Source: Sedimentisphaerales bacterium | GTDB lineage: Bacteria; Planctomycetota; Phycisphaerae; Sedimentisphaerales; SM23-30 | Direction of reading: 5' to 3' | DNA length: 64,000 bases | Assembly (NCBI GenBank): GCA_963663965.2 | Contig: CAXXFK010000041.1 | Coordinates: 32,001 to 96,000 of the forward strand | Shown: piece by piece, positions 1 through 64,000 of the stretch | Layout of the letters: each line of letters begins with the position of its first letter | How positions within the stretch are numbered: position 1 is the stretch's first letter | Position numbers and translations under genes: made by a program | Notes under the pieces: generated by a model | Databases searched by the model: none | Told to the model about the DNA's origin: nothing | Seen by the model: only the letters and a program-made list of their open reading frames with translations

Positions 1-206
1 ACGGCTTGATTAAGACCTTCGAGCAGTCGCGCCAGATGATGCGGGCGATGAGTGGCTTGGGACCCCGTGGCAAGTTGCAGGCGATGTCCCAGATGGGAAA
101 TATGCTTGAACAGGGTGGGGGGCGGATGCCCGGTAAAATCAAGATGCGTTCTAAGCGAAAAAAGGTGGAACGCAAACCGAGACCTAACAAGAAGAAAAAA
201 CGGTAA
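1..206 (+). CDS. ffh: Signal recognition particle protein Ffh, C-terminal end (partial, begins before the window)
   Basis: Met-rich tail 'IKTFEQSRQMMRAM' resembles the end of the Ffh M domain (LLKQFEQMxxMMK) and is followed by a basic tail; canonical position upstream of rpsP-trmD-rplS. Confidence 0.85.
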   Translation, partial: GLIKTFEQSRQMMRAMSGLGPRGKLQAMSQMGNMLEQGGGRMPGKIKMRSKRKKVERKPRPNKKKKR

Positions 207-224
207 TCCCGTCTGGAAGAAAAA

Positions 225-572
225 ATGACGGATATCGATTTTTGCCGAACGATTGAAGCATACCTGGCCTATGTGGGGCGTTTTTGTGGCCATGCCTTCG
301 GACGGCAATTTCGACAGCAGTTTGCCGATCATCGCGGCACGGCTGAATTGGCGATGTTGGCATCGCCCAGCCGAGAGGAATATGAGAGTTTCGTTAGAGT
401 AGTGGCTTCGATGACTCCGGAAGAAAAGTCATCGCCTGAAACGCTCAATGATCTGGATATACAGGAAATTGCCCGGCGGGCAAATGTAGAACCCGCTCTG
501 GCAGGTTTGTTTGTTAATGGATTTGTTCTTGCTCGCAAGAAGGCCGGATGGTCCGGATCTTCAAGTGAGTAA
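225..572 (+). CDS. Hypothetical protein with Ffh M-domain-like segment
   Basis: 'VASMTPEEKSSPETLNDLDIQEIARRANVEPALAGLFVNGF' aligns by eye with Ffh 'IxSMTxxERxxPxxLxxSRxxRIAxGSGxxxxxVxxLLxxF'. Confidence 0.6.
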   Translation: MTDIDFCRTIEAYLAYVGRFCGHAFGRQFRQQFADHRGTAELAMLASPSREEYESFVRVVASMTPEEKSSPETLNDLDIQEIARRANVEPALAGLFVNGFVLARKKAGWSGSSSE

Positions 573-618
573 ATAAATAGTATTTTGTAATGATTAGTAT
601 TTTTGGAGAACCAAACGC

Positions 619-870
619 GTGGTAAAAATCAGACTGAAACGCATGGGAAGACGTCATCGTCCGTTTTATCGTATTAATGCCATGGATTCCCGCTGTCCTC
701 GTGACGGGCGTGTGATTGAACAATTGGGTTATTATGATCCGATTTGCAAAGATTCTGAAAAGCAGGTTAACCTGAAAGAAGAAAGAATTCGCTATTGGTT
801 GAATGTTGGCGCTGAACCCAGCGATACCGTTCGCAATATTCTGAAGCGAAAAGGAATCCTGAACGGCTAG
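619..870 (+). CDS. rpsP: 30S ribosomal protein S16
   Basis: [19 protein letters not shown]...[22 protein letters not shown] start. Confidence 0.99.
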
Positions 871-881
871 AAGATGACCGT

Positions 882-1601
882 ATGAGGTTTGATATCCTGA
901 CTTTGTTCCCGCGAATGTTCGAGGGTGTTTTTGGCGAATCGATAGTCAAGCGCGCCTGTGAGAATGCTCTGGTGGATATAAAGCTGACCAATATTCGGGA
1001 TTTTGCCCGGGATAATTATGGCAGTGTGGATGACAAGCCTTATGGCGGTGGGCCCGGCATGGTCATGATGTGTCAGCCCATTTTTGATGCCGTTGCGGAG
1101 GTATGCCGCGTTGGCGAACCGCCGGATGAAGTTATCCTGATGACGCCTCAAGGTGTGCCCTTGGATCAGAAACTGGCGGCGCAGCTGGCTTCCAGAAAAC
1201 GCCTGATATTAATCGCCGGCCATTATGAAGGATTTGATGAGAGAATTAGAGATGGACTGGCAACGCTGGAAATTTCACTGGGCGATTTTGTCCTGAGTGG
1301 AGGAGAAATTCCAGCCATGGCTCTTGTCGATGCTGTTATCAGGTTGTTGCCTGGCGCTCTGGGCGATGATCATTCCAGCGTGGAAGAATCCTTTAGTCAT
1401 GGTTTGCTGGAGTATCCGCATTATACCCGACCGGCGGAATATGCCGGTATGAAAGTGCCGGAGATATTGTTAAGCGGCCATCATAAAAAAATTGAAGAAT
1501 GGCGCCACGAACAAGCGCTTTTACGAACCCGGCAGAGACGTCCGGATTTGTTAAATCAGTCAAACCAAAAGCATATTCAAGCTTTTAAAGAAAATAACTA
1601 A
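882..1601 (+). CDS. trmD: tRNA (guanine37-N1)-methyltransferase
   Basis: [43 protein letters not shown] motifs. Confidence 0.99.
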
Positions 1602-1633
1602 GTAGATAGTAATAATTGTGAAAGGTTAATGTT

Positions 1634-1993
1634 ATGATATCTGCATTAATTGAGACAGTACAGGCCAAGCACTTGAAAAAAGATCCTCCCAGGTTTAATG
1701 TGGGGGATACAGTGGATGTCCATGTGAAGATTGTTGAAGGCGATAAAACCCGCGTTCAGGTCTTCAATGGTACGGTGATTGCCCGCAAAGGGAGCGGGAT
1801 TACTGAAGTATTTACTGTTCGCCGGATTGTGAATAACGAGGGCGTGGAACGTATTTTCCCGGTTCATTCCCCCAATGTGGTTAAGGTTGAAGTGCTTCGC
1901 TCCGGCTTCATCCGTCGCAGTAAACTCTATTTCCTGCGTAACCGTACCGGTAAAGCGGTTCGTTTACGTGACCGGCGTGTTGCCCGGAAATAA
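1634..1993 (+). CDS. rplS: 50S ribosomal protein L19
   Basis: FNVGDTVDVHVKIVEGDKTRVQVF...GVERIFPVHSP...RRSKLYFLR. Confidence 0.99.
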   Translation: MISALIETVQAKHLKKDPPRFNVGDTVDVHVKIVEGDKTRVQVFNGTVIARKGSGITEVFTVRRIVNNEGVERIFPVHSPNVVKVEVLRSGFIRRSKLYFLRNRTGKAVRLRDRRVARK

Positions 1994-2024
1994 GAGGTTC
2001 TTTAGTTTAACGCTGACCAATCAG

Positions 2025-2059
2025 GCGCCAATCCGCTTCTTGCGCGGAATGGCGCTTTT
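2025..2059 (+). terminator. Probable intrinsic terminator after rplS
   Basis: GCGCCAATCCGC...GCGGAATGGCGC stem followed by TTTTG. Confidence 0.6.
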
Positions 2060-2080
2060 GTTGTTTGTAATGAGTTCCAA

Positions 2081-2503
2081 ATGGGACTGATATTTGAAAA
2101 AATATTAAAGCTGTTCCATTTTCGATCGATACTTGGCGGCCCAAAAATATCGAAAACGGCATGGTTAGGCAGAAAAGGCGAAAAACAGGCGTGTCGTTAC
2201 CTCAAAAAAAACGGTTATCGAATCTTAAGACACAATTTTCGCTGTGAATCTGGTGAGATTGATTTGATCGCGCAGGATGGGCCTGAAGTGGTCTTTGTTG
2301 AAGTAAAAACTAGACGCAATGAAGACTATATCCAAACCGAAAAAGTGGTCAATAATACCAAGCAAAAACGTATTCGATCGGCCGCCCGTTACTTTATCCG
2401 GCGGTTTAAACTGCAATATTATCAACCGCGTTATGATATTATCGTCGTGATTTGGCCAGTCCATGAAAAACCCGAGATTCGTCACACGCTCCGGGCTTTT
2501 TAA
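2081..2503 (+). CDS. yraN: YraN/UPF0102 family putative endonuclease
   Basis: LGRKGEKQACRYL...GEIDLIA...VVFVEVKTR; usual neighbour of rplS. Confidence 0.92.
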   Translation: MGLIFEKILKLFHFRSILGGPKISKTAWLGRKGEKQACRYLKKNGYRILRHNFRCESGEIDLIAQDGPEVVFVEVKTRRNEDYIQTEKVVNNTKQKRIRSAARYFIRRFKLQYYQPRYDIIVVIWPVHEKPEIRHTLRAF

Positions 2504-2544
2504 GAGGTTTTGACCGATTCCACGGGGGTATGGGAATATGAGCA

Positions 2545-3318
2545 ATGAATCTAATCGATACACATGCCCATTTAACGGATGAGCGACTATATTCGATGAT
2601 AAACGATGTCATCCATCGTGCTCGAAATGTGGGCGTTAAACGCTGTATTACGGTTGGATGTGATATCGAAGACAGTATCAGGGCGGCCCGGGTGGCTCAC
2701 GCCTGGGATGAAATATATTTTACGGCGGGTGTTCACCCCCATGAAGCGGCCCGGCAGGAACAACAAGTCTTTGATCGACTGCGTGAGATTGCTGTTGATG
2801 AACGTTGTGTGGCGCTTGGTGAAATGGGACTGGATTATTACTATGACCATTCACCCCGTCCGGTACAGCAAAAGGTTTTTGCCGAACAATTGCTACTGGC
2901 TCAAACATTGCGTAAATCCGTGGTGATCCACTGCCGGGATGCTATGGAGGATTGTGTCGGGATCCTGAAAGACTGGAATTGTCAGGACATCCCGGTGATA
3001 TTCCACTGTTACAGCGGGACGGTATCGCAAGCTAAAATACTGCTTGATAGGGGATGTTTTTTATCGTTTACTGGAACCGTCACATTTAAAAAGGCCCTGG
3101 AAACTCAGGAGGTTGTTCGTTATTCCCCTCTGGATCGCATTCTGTTAGAAACGGATTGTCCTTATTTAAGTCCGGAGCCGAAGCGGCATATAAAACCGAA
3201 TGAACCGGCCTTGCTGATCCATATTGCTGAAAAAGTGGCTCAACTTAAAGAACTGACTCTGGAAGAAATCGCTCAGGTAACCTGGAAAAACAGCCGATGC
3301 GTTTTTAAGCTGGAATAA
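2545..3318 (+). CDS. tatD: TatD family DNase
   Basis: IDTHAHL, GVHPH, ALGEMGLDY, IHCR, FHCYSG, LETDCPYL. Confidence 0.95.
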   Translation: MNLIDTHAHLTDERLYSMINDVIHRARNVGVKRCITVGCDIEDSIRAARVAHAWDEIYFTAGVHPHEAARQEQQVFDRLREIAVDERCVALGEMGLDYYYDHSPRPVQQKVFAEQLLLAQTLRKSVVIHCRDAMEDCVGILKDWNCQDIPVIFHCYSGTVSQAKILLDRGCFLSFTGTVTFKKALETQEVVRYSPLDRILLETDCPYLSPEPKRHIKPNEPALLIHIAEKVAQLKELTLEEIAQVTWKNSRCVFKLE

Positions 3319-3335
3319 ATTGATTGGAGGCATCC

Positions 3336-4313
3336 ATGAGTGCTGGCAAAAAAGGCAAAACGACTCCCGATACATCAAAAGTTGAAAAAAACAGGCCCGA
3401 TAAACAGAAGCCTGAATTGACGCAAACCACGGATCAAGTCTCCTATGCCCATGCGATGATGGAATCGGCGTTGTCTATCATTCGAAAATGTAATTTAAAA
3501 GCATTGCTGATTTATGTCGATGGATTGGCCAGTTTGGATGAGTTGGAATTGCTGGATTTCAAAGCATCAGTACAAATTATTTTGATTGCCCGTAATGACA
3601 GCGTCTATGAAAAAGCATTGGAATATACAGATAAAGTTGTCCGGGTGCCACAGGTAAGTCTGACGCGAATCAGCCAAATCAAACTGGCGGTGATGTTGAG
3701 TTTTTCCAATCGATTCCTCGAGCCTGGCGATAAATTTATTTTTCTGGCAGGCTTGCCTGATGAACCCTTGGATACCATGATGATTTTGGAGGTCGGACGT
3801 GAATATGAAATGTTTCAGTCGGTCGATCAGCCTCCATTAACCGAGCATATACGACGGGCGGTCTTTGAACGGGTATTTAGCCTCGCACTGGAACTGGCAG
3901 CTGAAGGCCGTGAGGGAAAACCGATCGGGGTAATTTTTGTCCTGGGGGATTCCAATTCGGTGATTGAAAATTCCCGGCAAATGATCATGAATCCTTTCAA
4001 AGGGTATCCGGAATCCGAGCGTAATATTCTGGATGATCAGATGAAAGACACGATCAAAGAGTTTTCCGCCATAGATGGAGCGATTATAATTAAGGGGACT
4101 GGCGTTGTCGTGTCTGCGGGTACATACCTGTTACCTCGATTAGTCTGTGAAGATTTGCCTCAGGGTCTGGGGGCTCGTCATGTAGCCGCTGCCGCTATTA
4201 CTGCAGCCACGCGCAGCATTGCCATTTCAATCAGCGAATCGACCGGAACGGTTCGAATCTGGCGCCAGGGCAAAATGATCACAGAAATTGAAAAGGCCAA
4301 ACATAAAGATTAA
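3336..4313 (+). CDS. Diadenylate cyclase (DisA_N/DAC domain with N-terminal extension, DacZ-like architecture)
   Basis: EGREGKPIG, catalytic DGA (SAIDGAII), GLGARH and SESTG motifs; GGAGG RBS before ATG 3336. Confidence 0.85.
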   Translation: MSAGKKGKTTPDTSKVEKNRPDKQKPELTQTTDQVSYAHAMMESALSIIRKCNLKALLIYVDGLASLDELELLDFKASVQIILIARNDSVYEKALEYTDKVVRVPQVSLTRISQIKLAVMLSFSNRFLEPGDKFIFLAGLPDEPLDTMMILEVGREYEMFQSVDQPPLTEHIRRAVFERVFSLALELAAEGREGKPIGVIFVLGDSNSVIENSRQMIMNPFKGYPESERNILDDQMKDTIKEFSAIDGAIIIKGTGVVVSAGTYLLPRLVCEDLPQGLGARHVAAAAITAATRSIAISISESTGTVRIWRQGKMITEIEKAKHKD

Positions 4314-4586
4314 AGAGAGAGTAATTTCATTCCCGCTTAAGCTTCAATTCGGTAAATCAAAATTTCGAAAAAAAGATCGGTAAAGGCAATAGTTAATATG
4401 AGGATAAAACAATCTGATACTGATTAGGGTTGCTTAATTTAATCCATGCTTTTTTCCTTTAAATTTGCTTTTAAGCCAATGAAAACCTGTTTATAATACT
4501 GTATTGATCAGTAGTGCGGCAAATAAGATAGATATGCCGGCTCAAGTGTGTGAGAGTGAATTGTAAGTCTTATTATATAAGGATTT

Positions 4587-6131
4587 ATGGATTTGGAAGA
4601 AACCATTGCCATTCTTGATTTTGGTAGTCAATACGGCCAGCTGATTGCCCGGCGGATTCGTGAAAATCATGTTTATAGCGTCATTTGCCGGCATGACATT
4701 TCTATTGAACGACTGAGAACGATGAACCTGAAAGGGATCATTCTGAGTGGGGGGCCGGCTAGTGTTTTTAGCTTGAATGCTCCCAGATGTTCCGAAGAAA
4801 TATTCAGTTTGGGCGTGCCTGTTATGGGCATATGTTATGGTATGCAGATTGGCTGTCAGATTCTTGGCGCCAAAGTGGATACCGCAGAAAGCCGTGAGTA
4901 TGGTTCGACCCGATTATTTGTGGATAAGAGCGAAGGATTGCTCGAGCATCTGGATGGTGAAAAAATTGTCTGGATGAGCCATGGTGATCAGGTGAATGAA
5001 CTCCCGAAAGAATTTATTTCTCTGGGATCGACAGCAACCTGCCCCTATGCGGCAGTACGGCACCAGTCCGTTCCGTTTTTTGGTGTGCAATTTCATCCCG
5101 AAGTGACCCATACCCCTTGTGGCAGCCGCATCTTTGAGAACTTCCTCTATGCGATTTGTGGTTGTAGTGGATCATGGCGCATGGGAGACTTCATTGAACA
5201 ATCCTGTGAAGAAATCCGTTATCGTGTCAAAAACAAAACCGTTATTTGCGGTTTAAGTGGGGGAGTGGATTCTTCGGTTGCCGCGGCTCTGCTGCACAAG
5301 GCCATTGGCAACCAATTGGTATGTATTTTCGTTGATAATGGCCTGTTGCGTAAAGGAGAACGCGACTATGTGGAAACAACATTTCGTGATCACTTTCAGA
5401 TTGACCTGCGGGTGGTGGATTGGTCCGACAAATTTCTCAGTGGGCTGGCCGGGGTTACAGATCCTCAGCGAAAACGAATTATTATTGGACATGAATTTAT
5501 TGAAGCGTTTACACACGCAGCTAATAGTATCCGCGACGCCACTTTCCTTGCCCAGGGCACGCTCTATCCCGATGTTATCGAATCCGGCCACAAAGACGGT
5601 AATCCCGCCGCCAATATCAAGCTCCATCACAATGTCGGAGGATTACCGGAAAAACTGGGCTTTGAACTAGTTGAGCCGTTACGCGATCTATTTAAAGATG
5701 AAGTTCGCCTACTGGGAGAGCATTTGGGCCTACCCGAAAAGATTGTCTGGCGCCATCCATTTCCCGGTCCGGGTCTGGCGGTTCGTATTATTGGTGAAAT
5801 TACCCGGGAACGTTTGGCTGTTTTGCGCGAGGCGGATGAAATACTGATCGAAGAGATTGAAGCGGCCGGATTGTATCGCCAGATCAGCCAGGCATTGGCC
5901 GTCCTGCTTCCCATTCAATCGGTGGGTGTGATGGGAGATGACCGCAGTTATGACAATGTCGTGGCAATCCGCGCGGTCGAAACCCATGACTTTATGACTG
6001 CTGACTGGTCGCATATTCCTTATGAGGTCCTGGCCCGGATCAGCAACCGCATTATCAACGAAGTCCGCGGTGTAAATCGGGTAGTATATGATATTTCCAG
6101 CAAACCACCGGCAACAATTGAATGGGAATAA
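4587..6131 (+). CDS. guaA: GMP synthase (glutamine-hydrolysing)
   Basis: [52 protein letters not shown]. Confidence 0.99.
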
Positions 6132-6182
6132 AACAACAGAATAAATTTTTATCTTTTATGTCCTTTTAAGTTAGAATTGATC

Positions 6183-6608
6183 ATGTCAGAAACAAAAGAC
6201 CGTTTAGAACAGTTATTCGAAATGCAAGCGGAACTGAATGCCAGGATCGGTTTCGATCCCAAGGCGCATCGGGAGAATTTTGATCCGACAGTGGCCGGTG
6301 AATGGATTAGTAATTATCTAATGGCTATGAGCAACGAGTTGGAAGAACTGCGCGACTGTACCTACTGGAAGCACTGGTGCAAAGAGGCCAAAGAGGGCCG
6401 CCGGTTTGAACTTCACAATATCCAGAACGCTCGAGTGGAAGTGATTGATATGCTGTTCTTCTGGATCAGTCTGGCCCAATGCGTAGGCCTGAACGCCGAG
6501 GATGTATTTCGCTTGTACCTGCAAAAACTGGGCGTTAACCACGCCCGCCAGGATAATAACTATTCGATGGCCAATAAAACAGAAGATGATAACATCAATA
6601 TAAAGTAA
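6183..6608 (+). CDS. Dimeric (all-alpha) dUTPase-like NTP pyrophosphatase
   Basis: ELEEL...WKHW...EVIDMLFF...YLQKLGVNHARQ motifs of the dUTPase_2 family. Confidence 0.8.
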   Translation: MSETKDRLEQLFEMQAELNARIGFDPKAHRENFDPTVAGEWISNYLMAMSNELEELRDCTYWKHWCKEAKEGRRFELHNIQNARVEVIDMLFFWISLAQCVGLNAEDVFRLYLQKLGVNHARQDNNYSMANKTEDDNINIK

Positions 6609-6659
6609 TTATCTAAGTGCAGTAAAGCCGTTATGCCTGATATGTAAGACTATCTGATT

Positions 6660-7940
6660 ATGAAGCATAATTTACACTGGTTAATCTTCGTCGGTATGCT
6701 GTCAGGTATAATGGTGGGATTATGGATTAATCATAGCGTTGTGTCGAGCCGGATTTTTGAGGTTTTAGATCTGTTCGGGAAAACGCTATTTATCGGGGCT
6801 TTAAAGATGCTGGTGGCTCCGCTGATCTTCTTTTCGATTTTAACGGCAATAACCTCATTGTCCAACCGGCAACAATTGTGGTCTATGGGCTGGAAGACAT
6901 TACTATTTTATCTTACGACCACTTCAATTGCTGTTGCTATAGGATTATTTTTTGTCCTGACTATCCGTCCGGGTCACTGGTCTAATCGAAATGAAATTCG
7001 CGATAACTGGATAGAACACCGACAGCAGTTGCATAACAATTTTTCCGGAACGGAAGCTCAGGTTAATGAGGCCAGCCATAAAACCCCTCTCGATATTATT
7101 CGGCATACCCTTGAACAAACGATCAGCAATCCTTTTTTAGCCTTGTCTGAAACCCGAAGCCTGGGCATTATTTTCTTTGCTCTGATTCTGGGGGCCGCTC
7201 TTATTGCAGTGGGGAAAGTTGCGGAACCGGTTTTGCCAGTCATCCAGGGAATTAATGCAGCAATAATGAAATTGACCACCTGGATCATGCTGGGCTCACC
7301 ATTTTTTATTTTTTGCCTGGTTGCCTCGCTGGTTGGGCAGTTGGGGGCCGGGGTTTTTCAGTTACTCTCAGGTTATATCATAACCATTATAACAGGCATT
7401 GCAGTTCATCTGGTTGTATTACTGGCTATCTGTTATTTTATGGGACGAATCCCGCCCTGGCGTTTTATCTTGGCCATTCAACAGGCCTGGATGGTAGCGT
7501 TTGCCACCCGTTCCAGCGCGGCAACCTTACCAGTTACCATTTCGACTGTACAGGATGAATTGGGGATATCAGCCCAAACCGCTGAATTTGTCTTGCCATT
7601 AGGGGCAACGATAAATATGGATGGGACAGCACTTTATGAAGGTGTTGCGGTCATATTTCTCATTCAGCTCTTTGGAGGAATGCCAGGGGTAATGATCGAA
7701 TTGACGCCAGTAACGACAATTATCATTTTTATGACAGCCGTATTGGCCAGTATTGGGGCTGCTGCCGTGCCAAATGCCGGATTGGTTACTATGGTATTAG
7801 TGGCAAATGCCGTGGGTTTATCCGTTGAATATATTCCGATGATCTTTGCAGTGGATGCTTTCCTGGATATGTTCCGTACCTCAACCAATGTTATGGGAGA
7901 CATGGTAGGGGCGGTCGTGATTGATAAATTTGAAAAATAA
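6660..7940 (+). CDS. Dicarboxylate/amino acid:cation symporter (GltP/DAACS)
   Basis: AFATRSSAATLP, LPLGATINMDGTALY, DAFLDMFRTSTNVMGD. Confidence 0.95.
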   Translation: MKHNLHWLIFVGMLSGIMVGLWINHSVVSSRIFEVLDLFGKTLFIGALKMLVAPLIFFSILTAITSLSNRQQLWSMGWKTLLFYLTTTSIAVAIGLFFVLTIRPGHWSNRNEIRDNWIEHRQQLHNNFSGTEAQVNEASHKTPLDIIRHTLEQTISNPFLALSETRSLGIIFFALILGAALIAVGKVAEPVLPVIQGINAAIMKLTTWIMLGSPFFIFCLVASLVGQLGAGVFQLLSGYIITIITGIAVHLVVLLAICYFMGRIPPWRFILAIQQAWMVAFATRSSAATLPVTISTVQDELGISAQTAEFVLPLGATINMDGTALYEGVAVIFLIQLFGGMPGVMIELTPVTTIIIFMTAVLASIGAAAVPNAGLVTMVLVANAVGLSVEYIPMIFAVDAFLDMFRTSTNVMGDMVGAVVIDKFEK

Positions 7941-8001
7941 TTCGAAAACACTTTATATTTATCCAGTAAATATCTGTTTATTTATATCATAATTTTAATG
8001 G

Positions 8002-8019
8002 CTGTGATAATTATAACAG
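8002..8019. promoter_or_regulatory. Probable Rex operator
   Basis: CTGTGATAATTATAACAG, an 18-bp near-palindrome matching the Rex pattern TGTGA-n8-T(C/A)ACA, upstream of rex. Confidence 0.7.
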
Positions 8020-8036
8020 ATACAAGCTAAGTAGTC

Positions 8037-8065
8037 TTGACGCTGTGATATATATATGATATATT
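8037..8065 (+). promoter_or_regulatory. Sigma70-type promoter of the rex-hydrogenase operon
   Basis: TTGACG-17bp-TATATT. Confidence 0.6.
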
Positions 8066-8066
8066 G

Positions 8067-8094
8067 TGTTATCGATAATACATTATCGATAACA
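8067..8094. promoter_or_regulatory. Perfect 13-bp inverted repeat between promoter and rex RBS
   Basis: TGTTATCGATAAT-AC-ATTATCGATAACA; each arm contains the palindrome TTATCGATAA. Confidence 0.6.
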
Positions 8095-8109
8095 GTGAGG
8101 ATTAAAAAT

Positions 8110-8757
8110 ATGAATCAGAAAACAAAATCAATATCAGAATCAAGTGTAAAGCGATTACCGGGATATTGGCGCTACCTGAATAACTTAAAAAGAGCAGGGC
8201 GGATAGCGGTATCCTGTACCCGTATTGCTCAGTCTTTGAATCTGACAGCGATACAGGTCCGTAAGGACTTGGCCGCCACTGGCATTATCGGACGACCTAA
8301 AACCGGGTACTCAGTGAATGATTTGGTTGAACATATCGAAAAATTTTTAGGATGGCACAATACCCGTGAGGCAATTCTGGTAGGGGCCGGCCATCTGGGG
8401 CGCGCACTGTTAGGGTATAAGGGATTTGAAGACTATGGCCTGAACATTGTCTGTGCCTTCGATCAAGATTCAAAATTATTCGGTACAAATTACCAGGGTA
8501 AAGAAATCCTGCCCGTTGAAAAATTACCAGATCTCGTCAAACGGATGCAAATCCAGATTGGGATCATTACCACGCCGGCCCAGGTGGCCCAGAATATTGC
8601 CGATCAAATGATAGCTGGTGGGATTATTGCTATTTGGAACTTTGCACCGGTAAAAATCGATGCTCCCTCAGAGATTATTATCGAAAATATGGAATTATCG
8701 GCCAGTCTGGCGGTATTGTCGCACCGACTGGAAACCTCCCAAACAGATAGCTTATAG
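8110..8757 (+). CDS. rex: Redox-sensing transcriptional repressor Rex
   Basis: KRLPGYWRYL, QVRKDL..TGIIGRPKTGY, LVGAGHLGRAL, IWNFAP; GAGG RBS before ATG 8110. Confidence 0.96.
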   Translation: MNQKTKSISESSVKRLPGYWRYLNNLKRAGRIAVSCTRIAQSLNLTAIQVRKDLAATGIIGRPKTGYSVNDLVEHIEKFLGWHNTREAILVGAGHLGRALLGYKGFEDYGLNIVCAFDQDSKLFGTNYQGKEILPVEKLPDLVKRMQIQIGIITTPAQVAQNIADQMIAGGIIAIWNFAPVKIDAPSEIIIENMELSASLAVLSHRLETSQTDSL

Positions 8758-8852
8758 AAGATGATATTTAATTGTTGTTGTTTTTGATTAGCGAACTTTT
8801 ATATATACTATATAGATAGATATACTAATAAATAATGCAGGAGTAAGCCGCA

Positions 8853-9356
8853 ATGCCAACTTCCATCGAAACAAACCGAACCGCTCGCAATTTTCAGAAT
8901 ATATGCGAGATTCTCGAAAGATACAACTATGATCCAGCTAAAATCATTCCGATTTTGCAGGAAGTCCAGGAAGCCTATCGATATCTGCCGCAGGAAGTGA
9001 TGACCTATGTGGCCACTTCCCTGGCAATTCCGCCTGCCCGGGTGTTTGGCATAGCCACTTTTTATTCACATTTTGCCATAGAACCTAAAGGGCAATATGT
9101 AATCAAATTGTGTGATGGAACCGCCTGTCATGTCCGTGGCTCCAATCCAATTCTTGATGCGATTCGCACCCATTTAAAGCTGGATGAGAAAAACCGTACC
9201 ACGCCAGATATGTTATTTACCGTAGAAACCGTTTCTTGTCTGGGGGCGTGTGGCCTGGCTCCGGTTATGTTGATTAATGATGATGTTTATGGTCAGATCA
9301 CCCCTGAAAAAGCAGTTGAACTGGTTAAGGCAATCCAGGAAAGCGAGTCTAAATAA
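8853..9356 (+). CDS. hydC: [FeFe]-hydrogenase gamma subunit (NuoE-like, 2Fe-2S)
   Basis: ATFYSHF, LCDGTACHVRG, VSCLGACGLAPV. Confidence 0.92.
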   Translation: MPTSIETNRTARNFQNICEILERYNYDPAKIIPILQEVQEAYRYLPQEVMTYVATSLAIPPARVFGIATFYSHFAIEPKGQYVIKLCDGTACHVRGSNPILDAIRTHLKLDEKNRTTPDMLFTVETVSCLGACGLAPVMLINDDVYGQITPEKAVELVKAIQESESK

Positions 9357-11263
9357 TGAAAACTTCAACAAAAATCGATCTGAATGTCATAAAAAAAGAA
9401 TATGCTGAGTTCAAGACTAATCTCTCCCGCAGAATTGTAATCTGCACGGGAACCGGATGTGTTGCCAATGGCTCAATCAAAGTTCGTGATGCTTTCGCCA
9501 GGCAGATTATCGATCGGGGATTGCCGATTTCAGTCTACGAAAAACGAGAGAACGAAAACTCTTCACATGCGGTTCTGGTATCGGGGAGTGGTTGTCAGGG
9601 ATTTTGCCAGATGGGGCCTTTGGTGACAATTGAGCCGGATGGCATCCTTTATTGCAAAGTACAGGAATCGGATGTGGCTGAAATAGTCGAACACACTTTG
9701 ATTGGCCACCAAACCATAGAACGTCTGCTTTACCACGATCCCAATCAAAAAACGGTTTGTAAAGGCGCGGCGGAGATACCGTTTTATGCCAAACAACAAC
9801 GAACCGTATTACGCGATTGTGGTATTATTGATCCCGGTAATATCGCTGAGTATATCTATCTGGATGGTTATACCGCAGCAGAAAAGGCGTATAGTATGAT
9901 GACTTCCAAGGATGTCTGTGATACGATTGCCCGTTCCGGCATGCGTGGCCGAGGGGGAGGGGGATTTCCAACCGGTCGAAAATGGGAGCTGACACGAGTT
10001 CAACTAGGTCCGAAAAAGTATGTGATTTGCAATGGTGATGAAGGGGATCCCGGCGCTTTTATGGATCGCTCTGTGATGGAGGGTAATCCACATAGTGTGA
10101 TTGAAGGAATGATGATTGCGGCTCGTGCCGTTGGTGCGGATGAAGGCTATGTTTATGTCAGGGCAGAATATCCACTCGCCGTTCGTCGTGTTCGCCAGGC
10201 AGTTGAAGACGCATTGCGTCTGGGCATACTGGGGAATAATATTTTTGGTTCGGGCATGGCCTTTAACCTACATGTCATGGAAGGGGCTGGCGCCTTTGTC
10301 TGTGGAGAGGAAACGGCGTTGATCGCGTCAATTGAAGGCAAACGTGGTATGCCAAATCCCAAACCTCCTTTTCCGGCGCAAAGTGGATTGTGGAGCAAAC
10401 CAACGGTTATTAATAATGTAGAAACATTGGCTTCGATTCCTTTAATCATCAGAAAAGGACCGGAACAATATTGTCAGGTGGGTACTCAGGGCTCCCCGGG
10501 AACAAAAACCTTTGCCCTGACCGGACATGTTGTCAATACCGGTCTGATCGAGGTACCGCTAGGAACACCATTGCGGGAAATCATATATGACATTGGCGGG
10601 GGGGTAACGGATGATTTTGGCAATCCGATTGATGAACCATTTAAAGCGGTACAGATCGGCGGACCATCCGGAGGATGTCTGACTCAGGATCATCTGGATC
10701 TGCCATTGGATTTCGATTCGCTTTGTTCCGTTGGCGCAATGGTTGGTTCCGGTGGTCTGGTAGTGATGAACCAGAATACTTGCATGGTAAAAATCGCTCA
10801 TTTCTTTATGCAGTTTACCCAGAATGAATCTTGTGGAAAATGCGTTTTATGCCGCGAAGGTACTCGGCAAATGCTTCGGTTGCTGGAAGATATTATGGAA
10901 GGAAGAGCGGATGAGAACACGCTGAAACTGCTGGAGCAACTGGCTGGTGTCGTTGGGAAAGGTTCCTTGTGCGGATTAGGAAAAACGGCGCCAAGTCCGG
11001 TTTTATCGACATTACGCTATTTTCGTGATGAATATGAGGCGCATGTTTACCAAAAACGTTGTCCATCCGATCAATGCCAGGCGCTTCGACGTCCTGAAAT
11101 AATTGCGGCTTTATGTAAAGGATGTACAGCGTGTATGCGAAAATGTCCGGTGGGCGCGATCAGTGGTAAGCCACGAGAAGTACATGTTTTAGATGCGGAG
11201 AAATGCATAAAATGTGGCGCTTGTGCGGCGGCATGTAAATTTGAAGCAATTAAAGGAGTCTGA
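9356..11263 (+). CDS. hydB: [FeFe]-hydrogenase beta subunit (NuoF-like, FMN/NAD-binding)
   Basis: GRGGGGFPTGRKW, CNGDEGDPGAFMDR, GAGAFVCGEETAL, ESCGKCVLCREG, C-terminal 2x[4Fe-4S] ferredoxin. Confidence 0.95.
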   Translation: MKTSTKIDLNVIKKEYAEFKTNLSRRIVICTGTGCVANGSIKVRDAFARQIIDRGLPISVYEKRENENSSHAVLVSGSGCQGFCQMGPLVTIEPDGILYCKVQESDVAEIVEHTLIGHQTIERLLYHDPNQKTVCKGAAEIPFYAKQQRTVLRDCGIIDPGNIAEYIYLDGYTAAEKAYSMMTSKDVCDTIARSGMRGRGGGGFPTGRKWELTRVQLGPKKYVICNGDEGDPGAFMDRSVMEGNPHSVIEGMMIAARAVGADEGYVYVRAEYPLAVRRVRQAVEDALRLGILGNNIFGSGMAFNLHVMEGAGAFVCGEETALIASIEGKRGMPNPKPPFPAQSGLWSKPTVINNVETLASIPLIIRKGPEQYCQVGTQGSPGTKTFALTGHVVNTGLIEVPLGTPLREIIYDIGGGVTDDFGNPIDEPFKAVQIGGPSGGCLTQDHLDLPLDFDSLCSVGAMVGSGGLVVMNQNTCMVKIAHFFMQFTQNESCGKCVLCREGTRQMLRLLEDIMEGRADENTLKLLEQLAGVVGKGSLCGLGKTAPSPVLSTLRYFRDEYEAHVYQKRCPSDQCQALRRPEIIAALCKGCTACMRKCPVGAISGKPREVHVLDAEKCIKCGACAAACKFEAIKGV

Positions 11264-11264
11264 T

Positions 11265-13304
11265 ATGATTCAGAATGCAAATAACAATACCGTGACGGTG
11301 AATGGCAAAGAAATAACGATTGGCGATGAGCCCAATCTGCTGGAATTGATTCGTAAGGCCCATATCGATTTGCCAACATTTTGCTATCATAGTGAATTGA
11401 GTGTCTATGGCGCCTGTCGGTTATGTATGGTGGATATCAAAGGGCGTGGATTGGTAACCTCTTGTTCCACGCGACCCGAACCCGGCATGGTCATTAAGAC
11501 TCATACCGAAGAATTGCGTGAAATGCGTAAGATTATCATTGAGTTGCTGCTGGCCAATCATGATAATTCCTGCCCAACCTGTCCCAAAAACCGTTCCTGT
11601 CAACTGCAAAGTCTTGCCGCTCGATTGGGAATTAACGAAATACGCTATGGACGAACGCATCAGCCTGCACCTGTGGATGAAAGCACCGTAGCGCTGGTAC
11701 GCGATCCTAACAAGTGCGTACAGTGCGGTGATTGTGTACGTTTCTGCCATGAAGTACAGGGTATCGGTGCCATCGACTTTGCCTATCGTGGAGCCGGAGT
11801 ATCCGTAATGCCGGCTTTTGGAAAAGAACTGAATCAGGTGGAATGTGTCTATTGTGGTCAGTGTGCGCGCGTATGTCCAACTGGCGCGATAACTGTGAAA
11901 ACAGAAAAAGATCCGGTGTGGTCTGCAATTAACAGCTCTGACATAATGGTTGTCGCACAAATCGCTCCGGCAGTACGCGTGGCGTTAGCGGAACATTTTG
12001 GCTTGGAGCCGGGAACGGTTGCGACCGGTCAGATCGTTGCCGCAATGAAACAGATAGGTTTTGATAAAATTTATGACACTTCATTTGCCGCTGATTTGAC
12101 GGTAATTGAGGAAGGTGCCGAATTTATCAAGCGATTTGTTTCTGGTGAGACTCTGCCCCAATTTACATCCTGCTGTCCAGCCTGGGTCAAATATGCCGAA
12201 CAGTATTATCCCAGTCTGCTCAATCATTTATCCAGTTGTCGTAGTCCCCAGCAGATGTTTGGTTCTCTGGCACGTGAAATACTACCAGGAATGCTGAAAA
12301 TTGAACCGGAACAATTAACAATCGTTTCGATCATGCCTTGTTCTGCCAAAAAATATGAAGCACGACGGGAAGAATTCAAACGAGATAACCGGCAGGATGT
12401 TGATTATGTGTTGACGACCCAGGAACTGGCCGAAATGATAGAATCGGCCGGTATCGATTTTACTCAATTAGAGCCTGAATCGCTGGATATGCCCATGGGC
12501 TTTAAGACCGGAGCCGGAGTCATCTTCGGAACCAGTGGTGGTGTTAGCGAAGCGGTTTTGCGATATGCGGTGGAACAGGTAAACCAGGTAAAACTGGATG
12601 CTTGTGATTTTCGTGAAGTACGTGGTGAAGAAAACATGCGTGAAGCCCGTATTATGCTGGGCGGCAAAGAACTTAGAATTGCCATTGTTCATGGCCTGAA
12701 AGAAGCAGGCAAGTTGGCCGAACGCGTTACCAGAGGGGATTGTCCTTATCATCTGGTCGAGGTCATGAGTTGCCCGGATGGATGCGTGGGAGGGGCCGGT
12801 CAGCCAGTCCCCAAAAACCGCTCTGTTCGTCAAAAACGCACACGTGGCCTGTATGATACCGATAAAATGATGCAGGTGCATAAGAGCCAGGATAATCCCA
12901 TGATTCGTAAAGTCTATGAAGAGACTCTGGGGGAAGCCGGCAGCCATAAAGCGCATAAATTATTGCACACCCACTATCAGTCGCGTCGACGAATTGAAGG
13001 TGAGACACTGGATGTAATCACCGGAAGCCAGAACCAAACGTTAAATGTCAGTGTTTGTGTTGGCACCAGCTGTCATGTTCGAGGTTCCCAGTCGATTCTG
13101 AGGCGTTTGATCGACTATGTCGAGTCAAATGGTTTGTGCGATCGTGTGCAGGTTGAAGCAACGTTTTGCCTTGAACGGTGCGGTCAAGGTCCCAATATCA
13201 TGATTGGCGATACGATTATTGAGCACTGTACCCCCGAAAAAGCCATTGAATCCCTGCAATTACGGCTTAAAGAGCATGGTGTAGTCTCTATCCAAAGCAG
13301 TTAA
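11265..13304 (+). CDS. hydA: [FeFe]-hydrogenase catalytic subunit (group A3) with C-terminal thioredoxin-like 2Fe-2S domain
   Basis: H-cluster motifs FTSCCPAW, SIMPCSAKKYE, EVMSCPDGCVGGAGQP; N-terminal Fe-S domains; C-terminal CVGTSC...CLERC. Confidence 0.96.
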   Translation: MIQNANNNTVTVNGKEITIGDEPNLLELIRKAHIDLPTFCYHSELSVYGACRLCMVDIKGRGLVTSCSTRPEPGMVIKTHTEELREMRKIIIELLLANHDNSCPTCPKNRSCQLQSLAARLGINEIRYGRTHQPAPVDESTVALVRDPNKCVQCGDCVRFCHEVQGIGAIDFAYRGAGVSVMPAFGKELNQVECVYCGQCARVCPTGAITVKTEKDPVWSAINSSDIMVVAQIAPAVRVALAEHFGLEPGTVATGQIVAAMKQIGFDKIYDTSFAADLTVIEEGAEFIKRFVSGETLPQFTSCCPAWVKYAEQYYPSLLNHLSSCRSPQQMFGSLAREILPGMLKIEPEQLTIVSIMPCSAKKYEARREEFKRDNRQDVDYVLTTQELAEMIESAGIDFTQLEPESLDMPMGFKTGAGVIFGTSGGVSEAVLRYAVEQVNQVKLDACDFREVRGEENMREARIMLGGKELRIAIVHGLKEAGKLAERVTRGDCPYHLVEVMSCPDGCVGGAGQPVPKNRSVRQKRTRGLYDTDKMMQVHKSQDNPMIRKVYEETLGEAGSHKAHKLLHTHYQSRRRIEGETLDVITGSQNQTLNVSVCVGTSCHVRGSQSILRRLIDYVESNGLCDRVQVEATFCLERCGQGPNIMIGDTIIEHCTPEKAIESLQLRLKEHGVVSIQSS

Positions 13305-13323
13305 TTAATTCTATTTGTTGATT

Positions 13324-15084
13324 ATGAAAGAATTACAGTCAGACAGTTTGGTGATAACCAGTCAGGCTCAATGCCGCGACTGCTATCGATGCTTGCGAGT
13401 GTGTCCTGTCAAGGCGATTCGCCTCAAAGAAGGACAGGCCTCCGTTGATGACCAACTCTGTATTGGCTGTGGTACCTGCATTCGTGAATGCCCTCAACAC
13501 GCCAAACAATATCGTCGAGATTTAGACAAAGTCATCGAAATGATTCGTCAAGGGGAAAAAGTGGCTGTATCAATTGCCCCATCAATGGCTGTCGTCTGGT
13601 CAGATTGGCGCGTCGGCCGTCTGGCTTCAGCATTGCGGCGATGCGGATTCCAGTTTATTGCAGAAACAGCCTATGGCGCCAGTCTGGCTGCCCGGCTTAC
13701 TCAAGATTATTTTGACGATCATTCGCCACAAGGCGATATTATGGCGGCTTGTCCGGCGGTCGTTACGTATATCGAAAAATACTTTCCGGAAATGACTGAC
13801 CGGTTATTACCAATACCTTCGCCCATGATTGTCCATGGCCGTTTTTTAAAAGATTATCTTGGTCCGGACTGGAAAGTGGTCTTTATTGGTCCCTGTGTGG
13901 CTAAAAAAGCGGAAGCCGGGCGTTCTGAATATGCCGGAGTAATTGATGCGGTAATCACTTTTGAAGAACTACAGGATTGGTTAAATCAGGAAGGAATCGA
14001 TCTGAAAAACTGTGAAGAAAGCCCATTTGATCAGCAGGTACCGGGCCCGAGCCGCAATTATCCCTTGCCGGGCGGCGCACTGGCCAGCGCCCTGTTACCT
14101 TCAGACTTGTTGTCATCCAATCATATTGCCATTAGTGGCGGAGATGCACTGAATGAAGCGCTGGTGGCATTGAAAGATCAAGCGTTGCCGGTTTTGCTGG
14201 AACCCCTGTTTTGCCAACATGGTTGTATTGATGGTCCCGCGTTAGGAACTGAAGATAATCTGCTGGTACGCCGTGCGCGTTTGCTGGATTATACTCAGTC
14301 AAAACATGAAGAAAGTTCCTTACCAGATAATTATCATAAATACGAATCAGTTGCCTATCATTCACAAAATCATGACCAACCACAGATTACCGAAGATCAA
14401 ATTCGTGCCATTCTGGAACAAACCGGTAAAATCCGTCCTGAAGACCAATTAAACTGTGGCGCTTGCGGTTATAGCAGTTGTCGAGAAAATGCGATAGCCG
14501 TTATCCGCGGGATGGCTGAGATTGAAATGTGTATGCCCTATATGAGGCGAATGGCTGAACGGAGGACCGACCGGATCATCGAAACGAGTCCCAACGGTAT
14601 CATCATCCTGGATCACGATCTGAAAGTGATCAGTATGAATCCATCGTTTCAAACTATGTTCATGTGTTCCGGTTCATTCCTGGGACGCCAGATCGCAGAA
14701 TTGATCGATCCTGAGCCATTTGAACGACTGGTGGCGGGTGAAGAGATTGTCGAATCCATTCAAAAGTATGAATCGTATCGATTGATTTGTCAACAGATTT
14801 GTTACGCGTTGCGGGAAGAACGGCAATACGTCGGTATATTCGTGAATATAACTTCCAGTCAACTGAATCAGAAGAAACTGGACAGTTTACGCGCCCAGAC
14901 CATTCTACAGGCACAGGATTTATTAAAGCATCAAATTGAAATGGCACGTCAAATCGCGGGCTTCCTGGGAGAAAGCACCGCCCAGGGAGAGCAATTGGTT
15001 GAAAACCTGATGAAACTGGCCCAGGATGAACCATCGCGTCATGAACGGAAAGCGTCATTATGGGATATCTACACTTCGAAGTAA
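13324..15084 (+). CDS. Sensory [FeFe]-hydrogenase (group C, HydS/HfsB-like) with PAS domain
   Basis: Divergent H-cluster motifs MAACPAV, FIGPCVAKKAE, LFCQHGCIDGP; NCGACGY..C Fe-S; PAS segment IIETSPNGIIILD...MNPSF. Confidence 0.9.
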   Translation: MKELQSDSLVITSQAQCRDCYRCLRVCPVKAIRLKEGQASVDDQLCIGCGTCIRECPQHAKQYRRDLDKVIEMIRQGEKVAVSIAPSMAVVWSDWRVGRLASALRRCGFQFIAETAYGASLAARLTQDYFDDHSPQGDIMAACPAVVTYIEKYFPEMTDRLLPIPSPMIVHGRFLKDYLGPDWKVVFIGPCVAKKAEAGRSEYAGVIDAVITFEELQDWLNQEGIDLKNCEESPFDQQVPGPSRNYPLPGGALASALLPSDLLSSNHIAISGGDALNEALVALKDQALPVLLEPLFCQHGCIDGPALGTEDNLLVRRARLLDYTQSKHEESSLPDNYHKYESVAYHSQNHDQPQITEDQIRAILEQTGKIRPEDQLNCGACGYSSCRENAIAVIRGMAEIEMCMPYMRRMAERRTDRIIETSPNGIIILDHDLKVISMNPSFQTMFMCSGSFLGRQIAELIDPEPFERLVAGEEIVESIQKYESYRLICQQICYALREERQYVGIFVNITSSQLNQKKLDSLRAQTILQAQDLLKHQIEMARQIAGFLGESTAQGEQLVENLMKLAQDEPSRHERKASLWDIYTSK

Positions 15085-16208
15085 CCGCGCGTCAACGCAA
15101 TAAAGGGCACGGCCTGGTCTGTGGTGATGTCTGGTCCGAACGGAGGACTCCCTTTGCGACAACGGTTATATGTGCCGATGGTATCGGTTCGGGAACCAAG
15201 GCTCATATTGCCGCGACCTTGTGTGTGAGCCGGCTGGATAACTTATTGAATAGCCAGATGTCATTACGGGAGGCCTTTATCCGGGTGGTCCGGACAATGA
15301 ATCAATGGCGGTCCCCACAGGAACCTTATACCGCATTTAGTGTCGCGCGCGCGTTGAATGATGGCCGATGCACGATTTTGAGTTACGACGCTCCCGGCGC
15401 CACCTTGTTGAAAGGGCGGGAGTGGTCTATAATACCCAGACGTGAATTATATGTTGAACAGGTTCAGGTGTTTGAATCGGTATGTCATCTTTCGCCAGGA
15501 GATGGATTGCTTCTGGTCAGTGACGGCATTACCCAAGCCGGATTGGGGTGTGGATTGAAACAGGGCTGGGAGGAATCGGGAGTTCGACAGTTTTCCATGA
15601 ACTGGGTACGAACCGGTCACAAGATGACGGGATTGCCGGATGCCATTATGGAGGAAACGGATCGTATAGCCAACTATGATGTTCGCGATGATCGTACTGT
15701 GTTGCTTTTACGGTGTCGGCGGGGGACGGTGGTTAATATTATGACCGGTCCACCGGGGCAACCGGGACATGACAAGAAGGTTGTTGAACAGTTTTTAAGA
15801 CAGGGCGGCCTGACAGTCGTTTGTGGCGCGACAACGGCTAAAATTGTCGCTCAGTATCTGAATCAGAAATTGACAATTCCTGCCAATGAAGATTCCATGG
15901 TTGCGCCGCCGCGTTACGAGATTAATGGTATTGATCTGGTAACCGAGGGTGCTGTCACATTAAATCAGCTGTACCATATCCTTGACGCCGATCCATCCGA
16001 TCTGCGGGAAATCAATGGGGTAACCGAATTATTCTATCTGGTGCAGGCGGCCGATCGTATTAATCTGACCGTTGGTTTAAGCGCCAATCCAGCCAATCAT
16101 GATATTTCATTTCGACAGCGCGGGCTGATTCCCAGGGATCAGATTATCCGGTTATTGATCGAAAAGTTTAAGAAAATGGGGAAAATGGTTTATGTAAAAT
16201 ATGAGTAA
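15060..16208 (+). CDS. SpoIIE/PP2C-type serine phosphatase (HfsC-like)
   Basis: VCGD, ADGIGSG, LVSDGITQAG, RDDRTV, VVCGATTA, LVTEG; overlaps the sensory hydrogenase gene. Confidence 0.9.
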   Translation: MGYLHFEVTARQRNKGHGLVCGDVWSERRTPFATTVICADGIGSGTKAHIAATLCVSRLDNLLNSQMSLREAFIRVVRTMNQWRSPQEPYTAFSVARALNDGRCTILSYDAPGATLLKGREWSIIPRRELYVEQVQVFESVCHLSPGDGLLLVSDGITQAGLGCGLKQGWEESGVRQFSMNWVRTGHKMTGLPDAIMEETDRIANYDVRDDRTVLLLRCRRGTVVNIMTGPPGQPGHDKKVVEQFLRQGGLTVVCGATTAKIVAQYLNQKLTIPANEDSMVAPPRYEINGIDLVTEGAVTLNQLYHILDADPSDLREINGVTELFYLVQAADRINLTVGLSANPANHDISFRQRGLIPRDQIIRLLIEKFKKMGKMVYVKYE

Positions 16209-16236
16209 CTAATTGATATAAAATGGATTATGTAGG

Positions 16237-18516
16237 CTATTGGTTTTTGTTGGATAGTTCTTCTATGGCATGGGCCAGTAAGGCCCGGTGGTTTTCTATT
16301 TGGGCCGGATCCAGGGTAAAATGGGTTAGATCCGCGGTTACTGATTCTGGTACTTCCAGCAAAGATGCGTATTGTTGATAACGGGCAGGAGAAATCTGGC
16401 TCTTACGTTCGGCCAGTAACTTTTTCAACATGGAAAAATATTCATAGTCTTCGATGCCATCACGCAGCATTTCCCAGCGTATCGAATCGACCGGGCCGTC
16501 CAGCACCGGTCCGGTCGGATTGGCGTTGGCGGCGGATTCGGGTGGATAGATAAAGCGGCCATCGCCATTTCCCCAGGGACGTTTTATTCCGGAAGGCGTG
16601 CTATAACCGCTGACCCAGCCCATGGGATCTTCATAAGGATTTTGCGGTGTATCGGGATAAGCCGCAGAGCTGGTCCAATAGTTGGTTTCCCAGATCAGGA
16701 TTCCTTCGATTTGGCGTTGCCAGGTCTGCCAGAGCCAGACTCTCAATTCGGTACCCGGATGGTCAATAAATAGTGTGCAATAGGGCGCCTTGGGACCGGT
16801 ACAAATATACCACCAGAACCGATCTCCAGCCTTAAGACGCTGGGAGGCGCGTTCCGGGTCAAACAGATTCGATATGACACAATAAATGTTGGGGCCACCG
16901 TATAGCGCCGGTTCGGGTTGTTCCGTCAGCATGCGGTCTATGCCGGGACAGGCTGCTTTTAAGCGGTCAAAACCGGCTTTAACAAATGGATATTGATCCG
17001 GATCCGGCTCATCGAACCAGTAAATAAAGGCTTCATCGAGCCATCCGTTTTCTTTCAGGTGCTGCTCAATCTGGCGGGCGTATGAATTGAACAATATCGG
17101 ATATTCCGGGGTATCCAGGCCGAAGCCTAACAGAGAAGGCTGAAACAATTCGTGAAACGTACCACCGCCAGTTCCGGGAATATGCAGTTGAAAGGTGTTG
17201 AAATGGTAATGATCGATCGCGCGTTTCATGGCGATATCCCATTGGGCGAAATCGATTCTGGGTGTGAGTTTATCAGGTGGACAGACGAGTTCTTCGCGAT
17301 GTTCAGGTTCGAAATCTCCCATTGAGATGTATTCATCCCCGGTAACAGCATTTTTGAGAGACAGTTCGTCGATCCAGACTAATCCGAGTAATTCGCCTTC
17401 ATCAGTCCAGCGGGCCGCGCGTAAATAAAGACGCACCGATTCAGCGTTGGCTGGAAAATTTTTAATCAATTGGTCGAACTGCTGCCATTTGCCATTGCCC
17501 TTGATGACGAGGTCGTTGTTGTGGCCGGAAATCCAATTGCCATTCTGGTCAAAATGATTCAAGGTGATCAGAAAACGATGGTCCGGCAGGGCGGTTCGGT
17601 ACCAGAAGGATAAACGCAGACCCTGGGCAGGGATCATTATCTGAGGTTGAAATGCCGTAGTTACATTTAACTGGTTATTGTCATCATAGAGCAGGGCGGA
17701 ACTCACTCCGGAATGGGATTCATTATCGACTAACCGAAGATTGTCCCAGTCTTTATACCGGGAAGCGGGGGGCTTGACATCCGGCCAGGTTACTTGAATG
17801 GGATCGAGAGGCGCCGGATTATAAGGGGATATGTGGTGGCCGGCAAAAGACTGTAGATATTTATCGAGCACCGCCCGTTTATCGTCTGATTTATCCAGTT
17901 TGTGATATCTGAAGACGTTGTTGGGCGAAAAGCCAAATGCCGATTTACAGGTCATCCGGTCTGGCAGCGTGAAATCAAAAACCTGGATACGTAACGGTAT
18001 CGGATAGGTTTTGTTTGTTGTCTTTACAAGAATCTTGACATCATAGGTACCAGCCGGCACCTGTCTGGGGGTCGAGACTCTGATCCAGAAGGGGGAGTTA
18101 CGGTTTGCCGCAAGAGACAGTGGTTCTCGAATTGGGGGTAATGGATCCGGCCAGTCGCCGGGTTGAGTACTGCCATCGGTTGCTATTGCGGTTGTTACAA
18201 AACGTACCCGCAAGAGTTCCACGAAATTGTAATTCATTGGTGATTTGATCTCAAATCTTACATCGGAAAGATCGAGTTTGGGTGTAATAATCAGTTGTAC
18301 TGCTTCGCTTTCATTACGCGCCAGAGAAATTGACATGTTTTCTGTTGTTTGGGTTGGCAGGGGGCTGTCGGGTTTTATTTTCCAACCTGAAGAAGCCCAC
18401 CATAAGGTGGCCTGAGCATCTGATTGAGGCAGAGTCTTTCCAACCGGAATACTTTGGGCCAGAAGGGGAGTTACAATGATCATTAATACAGAGAGCGCTT
18501 TCCTGATTCTGAACAT
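16237..18516 (-). CDS. Secreted DUF4091/GH123-like glycoside hydrolase with internal CBM-like insert
   Basis: Signal peptide; ARNESEAVQL, WPDPL, YWFDEP, WWYIC, GDGRFIYP, SIRWEMLRDGIEDYEY. Confidence 0.75.
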   Translation of the reverse strand: MFRIRKALSVLMIIVTPLLAQSIPVGKTLPQSDAQATLWWASSGWKIKPDSPLPTQTTENMSISLARNESEAVQLIITPKLDLSDVRFEIKSPMNYNFVELLRVRFVTTAIATDGSTQPGDWPDPLPPIREPLSLAANRNSPFWIRVSTPRQVPAGTYDVKILVKTTNKTYPIPLRIQVFDFTLPDRMTCKSAFGFSPNNVFRYHKLDKSDDKRAVLDKYLQSFAGHHISPYNPAPLDPIQVTWPDVKPPASRYKDWDNLRLVDNESHSGVSSALLYDDNNQLNVTTAFQPQIMIPAQGLRLSFWYRTALPDHRFLITLNHFDQNGNWISGHNNDLVIKGNGKWQQFDQLIKNFPANAESVRLYLRAARWTDEGELLGLVWIDELSLKNAVTGDEYISMGDFEPEHREELVCPPDKLTPRIDFAQWDIAMKRAIDHYHFNTFQLHIPGTGGGTFHELFQPSLLGFGLDTPEYPILFNSYARQIEQHLKENGWLDEAFIYWFDEPDPDQYPFVKAGFDRLKAACPGIDRMLTEQPEPALYGGPNIYCVISNLFDPERASQRLKAGDRFWWYICTGPKAPYCTLFIDHPGTELRVWLWQTWQRQIEGILIWETNYWTSSAAYPDTPQNPYEDPMGWVSGYSTPSGIKRPWGNGDGRFIYPPESAANANPTGPVLDGPVDSIRWEMLRDGIEDYEYFSMLKKLLAERKSQISPARYQQYASLLEVPESVTADLTHFTLDPAQIENHRALLAHAIEELSNKNQ

Positions 18517-18740
18517 AACAGGTATCCTTTCAAGTTGAAAACACCGCAGGCAAACTTATTATTACAAACACATAAGATAGTATTGTTTCGTAGAGGTTAA
18601 TTGTCGATATCATAAAACCTGGGCGCAAACTCTGCGGACGGAGGTATATTTATCGTCCATCCGTGAGTAAACAGGCCGAGATGCAGGTCTTCAGGGTACT
18701 CTTAATCATTGATACTCGAAAGCGATCAAACATCAACACA

Positions 18741-21700
18741 TCATCGCGCTAACCAGTATTCGGAAAGCTGAATAATCTCGGTTATATCCGCCCCATCCAG
18801 TATCAGCCATTGATTGGATATCGCTTCATAATCTTCCATGTTCACTCCATAACTACCCGTCGTATCGCCCGGTATATCCCGCTGCCACCAGAGCATGGGG
18901 TACCCGCTGGCCTGATAGGGCATGTGCCAGATGTTATCAAAATCCCATCCTGCCCCGGTAAAGGTGGCTTTAACCTGCATGGCCTCCGTTAACAGACCTG
19001 TCCCGGCTCCGCTATAGGTCATACCTGAAGATTGCATATCCCAAAAACAGGTTTCGCCTGACTCACTGATATTATAGGCGGCCAGTCCGCCCCCGACGCT
19101 GCCGGTAACACTGCCGGTTGAGTAACAGTTAATCATCTGACACCCATATTCATTCGATCCCACCAGCCCGCCCAGCAATTGCCGCCCGGAAATATCACCC
19201 TGGGCATAACAATCAACAATGCTGCTCAATCGATGGTTGGCACTATAGTAGGTATTATTCCCAACCAGACCGCCAATAAACCAGCAATCTCCCGAACAAC
19301 TTAGATCAACCGTACTGTATGATTCCTTAATGGTTCCCCCATAGTTGATCCCCACCAAGCCACCCAGATTATCACACATATCATTCGTTGAAATGGTCCC
19401 ATTCGAGCCGCATTGCGCAATCTGGCTATTGGTGTTACCGCCCACCAATCCGCCCACCCAATCCGCCTGCTTTGGACAGGTAATGGCTACCTGGACAGTA
19501 CAATCCGTAATCGTAGATGAAACAGTTTGACCCACCAGACCGCCGATATAATACGCATAATCCCCCGTATGAATACTGACATCAGCCCAACATTTCCTAA
19601 CATTTCCATAAACCTTATAGCTGGTGATTCCCCCAATATAATCATCCCCGGTAAGTGTTCCCTGAACCGTACAGTTTTCAATCGTGCCATAAACCATCCC
19701 GGCCAGACAACTGATATTATCATCCCCGGCCACTGAACAATCCACTAAGTTTAAATTCTTCACTATACCACCTGTGCCAACATAGCCAAACAACCCCAGA
19801 TAATCATTCCCTTCAGCCACTCCGTCAATCGTCAAGCCGATAATAGAATAGCCCTGTCCATCAAATGAACCAACAAAAGAATCACCTTGAAAACCGCCAG
19901 ATGGTGATGTATCTGGGGCAAAAATTGCGGTATTACTAGCATTTAGCGATAAGTTGATATCATTCATTAAAAGATAGTATTTATTATAATCTTCATTACG
20001 GTTGCCTGCATAGAGCAAATCATCGATCGAATAAATTCTAAAAGGATCTTCTTTAGTGCCGCTACCTTTTTTCAAGTCTTCAAAGAAGACAAGTTTGGGA
20101 TATTCTCCAGGCCTTATCATCCAATAGTCATCAGTTCCATTGATTGATTCTCCAATAAAATCCCAACCGGCGTTCAGGTAGGATTGAACATCCTGCATTT
20201 CGGCAGTGGTTTTACCAAATCCGCCGTCACTGGTGGTTGTGCTGGATGTTTCAATATCCCAAAAACAACCAGTGATAGCTATGCCGGAACTATAGCCACA
20301 AAGACCGCCTACTTTTTCGGAAAATTGTCCGACTGAAATCGGACTGGAAGCATAACAGTTTTTGATCGTTCCGTTATCTTTTTCTCCACAGAAACCGCCA
20401 ATATATTCTGACCAATCTCCACTAGTAACGGAAGCAAGAGAGTAAGAATTTTCAATGGTGCCTTTTGACCATCCGCAGAATCCGCCAATACCACAAGTAT
20501 GATATCGGCTCCATACTATACCAGTGGTATAACATTCTGATATGGTTCCCAAATAGTTCCAGCCGCAAAGCCCACCTATAAATTCATAGAGGGAATCGCC
20601 ACCCTCCTCATATTCCAGATCAATTACCGATACCTGAGCTGTGGCGTGACATCGAGAGATTACTGCGCTATTTTCTCCACATAGTCCGCCAACACTTGAT
20701 TTGCCCTTGATATCGCCAGAAGCGTCGGAATTTGTTATAATACCCTGTTTCATATTAGTACCGCAAAGTCCGCCTATGGCATAAATGCCCATAACAGTAC
20801 CATTCGCATAGCAGCCATTAATGACACCACGATTATCTCCGCATAATCCACCCAATGGGCCAGATTCATCATCACAATCGCTTATTACAGTGCTTATGGT
20901 ATCACAATCCCGGATAGTTCCATGGTTCTCTCCACATAGCCCCCCAATGTTTTGGGCTAAATTTCCTGTCTCGATTAAACAAGAAATATGACATTGTTCT
21001 ATGGTTCCATTATTAAAGCCACATAATCCGCCAACGCAATTCGATTCAGGCCCACCAATGATGGTGCAATCTTGGATTTTAATATTTACAATTTGAGCAG
21101 AAGAGCCAATATACCCGAACAAGCCAAGATAAGAAATACTGGAACCAGAAGTATTGATATGCAAGTTGCTTATGGTATGATCCGCGCCATCAAAAACACC
21201 ATTAAACATTAGTCCGTTAAACTGCCAATTGGAGTCCTGGATACTTGGTGCGATCGGGGAATTATTAATATCATGATAAGAAGAGAGGTCAATATCCGCC
21301 GTTATAATAAAATACTTATCATAATCCAAAGGGTTCTTACCTAATGCAATCAAATCGTTGGCAGTGGCAATCTGATAAGGATCGGTTTCAGTACCAGAAC
21401 CGCCAGAATATTTTATCGGTGGCGTATCAAATTTCACAATCCAGCCTTCAATAACACCATCGGGATTAAATCCATTTCCTGAAATCGTTGTGCCATCGTC
21501 TGAAATACAATTTGCCTCATATAGAGTCCATTCAGTTAAATCTAATCCATATTCAGTTTCAAGAATCGTTTTTAAATTCACCATCCCTGTCTTTTCTGTC
21601 CAAAGGAAAGCTTCATGTTCTTGGTGGTTAATATCGCCTGATACAGTACTATACCCGACGACAATAGAACCATCTCTTGAAACGTCTTGAGCCCAGCTAA

Positions 21701-22467
21701 AAAACTCACCACCCGGCAAATCACCCAGCCCCGTCATAGTACCATTTTCCCAAATAAAACGCTTCACCAGGCCCCGGCCATATCTCTGTTTTTTGACTGT
21801 AACCAACGACAACTTGTCCGTTAGCAGATATCGCATTGGCACGGCTTTTATTTCCACCCAAATGCCCTAATGGCTTAATACCTTCTGATTCTGTCCAACG
21901 AGACGCATAGTTATTACCTCCAAACATGGCATAGCCAACAATAACAGAGTTATTTTGAGAGATATCTGAGCAATGCCCGATTAATTCCCAGCCAGTTTCA
22001 GATTGCCAGAATCCTTTATCACTTAAAAGAATAGTACCATCAGCCGATATGCCTGTCACATAATATCCAGCGGAATCCAGCAGGCATGTTGCTTGACCAT
22101 TATTCCAGATAAAGGGTGTTGACCCGCTTGACGATGATACCGAATTCCCTGCTATAATGGCCCCATTAAAGTTACAGGTTTTGGCTTCTGAATGCTGGCG
22201 GTTACAAAAATAGCCTAATTCTTGTATCCCTTCATCAACAGACCAGATAACAGCATATCCAAATGATTGATTGCCTGGTACTTCATACGCTTGACCTACA
22301 ATAACATTACCATCACCGGAAATACCAAAGGCCTGGCTTTGCATGAAATCTGGAATTGCTCCTGGGATATTTCCCATTCTATAAAAACGAGCTTCACTCC
22401 AAAGGGAGGAACATAGAATCAGAGAAACGAAAAAAACAAACCGCATAACAACCGTATTCTTAACCAT
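18741..22467 (-). CDS. Large secreted HAF-repeat + GLUG-repeat surface protein with dockerin-like tail (one frameshift at ~21756-21759)
   Basis: Signal peptide; repeated 'A..IS.DG..VVG' propeller blades; two 'GSGT..DPY/F.I...DL' blocks with many 'GGLCG/GGLVG' repeats; removing one T from a T4 run joins 'GPGEAF' to 'IWENGTMTGLGDLPGG'. Confidence 0.8.
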
Positions 22468-23014
22468 ATCCAGCTCCTTTATGAGAAAATCGATAAACTT
22501 TCCAGCAATCTACCCAATTGCAATGATTGCATCTATTTCATCATACCCATTCCGGCCTATTAAATCAATCGTGGTAAATACGGTATATCTGCATTTTTTT
22601 AACCTCCTGTTCTGGGGGCAGATGAGATCGGTTCCCGTATGTCTAGTTTGATAAAATGGCGGTAAGACCTTTCTAATCTTAAGGTTAGGGCGATATTTTT
22701 TCGTATTGGCTTCGTTTGGTTTTGGGTTGGCAATCGCTGCGCTCATGGTTGGTTTCCTTTCTTTGCGAGAAATACTGTCAGTAGCGCCTTGGGGAGGCGG
22801 TGGTTAAAATGGAAGTAGGAAGTAGTATAATTTTCACGCCAATGAATTGGTGGGTTATTCACGGTTATCTCCTTCTGAGGCGGACCTTCGGCCTTTGGGG
22901 TATTATTGGTATCCGCCGGAGGGCGGATGGTCAGTTTTATCTATCGCTGCAGAGCGATATCCTGGCGGTTCGCCTCTGCGAGGCGTGGGTTAAAAAATTA
23001 ATTTCATGTTTGTG

Positions 23015-23087
23015 ACCCAGGGTGACGCTCGTCCCGAAGGATCGGGATTCGCTCTGCCCTGGGCTATTTTATACCAGCCCGTTGGGC
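23015..23087. repeat. REP-like palindromic element with nested hairpin
   Basis: CCCAGGG...CCCTGGG outer stem enclosing TCCCGAAGGATCGGGA, followed by GCCCGTTGGGC. Confidence 0.6.
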
Positions 23088-23240
23088 CGCTTTGGGTATC
23101 CGTCCTCCTGAGGCGGACCTGCGGCCTATGTCGGATGGTTTTTTAATTTTTCGTTAAGATCAATTCTTTGTTGAGGTTATGGCAATATTTATGGGTATTG
23201 GGTTTGTTTCGCACCGGGTCATGATGGTTGGTGGTTGATG

Positions 23241-24027
23241 TCAGTAGTGACGGCATTGGAGGGTGGTGTCGGTTGGGGTGTTCTGGGAATTTTCTGCCGG
23301 CGTGAATGGTTTTATGTCATTGTTATAATTTTGGTTATAGTCGTGATTATTGGTGTTGGGTTCGTTTGGCGCTGGGGGATAGTTGGAGTGGTTGGGGGCG
23401 TATTGATGGGGTGTTTGGTTCAAAGGATCGGGATGAGATTCGTAGCGTTCGTAGCTGGAAGTGTGGTGGTAGTTATGGGTTGGTTTGTTTGTTTCTAAGT
23501 TTTTGTTATTGTTTGTGTTATGGTTGAATTTGCCTTCTTTGGGTTCGTTTGGTATTGGTTGGGTTTCGGGTTGTTGGCCTGGTTCGGGGGTGGCGTTTGG
23601 GTCGCACTGGATGGCGGGGGTGATCTGGTAGCCGGCTTCGAAGAGGATTTCTTTGGATTGCTGGATGATCTGCTGGTATTCCAGGTCGGTGGGCGGGCCA
23701 TCGGGGAGGCAATCTTTGAAGGAGTTGGAAACGGTGATGAACTGACGGATGAGTTGGGCAGTAGCGCGGCGGGCGGTGACGTTGTTGTCGGAGCGGGGAC
23801 TGGACGACGAGCCGTTGGAGGGCCTGGTGGCCGGCGCGGGTGGCGCGGAGTTTGTAGTCGCGGCGATCATAGGCGATCAGGCCGGCCAGTTCGCAGTGGT
23901 AGGAGTGGGTGTCGATGATATATTGATGCTGGCGGCGGGTGGTGTTGATGGTGGCGAGGAAGATGTCATCAATTTCGGGGCGGTGGTAGTATTGGGCACG
24001 GGCGAGAATTTGCATGGAACGATTCAT
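23241..24027 (-). CDS. Hypothetical protein with low-complexity Asn/Pro/His/Thr tail (one frameshift at ~23795-23798)
   Basis: AAGGAGG RBS and strong promoter upstream; removing one C from a C4 run gives ...LQRLVVQSRSDNNVTARRATAQLIR... with consistent C-ending codon usage. Confidence 0.6.
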
Positions 24028-24089
24028 GTTATACCTCCTTTTAACCTTAATAATGTTTTGTGTTTGACCGTTAGTGGCCGACTGTTGGG

Positions 24090-24118
24090 ATTATAGGTTG
24101 CATTTCAATAATAGTCAA
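24090..24118 (-). promoter_or_regulatory. Sigma70-type promoter for the 24027 gene
   Basis: TTGACT-17bp-TATAAT on the minus strand. Confidence 0.7.
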
Positions 24119-24164
24119 ATAAATAATAATATTAATTGCAATAAATACATAATATAAGAAAATT

Positions 24165-24812
24165 TCACCGTGAAGTAAGTGAAGGGAGTGAAGAAACAGC
24201 CGGAGAGATAAGAAATATATAACGGCCGATAAAACCGCAGATCCCGATGTACATCGGGACAGATAGACGCAGATAAAATAGATATAAGTTATTAAAATAA
24301 AAGAAGATATGGCTACGGAATCCGCGGAATACATGGAAGGGAATCAGGATGAAGTAGTTAAAATCAAAGAAGATAGAACTGCGAAAGGCACGAAAATAAA
24401 GAGTGGCGGGGCCACGAGTTAAAATATCTAAAGGCAGGGATTAACCACGAAGCCGTCCTCCTGAGGCGGATCTTCGACCTTCGGCTACACGAAGGGCGCC
24501 TACGGCGCTACACGAAGGATAAGAAAAAATATAACAGCCGGTTTATCCGGAGATAGACTTAGATAAAACAGATTTAAGTTATTTAAATAAAAGATGATAT
24601 GACCACTGAATACACGGAACACACGGAAGAAATCAGGGTTAAGAAGTTAAAATCAAAGAAGATAGAACTGCGAATGGCACGAAAATAAAGGGTGGCTGCG
24701 CCACGAGTTGAATTTTTGAAGGAGGGGGTTTATCGCAGAGTTTAGGAGGGCAAAGAGGGTAATGGCCGGGAGGGGGATGGACGGGTACGGACTTTCACTG
24801 ACTGGCACGGAC
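24165..24812 (+). repeat. Non-coding purine-rich array of ~9-nt-period triplet motifs, containing a ~160-200 bp direct repeat (24261-24420 and 24551-24709)
   Basis: GTGAAG x3, (C)AGAT x3, GGAA x3, CGAA x2 and CACGAAG x3, then the AGAT/GGAA/CGAA set again; the two cores align nearly without gaps. Confidence 0.8.
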
Positions 24813-24979
24813 GGGGATATGGTGGGGGGAGGATGGGGCTTTTTGATGGGATAATTTTGGTTGATCGGGATTTTCTGGATGTTGACAGGATCAAGAAATT
24901 GGGGGGAATGAGTTCTGGTTTGAAATTCTGGTTGGGAGGTGATGTGTTCAATTATTTTTTGATTCTGTCATTCGCATGA

Positions 24980-25008
24980 TTGTCAGGTGGGGATGGGTGT
25001 GTTAGAAT
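24980..25008 (+). promoter_or_regulatory. Sigma70-type promoter upstream of the HEPN cassette
   Basis: TTGTCA-17bp-TAGAAT with TG immediately upstream of the -10. Confidence 0.55.
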
Positions 25009-25211
25009 TGCGGGATACCGGAATATGGATTGAATTGGTCTTGTTTTAAGGAGTATTGATGAAGGATGAGTTATTGGAGCGATCTGTACACAAAGATATA
25101 ATTAAAGACAGAACCAGATTGACTATTATTACGATAAAAAATTAACTTATCGTGCCTGTCGAAAACCATCGTACTGATAAATTGGATGGCGAATCACTTA
25201 ATTAGAACAAC

Positions 25212-25909
25212 ATGAATCAAGAAGCAACACATAATATTGAATTAAATTTTTATTATTTACATTCGAATGACGCAGAAATGTTTCTTCAGTGGGCTAAACA
25301 GGAAGAAAAAATAAAATCGAAATTGAAGAGTATTCATGCTCGCCATGCAATTTTGGCAGCAATATTTGCAAGCGAATCTTTGATTAATCTTGTACTGGCT
25401 GATTTTTATATTCCAAGATCTGGTAGTGAAAGTATTGATAGGATGAGTTTGCATGATAAGTGGTTTGTTGCCCCACTCATATGCACAAATAATCAATCCA
25501 TGAAAACTTTTGATAAAGCTGAAGAGCCATTTCAAAGCTTTAATGATTAATAAAAATTCGTAATTGGCTTGTTCATCCAAAACCAGATTTGATTATTGAA
25601 GGCAGATTAGTAAATGGCCAAATAACCAACATTGAAACTGAAAAATCTTATCCTTGGCTAGAAACAATAAAAGGTGGCAATTGGTTACAAACAAAAATTC
25701 CCAAAAATCCATTTGAAATTACCTCTACTCATGCAGAAAAAGTTATAAATATAATTAAAGATATGGAGCTAAAATTAAAAGAATTCATGCCTTATCAAAT
25801 AACTGATGAATGGCTAAATCGAATAAAATTTAAGAATAAAAAAACTGGCAAAGTGGAGCATACCTCAACTGAAGCTCTTTGGGGTGGGTACACTCCAAAT
25901 GATGACTGA
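25212..25909 (+). CDS. HEPN-domain putative RNase (one frameshift at ~25547), AT-rich
   Basis: Adding one T at 25547-25548 gives ...SFNDLIKIRNWLVHPKPD..., restoring an R-N-x3-H HEPN motif and joining both ORFs; N-terminal helix 'AILAAIFASESLIN'. Confidence 0.65.
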
Positions 25910-25976
25910 TGATAAATTTTGAGAAGCTTTTATTTATAGAACAGCATAGAAAGCTATGCATGCCCCCTGATATTTC

Positions 25977-26051
25977 TGTTCGCCGGTTGTGTTCTTGGTA
26001 CAAGGTTTTGCAATGTAGATTAGAGAGTATTTAACGATTATAAAATGATAA
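25977..26051 (+). repeat. Degenerate copy of the 3' end of the 26258-26935 gene (matches 26864-26938)
   Basis: 75-nt ungapped alignment, 61/75 identical by my count, both ending AATGATAA. Confidence 0.85.
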
Positions 26052-26257
26052 TTTTTCTACGCAATTAAGGTCATTATTATAGAAGGAGAATAAATCGGAA
26101 CAGCTTTCATCTCTAATGAAGAAAACAGGGGATTCCGGTGATATGGATGAATCCAAGTGTTTCAGGTGTAACCTGAGTAAAGTGGGATGAGTTGATTTAA
26201 AGAAACGTATGGGCGGCGCTTGCCGTACTGGTTGAGATTAATATAAAAGGTGAAGTA

Positions 26258-26935
26258 ATGATCGATAGACAGGCAAGAGATTTGGCGATATTGGCGATTG
26301 AGGCGTTTTTGGATGACCGGATGGGGGCGTTTGAGTTTGCTGAACGGCTTGGTGAGATCAAGACGGAAGATGCTACGGTCAGGTATGTCGTTAAGGTGGC
26401 GTGGTATCATTATGATGATTGCCGGGATCACAAGGTGTGCTTCAGCAAGCAGCAATGGGATCTTTTTCAAAGGCTGCTGTTGCTGTTGAGTTCTGACCTG
26501 GAGATAGTGGTGGTAAAGAAGAAGCGGTGGGCGTGGGATCATGGGCTGGCGCTGGCCGGGCTGGTGGGATTTCTTGGGCTGGCATTTTATACGGGCTGGG
26601 GAGAGCACCTGTTTGCCCTGACGATACCATTTGGGGCGCTATCGATGCTCATTTCTTTTTACCGGGCACGTGCCATCAAAGGGCTGTCAACCTTTGAGCT
26701 GGCGTGTTATCCTTTTACGGCTATCGCACCAATTGCCTTGCTGAAAGAGCACGCACCGCAGTTTGTGAAACGACGGTATCGCAAGGAGATTGGGGAACGG
26801 ATAGTGTGGAGTGACTCTGAACAGAAGTTTAATCATTTGAGGACTGTGGTACCGTGGCTGCTTTGTTCGCCGGTTGTGCTATTGGTACAAAGTTTTGCGA
26901 TGACGGTTAGAGAATATGCGACGATTAAGGAATGA
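26258..26935 (+). CDS. Hypothetical membrane protein
   Basis: 225-aa ORF with helical N-terminus and 2-3 hydrophobic segments; AAGGTG RBS. Confidence 0.7.
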   Translation: MIDRQARDLAILAIEAFLDDRMGAFEFAERLGEIKTEDATVRYVVKVAWYHYDDCRDHKVCFSKQQWDLFQRLLLLLSSDLEIVVVKKKRWAWDHGLALAGLVGFLGLAFYTGWGEHLFALTIPFGALSMLISFYRARAIKGLSTFELACYPFTAIAPIALLKEHAPQFVKRRYRKEIGERIVWSDSEQKFNHLRTVVPWLLCSPVVLLVQSFAMTVREYATIKE

Positions 26936-26972
26936 TAAGGAAGGGAAGCTGTTTTGACCAGTTACGTGAAAT

Positions 26973-27004
26973 AAAAAAGCCCCGCCGGAGTCTTCCGGCG
27001 GGGC
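26973..27004 (-). terminator. Intrinsic terminator of the LamG gene
   Basis: GCCCCGCCGGA-GTCT-TCCGGCGGGGC with A6 (U-tract on the minus strand). Confidence 0.85.
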
Positions 27005-27037
27005 GTCAATCCTAAAATTAAAGTCCGATTGGGTCCA

Positions 27038-29407
27038 TTACTGGATGCAATCGGGCAGGATGGAGCAATCGAGCCATTCGGCGGAGAAAATGGCGATATC
27101 GAGGATATTGACGATACAGTCATTGTTGAGGTCGAAGGTGGCTGCGGGGCGGATTGACTGGACGCAGGCGGACATGCCGGGTGCGTCCTGAACGTAGAGG
27201 CGTGCGACGTCCATTTCGCTCATGGAGTAGTTATAGATCCGGACGTTGTCCAGACTGCCATTCATCCATTCGCGCGGGTTGATGTCGAAGCCGTTACCGC
27301 CGAGACAGATGGGGGCGTCCGTGGCGTTTCCAAAGTGGAACGCGGCGCTGACCTTCTGTTCGCCGTTGATATAAAGAACGCCATTGGTTCCGTCGGTAGT
27401 GACGGTGACCTGCTGCCACTGGCCTTCAGTACCGCCGATCTGGGTGGCGAGGAGATTGTCGGGAGACTGCCACCAGAGTTCGGTGTTGTTGTCACCGGTA
27501 CAGATCTGCCAGTAGACGTTGGCGTCGCCCCAGTCGTTGCCGTTACGTTTGGCGATGAAGCTCTGCCAGGTGCCGTTGGCGCCGGTCCAGTTGAGCCAGA
27601 AGCTGACGGTGATCTGGCCGGAGAATTGGGATGGATTCCAGGATCCAACGTTGGCCCAGCTATCGGTGGTGGGGTATGGATCGGTGGAAACGCGGGCGAT
27701 ATTAACGCCTTCGCCAATCTGGCCGGAGACAAAGGCCGGGGCGCCGTTGGGATCGGCATGGTGGCCTTCGCCGGTGACGTCAAGATACTGGCCGTCGACA
27801 AAGTCAACCGCATCCATGGTCCAGTGAGCGACGATACGCCGGACGGCCAGAGGGGCGGTCGCGGAGGTAGCCGTGCCGCCGGAATTAGTGACAATACAAT
27901 AGTAGTAGCCTTCATCGGAGGTTTGAGCTTCAGTGAGGCTCAAGGTATTGACAAGTGACGGTTCGCTGATGGTTGTATCGTCATCCAGGGTATTGTTGGC
28001 GTTATCAGTGGACATAAACCATTGATAGTATGCGTCAGAGATACTGGAAACGGTGACGGAGAATTCGGCGGTGTCATCGGGAGCGACGATAACCCGCTGA
28101 GGTTGTTTGGTGATGATAGGAATGCTCTTGATGGTGTCAAATTGCCAGACCGGGCCGGTGATCGTGTTGGGATCGGTTGGGCCGGTGCCGTTGGTGCTTT
28201 GATCCACGCGCCAGTAATAGGTCTGGTCCATCAGCCGGGTGGTGGTGAAACTGGCCGTGGCGCCGATGGGGGAACTGACGGAGAGGGTTTCCATATCGGT
28301 TGAGGGCAGGTTGGGGTCCGTCGACAGATAGAGATAGTAGGCGGTGATTTCGGGATTTACCACGTTGAGGTTGTCGGGATCCATACCGGTGTTCCAGGCG
28401 ACGGTGACTTCCACATCACTGTTGCTGCCGGTCGAGGCGCCGACGTCGGTCTGGCCATCTGCCGGAGAAGGGTTCCAGGCGATGACACGTGGGGAATGGA
28501 GGAATTCGATCGGATCGAGGGCTTTGTTAGAGATACGGACTTCGTCAATATAGCCATAGGCGCGGTCGGTATGTCCGCCGGCGTAGAGACCACGTCCCAC
28601 TGACCAGCCGCCGGCATGCCAATCTCCACCATCTTCGGTACCGTTGGTTAAACGGGTATCGGGGCTGCCGCTCAGGGTGAGGTCGGTCTGGGCAACGAGT
28701 TGATAGCCGGTACCGGCGTCAACATCATCGAGATACAGAGAAAGGGTTTTGCCATCGCAGACGGCGGCCATGTTATACCAGTGACCAGTCAGGCCGTCCG
28801 GATCGTTGCCATAAATAAAGCCCTGGGTGATACCCGTAACGGAGGTGGCTTCATGCCAATAGCCTGAGACGTCTGCAAAGGCAATAGAAACATCGTCGTC
28901 CGGATTGATTTTGAAATACAGACAGGCCAGATCACCATTTGAAGTGCCCACATTGCGGCCGTCACGGCCTACGTAAGTACGGTGTCCGCCGTCTTCAGGT
29001 TTGAAAGAGGCTTCGATAGTCCATTCGAGAGGAGTCATGGCTTCAATGTCGATACCGGTGGGATTGCTGTAGGCTGAATAGGTAAAAGTTGCCGGCCAGC
29101 TACTATTGTTTTTAATGGAAAAGTTGTTGGTCGCGCCATTAAACGGCAAAGATGAGGTGGGGACATCGGTACGGTAGAGAAAACCCGCCCCCCCTTGATC
29201 CCAGACAGCCAGATGATTGCCATTTCCAGACACATCCGGAATGTCCAGGCTGTAATTGTAGCCGTTGACCCCTCCGGTTCGTTGAATCAGGGTGTTGGCC
29301 GGACCGGTTTCAAAGCGCCAGTAGGCGACGGTGGCAGCGTGGGCGCTGGTGATTGCCAGGGCCAGGGTACAGACGATCATCAGACAGCACAGTAAAGTTC
29401 TTCTCAT
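27038..29407 (-). CDS. Secreted protein: two LamG/ConA-like domains, Ig-like domain, dockerin-like tail
   Basis: Signal peptide; VAYWRFE...GYIDEVRIS; YYWRVD; ITKQPQ...DEGYYYCIVTN; GSLDNVRIYN; DLNNDCIVNILDIAIFSAEWL. Confidence 0.85.
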   Translation of the reverse strand: MRRTLLCCLMIVCTLALAITSAHAATVAYWRFETGPANTLIQRTGGVNGYNYSLDIPDVSGNGNHLAVWDQGGAGFLYRTDVPTSSLPFNGATNNFSIKNNSSWPATFTYSAYSNPTGIDIEAMTPLEWTIEASFKPEDGGHRTYVGRDGRNVGTSNGDLACLYFKINPDDDVSIAFADVSGYWHEATSVTGITQGFIYGNDPDGLTGHWYNMAAVCDGKTLSLYLDDVDAGTGYQLVAQTDLTLSGSPDTRLTNGTEDGGDWHAGGWSVGRGLYAGGHTDRAYGYIDEVRISNKALDPIEFLHSPRVIAWNPSPADGQTDVGASTGSNSDVEVTVAWNTGMDPDNLNVVNPEITAYYLYLSTDPNLPSTDMETLSVSSPIGATASFTTTRLMDQTYYWRVDQSTNGTGPTDPNTITGPVWQFDTIKSIPIITKQPQRVIVAPDDTAEFSVTVSSISDAYYQWFMSTDNANNTLDDDTTISEPSLVNTLSLTEAQTSDEGYYYCIVTNSGGTATSATAPLAVRRIVAHWTMDAVDFVDGQYLDVTGEGHHADPNGAPAFVSGQIGEGVNIARVSTDPYPTTDSWANVGSWNPSQFSGQITVSFWLNWTGANGTWQSFIAKRNGNDWGDANVYWQICTGDNNTELWWQSPDNLLATQIGGTEGQWQQVTVTTDGTNGVLYINGEQKVSAAFHFGNATDAPICLGGNGFDINPREWMNGSLDNVRIYNYSMSEMDVARLYVQDAPGMSACVQSIRPAATFDLNNDCIVNILDIAIFSAEWLDCSILPDCIQ

Positions 29408-29835
29408 TTTGGCACCTCATAAAAGAATTAGGGTTTAAAAGGTTGGTCCGATAACGCAAGTAATCGAATCGGTTATTTGCTTTACGTCATAAATTGGACC
29501 AAGGAAATACACTGATAAATAAACAGGGGTGAAATTGTAGTCCTTTTCTTCTGTTTAAATAATCCGGGAAAGATACGGCCCGGATTCTTCTGCTTTTCAA
29601 ATTATACTCCCCAGATAGACGGAATTCCTTAATAAAAATCCAGTCTGGAATTTTCTGGCTCTCTTTCAGTTGTTTATTATTTATAAAACAATACATAAAA
29701 TATTATTATCAGGTAAACAAGGATTCTCTTTCTGTAGCATTTTATCGGCTTGGATTGAAGGTGATTGAATCGAAATAATCAGCGAAAAAAGAGAAAAGAC
29801 GGCTGGAGGGCGGCCCAAGATGGCCGGTATAATGA

Positions 29836-29864
29836 TTGACAAGGCGCAATTGATAGGATATCAT
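29836..29864 (+). promoter_or_regulatory. Sigma70-type promoter upstream of icd
   Basis: TTGACA-17bp-TATCAT. Confidence 0.7.
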
Positions 29865-30030
29865 AGCTGATCTAGCCTGAATCTGGCAGAGTTATAAAGA
29901 AAGATATATAAGTTATGGTGTTGATAAGGCATAATTTATAATGTCAGATGGCAGGAGATTTTCTGATGATCTGAAAGCCGTAAACGGCAAGTTTAAATCC
30001 AGTATAAGACCTACTATGGAGGTATTTGAA

Positions 30031-31107
30031 TTGTATAATGTGACGATGATACGCGGAGATGGTATCGGACCTGAAATCGCGGAAGCAACGATGCGCTGTG
30101 TGGACGCGACGGGCGCCAAGATCAACTGGGATATCCAGGAAGCGGGCGTGGATGTGATGGAGACGGCCGGTACGCCGCTGCCGGAGGCGACGCTGCAATC
30201 GATCGAAAAAACTGACGCGGCGATCAAGGCTCCGATTACGACCCCGGTGGGGACGGGATTTCGCAGTATCAATGTGCATCTTCGTCAGCATTTTGATTTG
30301 TATTCCTGTTTGAGGCCATGTAAAAGCTATGAAGGGGTTCGGAGCAAATATGATGCCATCGATCTGGTACTTGTGCGCGAGAATACGGAAGACTGTTATG
30401 CCGGCATCGAATTTCAAAAAGGAGATGACGAAACGCTGGAACTGATCGGCTGGATCAACCAGCACAGCAAACGTCAGATCGGGCCGAACGCGGGCATTAC
30501 CATTAAGCCGATTTCGGTGGAAGGGACGGACCGGATTGTGCGTTTTGCGTTCGATTACGCGCGGGCCAACGGCCGCCAAAAGGTGACGAGCGTCCATAAG
30601 GCGAATATAATGAAGCATACGGACGGGTTGTTTCTGGAGGTGAGCCGTCAGGTGGCGAAGGATTATCCGGATATTGAATTTGAGGATCGGATTGTCGACA
30701 ATATGTGTATGCAACTGGTGCAGAAGCCTGAGTTGTATGATGTGATTGTATTGCCGAATTTGTATGGCGATATATTGAGTGATCTGTGCGCGGGCCTGGT
30801 TGGCGGTCTGGGAATGGCTCCGGGCGCCAATATTGGCAAGGATAAGGCGATCTTCGAGGCGACGCATGGCAGCGCGCCGAAATACAAGGGGCAGAACAAG
30901 GTGAATCCGACGGCTCTGATCCTGTCGGCGATGCTGATGCTGCGTCATCTGGAATTGCGTGAAGAAGCGGATCGCCTGGAAAACGCGGTGGCGGCGGTGA
31001 TCGCGGAAGGCAAGGATGTGACGTATGATATGAAGCTGGATCGTAACGATCCGACCGCTGTGGGTACGAGCCAGATGGCCGACGCGATAATCGCGAAGAT
31101 GAAATAG
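30031..31107 (+). CDS. icd: Isocitrate/isopropylmalate dehydrogenase family protein, probably NAD-dependent isocitrate dehydrogenase
   Basis: [55 protein letters not shown] start after GGAGG. Confidence 0.85.
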
Positions 31108-31149
31108 GCAACTGGAGTCGAACTGCCGCGGGGCAGGATAGATGGAATA

Positions 31150-31189
31150 AAACGCGGGGGAACGAGAATCTCCCGCGATTTTTTATTTT
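31150..31189 (+). terminator. Probable intrinsic terminator after icd
   Basis: CGCGGG...CCCGCG stem followed by a T-run. Confidence 0.5.
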
Positions 31190-31217
31190 GGGTTCGTCCC
31201 CAAAAAGCGGGCGTAGT

Positions 31218-32255
31218 ATGGCATCGATGCGTATCAGGCAAATCATGAGTGGCGAGGCAACCGGGTGGGGAGCGGATATGACCCGTATGCTGCTGGGGGG
31301 CGCGGCGGGATGGTATAGCCGGATCATCAGGGTACGTAATCGCAATTATGATGCGGGGAAGGGGGTGTTTCGATTGGAGGCGCCGGTGGTGAGTGTGGGG
31401 AATATTACTGCCGGAGGGACAGGAAAAACTCCGATGGTGATCTGGCTGGCGAAGGCGTTGCGGGCGATGGGGCGCAGGCCGGCGATTCTGTCGAGAGGGT
31501 ATGGCGATCAGCAGGGCTGGAATGATGAGAACCGGTTGTTGAAGACGCTGCTGCCTGATGTTCCGGTGGTGATTGACAGCGACCGGGTGGCTGGTGGGCA
31601 GCGGGCTATCGCCGAGGCTGGGGCGGATCTGTTGATTCTGGATGATGGTTTTCAACATCGGCGGCTGGGGCGGGATCTGGATATGGTATTGATTGACGCA
31701 ACCTGTCCGTTTGGATATGGTTATGTCTTGCCGCGAGGATTGTTGCGTGAGCCGGTTGAGAACCTGAGGCGGGCGGGGCTGATTGTTATTACCCGCAGTG
31801 ATATGATCGACGCGGATGAGCTTGAAAAGCTGGAAGAAAAAATTGCAGAAGTAGCGGGGCAGGCGGTTCCGATCCTTCATGCGGTCCATCAGCCGGTTGA
31901 TCTGGTGGGTGAGGCCGGTGAGAAGGCTTTGGGTGAACTGGCGGGAAAAAAGGTGCTGGCGTTTTGTACGATTGGAAATGCCGGGGCGTTTGCTCAGCAG
32001 ATCAGAGGATTGGGAGCAACGGTTATGTCGGTGAGTTTTGCCGATCATGGTGGTTATGATGAGATGAAACTGGAGCAATTGAAGAGCAGGGCTGAAGCGT
32101 TTCAGGCGGATTGGTGCGTGACTACGGAAAAGGACTGGATGAAACTTCGGGAGATGGAAAGCGCCAGACAATGGCGGGAATTATATCGAATGCGGATAAC
32201 ACTGGAAATTACAAGGGGATATGATATATTAGCCGATAAATTGAGAAGCTTATGA
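31218..32255 (+). CDS. lpxK: Tetraacyldisaccharide 4'-kinase
   Basis: VSVGNITAGGTGKTP, ILSRGYG, LDDGFQH, LPRGLLREP, TTEKD. Confidence 0.96.
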   Translation: MASMRIRQIMSGEATGWGADMTRMLLGGAAGWYSRIIRVRNRNYDAGKGVFRLEAPVVSVGNITAGGTGKTPMVIWLAKALRAMGRRPAILSRGYGDQQGWNDENRLLKTLLPDVPVVIDSDRVAGGQRAIAEAGADLLILDDGFQHRRLGRDLDMVLIDATCPFGYGYVLPRGLLREPVENLRRAGLIVITRSDMIDADELEKLEEKIAEVAGQAVPILHAVHQPVDLVGEAGEKALGELAGKKVLAFCTIGNAGAFAQQIRGLGATVMSVSFADHGGYDEMKLEQLKSRAEAFQADWCVTTEKDWMKLREMESARQWRELYRMRITLEITRGYDILADKLRSL

Positions 32256-33217
32256 GTCAAAGAAAAAAACAATATAACCCTGTTGATGCCAAGCTGTTAA
32301 AGACATTTCCGATGGAATGTCGCCAGCATAAGGTGGATGTTTCGGCGATGGCGGGCCTGCCGGGTCCTGATGCAAGTATAGGTGATTTTCTAGCCAGTTT
32401 TCCGAACTTTCTGGGAGTTAAGGAGTTACAGGGGTTGGCGGACGCGATAGTGCGTGCGTATGAGAAGGAGCGGCCAGTATTTTTCGCGATGGGTGCGCAT
32501 GTGATCAAGGTGGGGTGTTCGCCGATAGTGATCGATCTAATGGAACGGGGCATTCTGAGCGGATTCGCGATGAATGGCGCGGGTGGCATCCATGATTTCG
32601 AGGTGGCGCTCTATGGCCAAACCAGCGAAGATGTGGGGGCCAATCTGCACGATGGCCGGTTTGGGATGACCGTTGAGGCGCCGGCATTTATGGCGGAAGC
32701 GGCCCGGCGGGGTAGTGATGAGAGTCTGGGGCTGGGCGCCGCGCTGGGACAGATTATCGAGGAGAAGGAGATGCCTAACCGGAAATTGAGTTTGATGGGA
32801 TCGGCGTATCGACTGGGGAAACTGGCGGCGGTCCATGTGGCGGTGGGAACCGATACGGTGCATATGCATCCGCAGGCGAACGGTTGTGAGATTGGCGAGG
32901 CATCGATGATCGATTTTCGCAAGGTATGCAGCGCGGTAATGGATCTGGCCGGGGGCGGGGTCTGGGTGAATGTTGGATCGGCGGTGATTTTGCCGGAAGT
33001 GTTTTTGAAGGCGGTTTCGGTGGCTCGTAACCTGGGCGCGGATCTGGATGAGATGGTGACGGCAAATCTGGATATGCTGCGTCATTACCGGGTGCAGCAG
33101 AATGTATTATCGCGTCCGGTCCGGCCGGGAAAGAGTTATCAAGTGACCGGTCATCATGAGATCCTGCTGCCGATGTTGCGGATGATGATCTTGCAACGAC
33201 TGGAGAACGGTCAGTAA
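32252..33217 (+). CDS. Conserved hypothetical protein, deoxyhypusine-synthase-like fold
   Basis: MGAHVIKVG, NGAGGIHDFE, TSEDV, GTD..HMH, NVGSAVILPEVFLKA, GHHEILLP; translationally coupled to lpxK. Confidence 0.65.
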   Translation: MSQRKKQYNPVDAKLLKTFPMECRQHKVDVSAMAGLPGPDASIGDFLASFPNFLGVKELQGLADAIVRAYEKERPVFFAMGAHVIKVGCSPIVIDLMERGILSGFAMNGAGGIHDFEVALYGQTSEDVGANLHDGRFGMTVEAPAFMAEAARRGSDESLGLGAALGQIIEEKEMPNRKLSLMGSAYRLGKLAAVHVAVGTDTVHMHPQANGCEIGEASMIDFRKVCSAVMDLAGGGVWVNVGSAVILPEVFLKAVSVARNLGADLDEMVTANLDMLRHYRVQQNVLSRPVRPGKSYQVTGHHEILLPMLRMMILQRLENGQ

Positions 33218-33265
33218 ACGTTTCTGTCGATGATAGTTGTTGTGTTTAACCCATTGAGATAAACG

Positions 33266-34771
33266 ATGTATAAACGATTATTGGATATCATGGAAAACCT
33301 GGGCTCACCGCGCGTGTTGCTGGTGGGCGATTTTATGCTGGATAATTACCTGATCGGTAATGTCGACCGGATTTCACCGGAAGCGCCGGTCGTGGTTATG
33401 AATGTGAACGACCGCCAGGAACAGCCGGGCGGGGCCGGTTCGGTGGCGGTAGATCTGGCGATGCTGGACTCGAAGGTGGATTGTTTCGGCGTGGTGGGAG
33501 AAGATGTGGCGGGCGCCCGGTTGCGGACCATGCTGGCGGAAGATGCGGGTGTGAATGTGGAGGGCCTGATCGAAGTACTGGACCGGCCGACGACCAGTAA
33601 ACAACGAATCGTGGGTCTGGCGCAGCATCGTCACCGTCAGCAATTGATGCGCATCGATCAGGAAAGCGCGGCGGTGATCGATTCGGATACGCAGCAGAAA
33701 CTGCTGGATTTGATCGGCAAGCGGATTGCGGATTGTGATGTCGTGTGTCTGGAGGATTATAATAAGGGGGTATTGAAATCGGATGCGTTTGTGCAGTCGA
33801 TTATACGACTGGCGCGTGAACATGGCCGCAAGGTGATCGTCGATCCGGCGAATACCGGGCAGTATGAACGGTACCGGGGCGCCTGGCTGGTGAAGCCCAA
33901 CCGGCGTGAATTGGAGATGGCCAGCGGGCTGAACCTGGAAAACGAGAGCGGGATTAAAGAAGCGGCCGGCAAGCTGGCCGAAGCCTATGATATCGAGAAT
34001 TTTGTGGTTACGCTGGACAAGCGGGGCGCTTATCTGTATCAACGTCAGCTGGCTGACGGTCAACTGGTGCCAACCCGGCCGCGCAATGTGTATGATGTGA
34101 CAGGCGCGGGCGATATGGTGCTGGCGATGCTGGGATTTGTGGTGGGAGGTCAGGCAAGTTGCGCGGTTAAACCAACGCTGGCAGAATGTGTGGCGCTGGC
34201 TAATGTCGCCGGCGGTTTAGAGGTTGAGCGGTTTGGGTGTGTGGGTATCAGCCGGAGCGAGATTATCTCGGAACTGGGTCATGTGCGTTCGAGCAAATTG
34301 CGTTCGGTGGACGCGCTTCTCCAGGAATTGAAATGGCAGCGGATGCAGAACCGTAAAGTGGTCTTTACCAATGGCTGTTACGATCTGCTGCATCCGGGGC
34401 ATGTCAGCCTGTTGAATTTTGCCAAAGATCAGGGCGATCTGCTGGTGGTGGCCATCAACAGCGATCAATCGGTGCGTCAACTGAAGGGGGAGAGCCGTCC
34501 GATCTTGAATCAGCAGGACCGGGCCATCATGCTTTCGGCGCTGGAAATGGTCGATTATGTGATCATTTTCGACGAGCCGGATCCAGGCAATATGGTGCGT
34601 CTGATTACCCCGGATGTGCTGGTGAAGGGTATGGACTGGCATGGCAATGTGGTCGGTCAGGACTGGGTGGAACAGCATGGCGGCCGGGTAGCCTTAATGG
34701 GCCTGGTCGAAGGGCGCAGTACGACCGGTATCATTGAACGGATATTGAATGGGACTAACAGCGCCAATTAA
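33266..34771 (+). CDS. hldE: Bifunctional heptose 7-phosphate kinase / heptose 1-phosphate adenylyltransferase
   Basis: VGDFMLD, RISPEAP, DVTGAGD, FTNGCYDLLHPGH, NSDQSVRQLKG. Confidence 0.96.
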   Translation: MYKRLLDIMENLGSPRVLLVGDFMLDNYLIGNVDRISPEAPVVVMNVNDRQEQPGGAGSVAVDLAMLDSKVDCFGVVGEDVAGARLRTMLAEDAGVNVEGLIEVLDRPTTSKQRIVGLAQHRHRQQLMRIDQESAAVIDSDTQQKLLDLIGKRIADCDVVCLEDYNKGVLKSDAFVQSIIRLAREHGRKVIVDPANTGQYERYRGAWLVKPNRRELEMASGLNLENESGIKEAAGKLAEAYDIENFVVTLDKRGAYLYQRQLADGQLVPTRPRNVYDVTGAGDMVLAMLGFVVGGQASCAVKPTLAECVALANVAGGLEVERFGCVGISRSEIISELGHVRSSKLRSVDALLQELKWQRMQNRKVVFTNGCYDLLHPGHVSLLNFAKDQGDLLVVAINSDQSVRQLKGESRPILNQQDRAIMLSALEMVDYVIIFDEPDPGNMVRLITPDVLVKGMDWHGNVVGQDWVEQHGGRVALMGLVEGRSTTGIIERILNGTNSAN

Positions 34772-34777
34772 CAGGGA

Positions 34778-35980
34778 GTGAGAGCTATGACCCAGAAAGC
34801 AGTATTTCTCGATCGCGACGGCACCGTGATCAAACATTATGACTACCTGACGGAGGTCTGTCAGGTGGAGCTGGTGGAGACGGCGGTAACGGCGCTGAAG
34901 TATCTGAAGGAGCGCGGTTATCTGCTGATACTGGTCACGAATCAATCAGGAGTGGCCCGTGGTTATATTACGGAAGATCGACTCTCCCAGATACACGGAC
35001 AATTGAAGTCATTACTGGCCAAAAAAGGAGCCTATCTGGACGCGATCTATTATTGTCCGTATCATCCGGAGGCGCCGGTGGAGGCCTACCGTCAGAAAAG
35101 TGACTTGCGCAAGCCCTTGCCGGGTATGTTATTACAGGCGGCGGCGGAGCATGATATCGATCTGGCGCAGAGCTGGATCATCGGCGATGATGACCGGGAT
35201 ATCCTGGCCGGTAAGGCGGCGGGGTGCCGGACGATTTTGATCTTGGAGCGCGGGTCCAAACTGGTTAAACGGGGTGAGGCTGAACCGGATTATAAGGCGG
35301 GTAACTTGCAGGAGGCGGCCAATATTGTGGCGCATTACAGTGACAAACCGGTTAAAGCCAGAAAAAGTCCGGAAACGGATAAGCGGGAAATTTCAACGCC
35401 AGTTGAGCCGGAGAACCCCGTAGAGTCTGGAGTTGAAGAAGAGAGCGTGGATTATGAACCTGCTGTAGATGATGGTGTCGAGAGCCCGTTGTCAGATGAA
35501 GTTGGATTGACTACCGTGATGGAAGAGGCGTCTGAAGACATTGAAATCGAGGAGGCAGAAGAGCGCGAACCGGCGATAGAAGTCAAGGATGATTTGATGA
35601 CATTCAGGGCAACGGAACCTCAGGTTGAACAACACCAGCTTAAGGCGAATCCTATCAAACCGGGACCGGTTGAACCAGTCAAGCCTGTCTTACCAGAAAC
35701 GGAGGAATCCGTTGTTGATCGCTCCCCAACCACCGACGATCTGCTGCACCGGATCCTCCAGGAGTTGCGCGAATCCCGGCACGACCGGCGCGGTGGGGAA
35801 GATTTTTCGGCGTTTCGGCTGATCGGCATGATCATCCAGATGGTGGTGGTACTTTGTCTGGTAATGGCGTTTCGCGCCGGATCGGGCAGTGACCCGGATA
35901 TGACATCGGCCTATGTTTATCTAATGGCGGCCCTGGTGTTTCAAACCATGTCATTGACATTCCTGACGGGATTTAAATAA
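34778..35980 (+). CDS. gmhB: Heptose 1,7-bisphosphate phosphatase with acidic linker and C-terminal membrane anchor
   Basis: FLDRDGT, VTNQSG, YYCPYHP, RKPLPGM, IGDDDRD; then an E/P-rich stretch and two hydrophobic helices. Confidence 0.88.
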   Translation: MRAMTQKAVFLDRDGTVIKHYDYLTEVCQVELVETAVTALKYLKERGYLLILVTNQSGVARGYITEDRLSQIHGQLKSLLAKKGAYLDAIYYCPYHPEAPVEAYRQKSDLRKPLPGMLLQAAAEHDIDLAQSWIIGDDDRDILAGKAAGCRTILILERGSKLVKRGEAEPDYKAGNLQEAANIVAHYSDKPVKARKSPETDKREISTPVEPENPVESGVEEESVDYEPAVDDGVESPLSDEVGLTTVMEEASEDIEIEEAEEREPAIEVKDDLMTFRATEPQVEQHQLKANPIKPGPVEPVKPVLPETEESVVDRSPTTDDLLHRILQELRESRHDRRGGEDFSAFRLIGMIIQMVVVLCLVMAFRAGSGSDPDMTSAYVYLMAALVFQTMSLTFLTGFK

Positions 35981-35999
35981 GAGGCTGACGGCAATCCCG

Positions 36000-37970
36000 A
36001 TGACAGACAGGACACACGATAAGACGTTGCTGGCGATTCTGCCCAAACCGATGGGTGATGTTGTGTTATGTACGCCGGCATTGCGCTATCTGAAACAGGC
36101 TTTGCCCGGTTATCGTGTCGCCTGGATGGGCGGCCGGGTGGCAGGCGATTTACTGAGGGGATTGGAATGGGCAGAGGTGTTTTATGACCGGCAGGGTAAC
36201 GTTTATTGGAAGCGTGATGATTGGGAAGACAGGGCTTGCCGGGGCTTTGATGGGATTGTGATGTTTTCAAATTCGTTCCGGACGGCCTGGCAGGCCTGGC
36301 GAGTGGGGGGCAAAAAGCGAATCGGTTATCAACGGGATGGGCGAAGCTGCCTATTGACCGATGGGGTGGCCGTCCCCCGGATGGTGGGTGGGAATCTACC
36401 AGTCTCGATGATCGATTATTACGGGCATCTGGCAGAACGTACGGCGGGTGTGCTGGGGGGGGATGTTGATATCCCGCTGGATTCAAAGCTGGAACTGGCC
36501 GTGGGCCGGGAGGGTCAGGCTGAAATCGAGGCTCTAGAGCAGGGGTGGCAGCTTCAACCGGATGACAAACTGGCGGGACTGGTCGTGGGGGGCGCGTTTG
36601 GTCCGAGTAAGCTGTGGCCGGCTGAACGGTATGGTGAACTGGCCGACTGGCTGACGGAGGAGGGTTTTAAGCCAATTCTCATCGTAGCGCCGGATGAAGT
36701 GGGTATTGCACAAGAGGTCGTCAGGCAGGCCAAGAGTCGTCTTTACACCTTATCCGAATCTCCCGTGTCACTGCATGGCTTGAAGGCGTTGATCCAGCGC
36801 TGTCGATTGATGGCAGGAAACGATACCGGACCGGCTCATATCGCGGCGGCCTTTGGTGTGCCGATGGTTACTTTATTCGGCCCCACCGATCCACGCTGGA
36901 CCGCGACGGATTATACCGGTGAGGCGCGATTACGGGTGAATGTAGATTGCGGGCCGTGTCAGCAGAAACAATGCGTGACGGACCATCGCTGTTTATTGCA
37001 GCTCAGGGTGGCGGATGTGCAACAGGCGGTGCGAAAGGTTCTAACTGACAGTCACAAAATGCAATGGAATAGCGATCAGCCTGTTGACGAACGATTTTCA
37101 GTGTACCAGGAAAGGTATCGTTCATTGGCTGATGACCAGGGTGTGATTCATAAACAATTTTATCCCCGTCTGAAGCGAGAGGGCCTGGATCATCTTGAGG
37201 GTGTTTTTCGCTACCAGCAGGGTGAGGCGCTGACCAAGCCCGGGTTGGGTTATCGTGAGCGAATTCGCATTGAATTGAATACAGATAAGGCTGATCCGGT
37301 AGTCATCTATCTGAAACGGTTTGGTCGTCCGCCCTTAAAAGAACGGATTGGACGATATCTGACTCATAGAACCCCCCTGGCGATCGGGGCGTATGATTTT
37401 TCCATGGCCCAGCGTCTGGCCCGGATCGGTGTGGCCGTTCCCCGACCGATCGCATGGGGAGGGGACTATGATGGATGGGGTGAACGGCGCAGTTTTGCCA
37501 TGATAGAAGAACTGCCCCGGGGACAGGCATTGAGCCGATTATTGTCGGGAGAAGAACCTGACCGTCATGGATACCGGTTATTGGAAGATAAGCGGGAGTT
37601 GACGCGACAATTGGCAAGACTGGCTGCAGAGATGCATGGGGGTGGGTATTGCCATCGTGATTTGTATTTATGTCATGTTTTTCTTTGTAAAGACCGGCAG
37701 GATGAAGAGTTTCTGGCGTTGATCGATTTACAGCGGGTCTTTCAACCGCGGTATAATTTCTGGCGCTGGCGGGTGAAGGATCTATCGCAGTTGTGTTATT
37801 CAGCGCGTCAGTTCGCCAGCCGGACGGAGATGATGCGGTTCATGCACGATTACCTGGAGCGAAACCGCCTTGATCAGGAGGATAAAAAACTGGTGAGGGC
37901 GGTCTATGCCAAGGCGCGGCGAATCGAGAAGCGACAGTTACGTAAACAGAGGGAGCAGCAATCAAGATGA
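36000..37970 (+). CDS. GT9 heptosyltransferase (WaaF-like) fused to a WaaP/Kdo-type LPS kinase
   Basis: MGDVV, GPSKLWP, NDTGPAHIAAA, LFGPTDP; C-terminal YLKRF, HRDLYLCH, LIDLQR, KDLSQL. Confidence 0.85.
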   Translation: MTDRTHDKTLLAILPKPMGDVVLCTPALRYLKQALPGYRVAWMGGRVAGDLLRGLEWAEVFYDRQGNVYWKRDDWEDRACRGFDGIVMFSNSFRTAWQAWRVGGKKRIGYQRDGRSCLLTDGVAVPRMVGGNLPVSMIDYYGHLAERTAGVLGGDVDIPLDSKLELAVGREGQAEIEALEQGWQLQPDDKLAGLVVGGAFGPSKLWPAERYGELADWLTEEGFKPILIVAPDEVGIAQEVVRQAKSRLYTLSESPVSLHGLKALIQRCRLMAGNDTGPAHIAAAFGVPMVTLFGPTDPRWTATDYTGEARLRVNVDCGPCQQKQCVTDHRCLLQLRVADVQQAVRKVLTDSHKMQWNSDQPVDERFSVYQERYRSLADDQGVIHKQFYPRLKREGLDHLEGVFRYQQGEALTKPGLGYRERIRIELNTDKADPVVIYLKRFGRPPLKERIGRYLTHRTPLAIGAYDFSMAQRLARIGVAVPRPIAWGGDYDGWGERRSFAMIEELPRGQALSRLLSGEEPDRHGYRLLEDKRELTRQLARLAAEMHGGGYCHRDLYLCHVFLCKDRQDEEFLALIDLQRVFQPRYNFWRWRVKDLSQLCYSARQFASRTEMMRFMHDYLERNRLDQEDKKLVRAVYAKARRIEKRQLRKQREQQSR

Positions 37971-39172
37971 AGGTAGCCATTGTACTGGAACGACTGGATT
38001 TGACACGGGGCGGCGCGGAGAAGTCGACCTGGGAGATGGCCGGCGCTTTGTGTGACGCCGGGATGCAGGTCACGGTAGTGGCCGGGAAGGTTGTGGACGA
38101 GGGTTTGAATCGAAAGGATATTCCAGTACGGTCATTGGAGGTGAAGGCGTTGACCCGGGCCGGCTGGTGGCGAAAATTTGTTGCGGCTGTTCGAAGCCAT
38201 GTTGGCGCAGAACGTTATGATATCGTGCATTCGATTGTGCCGCTGGATTGCGCGGAGGTGTATCAGCCGCGGGGTGGGAGTATGACCCACATTGCCAGGC
38301 GGCATGCCGAAGCGGCCGTTAATTCGGGGCGCGTCGCATTCAAACGCGCGACAGGATGGCTGAATTCTGGACGGCAGGCCCGCATCGAGGCTGAAAGGGC
38401 TTTGTGTCAAGAGTCTGACGGGCCGGTCGTGACGGCATTAAGCCGGTATGTCGCCGATCAGTTTCGGCGGGATTATGGCTTGAAGGATGAACGGATTGAG
38501 TTGGTTCGTAACGGGGTACGAGTGGAAGCCTTCATCGACAATCAAGTCCATCAAGAGGCGGTCAAAATGCGGCAATTGTGCGATCCGGAAGGGAAACTGG
38601 CCATTCTGCTTTATGTGGGCGCCAATTTTCAGAGAAAAGGGCTGGACTGGCTGATTCGCTCGGCGGCGCAGGCGATGCGGCGCAATCCTGCGGGGCGTGA
38701 TTTTCGGGTGATGGTGGTGAGTCCGGATGATTTTACCCCATACTGGCAACAGGCCCGAAGCCTGGGTTTGGATGGCCGCATCCTGTTTATGGGGCGCAGC
38801 GCCCGGGTGGCAGTGCTTTACGCGATGGCAGACGCGGTAATACTGCCCACTCGTGATGACGCCTGCTCGCGGGTGGTGATGGAAGGGTTGGCCGCGGGGA
38901 CGCCGTCAATTACAACACGGTATAATGGCGCGGCCGATTTTCTGGATGAAGGGAAGTATGGTATTATCGTAGAGCGTTGTGATGATGATGAGGAACTGGC
39001 GGATGCCATCTTGGCGATATGTGACCGTGAGCGTTGTCAGAATTATAAAAAGCGGATTCGCGAGGATGAACTTTTTAAAACCGTATCCATGGCCCGGCAT
39101 GCCCGTGAGTTGATTGCTTTATACCAGAAAATTAAAGGGAAGTCACAAAAAAAGAAAGTCCACGCCAGATGA
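37967..39172 (+). CDS. GT4 glycosyltransferase (WaaG-like)
   Basis: GGAEK, NFQRKGL, DACSRVVMEGLAAGTP. Confidence 0.85.
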   Translation: MKVAIVLERLDLTRGGAEKSTWEMAGALCDAGMQVTVVAGKVVDEGLNRKDIPVRSLEVKALTRAGWWRKFVAAVRSHVGAERYDIVHSIVPLDCAEVYQPRGGSMTHIARRHAEAAVNSGRVAFKRATGWLNSGRQARIEAERALCQESDGPVVTALSRYVADQFRRDYGLKDERIELVRNGVRVEAFIDNQVHQEAVKMRQLCDPEGKLAILLYVGANFQRKGLDWLIRSAAQAMRRNPAGRDFRVMVVSPDDFTPYWQQARSLGLDGRILFMGRSARVAVLYAMADAVILPTRDDACSRVVMEGLAAGTPSITTRYNGAADFLDEGKYGIIVERCDDDEELADAILAICDRERCQNYKKRIREDELFKTVSMARHARELIALYQKIKGKSQKKKVHAR

Positions 39173-39192
39173 AAGAGTGCATGGACTTCTTT
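39153..39192. terminator. Probable bidirectional terminator between convergent genes
   Basis: AAAGAAAGTCCA...TGGACTTCTTT inverted repeat. Confidence 0.5.
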
Positions 39193-39201
39193 ACTTCAGG
39201 A

Positions 39202-39585
39202 TCATGGTATCGGCCAGTTGCCGGGGCAGGGATATAGCCAGAGGGTTGACATCAGGTCAAAATCGATGATATCGACTGGTTCGCTGCCGTTGAAATCAAT
39301 GCTGCCGTTTTCCAGCCAGTTGGCGGTCAGGGAAATCAGGTCGTTCATATCGACCCGGCAGTAATTCATGCCGGGCAGGAAACCACCGGAAAGAATATAA
39401 GGACCGCCAGCCTGCACAAAGGCATCCGGCTGGCCGATCACACCCTGCAAGGAGTAATTGGCATTGCTGCTGGTTGACCCGGGTTCGAGTGTGTGCCAGG
39501 TAATGGTATATTCGGACCAAACTGGCAAAGTAACGGACAGGAGCATGATGGACATTAAAGCGATTCTAATTATCAGTTTATTCAT
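39202..39585 (-). CDS. Small secreted protein with dockerin-like tail
   Basis: Signal peptide; 'YTITWHT...YSLQGVIGQPDA...YILSGGF'; two D..D....WL half repeats. Confidence 0.75.
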   Translation of the reverse strand: MNKLIIRIALMSIMLLSVTLPVWSEYTITWHTLEPGSTSSNANYSLQGVIGQPDAFVQAGGPYILSGGFLPGMNYCRVDMNDLISLTANWLENGSIDFNGSEPVDIIDFDLMSTLWLYPCPGNWPIP

Positions 39586-39600
39586 GATTATCTCCCGGCG

Positions 39601-40620
39601 TTAATCGCCGATAGTAACCCCGCCCTGGGGTGCGTGTAAGGTCATGGCTTTGGTGTAGGTACCGCCTTCGCTGTATAGTCCGGGTTCGATAAAAACCTCC
39701 GCTCCGGATGGAACCAGAGAGGAACTCACAGCGCCATTAAATGTTTTAAAGGGGAAAAAGAATGATCCAAACTGAAAGATGCTGGTGGAGCTTTTATTGA
39801 TAAAACGCCAATGGTCTTCGGGGTAGACAAAGGACATGGCTAAAATGTCATAATCGCTTAAATGGTTACGCTGGCCGATGACATTCTGCCATTGGGTGGC
39901 CCAGGGTGATTTGACCGTGATGGTGCGACAGTTGCTTAGATCGCTTTCGCAACTTCCGCAGGTGGAGAAGGAACACTGGCCGTAATGCATGACGGAATCG
40001 AAATCGTAGGGGCCATAATGGCTGGCGGCGTTGTGTTTGTCAAAGTTGCCTGATTTTCCATCTTCGATGCGATCCCATTCAATGGTGACATAGGTATCCC
40101 GGTCGCTACGGGATTGTTCGTGCCAGAAACCCAGGGTATGAGCCAGTTCATGGGCCATAATGAATCGCCACCCCCAGTTATAGATATTGACGTATTGTTT
40201 ACCGGTGACCATGCCGACGGACGAACTATTCTGGGTTGAGTTTTGAATATGGATGTAGTTGGAATCGCCATCGCGTACTACAAAGTGGATGTCGGCGACG
40301 GCCTCCCATTCATCCATGGCGGCGCGCATGGCGGTTTGATTGGCGGCAGTGACATTGCTGTCGAATTGGTAGGGCACAATCCCGCCGGGCCAGTATGAGA
40401 CATCGCCATAGGTGCTCAGGGCGCCTACCCGGCCGGCGGGCATAACGACATCGCCTTCAATGAGTTCGTATCCTTCCGGGAGGGAAAAGATATAGGGAGA
40501 AAAAGGATCGGTCGGATCCACCTGAGTTTGTTCCTGGGCCAGAAGCATGCTATCAGATATAAAGAAGCAAATACTCAATAAAAAGAGTCGGATTATTTTA
40601 AGTTTTACTGATGGTAACAT
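39601..40620 (-). CDS. Astacin-family (M12A) zinc metalloprotease, secreted
   Basis: HELAHTLGFWHEQSRSDRD zinc motif, Met-turn YDFDSVMHY, WPGGIVPY, GQRNHLS. Confidence 0.92.
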   Translation of the reverse strand: MLPSVKLKIIRLFLLSICFFISDSMLLAQEQTQVDPTDPFSPYIFSLPEGYELIEGDVVMPAGRVGALSTYGDVSYWPGGIVPYQFDSNVTAANQTAMRAAMDEWEAVADIHFVVRDGDSNYIHIQNSTQNSSSVGMVTGKQYVNIYNWGWRFIMAHELAHTLGFWHEQSRSDRDTYVTIEWDRIEDGKSGNFDKHNAASHYGPYDFDSVMHYGQCSFSTCGSCESDLSNCRTITVKSPWATQWQNVIGQRNHLSDYDILAMSFVYPEDHWRFINKSSTSIFQFGSFFFPFKTFNGAVSSSLVPSGAEVFIEPGLYSEGGTYTKAMTLHAPQGGVTIGD

Positions 40621-40638
40621 GATAAGCTCTCCTTTTGT

Positions 40639-43107
40639 TTATTGCAGACTGACCAGGACCAGGACCAAGCCTTTGCCTTCAGTGAGGCTGGTCATGGCTT
40701 TGCCAAGAATTGCACCGGCTGCCTGGGAATGATCGGTTACTTTCATGGCATGTCCGGGAGTCGCTGACGTTGTCAATAGATCGCCCGGTTCGACGGGGCC
40801 GTTCGACGTGTCCACCAGGCAATAGACCCGGCCGGACAATGCCACGGGGTTTGAACCATCGGCGAGGGTATTCCGCTGCCCCATCATCATCCCGGGTTGA
40901 ATCCCGCCGGCGCCGCTGATGATGCCGGCGACTTTATGGTCGTGGGCCTGGTTGCTGACAATGAGTTTGCCGGGACGCTGTGGATCGATACAAACGACCA
41001 TGCCGGGAAGGATATTGGACTGGCCGTCGGGGTGACGGATATCGAAATTTTCTGAGAGGTCGGACCCGCCGGTGATTTGCAGGGTGGGGGTGATGACCCG
41101 GGCGCCACTGGGGACTTCGACGCCGCCTTTGGCCCAGACTTTGCCATCATTGTAGACGGCGAATTCATGTTCGCCGCCATCGCCACCGAATCCTTTGATT
41201 AAATAGCCAGTACCCAGGTTGCTGAAAACCGCCGTGGTGTCGGTACTGCCGGCGTTATTATTGATGGCCCACAGAGCCACTCCGCCGGTATGATCCGCTT
41301 TAGCGTAAAGTGTTGCGCCATTGAGGCCGGTACCCGTAGAGGAAGTGAAATTGCCGGCATGGGAACTGCTGGTATTATTGGAAGCATAAAGCGCGTGTGA
41401 ACTGGCGCTATAACAACGCAAGCCGTAGCTACTGTTGCTATAAATGTAGGCGCCATAACTGGTGTTACTGTAGCCATATAAACCGTATCCTGAAGCAGAA
41501 GTCCCATAGACACCGCTGGCCGAACTGGTACTGACCCCTTTGACACCGGCATCGGCGGAGGTATTGCTGGCGGATTCGCCATAGACCCCGTTGTTGGAGT
41601 GACTTTCACCATATAGGCCATCCAGCGAATAGGAATATCCGGCTACGCCATAGCCCGTGTCTGATGCGCCGGCGACGCCTATTTTTCCGGTTGGCAGGCT
41701 ATGGATCTGGGAGCCACTTTGTCCCATACTGGGGGCGGCTCCCAGGACTCCCATCGTACGATAACTGCCCGGAGTTCCGATAGAACCGCCATACAGGCCT
41801 GCCGGGTAATTCCCAAATGAGCCGTCCGAGGAATTAACCATTGAAATCAGGCCGCCATTGGCGTCGGCGCCGAAATAATCCAGCGGGAACAAAATCTGCT
41901 CATCACGAACAGCCTGGGCAGCGATTTTGCCGGTGGTAACGGCCTCATCGGCCAGATCGACTGAAGTGACCGCGCCATTGATAATCATGGCTGAATTAAT
42001 GGCATTGGCCTGCCCTTCATTGACATAGAGACTGGTCAGGGTTGAGGCGCCTTCGTAAAGGGTTGAGGTGACGCCGCTACGGCCATAATCCTGGCTTGCC
42101 ATCATGAAACTCCCGGCATGATAGCCATCCAGCATGTCGGCATTGAGGTCTTTTTGTATGGTGGTGTTATTTTGCGCGATACTTCCTGATGTATTGCCGA
42201 GATAGCCTTCGGCCATTAAGTTGCCATAAGCGGAGAAGCGGGCGTTATTCAGGGCGCCGCTGGTGATTTGTGCGGCGGAATGTTCGTGGGTGTCAAGGGC
42301 AAAGGCTTTGGAGTCCATTCCATCCAGGCTATCGGCGTTTTTGGCATTCAGCGCCGTGCCGGCTGAAGCGGCATATTCGATGGTAATGGTATCGGGGACC
42401 TGACTGTCATCAATGGCTCCGGTGATGTCACTAAAGGCATGAGCATGCCTGGAATCGGCGAAATCGGATGCATCTTTGCCATCGAGCAAATCGGCATTTA
42501 AGGTCCGTTGGAGAATGCCGTTGTTGCGGGCGATATCGTCAGCGTTATTGTTCAGCAATCCTTCGGCGATGAGATCAGCCAGGGCGGAAAAGAGATCGGT
42601 ATTCAGGGTGCCGGAGGTGATCTGTTCTGCGGCATGGAGGTGGGCGGCCTGGGCGAATTCGCCGGAAGGCAACCCATTCAGGGTTTGCGCATTTAAAGCC
42701 GTGCCGGCCAGAGAGCTATAAAGCGCGTAAGGAACCGGAGTGAGTTCCTGAAGCGGGCTGAGCGGCTGGAAGGCGTTGGGATCAATATTGTCACCCGGCC
42801 GGATAGCGATCCGGAGCCAGCGTTGCTGACCATTAAAGGCAAAACTGCCAAAGTCGAGGCTGGCAGTGAAATAGCCATCGGTAATGGGAATATCTTCGGA
42901 AATCTGTTCGTTTGAAATCATGACGGCGGAGGCCGGATCGGCCGAGTCAAACAGGGTGAATTTCAGATCATAAGAGCCGCCGGCGGGACTTTCCTGGTCG
43001 AACAGGCGGCCCTGGTAGGTAAACCGGCCAGTAAGGGCATCGCCGTGAACCGCCAGAGAAAGCCATCCCAGGATCATCAGACAGGTTGATACCATCGTAC
43101 GTTTCAT
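40639..43107 (-). CDS. Secreted fibre-like/adhesin-like protein with chaperone-like C-terminal domain
   Basis: Signal peptide; FTYQGRL...PVPYA head; repeated NADxLDG + HxH; G-V-Y-G-x-S repeats; C-terminal GGSDLSE...KVAGIIS...PVALSGRVY...GDLLTTS; AAGGAG RBS. Confidence 0.75.
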   Translation of the reverse strand: MKRTMVSTCLMILGWLSLAVHGDALTGRFTYQGRLFDQESPAGGSYDLKFTLFDSADPASAVMISNEQISEDIPITDGYFTASLDFGSFAFNGQQRWLRIAIRPGDNIDPNAFQPLSPLQELTPVPYALYSSLAGTALNAQTLNGLPSGEFAQAAHLHAAEQITSGTLNTDLFSALADLIAEGLLNNNADDIARNNGILQRTLNADLLDGKDASDFADSRHAHAFSDITGAIDDSQVPDTITIEYAASAGTALNAKNADSLDGMDSKAFALDTHEHSAAQITSGALNNARFSAYGNLMAEGYLGNTSGSIAQNNTTIQKDLNADMLDGYHAGSFMMASQDYGRSGVTSTLYEGASTLTSLYVNEGQANAINSAMIINGAVTSVDLADEAVTTGKIAAQAVRDEQILFPLDYFGADANGGLISMVNSSDGSFGNYPAGLYGGSIGTPGSYRTMGVLGAAPSMGQSGSQIHSLPTGKIGVAGASDTGYGVAGYSYSLDGLYGESHSNNGVYGESASNTSADAGVKGVSTSSASGVYGTSASGYGLYGYSNTSYGAYIYSNSSYGLRCYSASSHALYASNNTSSSHAGNFTSSTGTGLNGATLYAKADHTGGVALWAINNNAGSTDTTAVFSNLGTGYLIKGFGGDGGEHEFAVYNDGKVWAKGGVEVPSGARVITPTLQITGGSDLSENFDIRHPDGQSNILPGMVVCIDPQRPGKLIVSNQAHDHKVAGIISGAGGIQPGMMMGQRNTLADGSNPVALSGRVYCLVDTSNGPVEPGDLLTTSATPGHAMKVTDHSQAAGAILGKAMTSLTEGKGLVLVLVSLQ

Positions 43108-43218
43108 GATTTTCTCCTTATAAGAAATGAGATCCATTCTGATAGAAATTTAATTTCCGACTTAATTGGTCATGATTTAGCATTTATCACTCTACCTTTG
43201 CCTTGAGTCGCCATAAGG

Positions 43219-43252
43219 AGAGTGTCTCGAAAGAAAAATTTTGAGACACTCT
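43219..43252. promoter_or_regulatory. Inverted repeat upstream of the fibre gene (operator or terminator)
   Basis: AGAGTGTCTC...GAGACACTCT. Confidence 0.45.
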
Positions 43253-43406
43253 TGATTCACCGTGATTTTTATTAAAGTCGACGATTCACAACGACAATTT
43301 TATCATACAGTAAGGCGTCACTTAATACAAGAGTAAAATTAAAAACGGTGAAAGGCGATAATTGATGGTACGATGGGTAAACCAGGCCCATGCGGTCAGA
43401 TCGGAT

Positions 43407-44231
43407 TTATTGGATCAGCCGGCGCAGGGAATGGATGATATCCAATCCGACAGTCAGCGGCAACCCGTCTTCGGTCAATGAGCTTTGACGGGTAATCCCA
43501 TCCACCGAACCATGGTTTACCAGATATTGCGCGATTTGTACCGGATCAAACTCTGTCAGCAGGTCCTGGTGGATCAGGCGGCTCATTTCAGCTAAAATGC
43601 CATAAACGCCCCAGTTGGAAACGCGGGCGATTACCAGTTCATCCACCCGGGTGATCGATGGAATGATATCCAGGTCTTTCAGCCAGGGCAAGACATTGCC
43701 CATGCCGATTTCATTGCCGCCATCCCCGATGCCGATGGTCGGGCATTGACACCATTCCATGAGGTTATCCAATCGGGCGATGTGATTGGTGATGTCTTCA
43801 CGGCGCATATTGTAATATTTGCCATCGGCGGCGATGCCCGGTCTTTCGATCGATATGATTAATGACGGATTCAGTTTATTGAGAAGGGCGCGGGCGATTG
43901 CCTGGCTTTCTGTTTGATCGCGAATGGGAAATTCGCAAGCAGTCCAGTCGTTTTTCAAGACGTGATATAAGGGAGGGGCGCAGACGAAAATCGGGCGATA
44001 ATTCAATTTTTCGAGCACCTGAAAAAGCGCGAGGGCTCCAATAGGACCATCGGTTTCATAAGTGCCGGCGACCCAGAAACCGCTTCCGATTAAAACGGTA
44101 CCCGGGTTATCGATGATCAATTGAGCGGCGCGCCGGCAATAGCCACGGGGCAGGCCGGACCGGGCTTTTTCGATGCCGCGGCTGGACTGCTTGAGCAGAA
44201 GATCTTCAATTGTGACAGTGATATCATCCAT
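43407..44231 (-). CDS. DUF4392 / D-glutamate cyclase-like domain protein
   Basis: ETDGPIGA, SIERPG..ADGKYYNMR, IGIGDGGNEIGMG, VSNWG. Confidence 0.85.
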   Translation of the reverse strand: MDDITVTIEDLLLKQSSRGIEKARSGLPRGYCRRAAQLIIDNPGTVLIGSGFWVAGTYETDGPIGALALFQVLEKLNYRPIFVCAPPLYHVLKNDWTACEFPIRDQTESQAIARALLNKLNPSLIISIERPGIAADGKYYNMRREDITNHIARLDNLMEWCQCPTIGIGDGGNEIGMGNVLPWLKDLDIIPSITRVDELVIARVSNWGVYGILAEMSRLIHQDLLTEFDPVQIAQYLVNHGSVDGITRQSSLTEDGLPLTVGLDIIHSLRRLIQ

Positions 44232-44303
44232 CAGGCGATATAATAACGATTCGAACCAGGAGAAGACAGAAAAATTCCAACCGTTCAGAGAAGATATCTG
44301 CGT

Positions 44304-45356
44304 TTAAAAAGGATTGTTATCGGGTGGCCCCACGCAGTTACACCAGGACAAATGGCCGAGCCACTGGCTTGAAAAGATGGCGGCATCAATGATATTGACT
44401 TCGCCATCGTGATTGATGTCTGCCGGGATCGGCCATTCGCTTAATGACGCGTAAGGGGTGTTGCCATAGGCACCCATGTTAACACGCCCACCATTCGGAT
44501 CGCGTTCGCGCTGCGGTTTGAGCTTTGGGTCACCGCCATCGAGGCAGGGGCTGTTTACCGGATCCAGGATCCAGAATCCACGCGTTTCAGTACTGGATTG
44601 CGTTACATTGGGATCGGGTAAACCGGGCAGATCGTAATCGTTTCGATAGGGTATGAAACGTCCCCGTTCAGAACGCAGGTGGAAATCGCCTGCATTCAGA
44701 TCGGCGAACAAGGGATTCTGGCTGATATTGCCGTTGCCATCGATATTGGTATTAAAATGTCTGAAACAACTGAATTGCGCCTTGATGGGGTAATGAAGGT
44801 CATCTTTTTCGCAAGCGATATCGACGCGGTTGTTCCATAGAATCGAATTGGTCATTTCCGGACTGGAACTGCCATAACCGACGATGCCTTCACTATTATT
44901 GGCTATGGTCATGTTCAGCAAAAGCGGCGAACTGTTGATCAGGAGAATAGCCGTTTCGCATTGACGGATAATGAGATTCTGGAATACCAGTTTGTAGTTT
45001 TCGGCGGTCTGGCAGGTGATGGCAATCGTCTGGCCTTCGATAATGGCCGGATCTTCGGCGCTGACAATGGTGAGCGCTTTTCCCAGGGTATTGATGCTTT
45101 CCAAATATATGCCCGGCCAGACCATAATGATGTCATTGGAATTCGTACGCGCTTTTAGTATAGCGGCCTGGATCGATTTCAGGGCGTGCGCCCGTCCGAG
45201 TCCGCTGTTACTATCCAATCCATTAACGATGTCAACATGCAGCGTCTGGCTCACCGGACCACTGGTTCCCGGGTTGGTGTTTTGAGAAAGCGCCCATGAT
45301 CCTATCGCAAAGGATAAGATGAGGGTTAAAACCAGTATGGAAGGTTTAGTGGACAA
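44304..45356 (-). CDS. Secreted parallel beta-helix protein with dockerin-like tail
   Basis: KSIQAAI...VWPGIY.E, GNISQNPLF, DFHL.S, SPCLDGGDP, NMGAYG, ADINHDGEVNIIDAAIFSSQWL. Confidence 0.75.
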   Translation of the reverse strand: MSTKPSILVLTLILSFAIGSWALSQNTNPGTSGPVSQTLHVDIVNGLDSNSGLGRAHALKSIQAAILKARTNSNDIIMVWPGIYLESINTLGKALTIVSAEDPAIIEGQTIAITCQTAENYKLVFQNLIIRQCETAILLINSSPLLLNMTIANNSEGIVGYGSSSPEMTNSILWNNRVDIACEKDDLHYPIKAQFSCFRHFNTNIDGNGNISQNPLFADLNAGDFHLRSERGRFIPYRNDYDLPGLPDPNVTQSSTETRGFWILDPVNSPCLDGGDPKLKPQRERDPNGGRVNMGAYGNTPYASLSEWPIPADINHDGEVNIIDAAIFSSQWLGHLSWCNCVGPPDNNPF

Positions 45357-47232
45357 GATTTAATCCATTTTGAGTGATCAGGTTCAATAGCCAGAGCTGG
45401 TTTTCATTGCCGGCGCCGGAATTCTGACGTTGATACGCTTCCGGATTGATAACTATCGGACGCAACCCCGGCTGATAATGATAATTGATCCGGGCTTTTT
45501 CCTGAGAATTTAGATAAACGGTTACGCTTTCCAGGCAGTCATTAAAGATATCGACGTCATATTGTATTGAAACGCCGGTGTAATTATTATCGGTTAAAAT
45601 AATCCGGGCTTTGCCTTTTTGTTGCAGATATTGTGTCTGGAACATCATGTTCAGTCTGGCGGCATCGCGCCGGATCGTGTCGAGAGTATGGAGGCCGGTC
45701 CAGGGCCGCCCAAATGTGGTTAAAAAATACCCCGACGACCACGATCTCGACACTCCTTTGCTGGTGATATTCATGATGGCTTTGTGTTCGAGATCGCAAA
45801 TTTTCACATCTGATCCTATGTTCAATTCCAGGCTTGGTGAGATATTTTGCAGTTGGCGGTAAACCAGGGGGATTTGCCCATGGCCAGTGACGGATTGGCC
45901 GAGAATGTGGCCATCGATAGTAAAGGTCGTCCAGCCTTGTTTGTGAATTTCATCCCGTTCGTCGACAACCAGGATGGAATCCGGCCAGTTGTAGCGATAA
46001 TACTCTTCATCGAGGCCACTGGGGTGCCGGTTGACCTGTACCTCGGGCAGACCGGCGTCTGGCCGGGTTTTGACTCTGAAGAGCAAATCGCGGCCGCCCG
46101 GCAAATTCTGGTTAATGGGGTATGGTTGGTCTTCAATTCGATTCAGAGCGGTTTGCAGAGTCACTGGATCGCCGGGCAGCCGGATTGTACTGAGGTTTGT
46201 ATTCCAGTAGTGATAATTTTTAATTGTGACAGAATGGCTTTCCGGGTCGTAGCAATAGTTATATTGATCATTTTGCAGCCAGAGTGTAACCGGAGAGTTG
46301 CCGGAAGAATTCATCAGACGGGTCATGACCGGACCGTTGGTGTTTTGGGGATAATAATACCAGGCTTCGTTGATGGAAAGGGCGGCATTCTGATGGTCAT
46401 ATTCCTGACGGGCATAAGAGAGGTCAGTCACATTGGGATTCGTGTTCTGGATATTCGTTTCAGAAGCGGGATGGTAAAGAGCCGCACCTGCAGTAATTAC
46501 GCCTGAGGCGGCAACAGTAGCCAATATGGTTTTTGAGGCCGCATAACCCGCTACCGTAGCGCCAACACCGGCATTCAGCAGATAGGGTGAAATCTGAACC
46601 TGGGCCGCGGCGGCGGGATTTCCGGCTGTCATTTTACCGAAAACGACCAAAGCGGAAAGTAACATTCCTTTTTTCAAGCCATTTCTTGACAGTTCTTTGG
46701 CGAGGGCCCGTTTGGCCCGAACAAACATCATTCGTGTGGAAAATTCACTGGATCCCATGATCTCGGCAATCTGGGCATATTCCATCTGTTCATAGCAACG
46801 CATGCTCAAGACGGCGCGATAGTTGGCCTTGAGTTTTTTCATGGCTCCCAAGACGATATGTTCCAGTTCGTGAGTGATCAGTTGTTTGAGTCCTTCCTGA
46901 GACTGCCGACCGGTGAATGCCTGTCCAGCAGCGGTAATCAGTTCGCGCTGGCGTTGTTCTTTGCGGAAATGGTGCCTTAATTTGTTGAAGGCGATACCGC
47001 GCAGCCAGGGCCAGAACTTGTCTTTATCCTGTAATTTACCCAGTACCTTAAACATCTCGATAACTGTCTCCTGCACAATGTCTTGCGTCAGGTCATCCTG
47101 AAGCGTGATTCGATAAATATAGGGACGTAATTTTCCCAGAGCATAATTCGCCAATAGCTCACGATCAGCGTCTATGCCCTGTAACACGTTGTCAATCAAT
47201 AACTTAATGTCTTGAGGTTTGTTGTTTTCCAT
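45346..47232 (-). CDS. ECF RNA polymerase sigma factor with ~450-aa C-terminal extension
   Basis: Sigma2 DIVQET...FWPWLRGIAFN; sigma4 L..NYRAVL...YAQIAEIMG...RAKRAL; Ala-rich hydrophobic segment followed by a soluble domain. Confidence 0.85.
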   Translation of the reverse strand: MENNKPQDIKLLIDNVLQGIDADRELLANYALGKLRPYIYRITLQDDLTQDIVQETVIEMFKVLGKLQDKDKFWPWLRGIAFNKLRHHFRKEQRQRELITAAGQAFTGRQSQEGLKQLITHELEHIVLGAMKKLKANYRAVLSMRCYEQMEYAQIAEIMGSSEFSTRMMFVRAKRALAKELSRNGLKKGMLLSALVVFGKMTAGNPAAAAQVQISPYLLNAGVGATVAGYAASKTILATVAASGVITAGAALYHPASETNIQNTNPNVTDLSYARQEYDHQNAALSINEAWYYYPQNTNGPVMTRLMNSSGNSPVTLWLQNDQYNYCYDPESHSVTIKNYHYWNTNLSTIRLPGDPVTLQTALNRIEDQPYPINQNLPGGRDLLFRVKTRPDAGLPEVQVNRHPSGLDEEYYRYNWPDSILVVDERDEIHKQGWTTFTIDGHILGQSVTGHGQIPLVYRQLQNISPSLELNIGSDVKICDLEHKAIMNITSKGVSRSWSSGYFLTTFGRPWTGLHTLDTIRRDAARLNMMFQTQYLQQKGKARIILTDNNYTGVSIQYDVDIFNDCLESVTVYLNSQEKARINYHYQPGLRPIVINPEAYQRQNSGAGNENQLWLLNLITQNGLNLVH

Positions 47233-47467
47233 TTAGGGCCATTAATGGGGTAAAAGAGGTTGTTTTACCTTAATGTGCCGGATTCTATTTCGATTATAAC
47301 GCATATTTCCGCTTCAAGTTGAGATTTTATAGAATTATTCTGGCCTGGAGCCATATAGGAAGCATATTTGATATAACCCTTTGCAGCAGGACAAAAATTA
47401 ACCTGTCGGTTATAGGAGGCCCATATCCAGTATAATTATATAATTATTATAAGGTAACTCATTGTAT

Positions 47468-50400
47468 TTATTGAGGATGTGGAAAATTCTGGTCAGCGAA
47501 GTCCATAAAGACTTTCCAGTCTTCCTCGCCGATATTATGACGGCCGGGACGGATATGGTAACCCATTCGATTACCGATGAGGGTATTTAAAGGGGGCATT
47601 TCGCTTTCTTGGAGTTTTGTTCCCGTGAGCAGTTGATAGACATCGCCAGCGGCTTTCAGGGACAAGAATTCGCCTTCCGGATCGGCCCAGGCATCTTCAC
47701 GGGCGCTGCAAACCAGAATGGGGCGGGGGGCGGCCAGGGCAATCAGCCAATGCTGATCGAAAGGGAGGAACTCTTCTTTATCGTTGAATTGTTTGAAGGC
47801 ACCGCAAAACCAGTGGGGAAAGCGGTCATTGATTTTTTTAACGGTTTCACCCATTTTGCGTCGATTTAAGGCAGCCCCTCCGCAGCCTGACTGGTTGGAG
47901 ATAACCAACGCAAAGCGTTCATCCAGGGCGCCGGCAAGCAGGGCGGTTTTACCGTTGCGGGAATGGCCCATGACGAAAATGCGTTCCGGATCGATTTGAT
48001 TATCGGTGATCAGATAGTCAGCCGCCCGGCTGAGCCCCCAGGCCCAGGCGGCAATTGTGGCCCACTCAAGTGGATTGGGATGAGAGAGGCGGTCAGGATT
48101 GTACATGAATTGGATGCCTTCTGTTGCATCCGCTTTATCGGGGGCAATATCGCTCTGGTAAAATGTTGCCACGGCGTAACCCCGTTCGATGATTTGCGTA
48201 TAAGGCCAGTTGGAACCGGCCGAGCCTCTGGATTGGTCGGTGGCCCGGTTGTTGACGACACCGGGTTTGCTATTTTCGATCCAGTTGGCGCTCAGTGGAA
48301 TCCCGGGATGGTCACAGGTGGTGTGATTGCCGCTGAAATTCAGACCCAGAAATACAGGGTATTTATCTTTGCCGGTATTGGGAGTGACAATCAGTAAATG
48401 CAGTGGTGGGGAGCCCTTGGGACCAAAGGTGAGTTTCATTTGTTTGATTGTAGCTTTGCCGTTCAGAAATTCTTTGTCGATCAATTCGCATTCGGCGTTA
48501 AGATTTTTTGGAGCCGGCGGGGCAAAGCCATATTCGTAATTCAGCAGGGTGTCGATCACTTCCTGACGGCGTTTTTGTGTCCATTCCTGAGCGGTTGTGA
48601 CTGGATTACCATCCTGGAATGTCAGCAGATCGGGAAGGGTGACGGATGGTTTGAGACTATGGATGTCTGTTAACTGGGAGGCGGGTGCGAATCGGATCGC
48701 CAGTCCATCGTTGGCTTTCAGATTCACCGGCAAGATGGTCTTATTGGTGACGGTGAGCTTTTCAATACGCACATGGGTGCGGGTTGGCACCTCGGGGTCA
48801 TGGCGATAGATGGTCGCGAGATAGGGTTGATTGGATGGGAGAAAGGTCAGTGGCACATCCCAGTTCCGGTCCTGATCGGCGTTCATGGCTCCGAGGTACC
48901 AGTCGTCGTTATCACGCCGGGCGATAATGGCGTATTCTCCCACGCTGCCCTGTAAAACCCGGGTATCATCCCAGACAGTAGGGATCCGGTCGTAAAATTC
49001 CAGTTCGGGTTCATTGCCGATGATATTGGCCTGTCCCCCGGCGCCGCCGGCTTTGTGGGGAGATGATTCCGGACGATCGTACCAATAGAGGAATTGCCAG
49101 GGGCTGTAAAAGCAGACCGCCTTGGCGAGTTGATAAGCATGATTCGCGTTAGTGGTCACACGGTTGTCATAATAACAGATAGTGTTGTCGCCGGCACCGG
49201 CCAGCATTCTGGTGAAAAGTATGGCCAGCGACTGTTGGCAGACGGGTTTCGTTTCATCGCCGGCGATGCCTTCCTGGGTCATTAAGTTGGGGTACGTTCT
49301 GGAATAACCGGTTGGGCGATATTCATCATGGATATCCACCATCATACGGGCGCCGGCGGCTTTTCGTACGGCTTCGTGCAGCCAACTGGTCCACTGTTGC
49401 GAACCCACATTGACAAAACCATATTTCAAACCGGCAACCCCCCATTGCTGATAGAGAGGGAGCAGGTCATCCAGTTGACGTTCGAGCGCGCGATGGTTGA
49501 CGTAAAGAATGATGCCGATATTGCGTTCCTTCGCATAACGGATCACTTCAGGCAGGTCCAGCGGGCCTTTGGAACGGGCCGGGTCCACGGTAACGGTGGC
49601 GGCATCCGATTCATTGGAGTTTTCGGGGCCGTACCAACCGGCATCGAATTCCACGAACTGAAGATTATGCTGAACCGCAAAATCCACGCAGGCTTTGCCT
49701 CCCTGGGTGGTCAGGGTGACTTCACGAATGACTTTTCCAGGTCGAATCCAGTCCGTGTCAGTCAGGGCGCAGAGTCGGTTCAAGTTTAATAACAGGTAGT
49801 TCTGTTCAAGGAGTTGTCCGGGTGATTGGGCGATCATGATTACGCGCCAGGGAGTGGTCAGGGGCAATGGCGTATGTACCTGGCTGTCGAGAACGGCGGT
49901 GAGGGTGTTGGGGTGATTGGCTGTCGGCCCCAGTTTCATACGGGCGAAGTCTACCAGTGCGGCTTCGGCCAAAGCGACCGTTAACGAATCATTGATCGGA
50001 ATTACCAAAGGACGCTCACAGCCTTTACGGATCGCACTGAGGGGCACTTTTTCATATTTGCCCTGGGCGGTGTAAGTGGCCCAGGCCTGATAATTGTCTA
50101 AGAAAGCGAATTGTGTTTTTTCATTTTTGATTTTGATTTCTTTAAGACCAGATTGAGCCGGGAACAGGTATTGAAATGCGATGCCCTCGTTATAGGCACG
50201 TACCATCAGATGGAACCGGAGGCCGTCAGCAGCGGTGGGCGCCAGTTCAATATCAAAACCATGGAATTGATTGGGGATGAGATCCCGTTCGCCACAAACA
50301 GGTGACCAGGCGTCATGGTTGACAAACTCAACGGTCTGGACGATGCGATATTGCTGATCAGGGGCCAGATCCTCGTCCAGTTCAAATCCGAGTTGCGATT

Positions 50401-50584
50401 CGGCGATGACCGTCCGGCCATGATATTCGACCTGATATACCGGGATACCCTGGCTGTTGATTTTGAAAAAGAAGGTGATGGCCTTGTCGGGTGACTGAAC
50501 CTGGACGGTTGATTGGGCATCAGCCATGCCGAATAATCCGAGACACAAAACCAGAAGAAGGATATTAATCAGTCTGGAAGGCAT
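47468..50584 (-). CDS. GH97 glycoside hydrolase fused to CE15 glucuronoyl esterase
   Basis: GH97: SPD, RAYNEGIAF, TPWRVIMI, WIRPGK, DAGWY, DIHDE, PTVWDDT; CE15: AWAWGLSR, GHSRNGK, QSGCGG, PFDQH, DAWAD. Confidence 0.88.
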   Translation of the reverse strand: MPSRLINILLLVLCLGLFGMADAQSTVQVQSPDKAITFFFKINSQGIPVYQVEYHGRTVIAESQLGFELDEDLAPDQQYRIVQTVEFVNHDAWSPVCGERDLIPNQFHGFDIELAPTAADGLRFHLMVRAYNEGIAFQYLFPAQSGLKEIKIKNEKTQFAFLDNYQAWATYTAQGKYEKVPLSAIRKGCERPLVIPINDSLTVALAEAALVDFARMKLGPTANHPNTLTAVLDSQVHTPLPLTTPWRVIMIAQSPGQLLEQNYLLLNLNRLCALTDTDWIRPGKVIREVTLTTQGGKACVDFAVQHNLQFVEFDAGWYGPENSNESDAATVTVDPARSKGPLDLPEVIRYAKERNIGIILYVNHRALERQLDDLLPLYQQWGVAGLKYGFVNVGSQQWTSWLHEAVRKAAGARMMVDIHDEYRPTGYSRTYPNLMTQEGIAGDETKPVCQQSLAILFTRMLAGAGDNTICYYDNRVTTNANHAYQLAKAVCFYSPWQFLYWYDRPESSPHKAGGAGGQANIIGNEPELEFYDRIPTVWDDTRVLQGSVGEYAIIARRDNDDWYLGAMNADQDRNWDVPLTFLPSNQPYLATIYRHDPEVPTRTHVRIEKLTVTNKTILPVNLKANDGLAIRFAPASQLTDIHSLKPSVTLPDLLTFQDGNPVTTAQEWTQKRRQEVIDTLLNYEYGFAPPAPKNLNAECELIDKEFLNGKATIKQMKLTFGPKGSPPLHLLIVTPNTGKDKYPVFLGLNFSGNHTTCDHPGIPLSANWIENSKPGVVNNRATDQSRGSAGSNWPYTQIIERGYAVATFYQSDIAPDKADATEGIQFMYNPDRLSHPNPLEWATIAAWAWGLSRAADYLITDNQIDPERIFVMGHSRNGKTALLAGALDERFALVISNQSGCGGAALNRRKMGETVKKINDRFPHWFCGAFKQFNDKEEFLPFDQHWLIALAAPRPILVCSAREDAWADPEGEFLSLKAAGDVYQLLTGTKLQESEMPPLNTLIGNRMGYHIRPGRHNIGEEDWKVFMDFADQNFPHPQ

Positions 50585-50610
50585 AGGGTTTTACTCCATA
50601 TCGAAAGACA

Positions 50611-51468
50611 TTAATTCTCAGGATCCACTTGTTTTCTTAATTCAAAAATACCGCATCCGAAATGGCATCCGAAGTTATTTGAAATGCCATCCCGGGAAAG
50701 ATCCACTTCATCGTGCAGATCGCCCCGGTCATCCACATAAGCGAATCGATCAATGGAAAATTTATTGTGGAACCAGTTTAACAGGGTTTGAATGTGAAAT
50801 ACGCGATGCGCGTTGAATTCGATTCGCTGGGGGCCGATGGGTACGGAAAAGTAGAGCAGGCCGCCGGGTTCCAGGAGTTGATACAAGTTTTCGAATCCAT
50901 CCAGATGGCCGTAGAACTGGATCGGATCGCCGTATCTACCCAGACCGAAATGCTCCAGCGCATGCAGGCATGATACGGAGTCATACCGGCCGATGAGATG
51001 GGCCGGCAAAGGGGCCGTGAAGTCGGCTTGAATGAAGGTGACGCCGGGAATGGAAGATTCCAGGGGGCGGGTATCGAGAACATCCAGTGACCGGAAACTG
51101 GCCAGATGCGCGACCAGACCATCAATGCGGGAGCCTATGTCAATATGCCGTTCGGGCTGATTGAGAAAGACACGACGGGCCACCAGTAAATCCTGGTGGA
51201 AATAATGGCCGCGGCCGGTTCCGCTGGCGGCGAAGCGGTCGCCGAGACAGGGATAGAGTCTGCTGATGGGAAACCTGGTATCCGCTTCATTATTATTTTC
51301 TATATGAGTCAGGGCTTTTGAATCCGTCTGGCGATTGGTCTGTTGCTGTTTGAATAGCTGTAAATCCCGCCAGAACGGGAGGAATCCCCGTAGAAAATGA
51401 TACCCCTTTTTCGGGTCAATCCCCAAAAGAGCCAGGGTGCTGTATATGCGTTTTAATAACCGTTTCAT
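50611..51468 (-). CDS. DUF268 family putative SAM-dependent methyltransferase
   Basis: GHYFHQDLLVA, HIDIGSRIDG, SCLHALEHFGLGRYGDP, FNAHRVF. Confidence 0.8.
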   Translation of the reverse strand: MKRLLKRIYSTLALLGIDPKKGYHFLRGFLPFWRDLQLFKQQQTNRQTDSKALTHIENNNEADTRFPISRLYPCLGDRFAASGTGRGHYFHQDLLVARRVFLNQPERHIDIGSRIDGLVAHLASFRSLDVLDTRPLESSIPGVTFIQADFTAPLPAHLIGRYDSVSCLHALEHFGLGRYGDPIQFYGHLDGFENLYQLLEPGGLLYFSVPIGPQRIEFNAHRVFHIQTLLNWFHNKFSIDRFAYVDDRGDLHDEVDLSRDGISNNFGCHFGCGIFELRKQVDPEN

Positions 51469-51656
51469 AGCCAGTTAAAACATATCTGCCAGATAAGTTT
51501 TTTTCAAGAAAAAACTGAGAGCTGAATACCGGCAGGATTATACTATAATTTCAGTGCGATTACAGGTTTATACCGGTATAGGGAACACCGATTTGGCAAG
51601 TATTGGCTTCCGGCTGACAAAAGTCCATCGCTTAATTGGTGGTGATCATGATACGA

Positions 51657-52879
51657 TCAGATCTGCTCATCGATCAACAAGTAAAGTTGATCATTTCTCC
51701 GAATCAATGGTTTACAGGGAAAGGTGACCCTGCCCTTTGTGACCGATTCGACGGTCCGGCCATTATCATCGCGTAATTCGTCGATGGTCAGATCCACGAT
51801 TCCGGTCGTGGCGCCGAAAATCTGTACTTTATCATTAACCCTAAGCGGGTGAGATGTGACATTCAGATAAGCAATCCGCCGGTTGGGGTAGTAATTCAGG
51901 ATTTTGCCGATGAACACTTTGCGGATCGAAGCCCAGGAGCCTTCACGGTCCGACCAGTCCCGGGGTCCGGGCCGTCCAAATAAAAAGCCCGTGGAAAATC
52001 CCCGATTATACACTGTTTTGAGTTCGTTCATCCAGAGATCGACTTGATCCTGGTTGAAATGGCCGGCAGAAATGGCGTCAATGGCCGCGCGATAGATGCC
52101 GGTGACAGTACGGATATATTCCGGCGGCCGGCTGCGCCCTTCGATTTTAAAGGCATCGATCCCCGCAATTACCAGTTTGTCCAGCACGGGCAAACTGCAC
52201 AGGTCTTTGGGACTCATGACATAGTCGTTGTGGAGTTCCAGTTCACTGCCGGTATCCGGATCGGTGACTCGATAGCCGTAACGGCACGGTTGATAACAGT
52301 CACCCCGATTCCCCGATTTGTTGTGTAAAAATTGTGACAGAAAGCATCGTCCGGAAACGGAGACACACATCGCCCCGTGTACAAAGGCTTCGATTTCGAT
52401 TCCGGTTTGTTGTTTGATATGTTGAATCTGGCGGAGGTCCAGTTCGCGCGCCAGTACCACCCGTTCGGCGCCCAGATTGCGATAGAATTGAACCGCCTGA
52501 CAATTGGAGATGCTGGCTTGAGTTGAAATATGAATGGGCAATTGGCGAGTTCTGGCGGCGGTTATCACCGCGGGATCCCAGCATATCACCGCATCGACAC
52601 CAGCCGTTTTAATCGCATCCAGCAGTCGCTGTAATTCATCCTGTTCGTTGTCATAGATAATGGCATTGACCGTGATATAAACTTTGACTCCCCCGGTCAT
52701 GCGCGTACCGGACAGCTTCAGGCAGTTTGTGTAATTCGATCCCCCCGTGAATTGATCCGCATATTCAGTCCGCCAACGCCGAAGTAGACGGCGTCCGCTC
52801 CGGCCTGGATGGCGGCCTGGAAGGAGATCTCATCACGAACTGGTGACATAAGTTCAGGTTTTTTAGACGGTTTATTCAT
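51657..52879 (-). CDS. U32 family protein (TrhP/RlhA-like Fe-S RNA hydroxylase); two frameshifts near the 5' end
   Basis: True start MNKPSKKPELMSP...AGADAVYFG at 52879; HISTQ, RVVLAREL, HGAMC...SGRC...NRGDCYQPCR, KIEGR; extra G in runs at 52741-52746 and ~52690-52694. Confidence 0.85.
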
Positions 52880-52885
52880 GAATGA

Positions 52886-53590
52886 TTAATATTCCGCCAT
52901 TTGCTGCCAGAGGTTGTCGTATTCATCGAGGTATTTCTGGACAATGGGGCGATGGTCGGTAATGATCAGGTTTTCCTGGTTGAAACGAGCGGCGCTATAG
53001 GTCCAGTTGTAGCTGCCGGTCAGCGCTTCGCGGTTATCGCAAATGGCAAACTTGTGATGCATATGGTTGGAGGATCGGTCGATACGAACCGGTATGCCGG
53101 CCTGATGGAGCCTTTCAATGTCGGAACCGGCATCATTGACCTTGTCATTGTCGGTCAGTATACGAATATTGATATTTGCCCGATGGGCCTGGATCAACCG
53201 GTCGCTGATGTGATTATCGCTGATAGTGAATACACAGATACGCAGTGTGTGGCGGGCTCGGCCAATGAAATTACAGATCGCACCGATACAGTCATCCTGC
53301 GGGCTGAAAAAAATATCGCAAGCCGGTTCGGGTAACTGGCTGCTGTCGGGGATCAGGGCTTTATTGGCTTTTTCCAGCCAATCCAGAATCGTATTGATGT
53401 TGTCCGGGGTGATACGCGCTCTGGCGATATTGAACAGATGGCTGCGCAACAGGGAAAGGTCCTGGTTATTGACTCCGGCATCCTGCAACATGGCGGTTAA
53501 TTCACGCCGTTCCGTCCGGGTAAAGATGTAATCATCCAGACTGCTTTTCAGTTTCGCGATAATCGGTGTGATAGAATCGGACAAAATCAA
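52886..53590 (-). CDS. Phospholipase D-family nuclease-like protein (single HKD)
   Basis: FFSP, HMHHKFAICD, TGSYNWT, NQEN. Confidence 0.85.
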   Translation of the reverse strand: MILSDSITPIIAKLKSSLDDYIFTRTERRELTAMLQDAGVNNQDLSLLRSHLFNIARARITPDNINTILDWLEKANKALIPDSSQLPEPACDIFFSPQDDCIGAICNFIGRARHTLRICVFTISDNHISDRLIQAHRANINIRILTDNDKVNDAGSDIERLHQAGIPVRIDRSSNHMHHKFAICDNREALTGSYNWTYSAARFNQENLIITDHRPIVQKYLDEYDNLWQQMAEY

Positions 53591-53646
53591 ATCTCCTAAT
53601 GCTTTACATGCGAGTAATCAGGCTAAATCTATGATAATTTCTGAAT

Positions 53647-53681
53647 AAAAAAACCGCAATGGAAAATCCATCGCGGTTTTT
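53647..53681 (-). terminator. Intrinsic terminator after hcp
   Basis: AAAAAAACCGCAATGG-AAAAT-CCATCGCGGTTTTT. Confidence 0.75.
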
Positions 53682-53707
53682 GGTTAGCTGAAATGCGTTA
53701 AATGTGA

Positions 53708-55360
53708 TCAGGAAGCCAGCATCGCTTTGAGGTCTTCCTGAGGGTCACCGATCGGGGTCAGGCCGAAATTATCTACCAGGACATTTAAAACGTTGGGTCC
53801 GATAAAGGCAGGCAGGGAGGGTCCGATACGCATATTCTTGATGCCAAGGTGAAGCAGGGTCAGGAGGATGCAAACGGCTTTTTGTTCATACCAGCTTAAT
53901 ACCAGCGATAAGGGCAGATCATTGACACCGCATTCAAAGGCCCCGGCCAGGGCAACGGCAATCTGAATTGCGGAGTAGGCATCATTACACTGGCCGATGT
54001 CCAGGAGGCGTGGAATGCCGCCGATATCACCAAACTCGAGCTTGTTGAAGCGATATTTTCCGCAGGCCAGGGTTAAAATCACACAGTCATCTGGAACGGC
54101 TTTGGCCAGATCCGTGTAGTAATTGCGGCCGGATTTGGCGCCATCACAACCGCCAATCAGGAAGAAGTGTTTGATCTGACCGGCTTTAACGGCTTCGATG
54201 ACCTTATCGGCCACGCTCATTACGGTATTATGGCCGAAACCGATGGTGATGGTTTTTTCCGGAATATCGGTAGTGAAGCCATCCTCTGCCACGGCGGCTT
54301 CAATGACAGGTGAGAAATCTTTGTCCGGGCCGATATGCTGAACGCCGGGCCAGGCGACCAGACCGGTAGTGAAGATGCGATCTTTATAACTGTCGGTGGG
54401 TTCCTGGATACAATTGGTTGTCATCAGAATCGCGCCCGGGAACGAGGCGAATTCCTTGTGCTGATCCTGCCAGGCGCCGCCGTAGTTGCCTACCAGATGG
54501 GGGTATTTTTTCAGGCCGGGATAGGCCAGGCAGGGCAGCATTTCGCCATGGGTATAAATATTAACGCCTTTGCCCTGGGTTTGCTGACAGAGCAGGTCAA
54601 GATCTTTCAGGTCGTGGCCGGATACCAGAATGGCTTTGCCACGCACGGGCGTAATCCGTACGCTGGTTGGCTCGGGGTGGCCATAGGCGCCGGTATTGGC
54701 CTGATCGAGAAGTTCCATTACGCGCAGATTTACTTCGCCCACTTTGAGCGCCAGTGCAGTCAGGGCGTTGATTTCTTTGACGGCAGGCGTCGAGAAGAAA
54801 TCGAGCGCTTCATGGAAAAAGTCCATTACCGCATCATCGGTAACACCCAGGATCAGGGCGTGGTCGTAATAGGCTGCGGTACCTTTCAAGCCATAGGTAA
54901 TCAATTCCTGTAATCCGGAGACATCCGGGCCCAGGTCTTCCAGACGGCGGGCGATACCGACAGCCGCGGCGGCGCTGGTCATGGCGTCGAGGGTTTCCGG
55001 GAATTGCCAGTTATCAATGGCGCTCAATGCTTCCGGAGTCTGGCCTTTGTCTTGTGCTGCTTTCTGATAGAGCGAACGTGCTTTATTGAGCATGTCTTTA
55101 CCAGTCAAAATGATCGATTCGATATTGTCTGAATCGAAATTGACATTGGTAACCGTGGTGAAAAGCGCTTCGATGATGTAGCGGTCGATGGCGTCGTCTC
55201 TGGCTCCCAATTGGCGGGCCCGATGCGCGTACGATGAAATGGCCTTACAGACATAAACTAACAGGTCTTGCAGATCAGACGTTTCGGCGGTTTTACCGCA
55301 TACGCCTTTAAGTGTACAGCCAGTTCCTTTGGCGGTTTGCTCGCATTGATAACATAGCAT
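53708..55360 (-). CDS. hcp: Hybrid cluster protein (hydroxylamine/NO reductase)
   Basis: MLCYQCEQT..GCT..GVCGK, SGHDLKDL, YTHGEMLP, GGCDG, LACGKYRF, GQCNDAYS, SWYEQKA. Confidence 0.98.
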   Translation of the reverse strand: MLCYQCEQTAKGTGCTLKGVCGKTAETSDLQDLLVYVCKAISSYAHRARQLGARDDAIDRYIIEALFTTVTNVNFDSDNIESIILTGKDMLNKARSLYQKAAQDKGQTPEALSAIDNWQFPETLDAMTSAAAAVGIARRLEDLGPDVSGLQELITYGLKGTAAYYDHALILGVTDDAVMDFFHEALDFFSTPAVKEINALTALALKVGEVNLRVMELLDQANTGAYGHPEPTSVRITPVRGKAILVSGHDLKDLDLLCQQTQGKGVNIYTHGEMLPCLAYPGLKKYPHLVGNYGGAWQDQHKEFASFPGAILMTTNCIQEPTDSYKDRIFTTGLVAWPGVQHIGPDKDFSPVIEAAVAEDGFTTDIPEKTITIGFGHNTVMSVADKVIEAVKAGQIKHFFLIGGCDGAKSGRNYYTDLAKAVPDDCVILTLACGKYRFNKLEFGDIGGIPRLLDIGQCNDAYSAIQIAVALAGAFECGVNDLPLSLVLSWYEQKAVCILLTLLHLGIKNMRIGPSLPAFIGPNVLNVLVDNFGLTPIGDPQEDLKAMLAS

Positions 55361-55549
55361 AGAAAAGTTCTCCTGTAAAAATGAGGATATATAGTAGATA
55401 TCGATAGTTTATTATTGAATCTTAGGGATAGACAGAATGATAAAACCACCATTAATTCAAATTAACCTAACCCGGCAGCGCCGAAGCCAAACCGGGTCAC
55501 AGCAGCCTTTGCCACCCTGATAAGATTTTTAGCCATTTGACATAAGATT

Positions 55550-55957
55550 TTACTCGTAAGAGCCTAAATGTCCTAATGTAACGCTGGTAAGATGATTGTT
55601 AATCGTCTCCTGTAATCCGGCCAGTTTGTCATGAACCGGGCATTTTCCTTTCAATGGACAGGAAAAATTGCCGAGCAGGCAATGATTGAGACGCACCGGG
55701 CCCTGAATGGTCTCGATGATTTCTTTAAAATTGATCTGGTCCGGGTGGCGTTTCAATTGATAGCCGCCCCTGGGGCCCATTTCGCTGGTGACCAGACCGG
55801 CAGCGGCCAGTTTCTGAAGTAATTTACAGGCCAACTGGTAGGGAACATGAGTTTCCTGAGCCATCTTTCTGACTGAAATAGGGCCTTGTTGGTAGTTTTT
55901 GGCTAATTCACCAATCAGGCGAAAGGTGTAGTCGGTATTTTTTCTGATGATGTCCAT
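55550..55957 (-). CDS. Rrf2 family transcriptional regulator (three Cys, Fe-S)
   Basis: TDY..R, LQKLAAAGLV.SEMGPRGGY.L, C-x6-C-x5-C. Confidence 0.92.
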   Translation of the reverse strand: MDIIRKNTDYTFRLIGELAKNYQQGPISVRKMAQETHVPYQLACKLLQKLAAAGLVTSEMGPRGGYQLKRHPDQINFKEIIETIQGPVRLNHCLLGNFSCPLKGKCPVHDKLAGLQETINNHLTSVTLGHLGSYE

Positions 55958-55972
55958 TGTGTCTCCTGATTA

Positions 55973-56007
55973 TATAAGACTATATTAGTCCTATACCAAA
56001 AAGTCAA
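55973..56007 (-). promoter_or_regulatory. Rrf2 promoter with overlapping palindromic operator
   Basis: TTGACT-17bp-TATAGT on the minus strand, overlapped by the near-palindrome TATAAGACTATATTAGTCCTATA (55973-55995). Confidence 0.75.
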
Positions 56008-56152
56008 ATTCAGGATATATTTTTTAAAAAAAATTCTGTAAGGGATTTTATCCGGAAATAGCGGTCGACGCTGACTTGCTGTAAATATTTTTATCGCAGT
56101 AGCTTATGGTTTATTTTTGTGGAAAGCAGACGACAGGATCGCACAAAGGAAA

Positions 56153-58573
56153 TCAGTCTTTAAGTCGATAAATAAACATTAAATCCGTGTTGATTTTCAC
56201 CGGTTCATAATGGGTCATGATAAATTCCCGTAAGGGCCACATGATCTCATGGCGCTGACGTTCGATTTGTGCCCGTTCTTCCGCTTTGTCTTCAGGCATG
56301 GGGCCTCCGGGTCGTTTGGGATCCGTCAATGACATTCTGGTAACCATTGCCACCCGGTCCAGTATCTGGTCTTTTAAAGCTTCGGCTTGAGGATAAGTCA
56401 TCGGCAAAGAACCTGAGGCGGGTTGTTGAGGGGCTATCCGCATGAGGATGTCCTTGCGAGTGGAATCGCGCCAGCGCAGCCACAGATCGAACAGGGGATG
56501 TTCATAGAAGGGGAAATGAACTTTTTGCGAATCGACGATATACCTGGGTTTGTTTCGTGAGAAGTCTTTAAGCAGTTCATTCATCCTTCTGGTCAGAATG
56601 ATGGGGTCATCTGAATGCATATCGCTATAGGCGGCATTCAAGGCCGGACAGGTCCGCTGGGCGGAAAGATAAATACCGGGATACCAGCCCCAGACATAGA
56701 TTTTGTCCCTGGGATCGGAATTTTCTTTGATAAATTCGCCGATCTGTTCCCAAAAGGCCGTTTGACCAACGCTTTTGGCCCGTTCTTTAAAGGGTGAGTC
56801 CGAATGGGAACCATCGGGTAATGTTTTGCCAAACAGAGCGGTGCTGTTCCAGGCGATCATCAGAATAACGGTCAGGGAAGCCAGTGATAATTTTCGTAAA
56901 GATAGCATTTGCGGTTTATTTAGAAAGATCAGAAGAGCGATGAAACCTCCAGAGAGAATCAGTCGGAGGATAAAGCCGTTCCAATATGATCCAACGATTT
57001 CGGAGGTATTGAGAGCCAGTCCATTTCCTGGCTGGGCGACGATCCAGACGAGCAGCCAGTCCAGCAGCAGCCAACAGCCACCCAGCGTTAAATAACCCCA
57101 TTCCAGCCGGCGGCATTGAAACAGAACCCAGGCCGCCAGCATGGCTGCCGAGGCGTTCAGGGGTAAATAGTACTGGACGTAACTGCGAGGAGAGATCCAG
57201 ATAAAAGCCATATCCAGAATCCACCAGATGCCCAGAAAGATAATGATCCGGTCAGGAATATTTGAGATTGGATGGAATGGTTTTTGCGCAGAGCCGAGGT
57301 TTTCTGAGGGCCGGCCGGGGTCGGAATTTCTAACAGATGATCCGGAATGAAACAGCAACCGGGCAACGCCGAGCACCAGCGCAGTGACACCAAAGCCGAT
57401 CGGAACCAACAGGTCGTGACAATAGCGAGTGACGTTATTGAACTGGGTGTAAAGATCCCGTGCGACCCCAAGATAGCCGGCCCTTCCGGTTAAATACCCG
57501 AGGAATTCGGACCAGACATTCGCGATGCTGCGGCCAATGACTTTAGCCAATTGAAATTCCGGCAAATCCTGCAGATAAAAACCAAGTTGATTGTTAAAGA
57601 AAAAGAAGATACAGATCAAAACAAAGATCAACAAAGATGAAATCAGGGCAGGAATCACCCAGCGCGGGTTCAATCGGGCCCGTCCGGAATGGATCAGATA
57701 GCGTAAAAGTTTCGCAAGTCCAATCAGGATCAAAAGTGCAATCACCGGGGCGGCCGGTAACGTGGTGATGACCTTCATCACTTGATTTTGCCATAGATAT
57801 AGCAGGCAGATAGGAATTAAACCAAGTCCCGCCCCGTAAAATAACCAGGCGAAGTCATGTCCTATTTGCGACCAGCGTTTTTGGCGGAAAACCGCCAGGA
57901 TGATGAGATACAATCCCAGGGCTATCACCACTGAAATCCCTGTTTGCTTAAAGTACCAGCATTCCATCGCGGCAGCGCCGCATAAGAGCAGCCACCATCG
58001 CGGCCCGCCGATTTCATAAAGCATCCAGGCGGCCGCAGCGGTCATCGTACAGGCGATCATGAATTGTTCTTTGGCGTTGCCCTGTTTGGCGTAGGGGGGC
58101 AAGCTGAGATAAAAAGCTGCCATGATCAACATGATCGCGGCGGGCCAGTTTCCGAAAAACTTCCGCAAGGTATAGTATGACAAGCCCAAAGCGGCCAGTT
58201 GCATGAACAGCTGCATGAGTTTGGGTCCGGTTTCGCTGTAACCAAAGATGGCGACCCCTATGACGTTGACCATTAAGGTGGCAGGCTGGGCACTGATAGA
58301 AATGTCACGATCCACTTTCTGACCGGAGAGCAGGGCTTTGGCTTGATAAACATTAAAACTGCTGTCGTAGGGATCTTTGGTGCCCAGTTCGAGATATTTG
58401 CCATAACTAAAAGGAATGGCGGCGATTGCAAGCGTTAGAATGATCCAGATTATTTGATGTTTGCCGGCCTTAGCGGTTGTTGACTGGAGAGGGGGCAGCG
58501 GGGTCTCCGCAGTGGGGGCCGACTGGTTGTTGTTTTTTTGCGGCTGGCGGTTTGTTTTACGATTTTTAGCCAT
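56153..58573 (-). CDS. Polytopic membrane glycosyltransferase (GT-C, ArnT/PMT-like)
   Basis: Many TM helices; D-P-Y-D after TM1, FKQTG, YVQYYLP, C-terminal IYVWG...PRYIVD; downstream of a GT2 gene. Confidence 0.65.
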   Translation of the reverse strand: MAKNRKTNRQPQKNNNQSAPTAETPLPPLQSTTAKAGKHQIIWIILTLAIAAIPFSYGKYLELGTKDPYDSSFNVYQAKALLSGQKVDRDISISAQPATLMVNVIGVAIFGYSETGPKLMQLFMQLAALGLSYYTLRKFFGNWPAAIMLIMAAFYLSLPPYAKQGNAKEQFMIACTMTAAAAWMLYEIGGPRWWLLLCGAAAMECWYFKQTGISVVIALGLYLIILAVFRQKRWSQIGHDFAWLFYGAGLGLIPICLLYLWQNQVMKVITTLPAAPVIALLILIGLAKLLRYLIHSGRARLNPRWVIPALISSLLIFVLICIFFFFNNQLGFYLQDLPEFQLAKVIGRSIANVWSEFLGYLTGRAGYLGVARDLYTQFNNVTRYCHDLLVPIGFGVTALVLGVARLLFHSGSSVRNSDPGRPSENLGSAQKPFHPISNIPDRIIIFLGIWWILDMAFIWISPRSYVQYYLPLNASAAMLAAWVLFQCRRLEWGYLTLGGCWLLLDWLLVWIVAQPGNGLALNTSEIVGSYWNGFILRLILSGGFIALLIFLNKPQMLSLRKLSLASLTVILMIAWNSTALFGKTLPDGSHSDSPFKERAKSVGQTAFWEQIGEFIKENSDPRDKIYVWGWYPGIYLSAQRTCPALNAAYSDMHSDDPIILTRRMNELLKDFSRNKPRYIVDSQKVHFPFYEHPLFDLWLRWRDSTRKDILMRIAPQQPASGSLPMTYPQAEALKDQILDRVAMVTRMSLTDPKRPGGPMPEDKAEERAQIERQRHEIMWPLREFIMTHYEPVKINTDLMFIYRLKD

Positions 58574-58597
58574 AGCAAGCCTGATTTCCTGTAATGA

Positions 58598-59632
58598 TCA
58601 ATCGGTTTGGGAGCTATCATTCGCCGTTTTGGTGGTTTCCGGTTCGATAATATGCCGTATGATGTAGGTTGGTTTATCCTGAGATTCATGATAGGTTCGA
58701 CATAACATTTCTGCCAGCAGCCCCATCAGCAAAAATTGGATGCTCATCATCATGAGCATGGCGGCCAGGATCGGCAACGGGCTTTGACTCATATCTTCAT
58801 GATTGGCAATTTTGAGATAGACCATGATGGAGCCGATAATTAGCGCACTCAGGAAGGATAATAACCCAATTCCCCCAAAGATATGTAAAGGGCGTGTGCT
58901 GAATGTGCCCAGAAATTTGATCGTAATCAAATCCAGTACGACTTTAAAGGTTCGATTCAAGCCGTATTTTGTTTTTCCACGGGTGCGCGGATGGTGATTG
59001 ACAACCATTTCTGTGACGCGGGCTCCGGCCCAACTGGCCAGGGCTGGGATAAAGCGATGCATTTCGCCGTATAGTTTGAGGTTGGCAATGATATCGCGAT
59101 GATAGGCTTTCAGGCTGCATCCGTAATCATGCAATCGGACACCGGTAATAATACCGATGACGTAATTGGCGATCCAGGATGGAATTTTTCGGGTAATAAA
59201 GGTGTCCTTGCGGTTTTGACGCCAGCCGCTGACCACGTCGTACCCTTCCTGAAGTTTACGAACAACGCGGGGAATATCGGCCGGATCGTTTTGCATATCA
59301 CCATCGATTGGAACTATGATATCTCCAACGCAGTGATCAAAACCGGCGGCGATAGCAGAGGTCTGGCCGAAATTGCGGCGGAAGAAGATGACTTTCATGG
59401 GAAAACGCTGCCGAAGTTGGGAATTGTCATCTGAGGCTATTCGTTCCCGGCATAGATCTTTCAATGCGTCACAAGTACCATCATTACTGCCGTCATCAAC
59501 GACAATCAATTCCCAGCGATAAATGCCGGCCGACATAACTTCAAAGATACGAGTCACTAATGGACGGATATTATCGCGCTCATTGTAAACCGGCACAATA
59601 ATAGAAACCATAGGCGGTTGAGATTCGGCCAT
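58598..59632 (-). CDS. GT2 polyprenol-phosphate glycosyltransferase (ArnC/GtrB-like)
   Basis: IVPVYNE, VDDGSNDGT, RNFGQ, DGDMQNDP, HDYGCSLKAY, GEMHRFIP, two C-terminal TM helices. Confidence 0.92.
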   Translation of the reverse strand: MAESQPPMVSIIVPVYNERDNIRPLVTRIFEVMSAGIYRWELIVVDDGSNDGTCDALKDLCRERIASDDNSQLRQRFPMKVIFFRRNFGQTSAIAAGFDHCVGDIIVPIDGDMQNDPADIPRVVRKLQEGYDVVSGWRQNRKDTFITRKIPSWIANYVIGIITGVRLHDYGCSLKAYHRDIIANLKLYGEMHRFIPALASWAGARVTEMVVNHHPRTRGKTKYGLNRTFKVVLDLITIKFLGTFSTRPLHIFGGIGLLSFLSALIIGSIMVYLKIANHEDMSQSPLPILAAMLMMMSIQFLLMGLLAEMLCRTYHESQDKPTYIIRHIIEPETTKTANDSSQTD

Positions 59633-59695
59633 GTATTGACTCCATTAACGTCTTTAATAATAGAGGGTTATCGTATTTCATCAAGAATCTGAACT

Positions 59696-59724
59696 AGTAT
59701 AACGATATATCCAATTTCGGTCAA
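59696..59724 (-). promoter_or_regulatory. Sigma70-type promoter for GT2/GT-C genes
   Basis: TTGACC-17bp-TATACT on the minus strand. Confidence 0.6.
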
Positions 59725-59818
59725 TCCCGCCGGTAAATACAGTTATATTGTTGTGAGACATGAATTTATGTATGGTGATAGCCATTATGGGACGTTGAGG
59801 GTGCAGATTGGTACAAAA

Positions 59819-59845
59819 TAAAAGGCCCGGTACAAAACCGGGCCT
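59819..59845 (-). terminator. Intrinsic terminator after the HEAT/DUF1080 gene
   Basis: AGGCCCGGT-ACAAA-ACCGGGCCT with an A-run on the left. Confidence 0.7.
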
Positions 59846-59884
59846 GAACGTTTATCAGTCAGATAAATGAATATGAATATATGG

Positions 59885-62800
59885 TCAGAAGGGCATGATT
59901 TCAAGGTTACGGAAGAATACCACATCGCCGTGGCCGAGGAATCCGATATGCCCGGATTTGTTTTTGAGTCCGGGATGATCATTGCCATCTTTGGCGCCTT
60001 TTTCAATCGATTCGGTGATATCGGCATCCAGAATGGTCGTCCCGTTGAGGATGACTTTGATTTTGTTGCCGCGCGCAATCACTTCCTGGCTATTCCATTC
60101 ACCGACAGGCTTTTGGAAGCCACGTTTGGCCGGTATTGTGCCGTAGATGGAACCGTGATACTGGTATTCTTTAAGGTTGGCATATTTTTCGGCGGAATTG
60201 TCGAGAATTTGCAACTCCATACCGGCATAGGCGGCATCACCGGACAGGGGGGCACGGATGCCCAGGCCATTATTGGCGCCGGGGGTCAGCTTGAATTCAA
60301 ATTTCAAGTGGAAATCGCCGAACTCATTGGCGGTGTATAAATTATGGCCCGCCCCGGCAGACAATCGCGCCGTCTTCGATTTTGTAACCATTGGTGTCGC
60401 CAATCCAGCCATCCAGGTTGCTGCCATTGAACAGGGTGTGCCATTCGCCCGGCCTAGGCAGTTCACGAATAAAAATATTGCGGAATTCAACCGGATTGCC
60501 GTGGCACTGTAATTCAATTTGTTCAGAGTCAAATATGGGTTGTGACCGATCCCAGTAGTTTTCCATAATGACGTTGTCCACGACCAACTGGTCATTCAAC
60601 CATACCCAGACCCTTTCGCCTACCATACGGATAAAGAAGGTGTTCCACTGGCCGGCAGGATGGTCGGCAATCGCCGTGGGATTACTGGGGTTGATCTTGT
60701 TGTTATACAAGCCGCCAGAACCGATTTTCCATTGTTCGGGATCCCAGATTTGTACTTGTGGTGAGCCACGCAGGTAGATGCCGCTGTCGCCACGTGACTG
60801 AATTTTCCAGTCTACATACATTTCGACGTCACGATAATTTTTGATGGTTGCCAGACTATGGCCTTTGCCATCGAAATAAAGGATGCCATCCTGGGCTTTC
60901 CAGTGTTGGCGCATATCTTCATCGGCCCGGGCCTGTTCGGCCTTGAGCTGTTCCGGCGAAAGCGCGGCCCGTTTGATGGGATTATCATTCGGGCCAAACA
61001 GCAGCCCTTTCCAACCGGTCAGATCTTTGCCGTTTTGAACAAAGCGGTGAATCCCGGAGGAGGCTCGCGCAATCCCGCTTGATTATCTACGACTGGATCT
61101 GGCGGGGGAGCCGGTCCATCTCCCTGGGTGAAAACTTTTAATTCTACGATATGGACGGCTTCATTGGCGCTGTTTTTCAGGATATTGACGCGAACGTAGC
61201 GGACAGCTACCGGATTGAATTTGAGCAATTCACCCGCCGGGGTGGCCGGCTGGGTAGTCTGACTGCGATCCGCTACGGTTTGCCAGTTCAGGCCGTCTTT
61301 GGAGACTTCCAGATTATATTGATAATAGCGGTTGCCATCCCAATAGAAGAATATCTGAGCCGTGTCTATAGTTACGGTCTGTTGCAGATCGACTTGCAGC
61401 CAGCTGGGCCAGGCAGCGCCCCAGTAGGCCAGTTCGCGATCGGTTTTACCATCCACAGCATAACTCGCCAGATGGTCGCCCTGATGGGCAACGGAAATCG
61501 TTACCGGCCGATTGAGCGCGACATTTCCATTTGCAGGCAGGTTAATCAGTGTCAGATGCTGATTGATCGCTTCCTGCACTTTGGCATCATCGGTTTTTGA
61601 CAGGGCTTTTTTCAGGATGGCGACAGTTTCTGGACCGGTCAGCCCCTGTTGATTTTTCTCAGATGGGCAGGCAATGGCCACAATAACCCGGACTGCTTCA
61701 GTCTGCAGAGCGGTGTCATCAAGGCAGCCGGCAGCCAACTTGAGAGTTTCAATGGAGGGCATCTCAGCCAGGGCGGTCAGGGCCAGTTTCTTTTCATCTG
61801 GACGCGGGGCTGAGTTTAATAAAGTAGAATAGGCGGATACTTTTTGAGCATTCGCTTTAGTTTCCCCTAATAATGTGAGGCACTGCCGGAATGCCAGAAC
61901 ACGATAGGTCAGGTTGCTATCCTGCTGAACGATTTTCAGCAGGGCTGGAATCCCCGATGCATCGGACCATTTGGCCAGCGCCCGAACAGCGGCGTCCCTG
62001 GCTTTATCGTTACTGCTGGTAGTTTGACGGATCAGTTCATCCAACGCTTTTTGGCCGCCCAGTTGTCCCAGCGCAGTCAGAAGCATTCGAGTCTGGTCAT
62101 CATTGGCGCCGGATAATCTGGCTAGAAGCATTTCGGCAATTTTATCGGTATTATCCAGGGCACCGGCGACGGCCACGACGGCCTGGCCGGCCGCGGTCTG
62201 TTCCGAGTTGGAATCGCATCGCATCAGGGTATCGACCAGAACTGGCAATTTTTCCACGGGCGCCATGCGGCCCAGGACGCGCCAAGCGTTGACCCGGACG
62301 TTCCGGTCATCATCCTGAGTCCGTTTTAGAATAATATCAAATGCCAGCGGTTCCGGCCGCATGGCCATGCCTTCCAAACAGGCGCTTCGAACCGTTGGTT
62401 TCATGGTGTCCAGTGCCTGGGCGATACGTTCAAGAATCACAGCTCCTTTTAAATGCATCATTGCGAGAACGCCGGCTTCCAGTTCCTTTTTATCCTGGGT
62501 ATCCATGGCCAATCTGATGAGAGGGGCGATCGCCTGATCACCACCCAGTTTCGCGACCGTATCGATTGCGGCGATTCGAACGGCCAGTTCAGAATCGTTC
62601 AGTGTTTGAATGATGGCCGGCAGCGCGGCTTTGTCATTCCGTTTACCCAGCATGGTGACAATCTTCGTACGGAGATCGGGATTCACTTCTTTGAGGACTG
62701 CGGTCCATCGCTGAGTGGCATTGGGGCCTGGAATTTTGTCGGCCAGGGCAATGGCCTGGCATTGTAAATAGTAATTCTGGCTTTTCAGAGCTTTTATGAG

Positions 62801-63712
62801 GTCATCAAGAGCCGATGATTTACCCGTTTCGACCAGGAGCGCCAGGGCTTCGCATGGGATATTGTTGACCACATCCGTTTTGGCCAGCAATTCTCGACAT
62901 ATGTTCAGGCAGCTGGTAGTATCGCCGGCCTGTCCCAGGCGTTCAGCCAATAATAGATAAAACGCAGTAATCTGGGCTTTTTCATATCCACCGGCATCGG
63001 CCATCGGTTTTTTCAATAAAACAACCGCTTGCTTATCTCCCATATTAGCCAAGGCCCGAATAGCCGTTAAGCGTAAATTTCTGTCGTTATCGCTAACAAA
63101 GGGTCGGATATTAGGAGCGGCGGAACTGACCTGCATTTGCCCCAGCGCCTGGATCAGGGTGATCCGGTTTTTTTCATCAGCACCAGCAAGCGCTTTCGAT
63201 AAAGCAGGCCCGACATTATTCCCTCCAATTCTTAATAATGCCTGGGTTGCCGGTTCGCATAATTGGGCATCGTTCAGGAATTGGACCAGGGTATCAACCG
63301 ATTCTGATTTTCCGGTGAGTTGCAGTTGCCGGATCAGGAATGCCTTGACTTCCTTGTCTGAGATCGTGTTCAGTTGCGTGCAGAGTGTTTTGGCGTACTC
63401 GCTTCGTAAGTTTTCAGAACCCGGCCGGTTGACATACATCGCCAGGCCATGCAGGGCATAGCGGATCCCGGTGTCATCACCAGATCCGGGCGGAACCAAT
63501 TCGCCGCATAAAGACTGAATTCCCTCTGTCCCCAATTTTGTCAGTCCGGCCATGATTTCCTGTTCGATTTGAGCATTTTCAGCCGGAAGCTGGTCAACCA
63601 ATTTTTTCAAAGCTGCCCTATCAACAGCAAACGAGTATGACATCATGAAAGTTGAGAAAACCAAACACAGAGAAAAAATATATTTTGCACACCTCATAGG
63701 GCTGATCTCCAA
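59885..63712 (-). CDS. Secreted HEAT-repeat + F5/8 (CBM32-like) + two DUF1080 (3-keto-disaccharide hydrolase) domains; frameshifts at ~61033-61036 and ~60348-60350
   Basis: HEAT repeats; NVALNRP...AVDG...WLQVDL...RYVRV; correcting runs restores FTALFNGKDLTGWKG and CRGGHNLYT; DSGIYLRG, NNGLGIR, GHIGFLGHG. Confidence 0.82.
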
Positions 63713-63752
63713 TTTGAATATCTGTTCTTAACCTTATTCACTTGATCAAGAT

Positions 63753-64000
63753 TTAAAACTGCCAGGGGGCCCGCATCGGTTGATCGATCAGGCGATTAGC
63801 CTGTTCGTCGTTAATGAACACCTGCTTAACGGGATCAAACCGTAATGGCCGGCGTAATCGCAGGGCAATTTTACCCAGGTTGACTATGGTACAGGATCGG
63901 TGGCCATTTGACTCGTTTAAAGCGAATTTAGAACGTGTTCGTACCGCCTGCGAGAAATCAGTAACCTGGGGTTCTGGTTCAGGGAAGGCTTCCAGTTTTT
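63753..64000 (-). CDS. Gfo/Idh/MocA family oxidoreductase, C-terminal end (partial)
   Basis: Translates as ...DFSQAVRTRSKFALNESNGHRSCTIVNLGKIALRLRRPLRFDPVKQVFINDEQANRLIDQPMRAPWQF*, typical of this C-terminus. Confidence 0.8.
   Translation of the reverse strand, partial: KLEAFPEPEPQVTDFSQAVRTRSKFALNESNGHRSCTIVNLGKIALRLRRPLRFDPVKQVFINDEQANRLIDQPMRAPWQF

Follow-up and report, generated by a model that had tools for sequence, protein, structure and literature searches.

We analysed a stretch of 64,000 nucleotides (the window) of a Sedimentisphaerales genome and found that each module of an intergenic array at 24165-24812 is a triple repeat of the kind that brackets genes for GxxExxY (PD-(D/E)xK) or four-helix-bundle-suffix proteins, the type of repeat following the nuclease subfamily. 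Stacks of such modules are dispersed through the genome, mosaic in composition, single-stranded in orientation and aligned with the local G-rich strand. The array is probably a gene-less, mixed-class stack of cassette end-repeats, decaying and reshuffled, which, like a hybrid BIME, is a by-product and at the same time a substrate for recombination.

The lag-9 autocorrelation of 3-mers in 24165-24812 was 52, against 14.2 in dinucleotide shuffles (z = 7.9). The segment holds five triplet loci (shuffle mean 0.43), a number reached by none of 1,000 dinucleotide shuffles and matched by 2 of 2,249 sampled 648-nt windows of the same genome. A first-pass annotation, made from the letters of the DNA, had described periodic modules in a duplicated unit, all on one purine-rich strand, and had proposed shuffled sequence as a control. 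Every module that it named is present where it had put it, the shuffles did not reproduce the periodicity, the duplication is real (79 nt at 84% and 102 nt at 83% identity, spaced by 289-290 nt) and the + strand, which carries all modules, is 66% purine. A spacing of about 9 nt, as it gave for most modules, holds overall; AGAT and GGAC, however, repeat every 10 nt (a spacing that it had stated for the latter), and the cores of the CGAAG module, like those of the first AGAT module, are split by inserted palindromes, so that the CGAAG spacing is not 9 nt. Its view that cores are kept while the bases between them vary did not survive counting: between the two unit copies, 7 of 42 positions are changed in the cores and 23 of 139 outside them, 17% in both cases.

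The module types bear labels coined in the present analysis. Their full order on the + strand is TGAAG, AGAT, GGAA, (GAAA), CGAAG, AGAT, GGAA, (GAAA), AGAG, GGAC and a remnant of GGAT at 24882. The TGAAG module (24166-24193; three cores, 9-nt period) is the arm type that goes with the QQCLCHE subclade of GxxExxY proteins. It is followed by an AGAT module (24233-24283, 10-nt period) interrupted by a palindrome at 24243-24259, which has the identical insertion point in 10 AGAT modules of the genome, and by the first copy of GGAA (24311-24338), the arm type of the FEVYRE-motif subclade. Next come a degenerate, two-core GAAA module (24377-24396) with a small hairpin behind it (24403-24415) and the CGAAG module (24443-24518), whose three cores are parted by small inserted palindromes, one of them at 24453-24469. 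The second unit copy comprises a degenerate AGAT module (24546-24573), GGAA (24602-24628) and a degenerate GAAA module (24666-24685), again followed by a small hairpin (24692-24704). A degenerate AGAG module (24733-24758) and the single-core GGAT remnant (24882-24891), both absent from the first-pass annotation, lie on either side of the GGAC module (24786-24812, 10-nt period), the arm type of some four-helix-bundle-suffix cassettes. Three linker boxes, AAC(A/G)GCC, start at 24195, 24221 and 24533 (spanning 24195-24539, + strand); boxes of the form AAC(A/G)GC(C/T) occur at 5.8 per kb in arrays versus 0.33 per kb genome-wide, an 18-fold enrichment.

Two sigma-70-like promoters, at 24118-24090 (- strand, 11/12 consensus, in a leader common to the 15 starts of a gene described below as ORF261) and at 24980-25008 (+ strand, 10/12, towards the downstream gene), do face outward as had been annotated, but the array region contains 9 consensus matches where 7.6 are expected. 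In three sequencing runs of one study, contig depth was raised over about 22900-24700, which fits a multicopy region; run X2 had no cover over 24716-26100, a gap that no contig bridges and that was hence not counted. Neither a GxxExxY nor a four-helix-bundle gene is found on the whole contig, extending what had been noted for the window.

That such motifs flank GxxExxY genes had been suggested, and is borne out by a sample composed of the best 110 of about 276 TIGR04256 matches (121 genomes) and five genes of the own genome (115 loci, 114 parsed genes). A module, with two mismatches at most, lay within about 230 nt of 83 of the 114 genes, versus none of 228 shuffled flanks. The layouts were inverted ends (37 genes), a module upstream only (27), none (20), direct repeats (15) and other arrangements (15). 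The catalytic D and ExK of the sampled proteins are more than 90% conserved; a PDB sequence search with one GxxExxY protein gave chance-like matches only. TIGR04256 scored over its cut-off in 93 of the 121 genomes of the order.

The type of the arm follows the protein. Placed on a quick maximum-likelihood tree (127 columns), the arm labels required 45 changes, versus 74.5 after shuffling, with none of 200 shuffles reaching the observed value. On the GPGLLE side of the root split the cores end in -AG for 28 of 29 labelled genes, and on the other side in -AT or -AA for 54 of 54; the lone exception, L114, carries a mixed stack in which AGAG is closest to the gene. Within these halves, TGAAG is linked with QQCLCHE, GGAT with GFGFLESVYEKCLL and GGAA with FEVYRE, the last through two genes of the own genome and one deltaproteobacterial gene (L197). 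The several specificities proposed earlier are thus reflected in the protein tree. Labels are, however, shared among kin, so the agreement between arm and tree demonstrates co-inheritance rather than binding; co-inheritance alone would be expected to make arm type follow the protein tree.

For four-helix-bundle genes the suggested flanking holds for a subset of the suffix-type loci. The GGAC module brackets such a gene at C27 in inverted orientation (C27:20719 + and 21296 -). Of 30 TIGR04258 loci fetched, 24 were parsed and 4 of these have the module; others carry different 9-nt triplets. At G000:C42:222229 a GxxExxY gene, and at C42:224580 a four-helix-bundle gene, each have inverted arms (those of the latter 7-nt); both cassettes are inserted among genes of what by eye is a dTDP-rhamnose operon. 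A search of the open literature found no description of flanking repeats for either family, and PMC3424549 lists the function of PDDEXK_3 (PF13366) as unknown.

In its own genome the array DNA had 73 matches, or 177 pieces in 79 clusters by another count. A strict scan found 263 triplet modules (its control gave 57 modules in 2 Mb of real DNA versus 10 in shuffled DNA), and a more sensitive pass sorted the modules into 38 arrays (3-13 modules each), 36 pairs and 98 singles, the last including some chance matches. The window array is one of these 38, not the orphan collection it had been taken for. None of the 38 has an opposite-strand module within 1.5 kb, and all 70 scored clusters of two or more modules are intergenic. 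The order of neighbours is shared yet shuffled: AGAT is followed by GGAA 27 times, TGAAG by AGAT 16, AAAG by GGAT 16 and GGAT by AGAT 13 times. The commonest types, GGAT (62), CGAAG (41) and AAAG (38), lack a cognate gene among the five GxxExxY genes found in this genome, which is 94.6% complete. No two segments of the window array share their nearest paralogue, and the two unit copies are 86% identical to each other versus 85-87% to copies elsewhere: dispersed blocks went into the assembly of this array. Among paralogues, GGAA cores are well kept (0.87-0.96 pairwise identity for the second core), while AGAG cores have eroded to 0.46-0.50.

The array neighbours scanned (126 proteins, chosen from 187) are products of housekeeping genes together with Abi_2, SIR2, DUF4145, Tox-REase-7, AHH/Imm11, Ntox46, Cas9, ResIII/restriction proteins and IS transposases. 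In two near-duplicate multi-kb blocks of the genome (L217, G000:C11:12000-25500; L233, G000:C30:151500-166000), arrays form direct repeats between orphan Rhs-like toxin cassettes (Tox-REase-7), a Y1_Tnp gene and an IS110 gene.

A search of 40 relatives with the window array DNA returned a single 49-nt match and nothing else. The generic triplet pattern is present in 118 of the 121 genomes of the order (control matches, 0-4 per genome); the relatives G004 and G019 carry multi-type arrays, co-oriented or tandemly amplified, and inverted module doublets also occur in relatives. At L313 (G019:C1:2440277-2443380) a unit of about 220 nt, containing TGAAG, a 7-nt repeat, AGAG and CGAAG/GAAA modules with an inverted arm, is tandemly amplified about eight times in two blocks. 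In a complete chromosome, L165:2001-2434 is CRISPR-like, a 95-nt tandem array in which AGAT and GGAA modules alternate. A pattern scan of viral contigs found three loci with modules in mixed orientation.

Among 185,579 species genomes, a scan for AGAT with GGAA behind it, an order fixed by the pattern and thus silent on hierarchy, gave 64 loci in 19 genomes of several phyla. At least 12 of the 64 form complete mirror nests (AGAT+ GGAA+ ... GGAA- AGAT-); a further locus is a tandem array with its modules in one orientation. Multi-type stacks, co-oriented or tandemly amplified, adjoin the gene at 4 of 110 sampled GxxExxY loci. In the own genome an opposite-strand partner lies within 700 nt of just 3 of the 263 strict modules, and degenerate inverted partners are visible at C36 and C30; from this we infer that mirror halves have been lost in this lineage. 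Direct repeats of 79-155 nt, each with a module inside, enclose three of the five own-genome GxxExxY genes. One of the three has an empty-like paralogous site with the same flanks at C28:554118; a search for such sites yielded none for the other two. The earlier suggestion of empty landing sites gains some support from these three genes and the one such site.

With 15-kb flanks, all 36 pairs, 37 of the 38 arrays and 81 of the 98 singles have their purine-rich face on the local G-rich strand; with 60-kb flanks the figure for arrays falls to 30/38. With a gene-balanced third-position skew, 36/37 and 32/33 were leading, versus 577 of 983 sampled genes (59%), and clusters with an opposed downstream gene were still leading in 9 of 9 cases (the orientation of the upstream gene is unreliable where the gene caller missed ORF261). 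Merged into independent regions, 46 of 48 region-strand calls fell on the G-rich strand, a bias stronger than passive pile-up would predict. Array orientation flips with the skew in four contigs (C18, C20, C25 and C33), and none of 17 skew switch points coincides with an array. The bias was not reproduced in G078 (29/55, with 100 of 107 matches listed) and G019 (6/24) on coarse skew maps; G004 gave 9/14 by such a map and 24/30 by 3-kb local skew. Other small repeats of the own genome share the bias. The leading strand is itself inferred from skew in a draft genome of 42 contigs.

Head-to-head with the array lies a frameshifted copy (23241-24027, - strand, break near 23795) of an orphan gene for a protein of 261 residues, ORF261, which has 15 copies in the genome, 4 of them frameshifted or cut short. 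Its N-terminus is under purifying selection (dN/dS 0.17 over codons 1-80 in 11 copies). Fourteen of the 15 copies lie on the C-rich strand, among unrelated genes. In 11 of the 15 an array starts 138-154 nt from the start codon, and 13 leaders have a module upstream; conversely, ORF261 stands head-to-head with 10 of the 38 arrays. Two copies without an array (G000:C1:379271 and C30:124448) have instead an upstream 9-nt triplet of a type seen beside four-helix-bundle-suffix genes. Homology searches found no relatives outside the own genome, and Pfam, NCBIfam and PADLOC hold no family for it. AlphaFold gave a pLDDT of 43 for the single sequence and 65 for residues 1-135 with 10 paralogues. The ESM Atlas offered leads only (best 0.88; a winged-helix cluster at 0.83), and the guess by eye that ORF261 is a winged-helix protein is unsupported by Foldseek, which gave no match at E <= 0.001, and by VIA (best Z 6.1).

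Next to ORF261, at 22690-23240 (- strand), is a second repeat family with REP-like palindromes, which we label NEP units. Tandem NEP units of 240-300 nt also precede a gene for a protein of 279 residues (ORF279) with 26 copies, 97-100% identical over the first 150 residues and on the C-rich strand in 20 of 26 cases; the nearest copy, G000:C41:29511, is just left of the window, and another is at G000:C11:177618. ORF279 has no NCBIfam family and shows no link to arrays, a single copy of the 26 having one within about 1 kb; with its NEP units it is a candidate for an unrecognised mobile element. Small palindromes insert at fixed points in both modules and NEP units (24243-24259, 24453-24469, 23100-23116 and 23017-23062). 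One such family has 131 strand-matches (about 65 sites), and another 83, of which 72 are on the G-rich strand. The Y1_Tnp genes, with 11 matches in the genome, might be partners of the small palindromes.

Downstream of the array, at 25212-25909 (+ strand), is a gene of a family of about 231 residues, frameshifted near 25547, with a conserved RxxxxH that makes it HEPN-like by motif only. Its 16 relatives share 38-61% identity and a C-terminal LWGGY motif, and comparison with Pfam, NCBIfam and PADLOC gave no match of note. The first-pass annotation had imagined a dedicated system beside a HEPN cassette. This idea loses its footing, as the 38 arrays of this kind adjoin unrelated genes and their cores are decaying; the gene is a neighbour, and a candidate partner of the array at most. 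At 18741-22467 (- strand), a 248-residue reading frame and a GLUG-repeat-like one of 1,038 residues overlap in different frames, and contigs of two runs differ by one base at 21756; this is probably one secreted-protein gene split by a frameshift or an assembly error.

The formation of the stack may be pictured by analogy with RAYT and REP. Each nuclease would recognise its own three-site arm and spread it, as RAYT does REP. New cassettes or empty arm pairs would insert into older arms or next to them, which would produce the nested mirror stacks of other phyla. In this lineage genes and mirror halves would then have been lost, possibly because a long hairpin is not stable when the fork passes, and the remaining left halves, all in one orientation, would have been duplicated and rearranged by ectopic recombination, some of them carried along with the ORF261 block. 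The resulting stack would have no dedicated host function, and its modules could still serve as sites where cognate cassettes are gained or lost between direct repeats. The interrupted modules and the decaying cores weighed in favour of this by-product reading. Against it count the well-kept GGAA cores, the lack of cognate genes for the commonest module types and a strand bias that is too strict for passive pile-up and was not seen in G078 or G019.

The same layout might have been selected, with the array titrating cassette proteins as a decoy or steering insertions, including those of defence genes, to harmless intergenic spots. We consider this unlikely. Up to about eight module types per array, some without a cognate gene in the genome, the strict one-strand layout (0/38), the toxin, defence, restriction and IS genes among the neighbours and the genes located between direct repeats all speak for it; but the cores of the window copies are kept no better than the linkers, AGAG cores are badly eroded, modules are broken up by other repeats, array length varies (2-13) and module order is shuffled, many neighbours are housekeeping genes and the array DNA is not conserved in 40 relatives. 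The near-strict polarity, its independence of the downstream gene, its flips with the skew and the local-skew result in G004 would suit sites of a replication-polar protein (KOPS-, Ter- or Chi-like) or fork-coupled insertion on one template strand. A chromosome-organising site, however, is expected to be one motif rather than ten nuclease-linked ones; the bias weakens with 60-kb flanks, does not extend to G078 and G019, reaches 9/14 in G004 on the coarse map, is shared by other small repeats (72/83 for one palindrome) and is measured against a leading strand deduced from skew in a draft, so that we find this explanation improbable. We give a low but appreciable chance to a reading that joins these elements: the GxxExxY proteins would be an undescribed class of very small, site-specific nucleases that mobilise DNA in a fork-polarised manner, with a separate three-site address of 8-10 nt for every subfamily, and the mosaics would be maintained as multi-address landing pads or decoys for the gain and loss of cassettes and defence cargo.

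Less still favours the remaining possibilities. The distance of 138-154 nt between array and start codon in 11 of 15 ORF261 copies, the modules in 13 of 15 leaders and the unrelated flanking genes, which suggest dispersal as a block, could mean that the array is the upstream regulatory region or an end of an ORF261 mobile element; this is most improbable, given that 28 of 38 arrays lack ORF261, that these modules abound in genomes in which a search did not detect ORF261, that the supposed element has no defined distal end and that ORF261 has no recognisable transposase or DNA-binding fold. A repeat RNA transcribed from the purine-rich strand (a CsrB-like sponge or a guide array), which the first-pass annotation had also considered, is very unlikely. 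Arrays are polar, GGA occurs within the cores of GGAA, GGAT and GGAC, and the global fold of the window array scored z = -9.2 versus 20 shuffles; local folding against its own shuffles, though, gave z = -2.8, and -1.2 after removal of the inserted palindromes, with means over 20 arrays of -0.6 and +0.1, respectively. There is no conserved RNA structure in the arrays and no Rfam match at E <= 1, GGA is missing from most module types and the strong promoter on the left is directed outwards. That the array is a decayed coding repeat, is CRISPR-like or is an attC cluster of an integron can practically be dismissed. Periods of 9 nt are multiples of three, and AAC...GTT boxes resemble attC ends by eye, but each of the six frames contains 7-15 stops (longest open stretch, 91 codons) and some periods are 10 nt; there is no constant repeat with unique spacers of constant length, as the first-pass annotation had seen; no stable hairpins form on either strand; and no integron integrase (TIGR02249) match exceeded the cut-off. 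These three candidates were rejected, among them the decayed coding repeat that the first-pass annotation had named as a refuting outcome.

GxxExxY/PDDEXK_3 is a very widespread nuclease-fold family without known function. The table of subfamilies and motifs amounts to a predicted DNA substrate for each GxxExxY subfamily, testable with a few oligonucleotides, and if the multi-address landing-pad reading were true, the arrays would be a ready-made catalogue of the GxxExxY recognition code. If the proteins do spread their arms, they would be a second, unrelated solution to the REP-RAYT arrangement, and would explain an extensive class of repeats between genes. The strict strand bias offers a hint at the mechanism. 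The window array itself is probably a by-product, and the weight of the result lies in the subfamily-to-motif code and the polarity rather than in this locus.

MITEs, non-autonomous IS derivatives and multi-site transposon ends, such as those of Tn7 and Mu, provide a precedent for inverted ends made of three tandem protein sites, for empty derivatives and for nesting. The arrays here, in contrast, have no DDE transposase and keep one end type only; terminal inverted repeats, present in other genomes, are nearly absent here (3/263 partners within 700 nt). CRISPR arrays, attC clusters and CsrB are likewise polar, repeated and intergenic, but the constant repeat with unique spacers, the hairpins, the integrase and the Rfam match that would mark them are missing here. 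With the GxxExxY (TIGR04256/PF13366 PDDEXK_3) and four-helix-bundle-suffix (TIGR02436/TIGR04258) families the relation is direct, the modules being the flanks of such genes. The closest likeness is to REP-RAYT, in which, according to PMC2817692 and PMC3686654, a small gene is bracketed by inverted cognate repeats. As there, the repeat class co-varies with protein phylogeny (45 versus 74.5 changes here), and gene-less extragenic copies occur as doublets, singlets and mixed-class clusters (263 modules and 38 arrays here). The REP literature describes mixed-class clusters as hybrid BIMEs (PMC2817692), the persistence and decay of repeats after gene loss (PMC3686654) and, in P. fluorescens SBW25, co-oriented two-class arrays whose orientation on one side of the chromosome is the reverse of that on the other (PMC3116915). 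The unit here, however, is a non-palindromic direct triplet of 8-10 nt and not a hairpin-forming palindrome, the folding z being near 0 once inserted palindromes are removed. The flanked genes belong to PF13366/TIGR04256 and TIGR04258 rather than to the HUH Y1 transposases, a single array may combine as many as about eight classes, which belong to two gene families without relation to each other, and the alternating orientation of BIMEs does not occur in the own genome (0/38). The array thus works like REP-RAYT but is no member of it.
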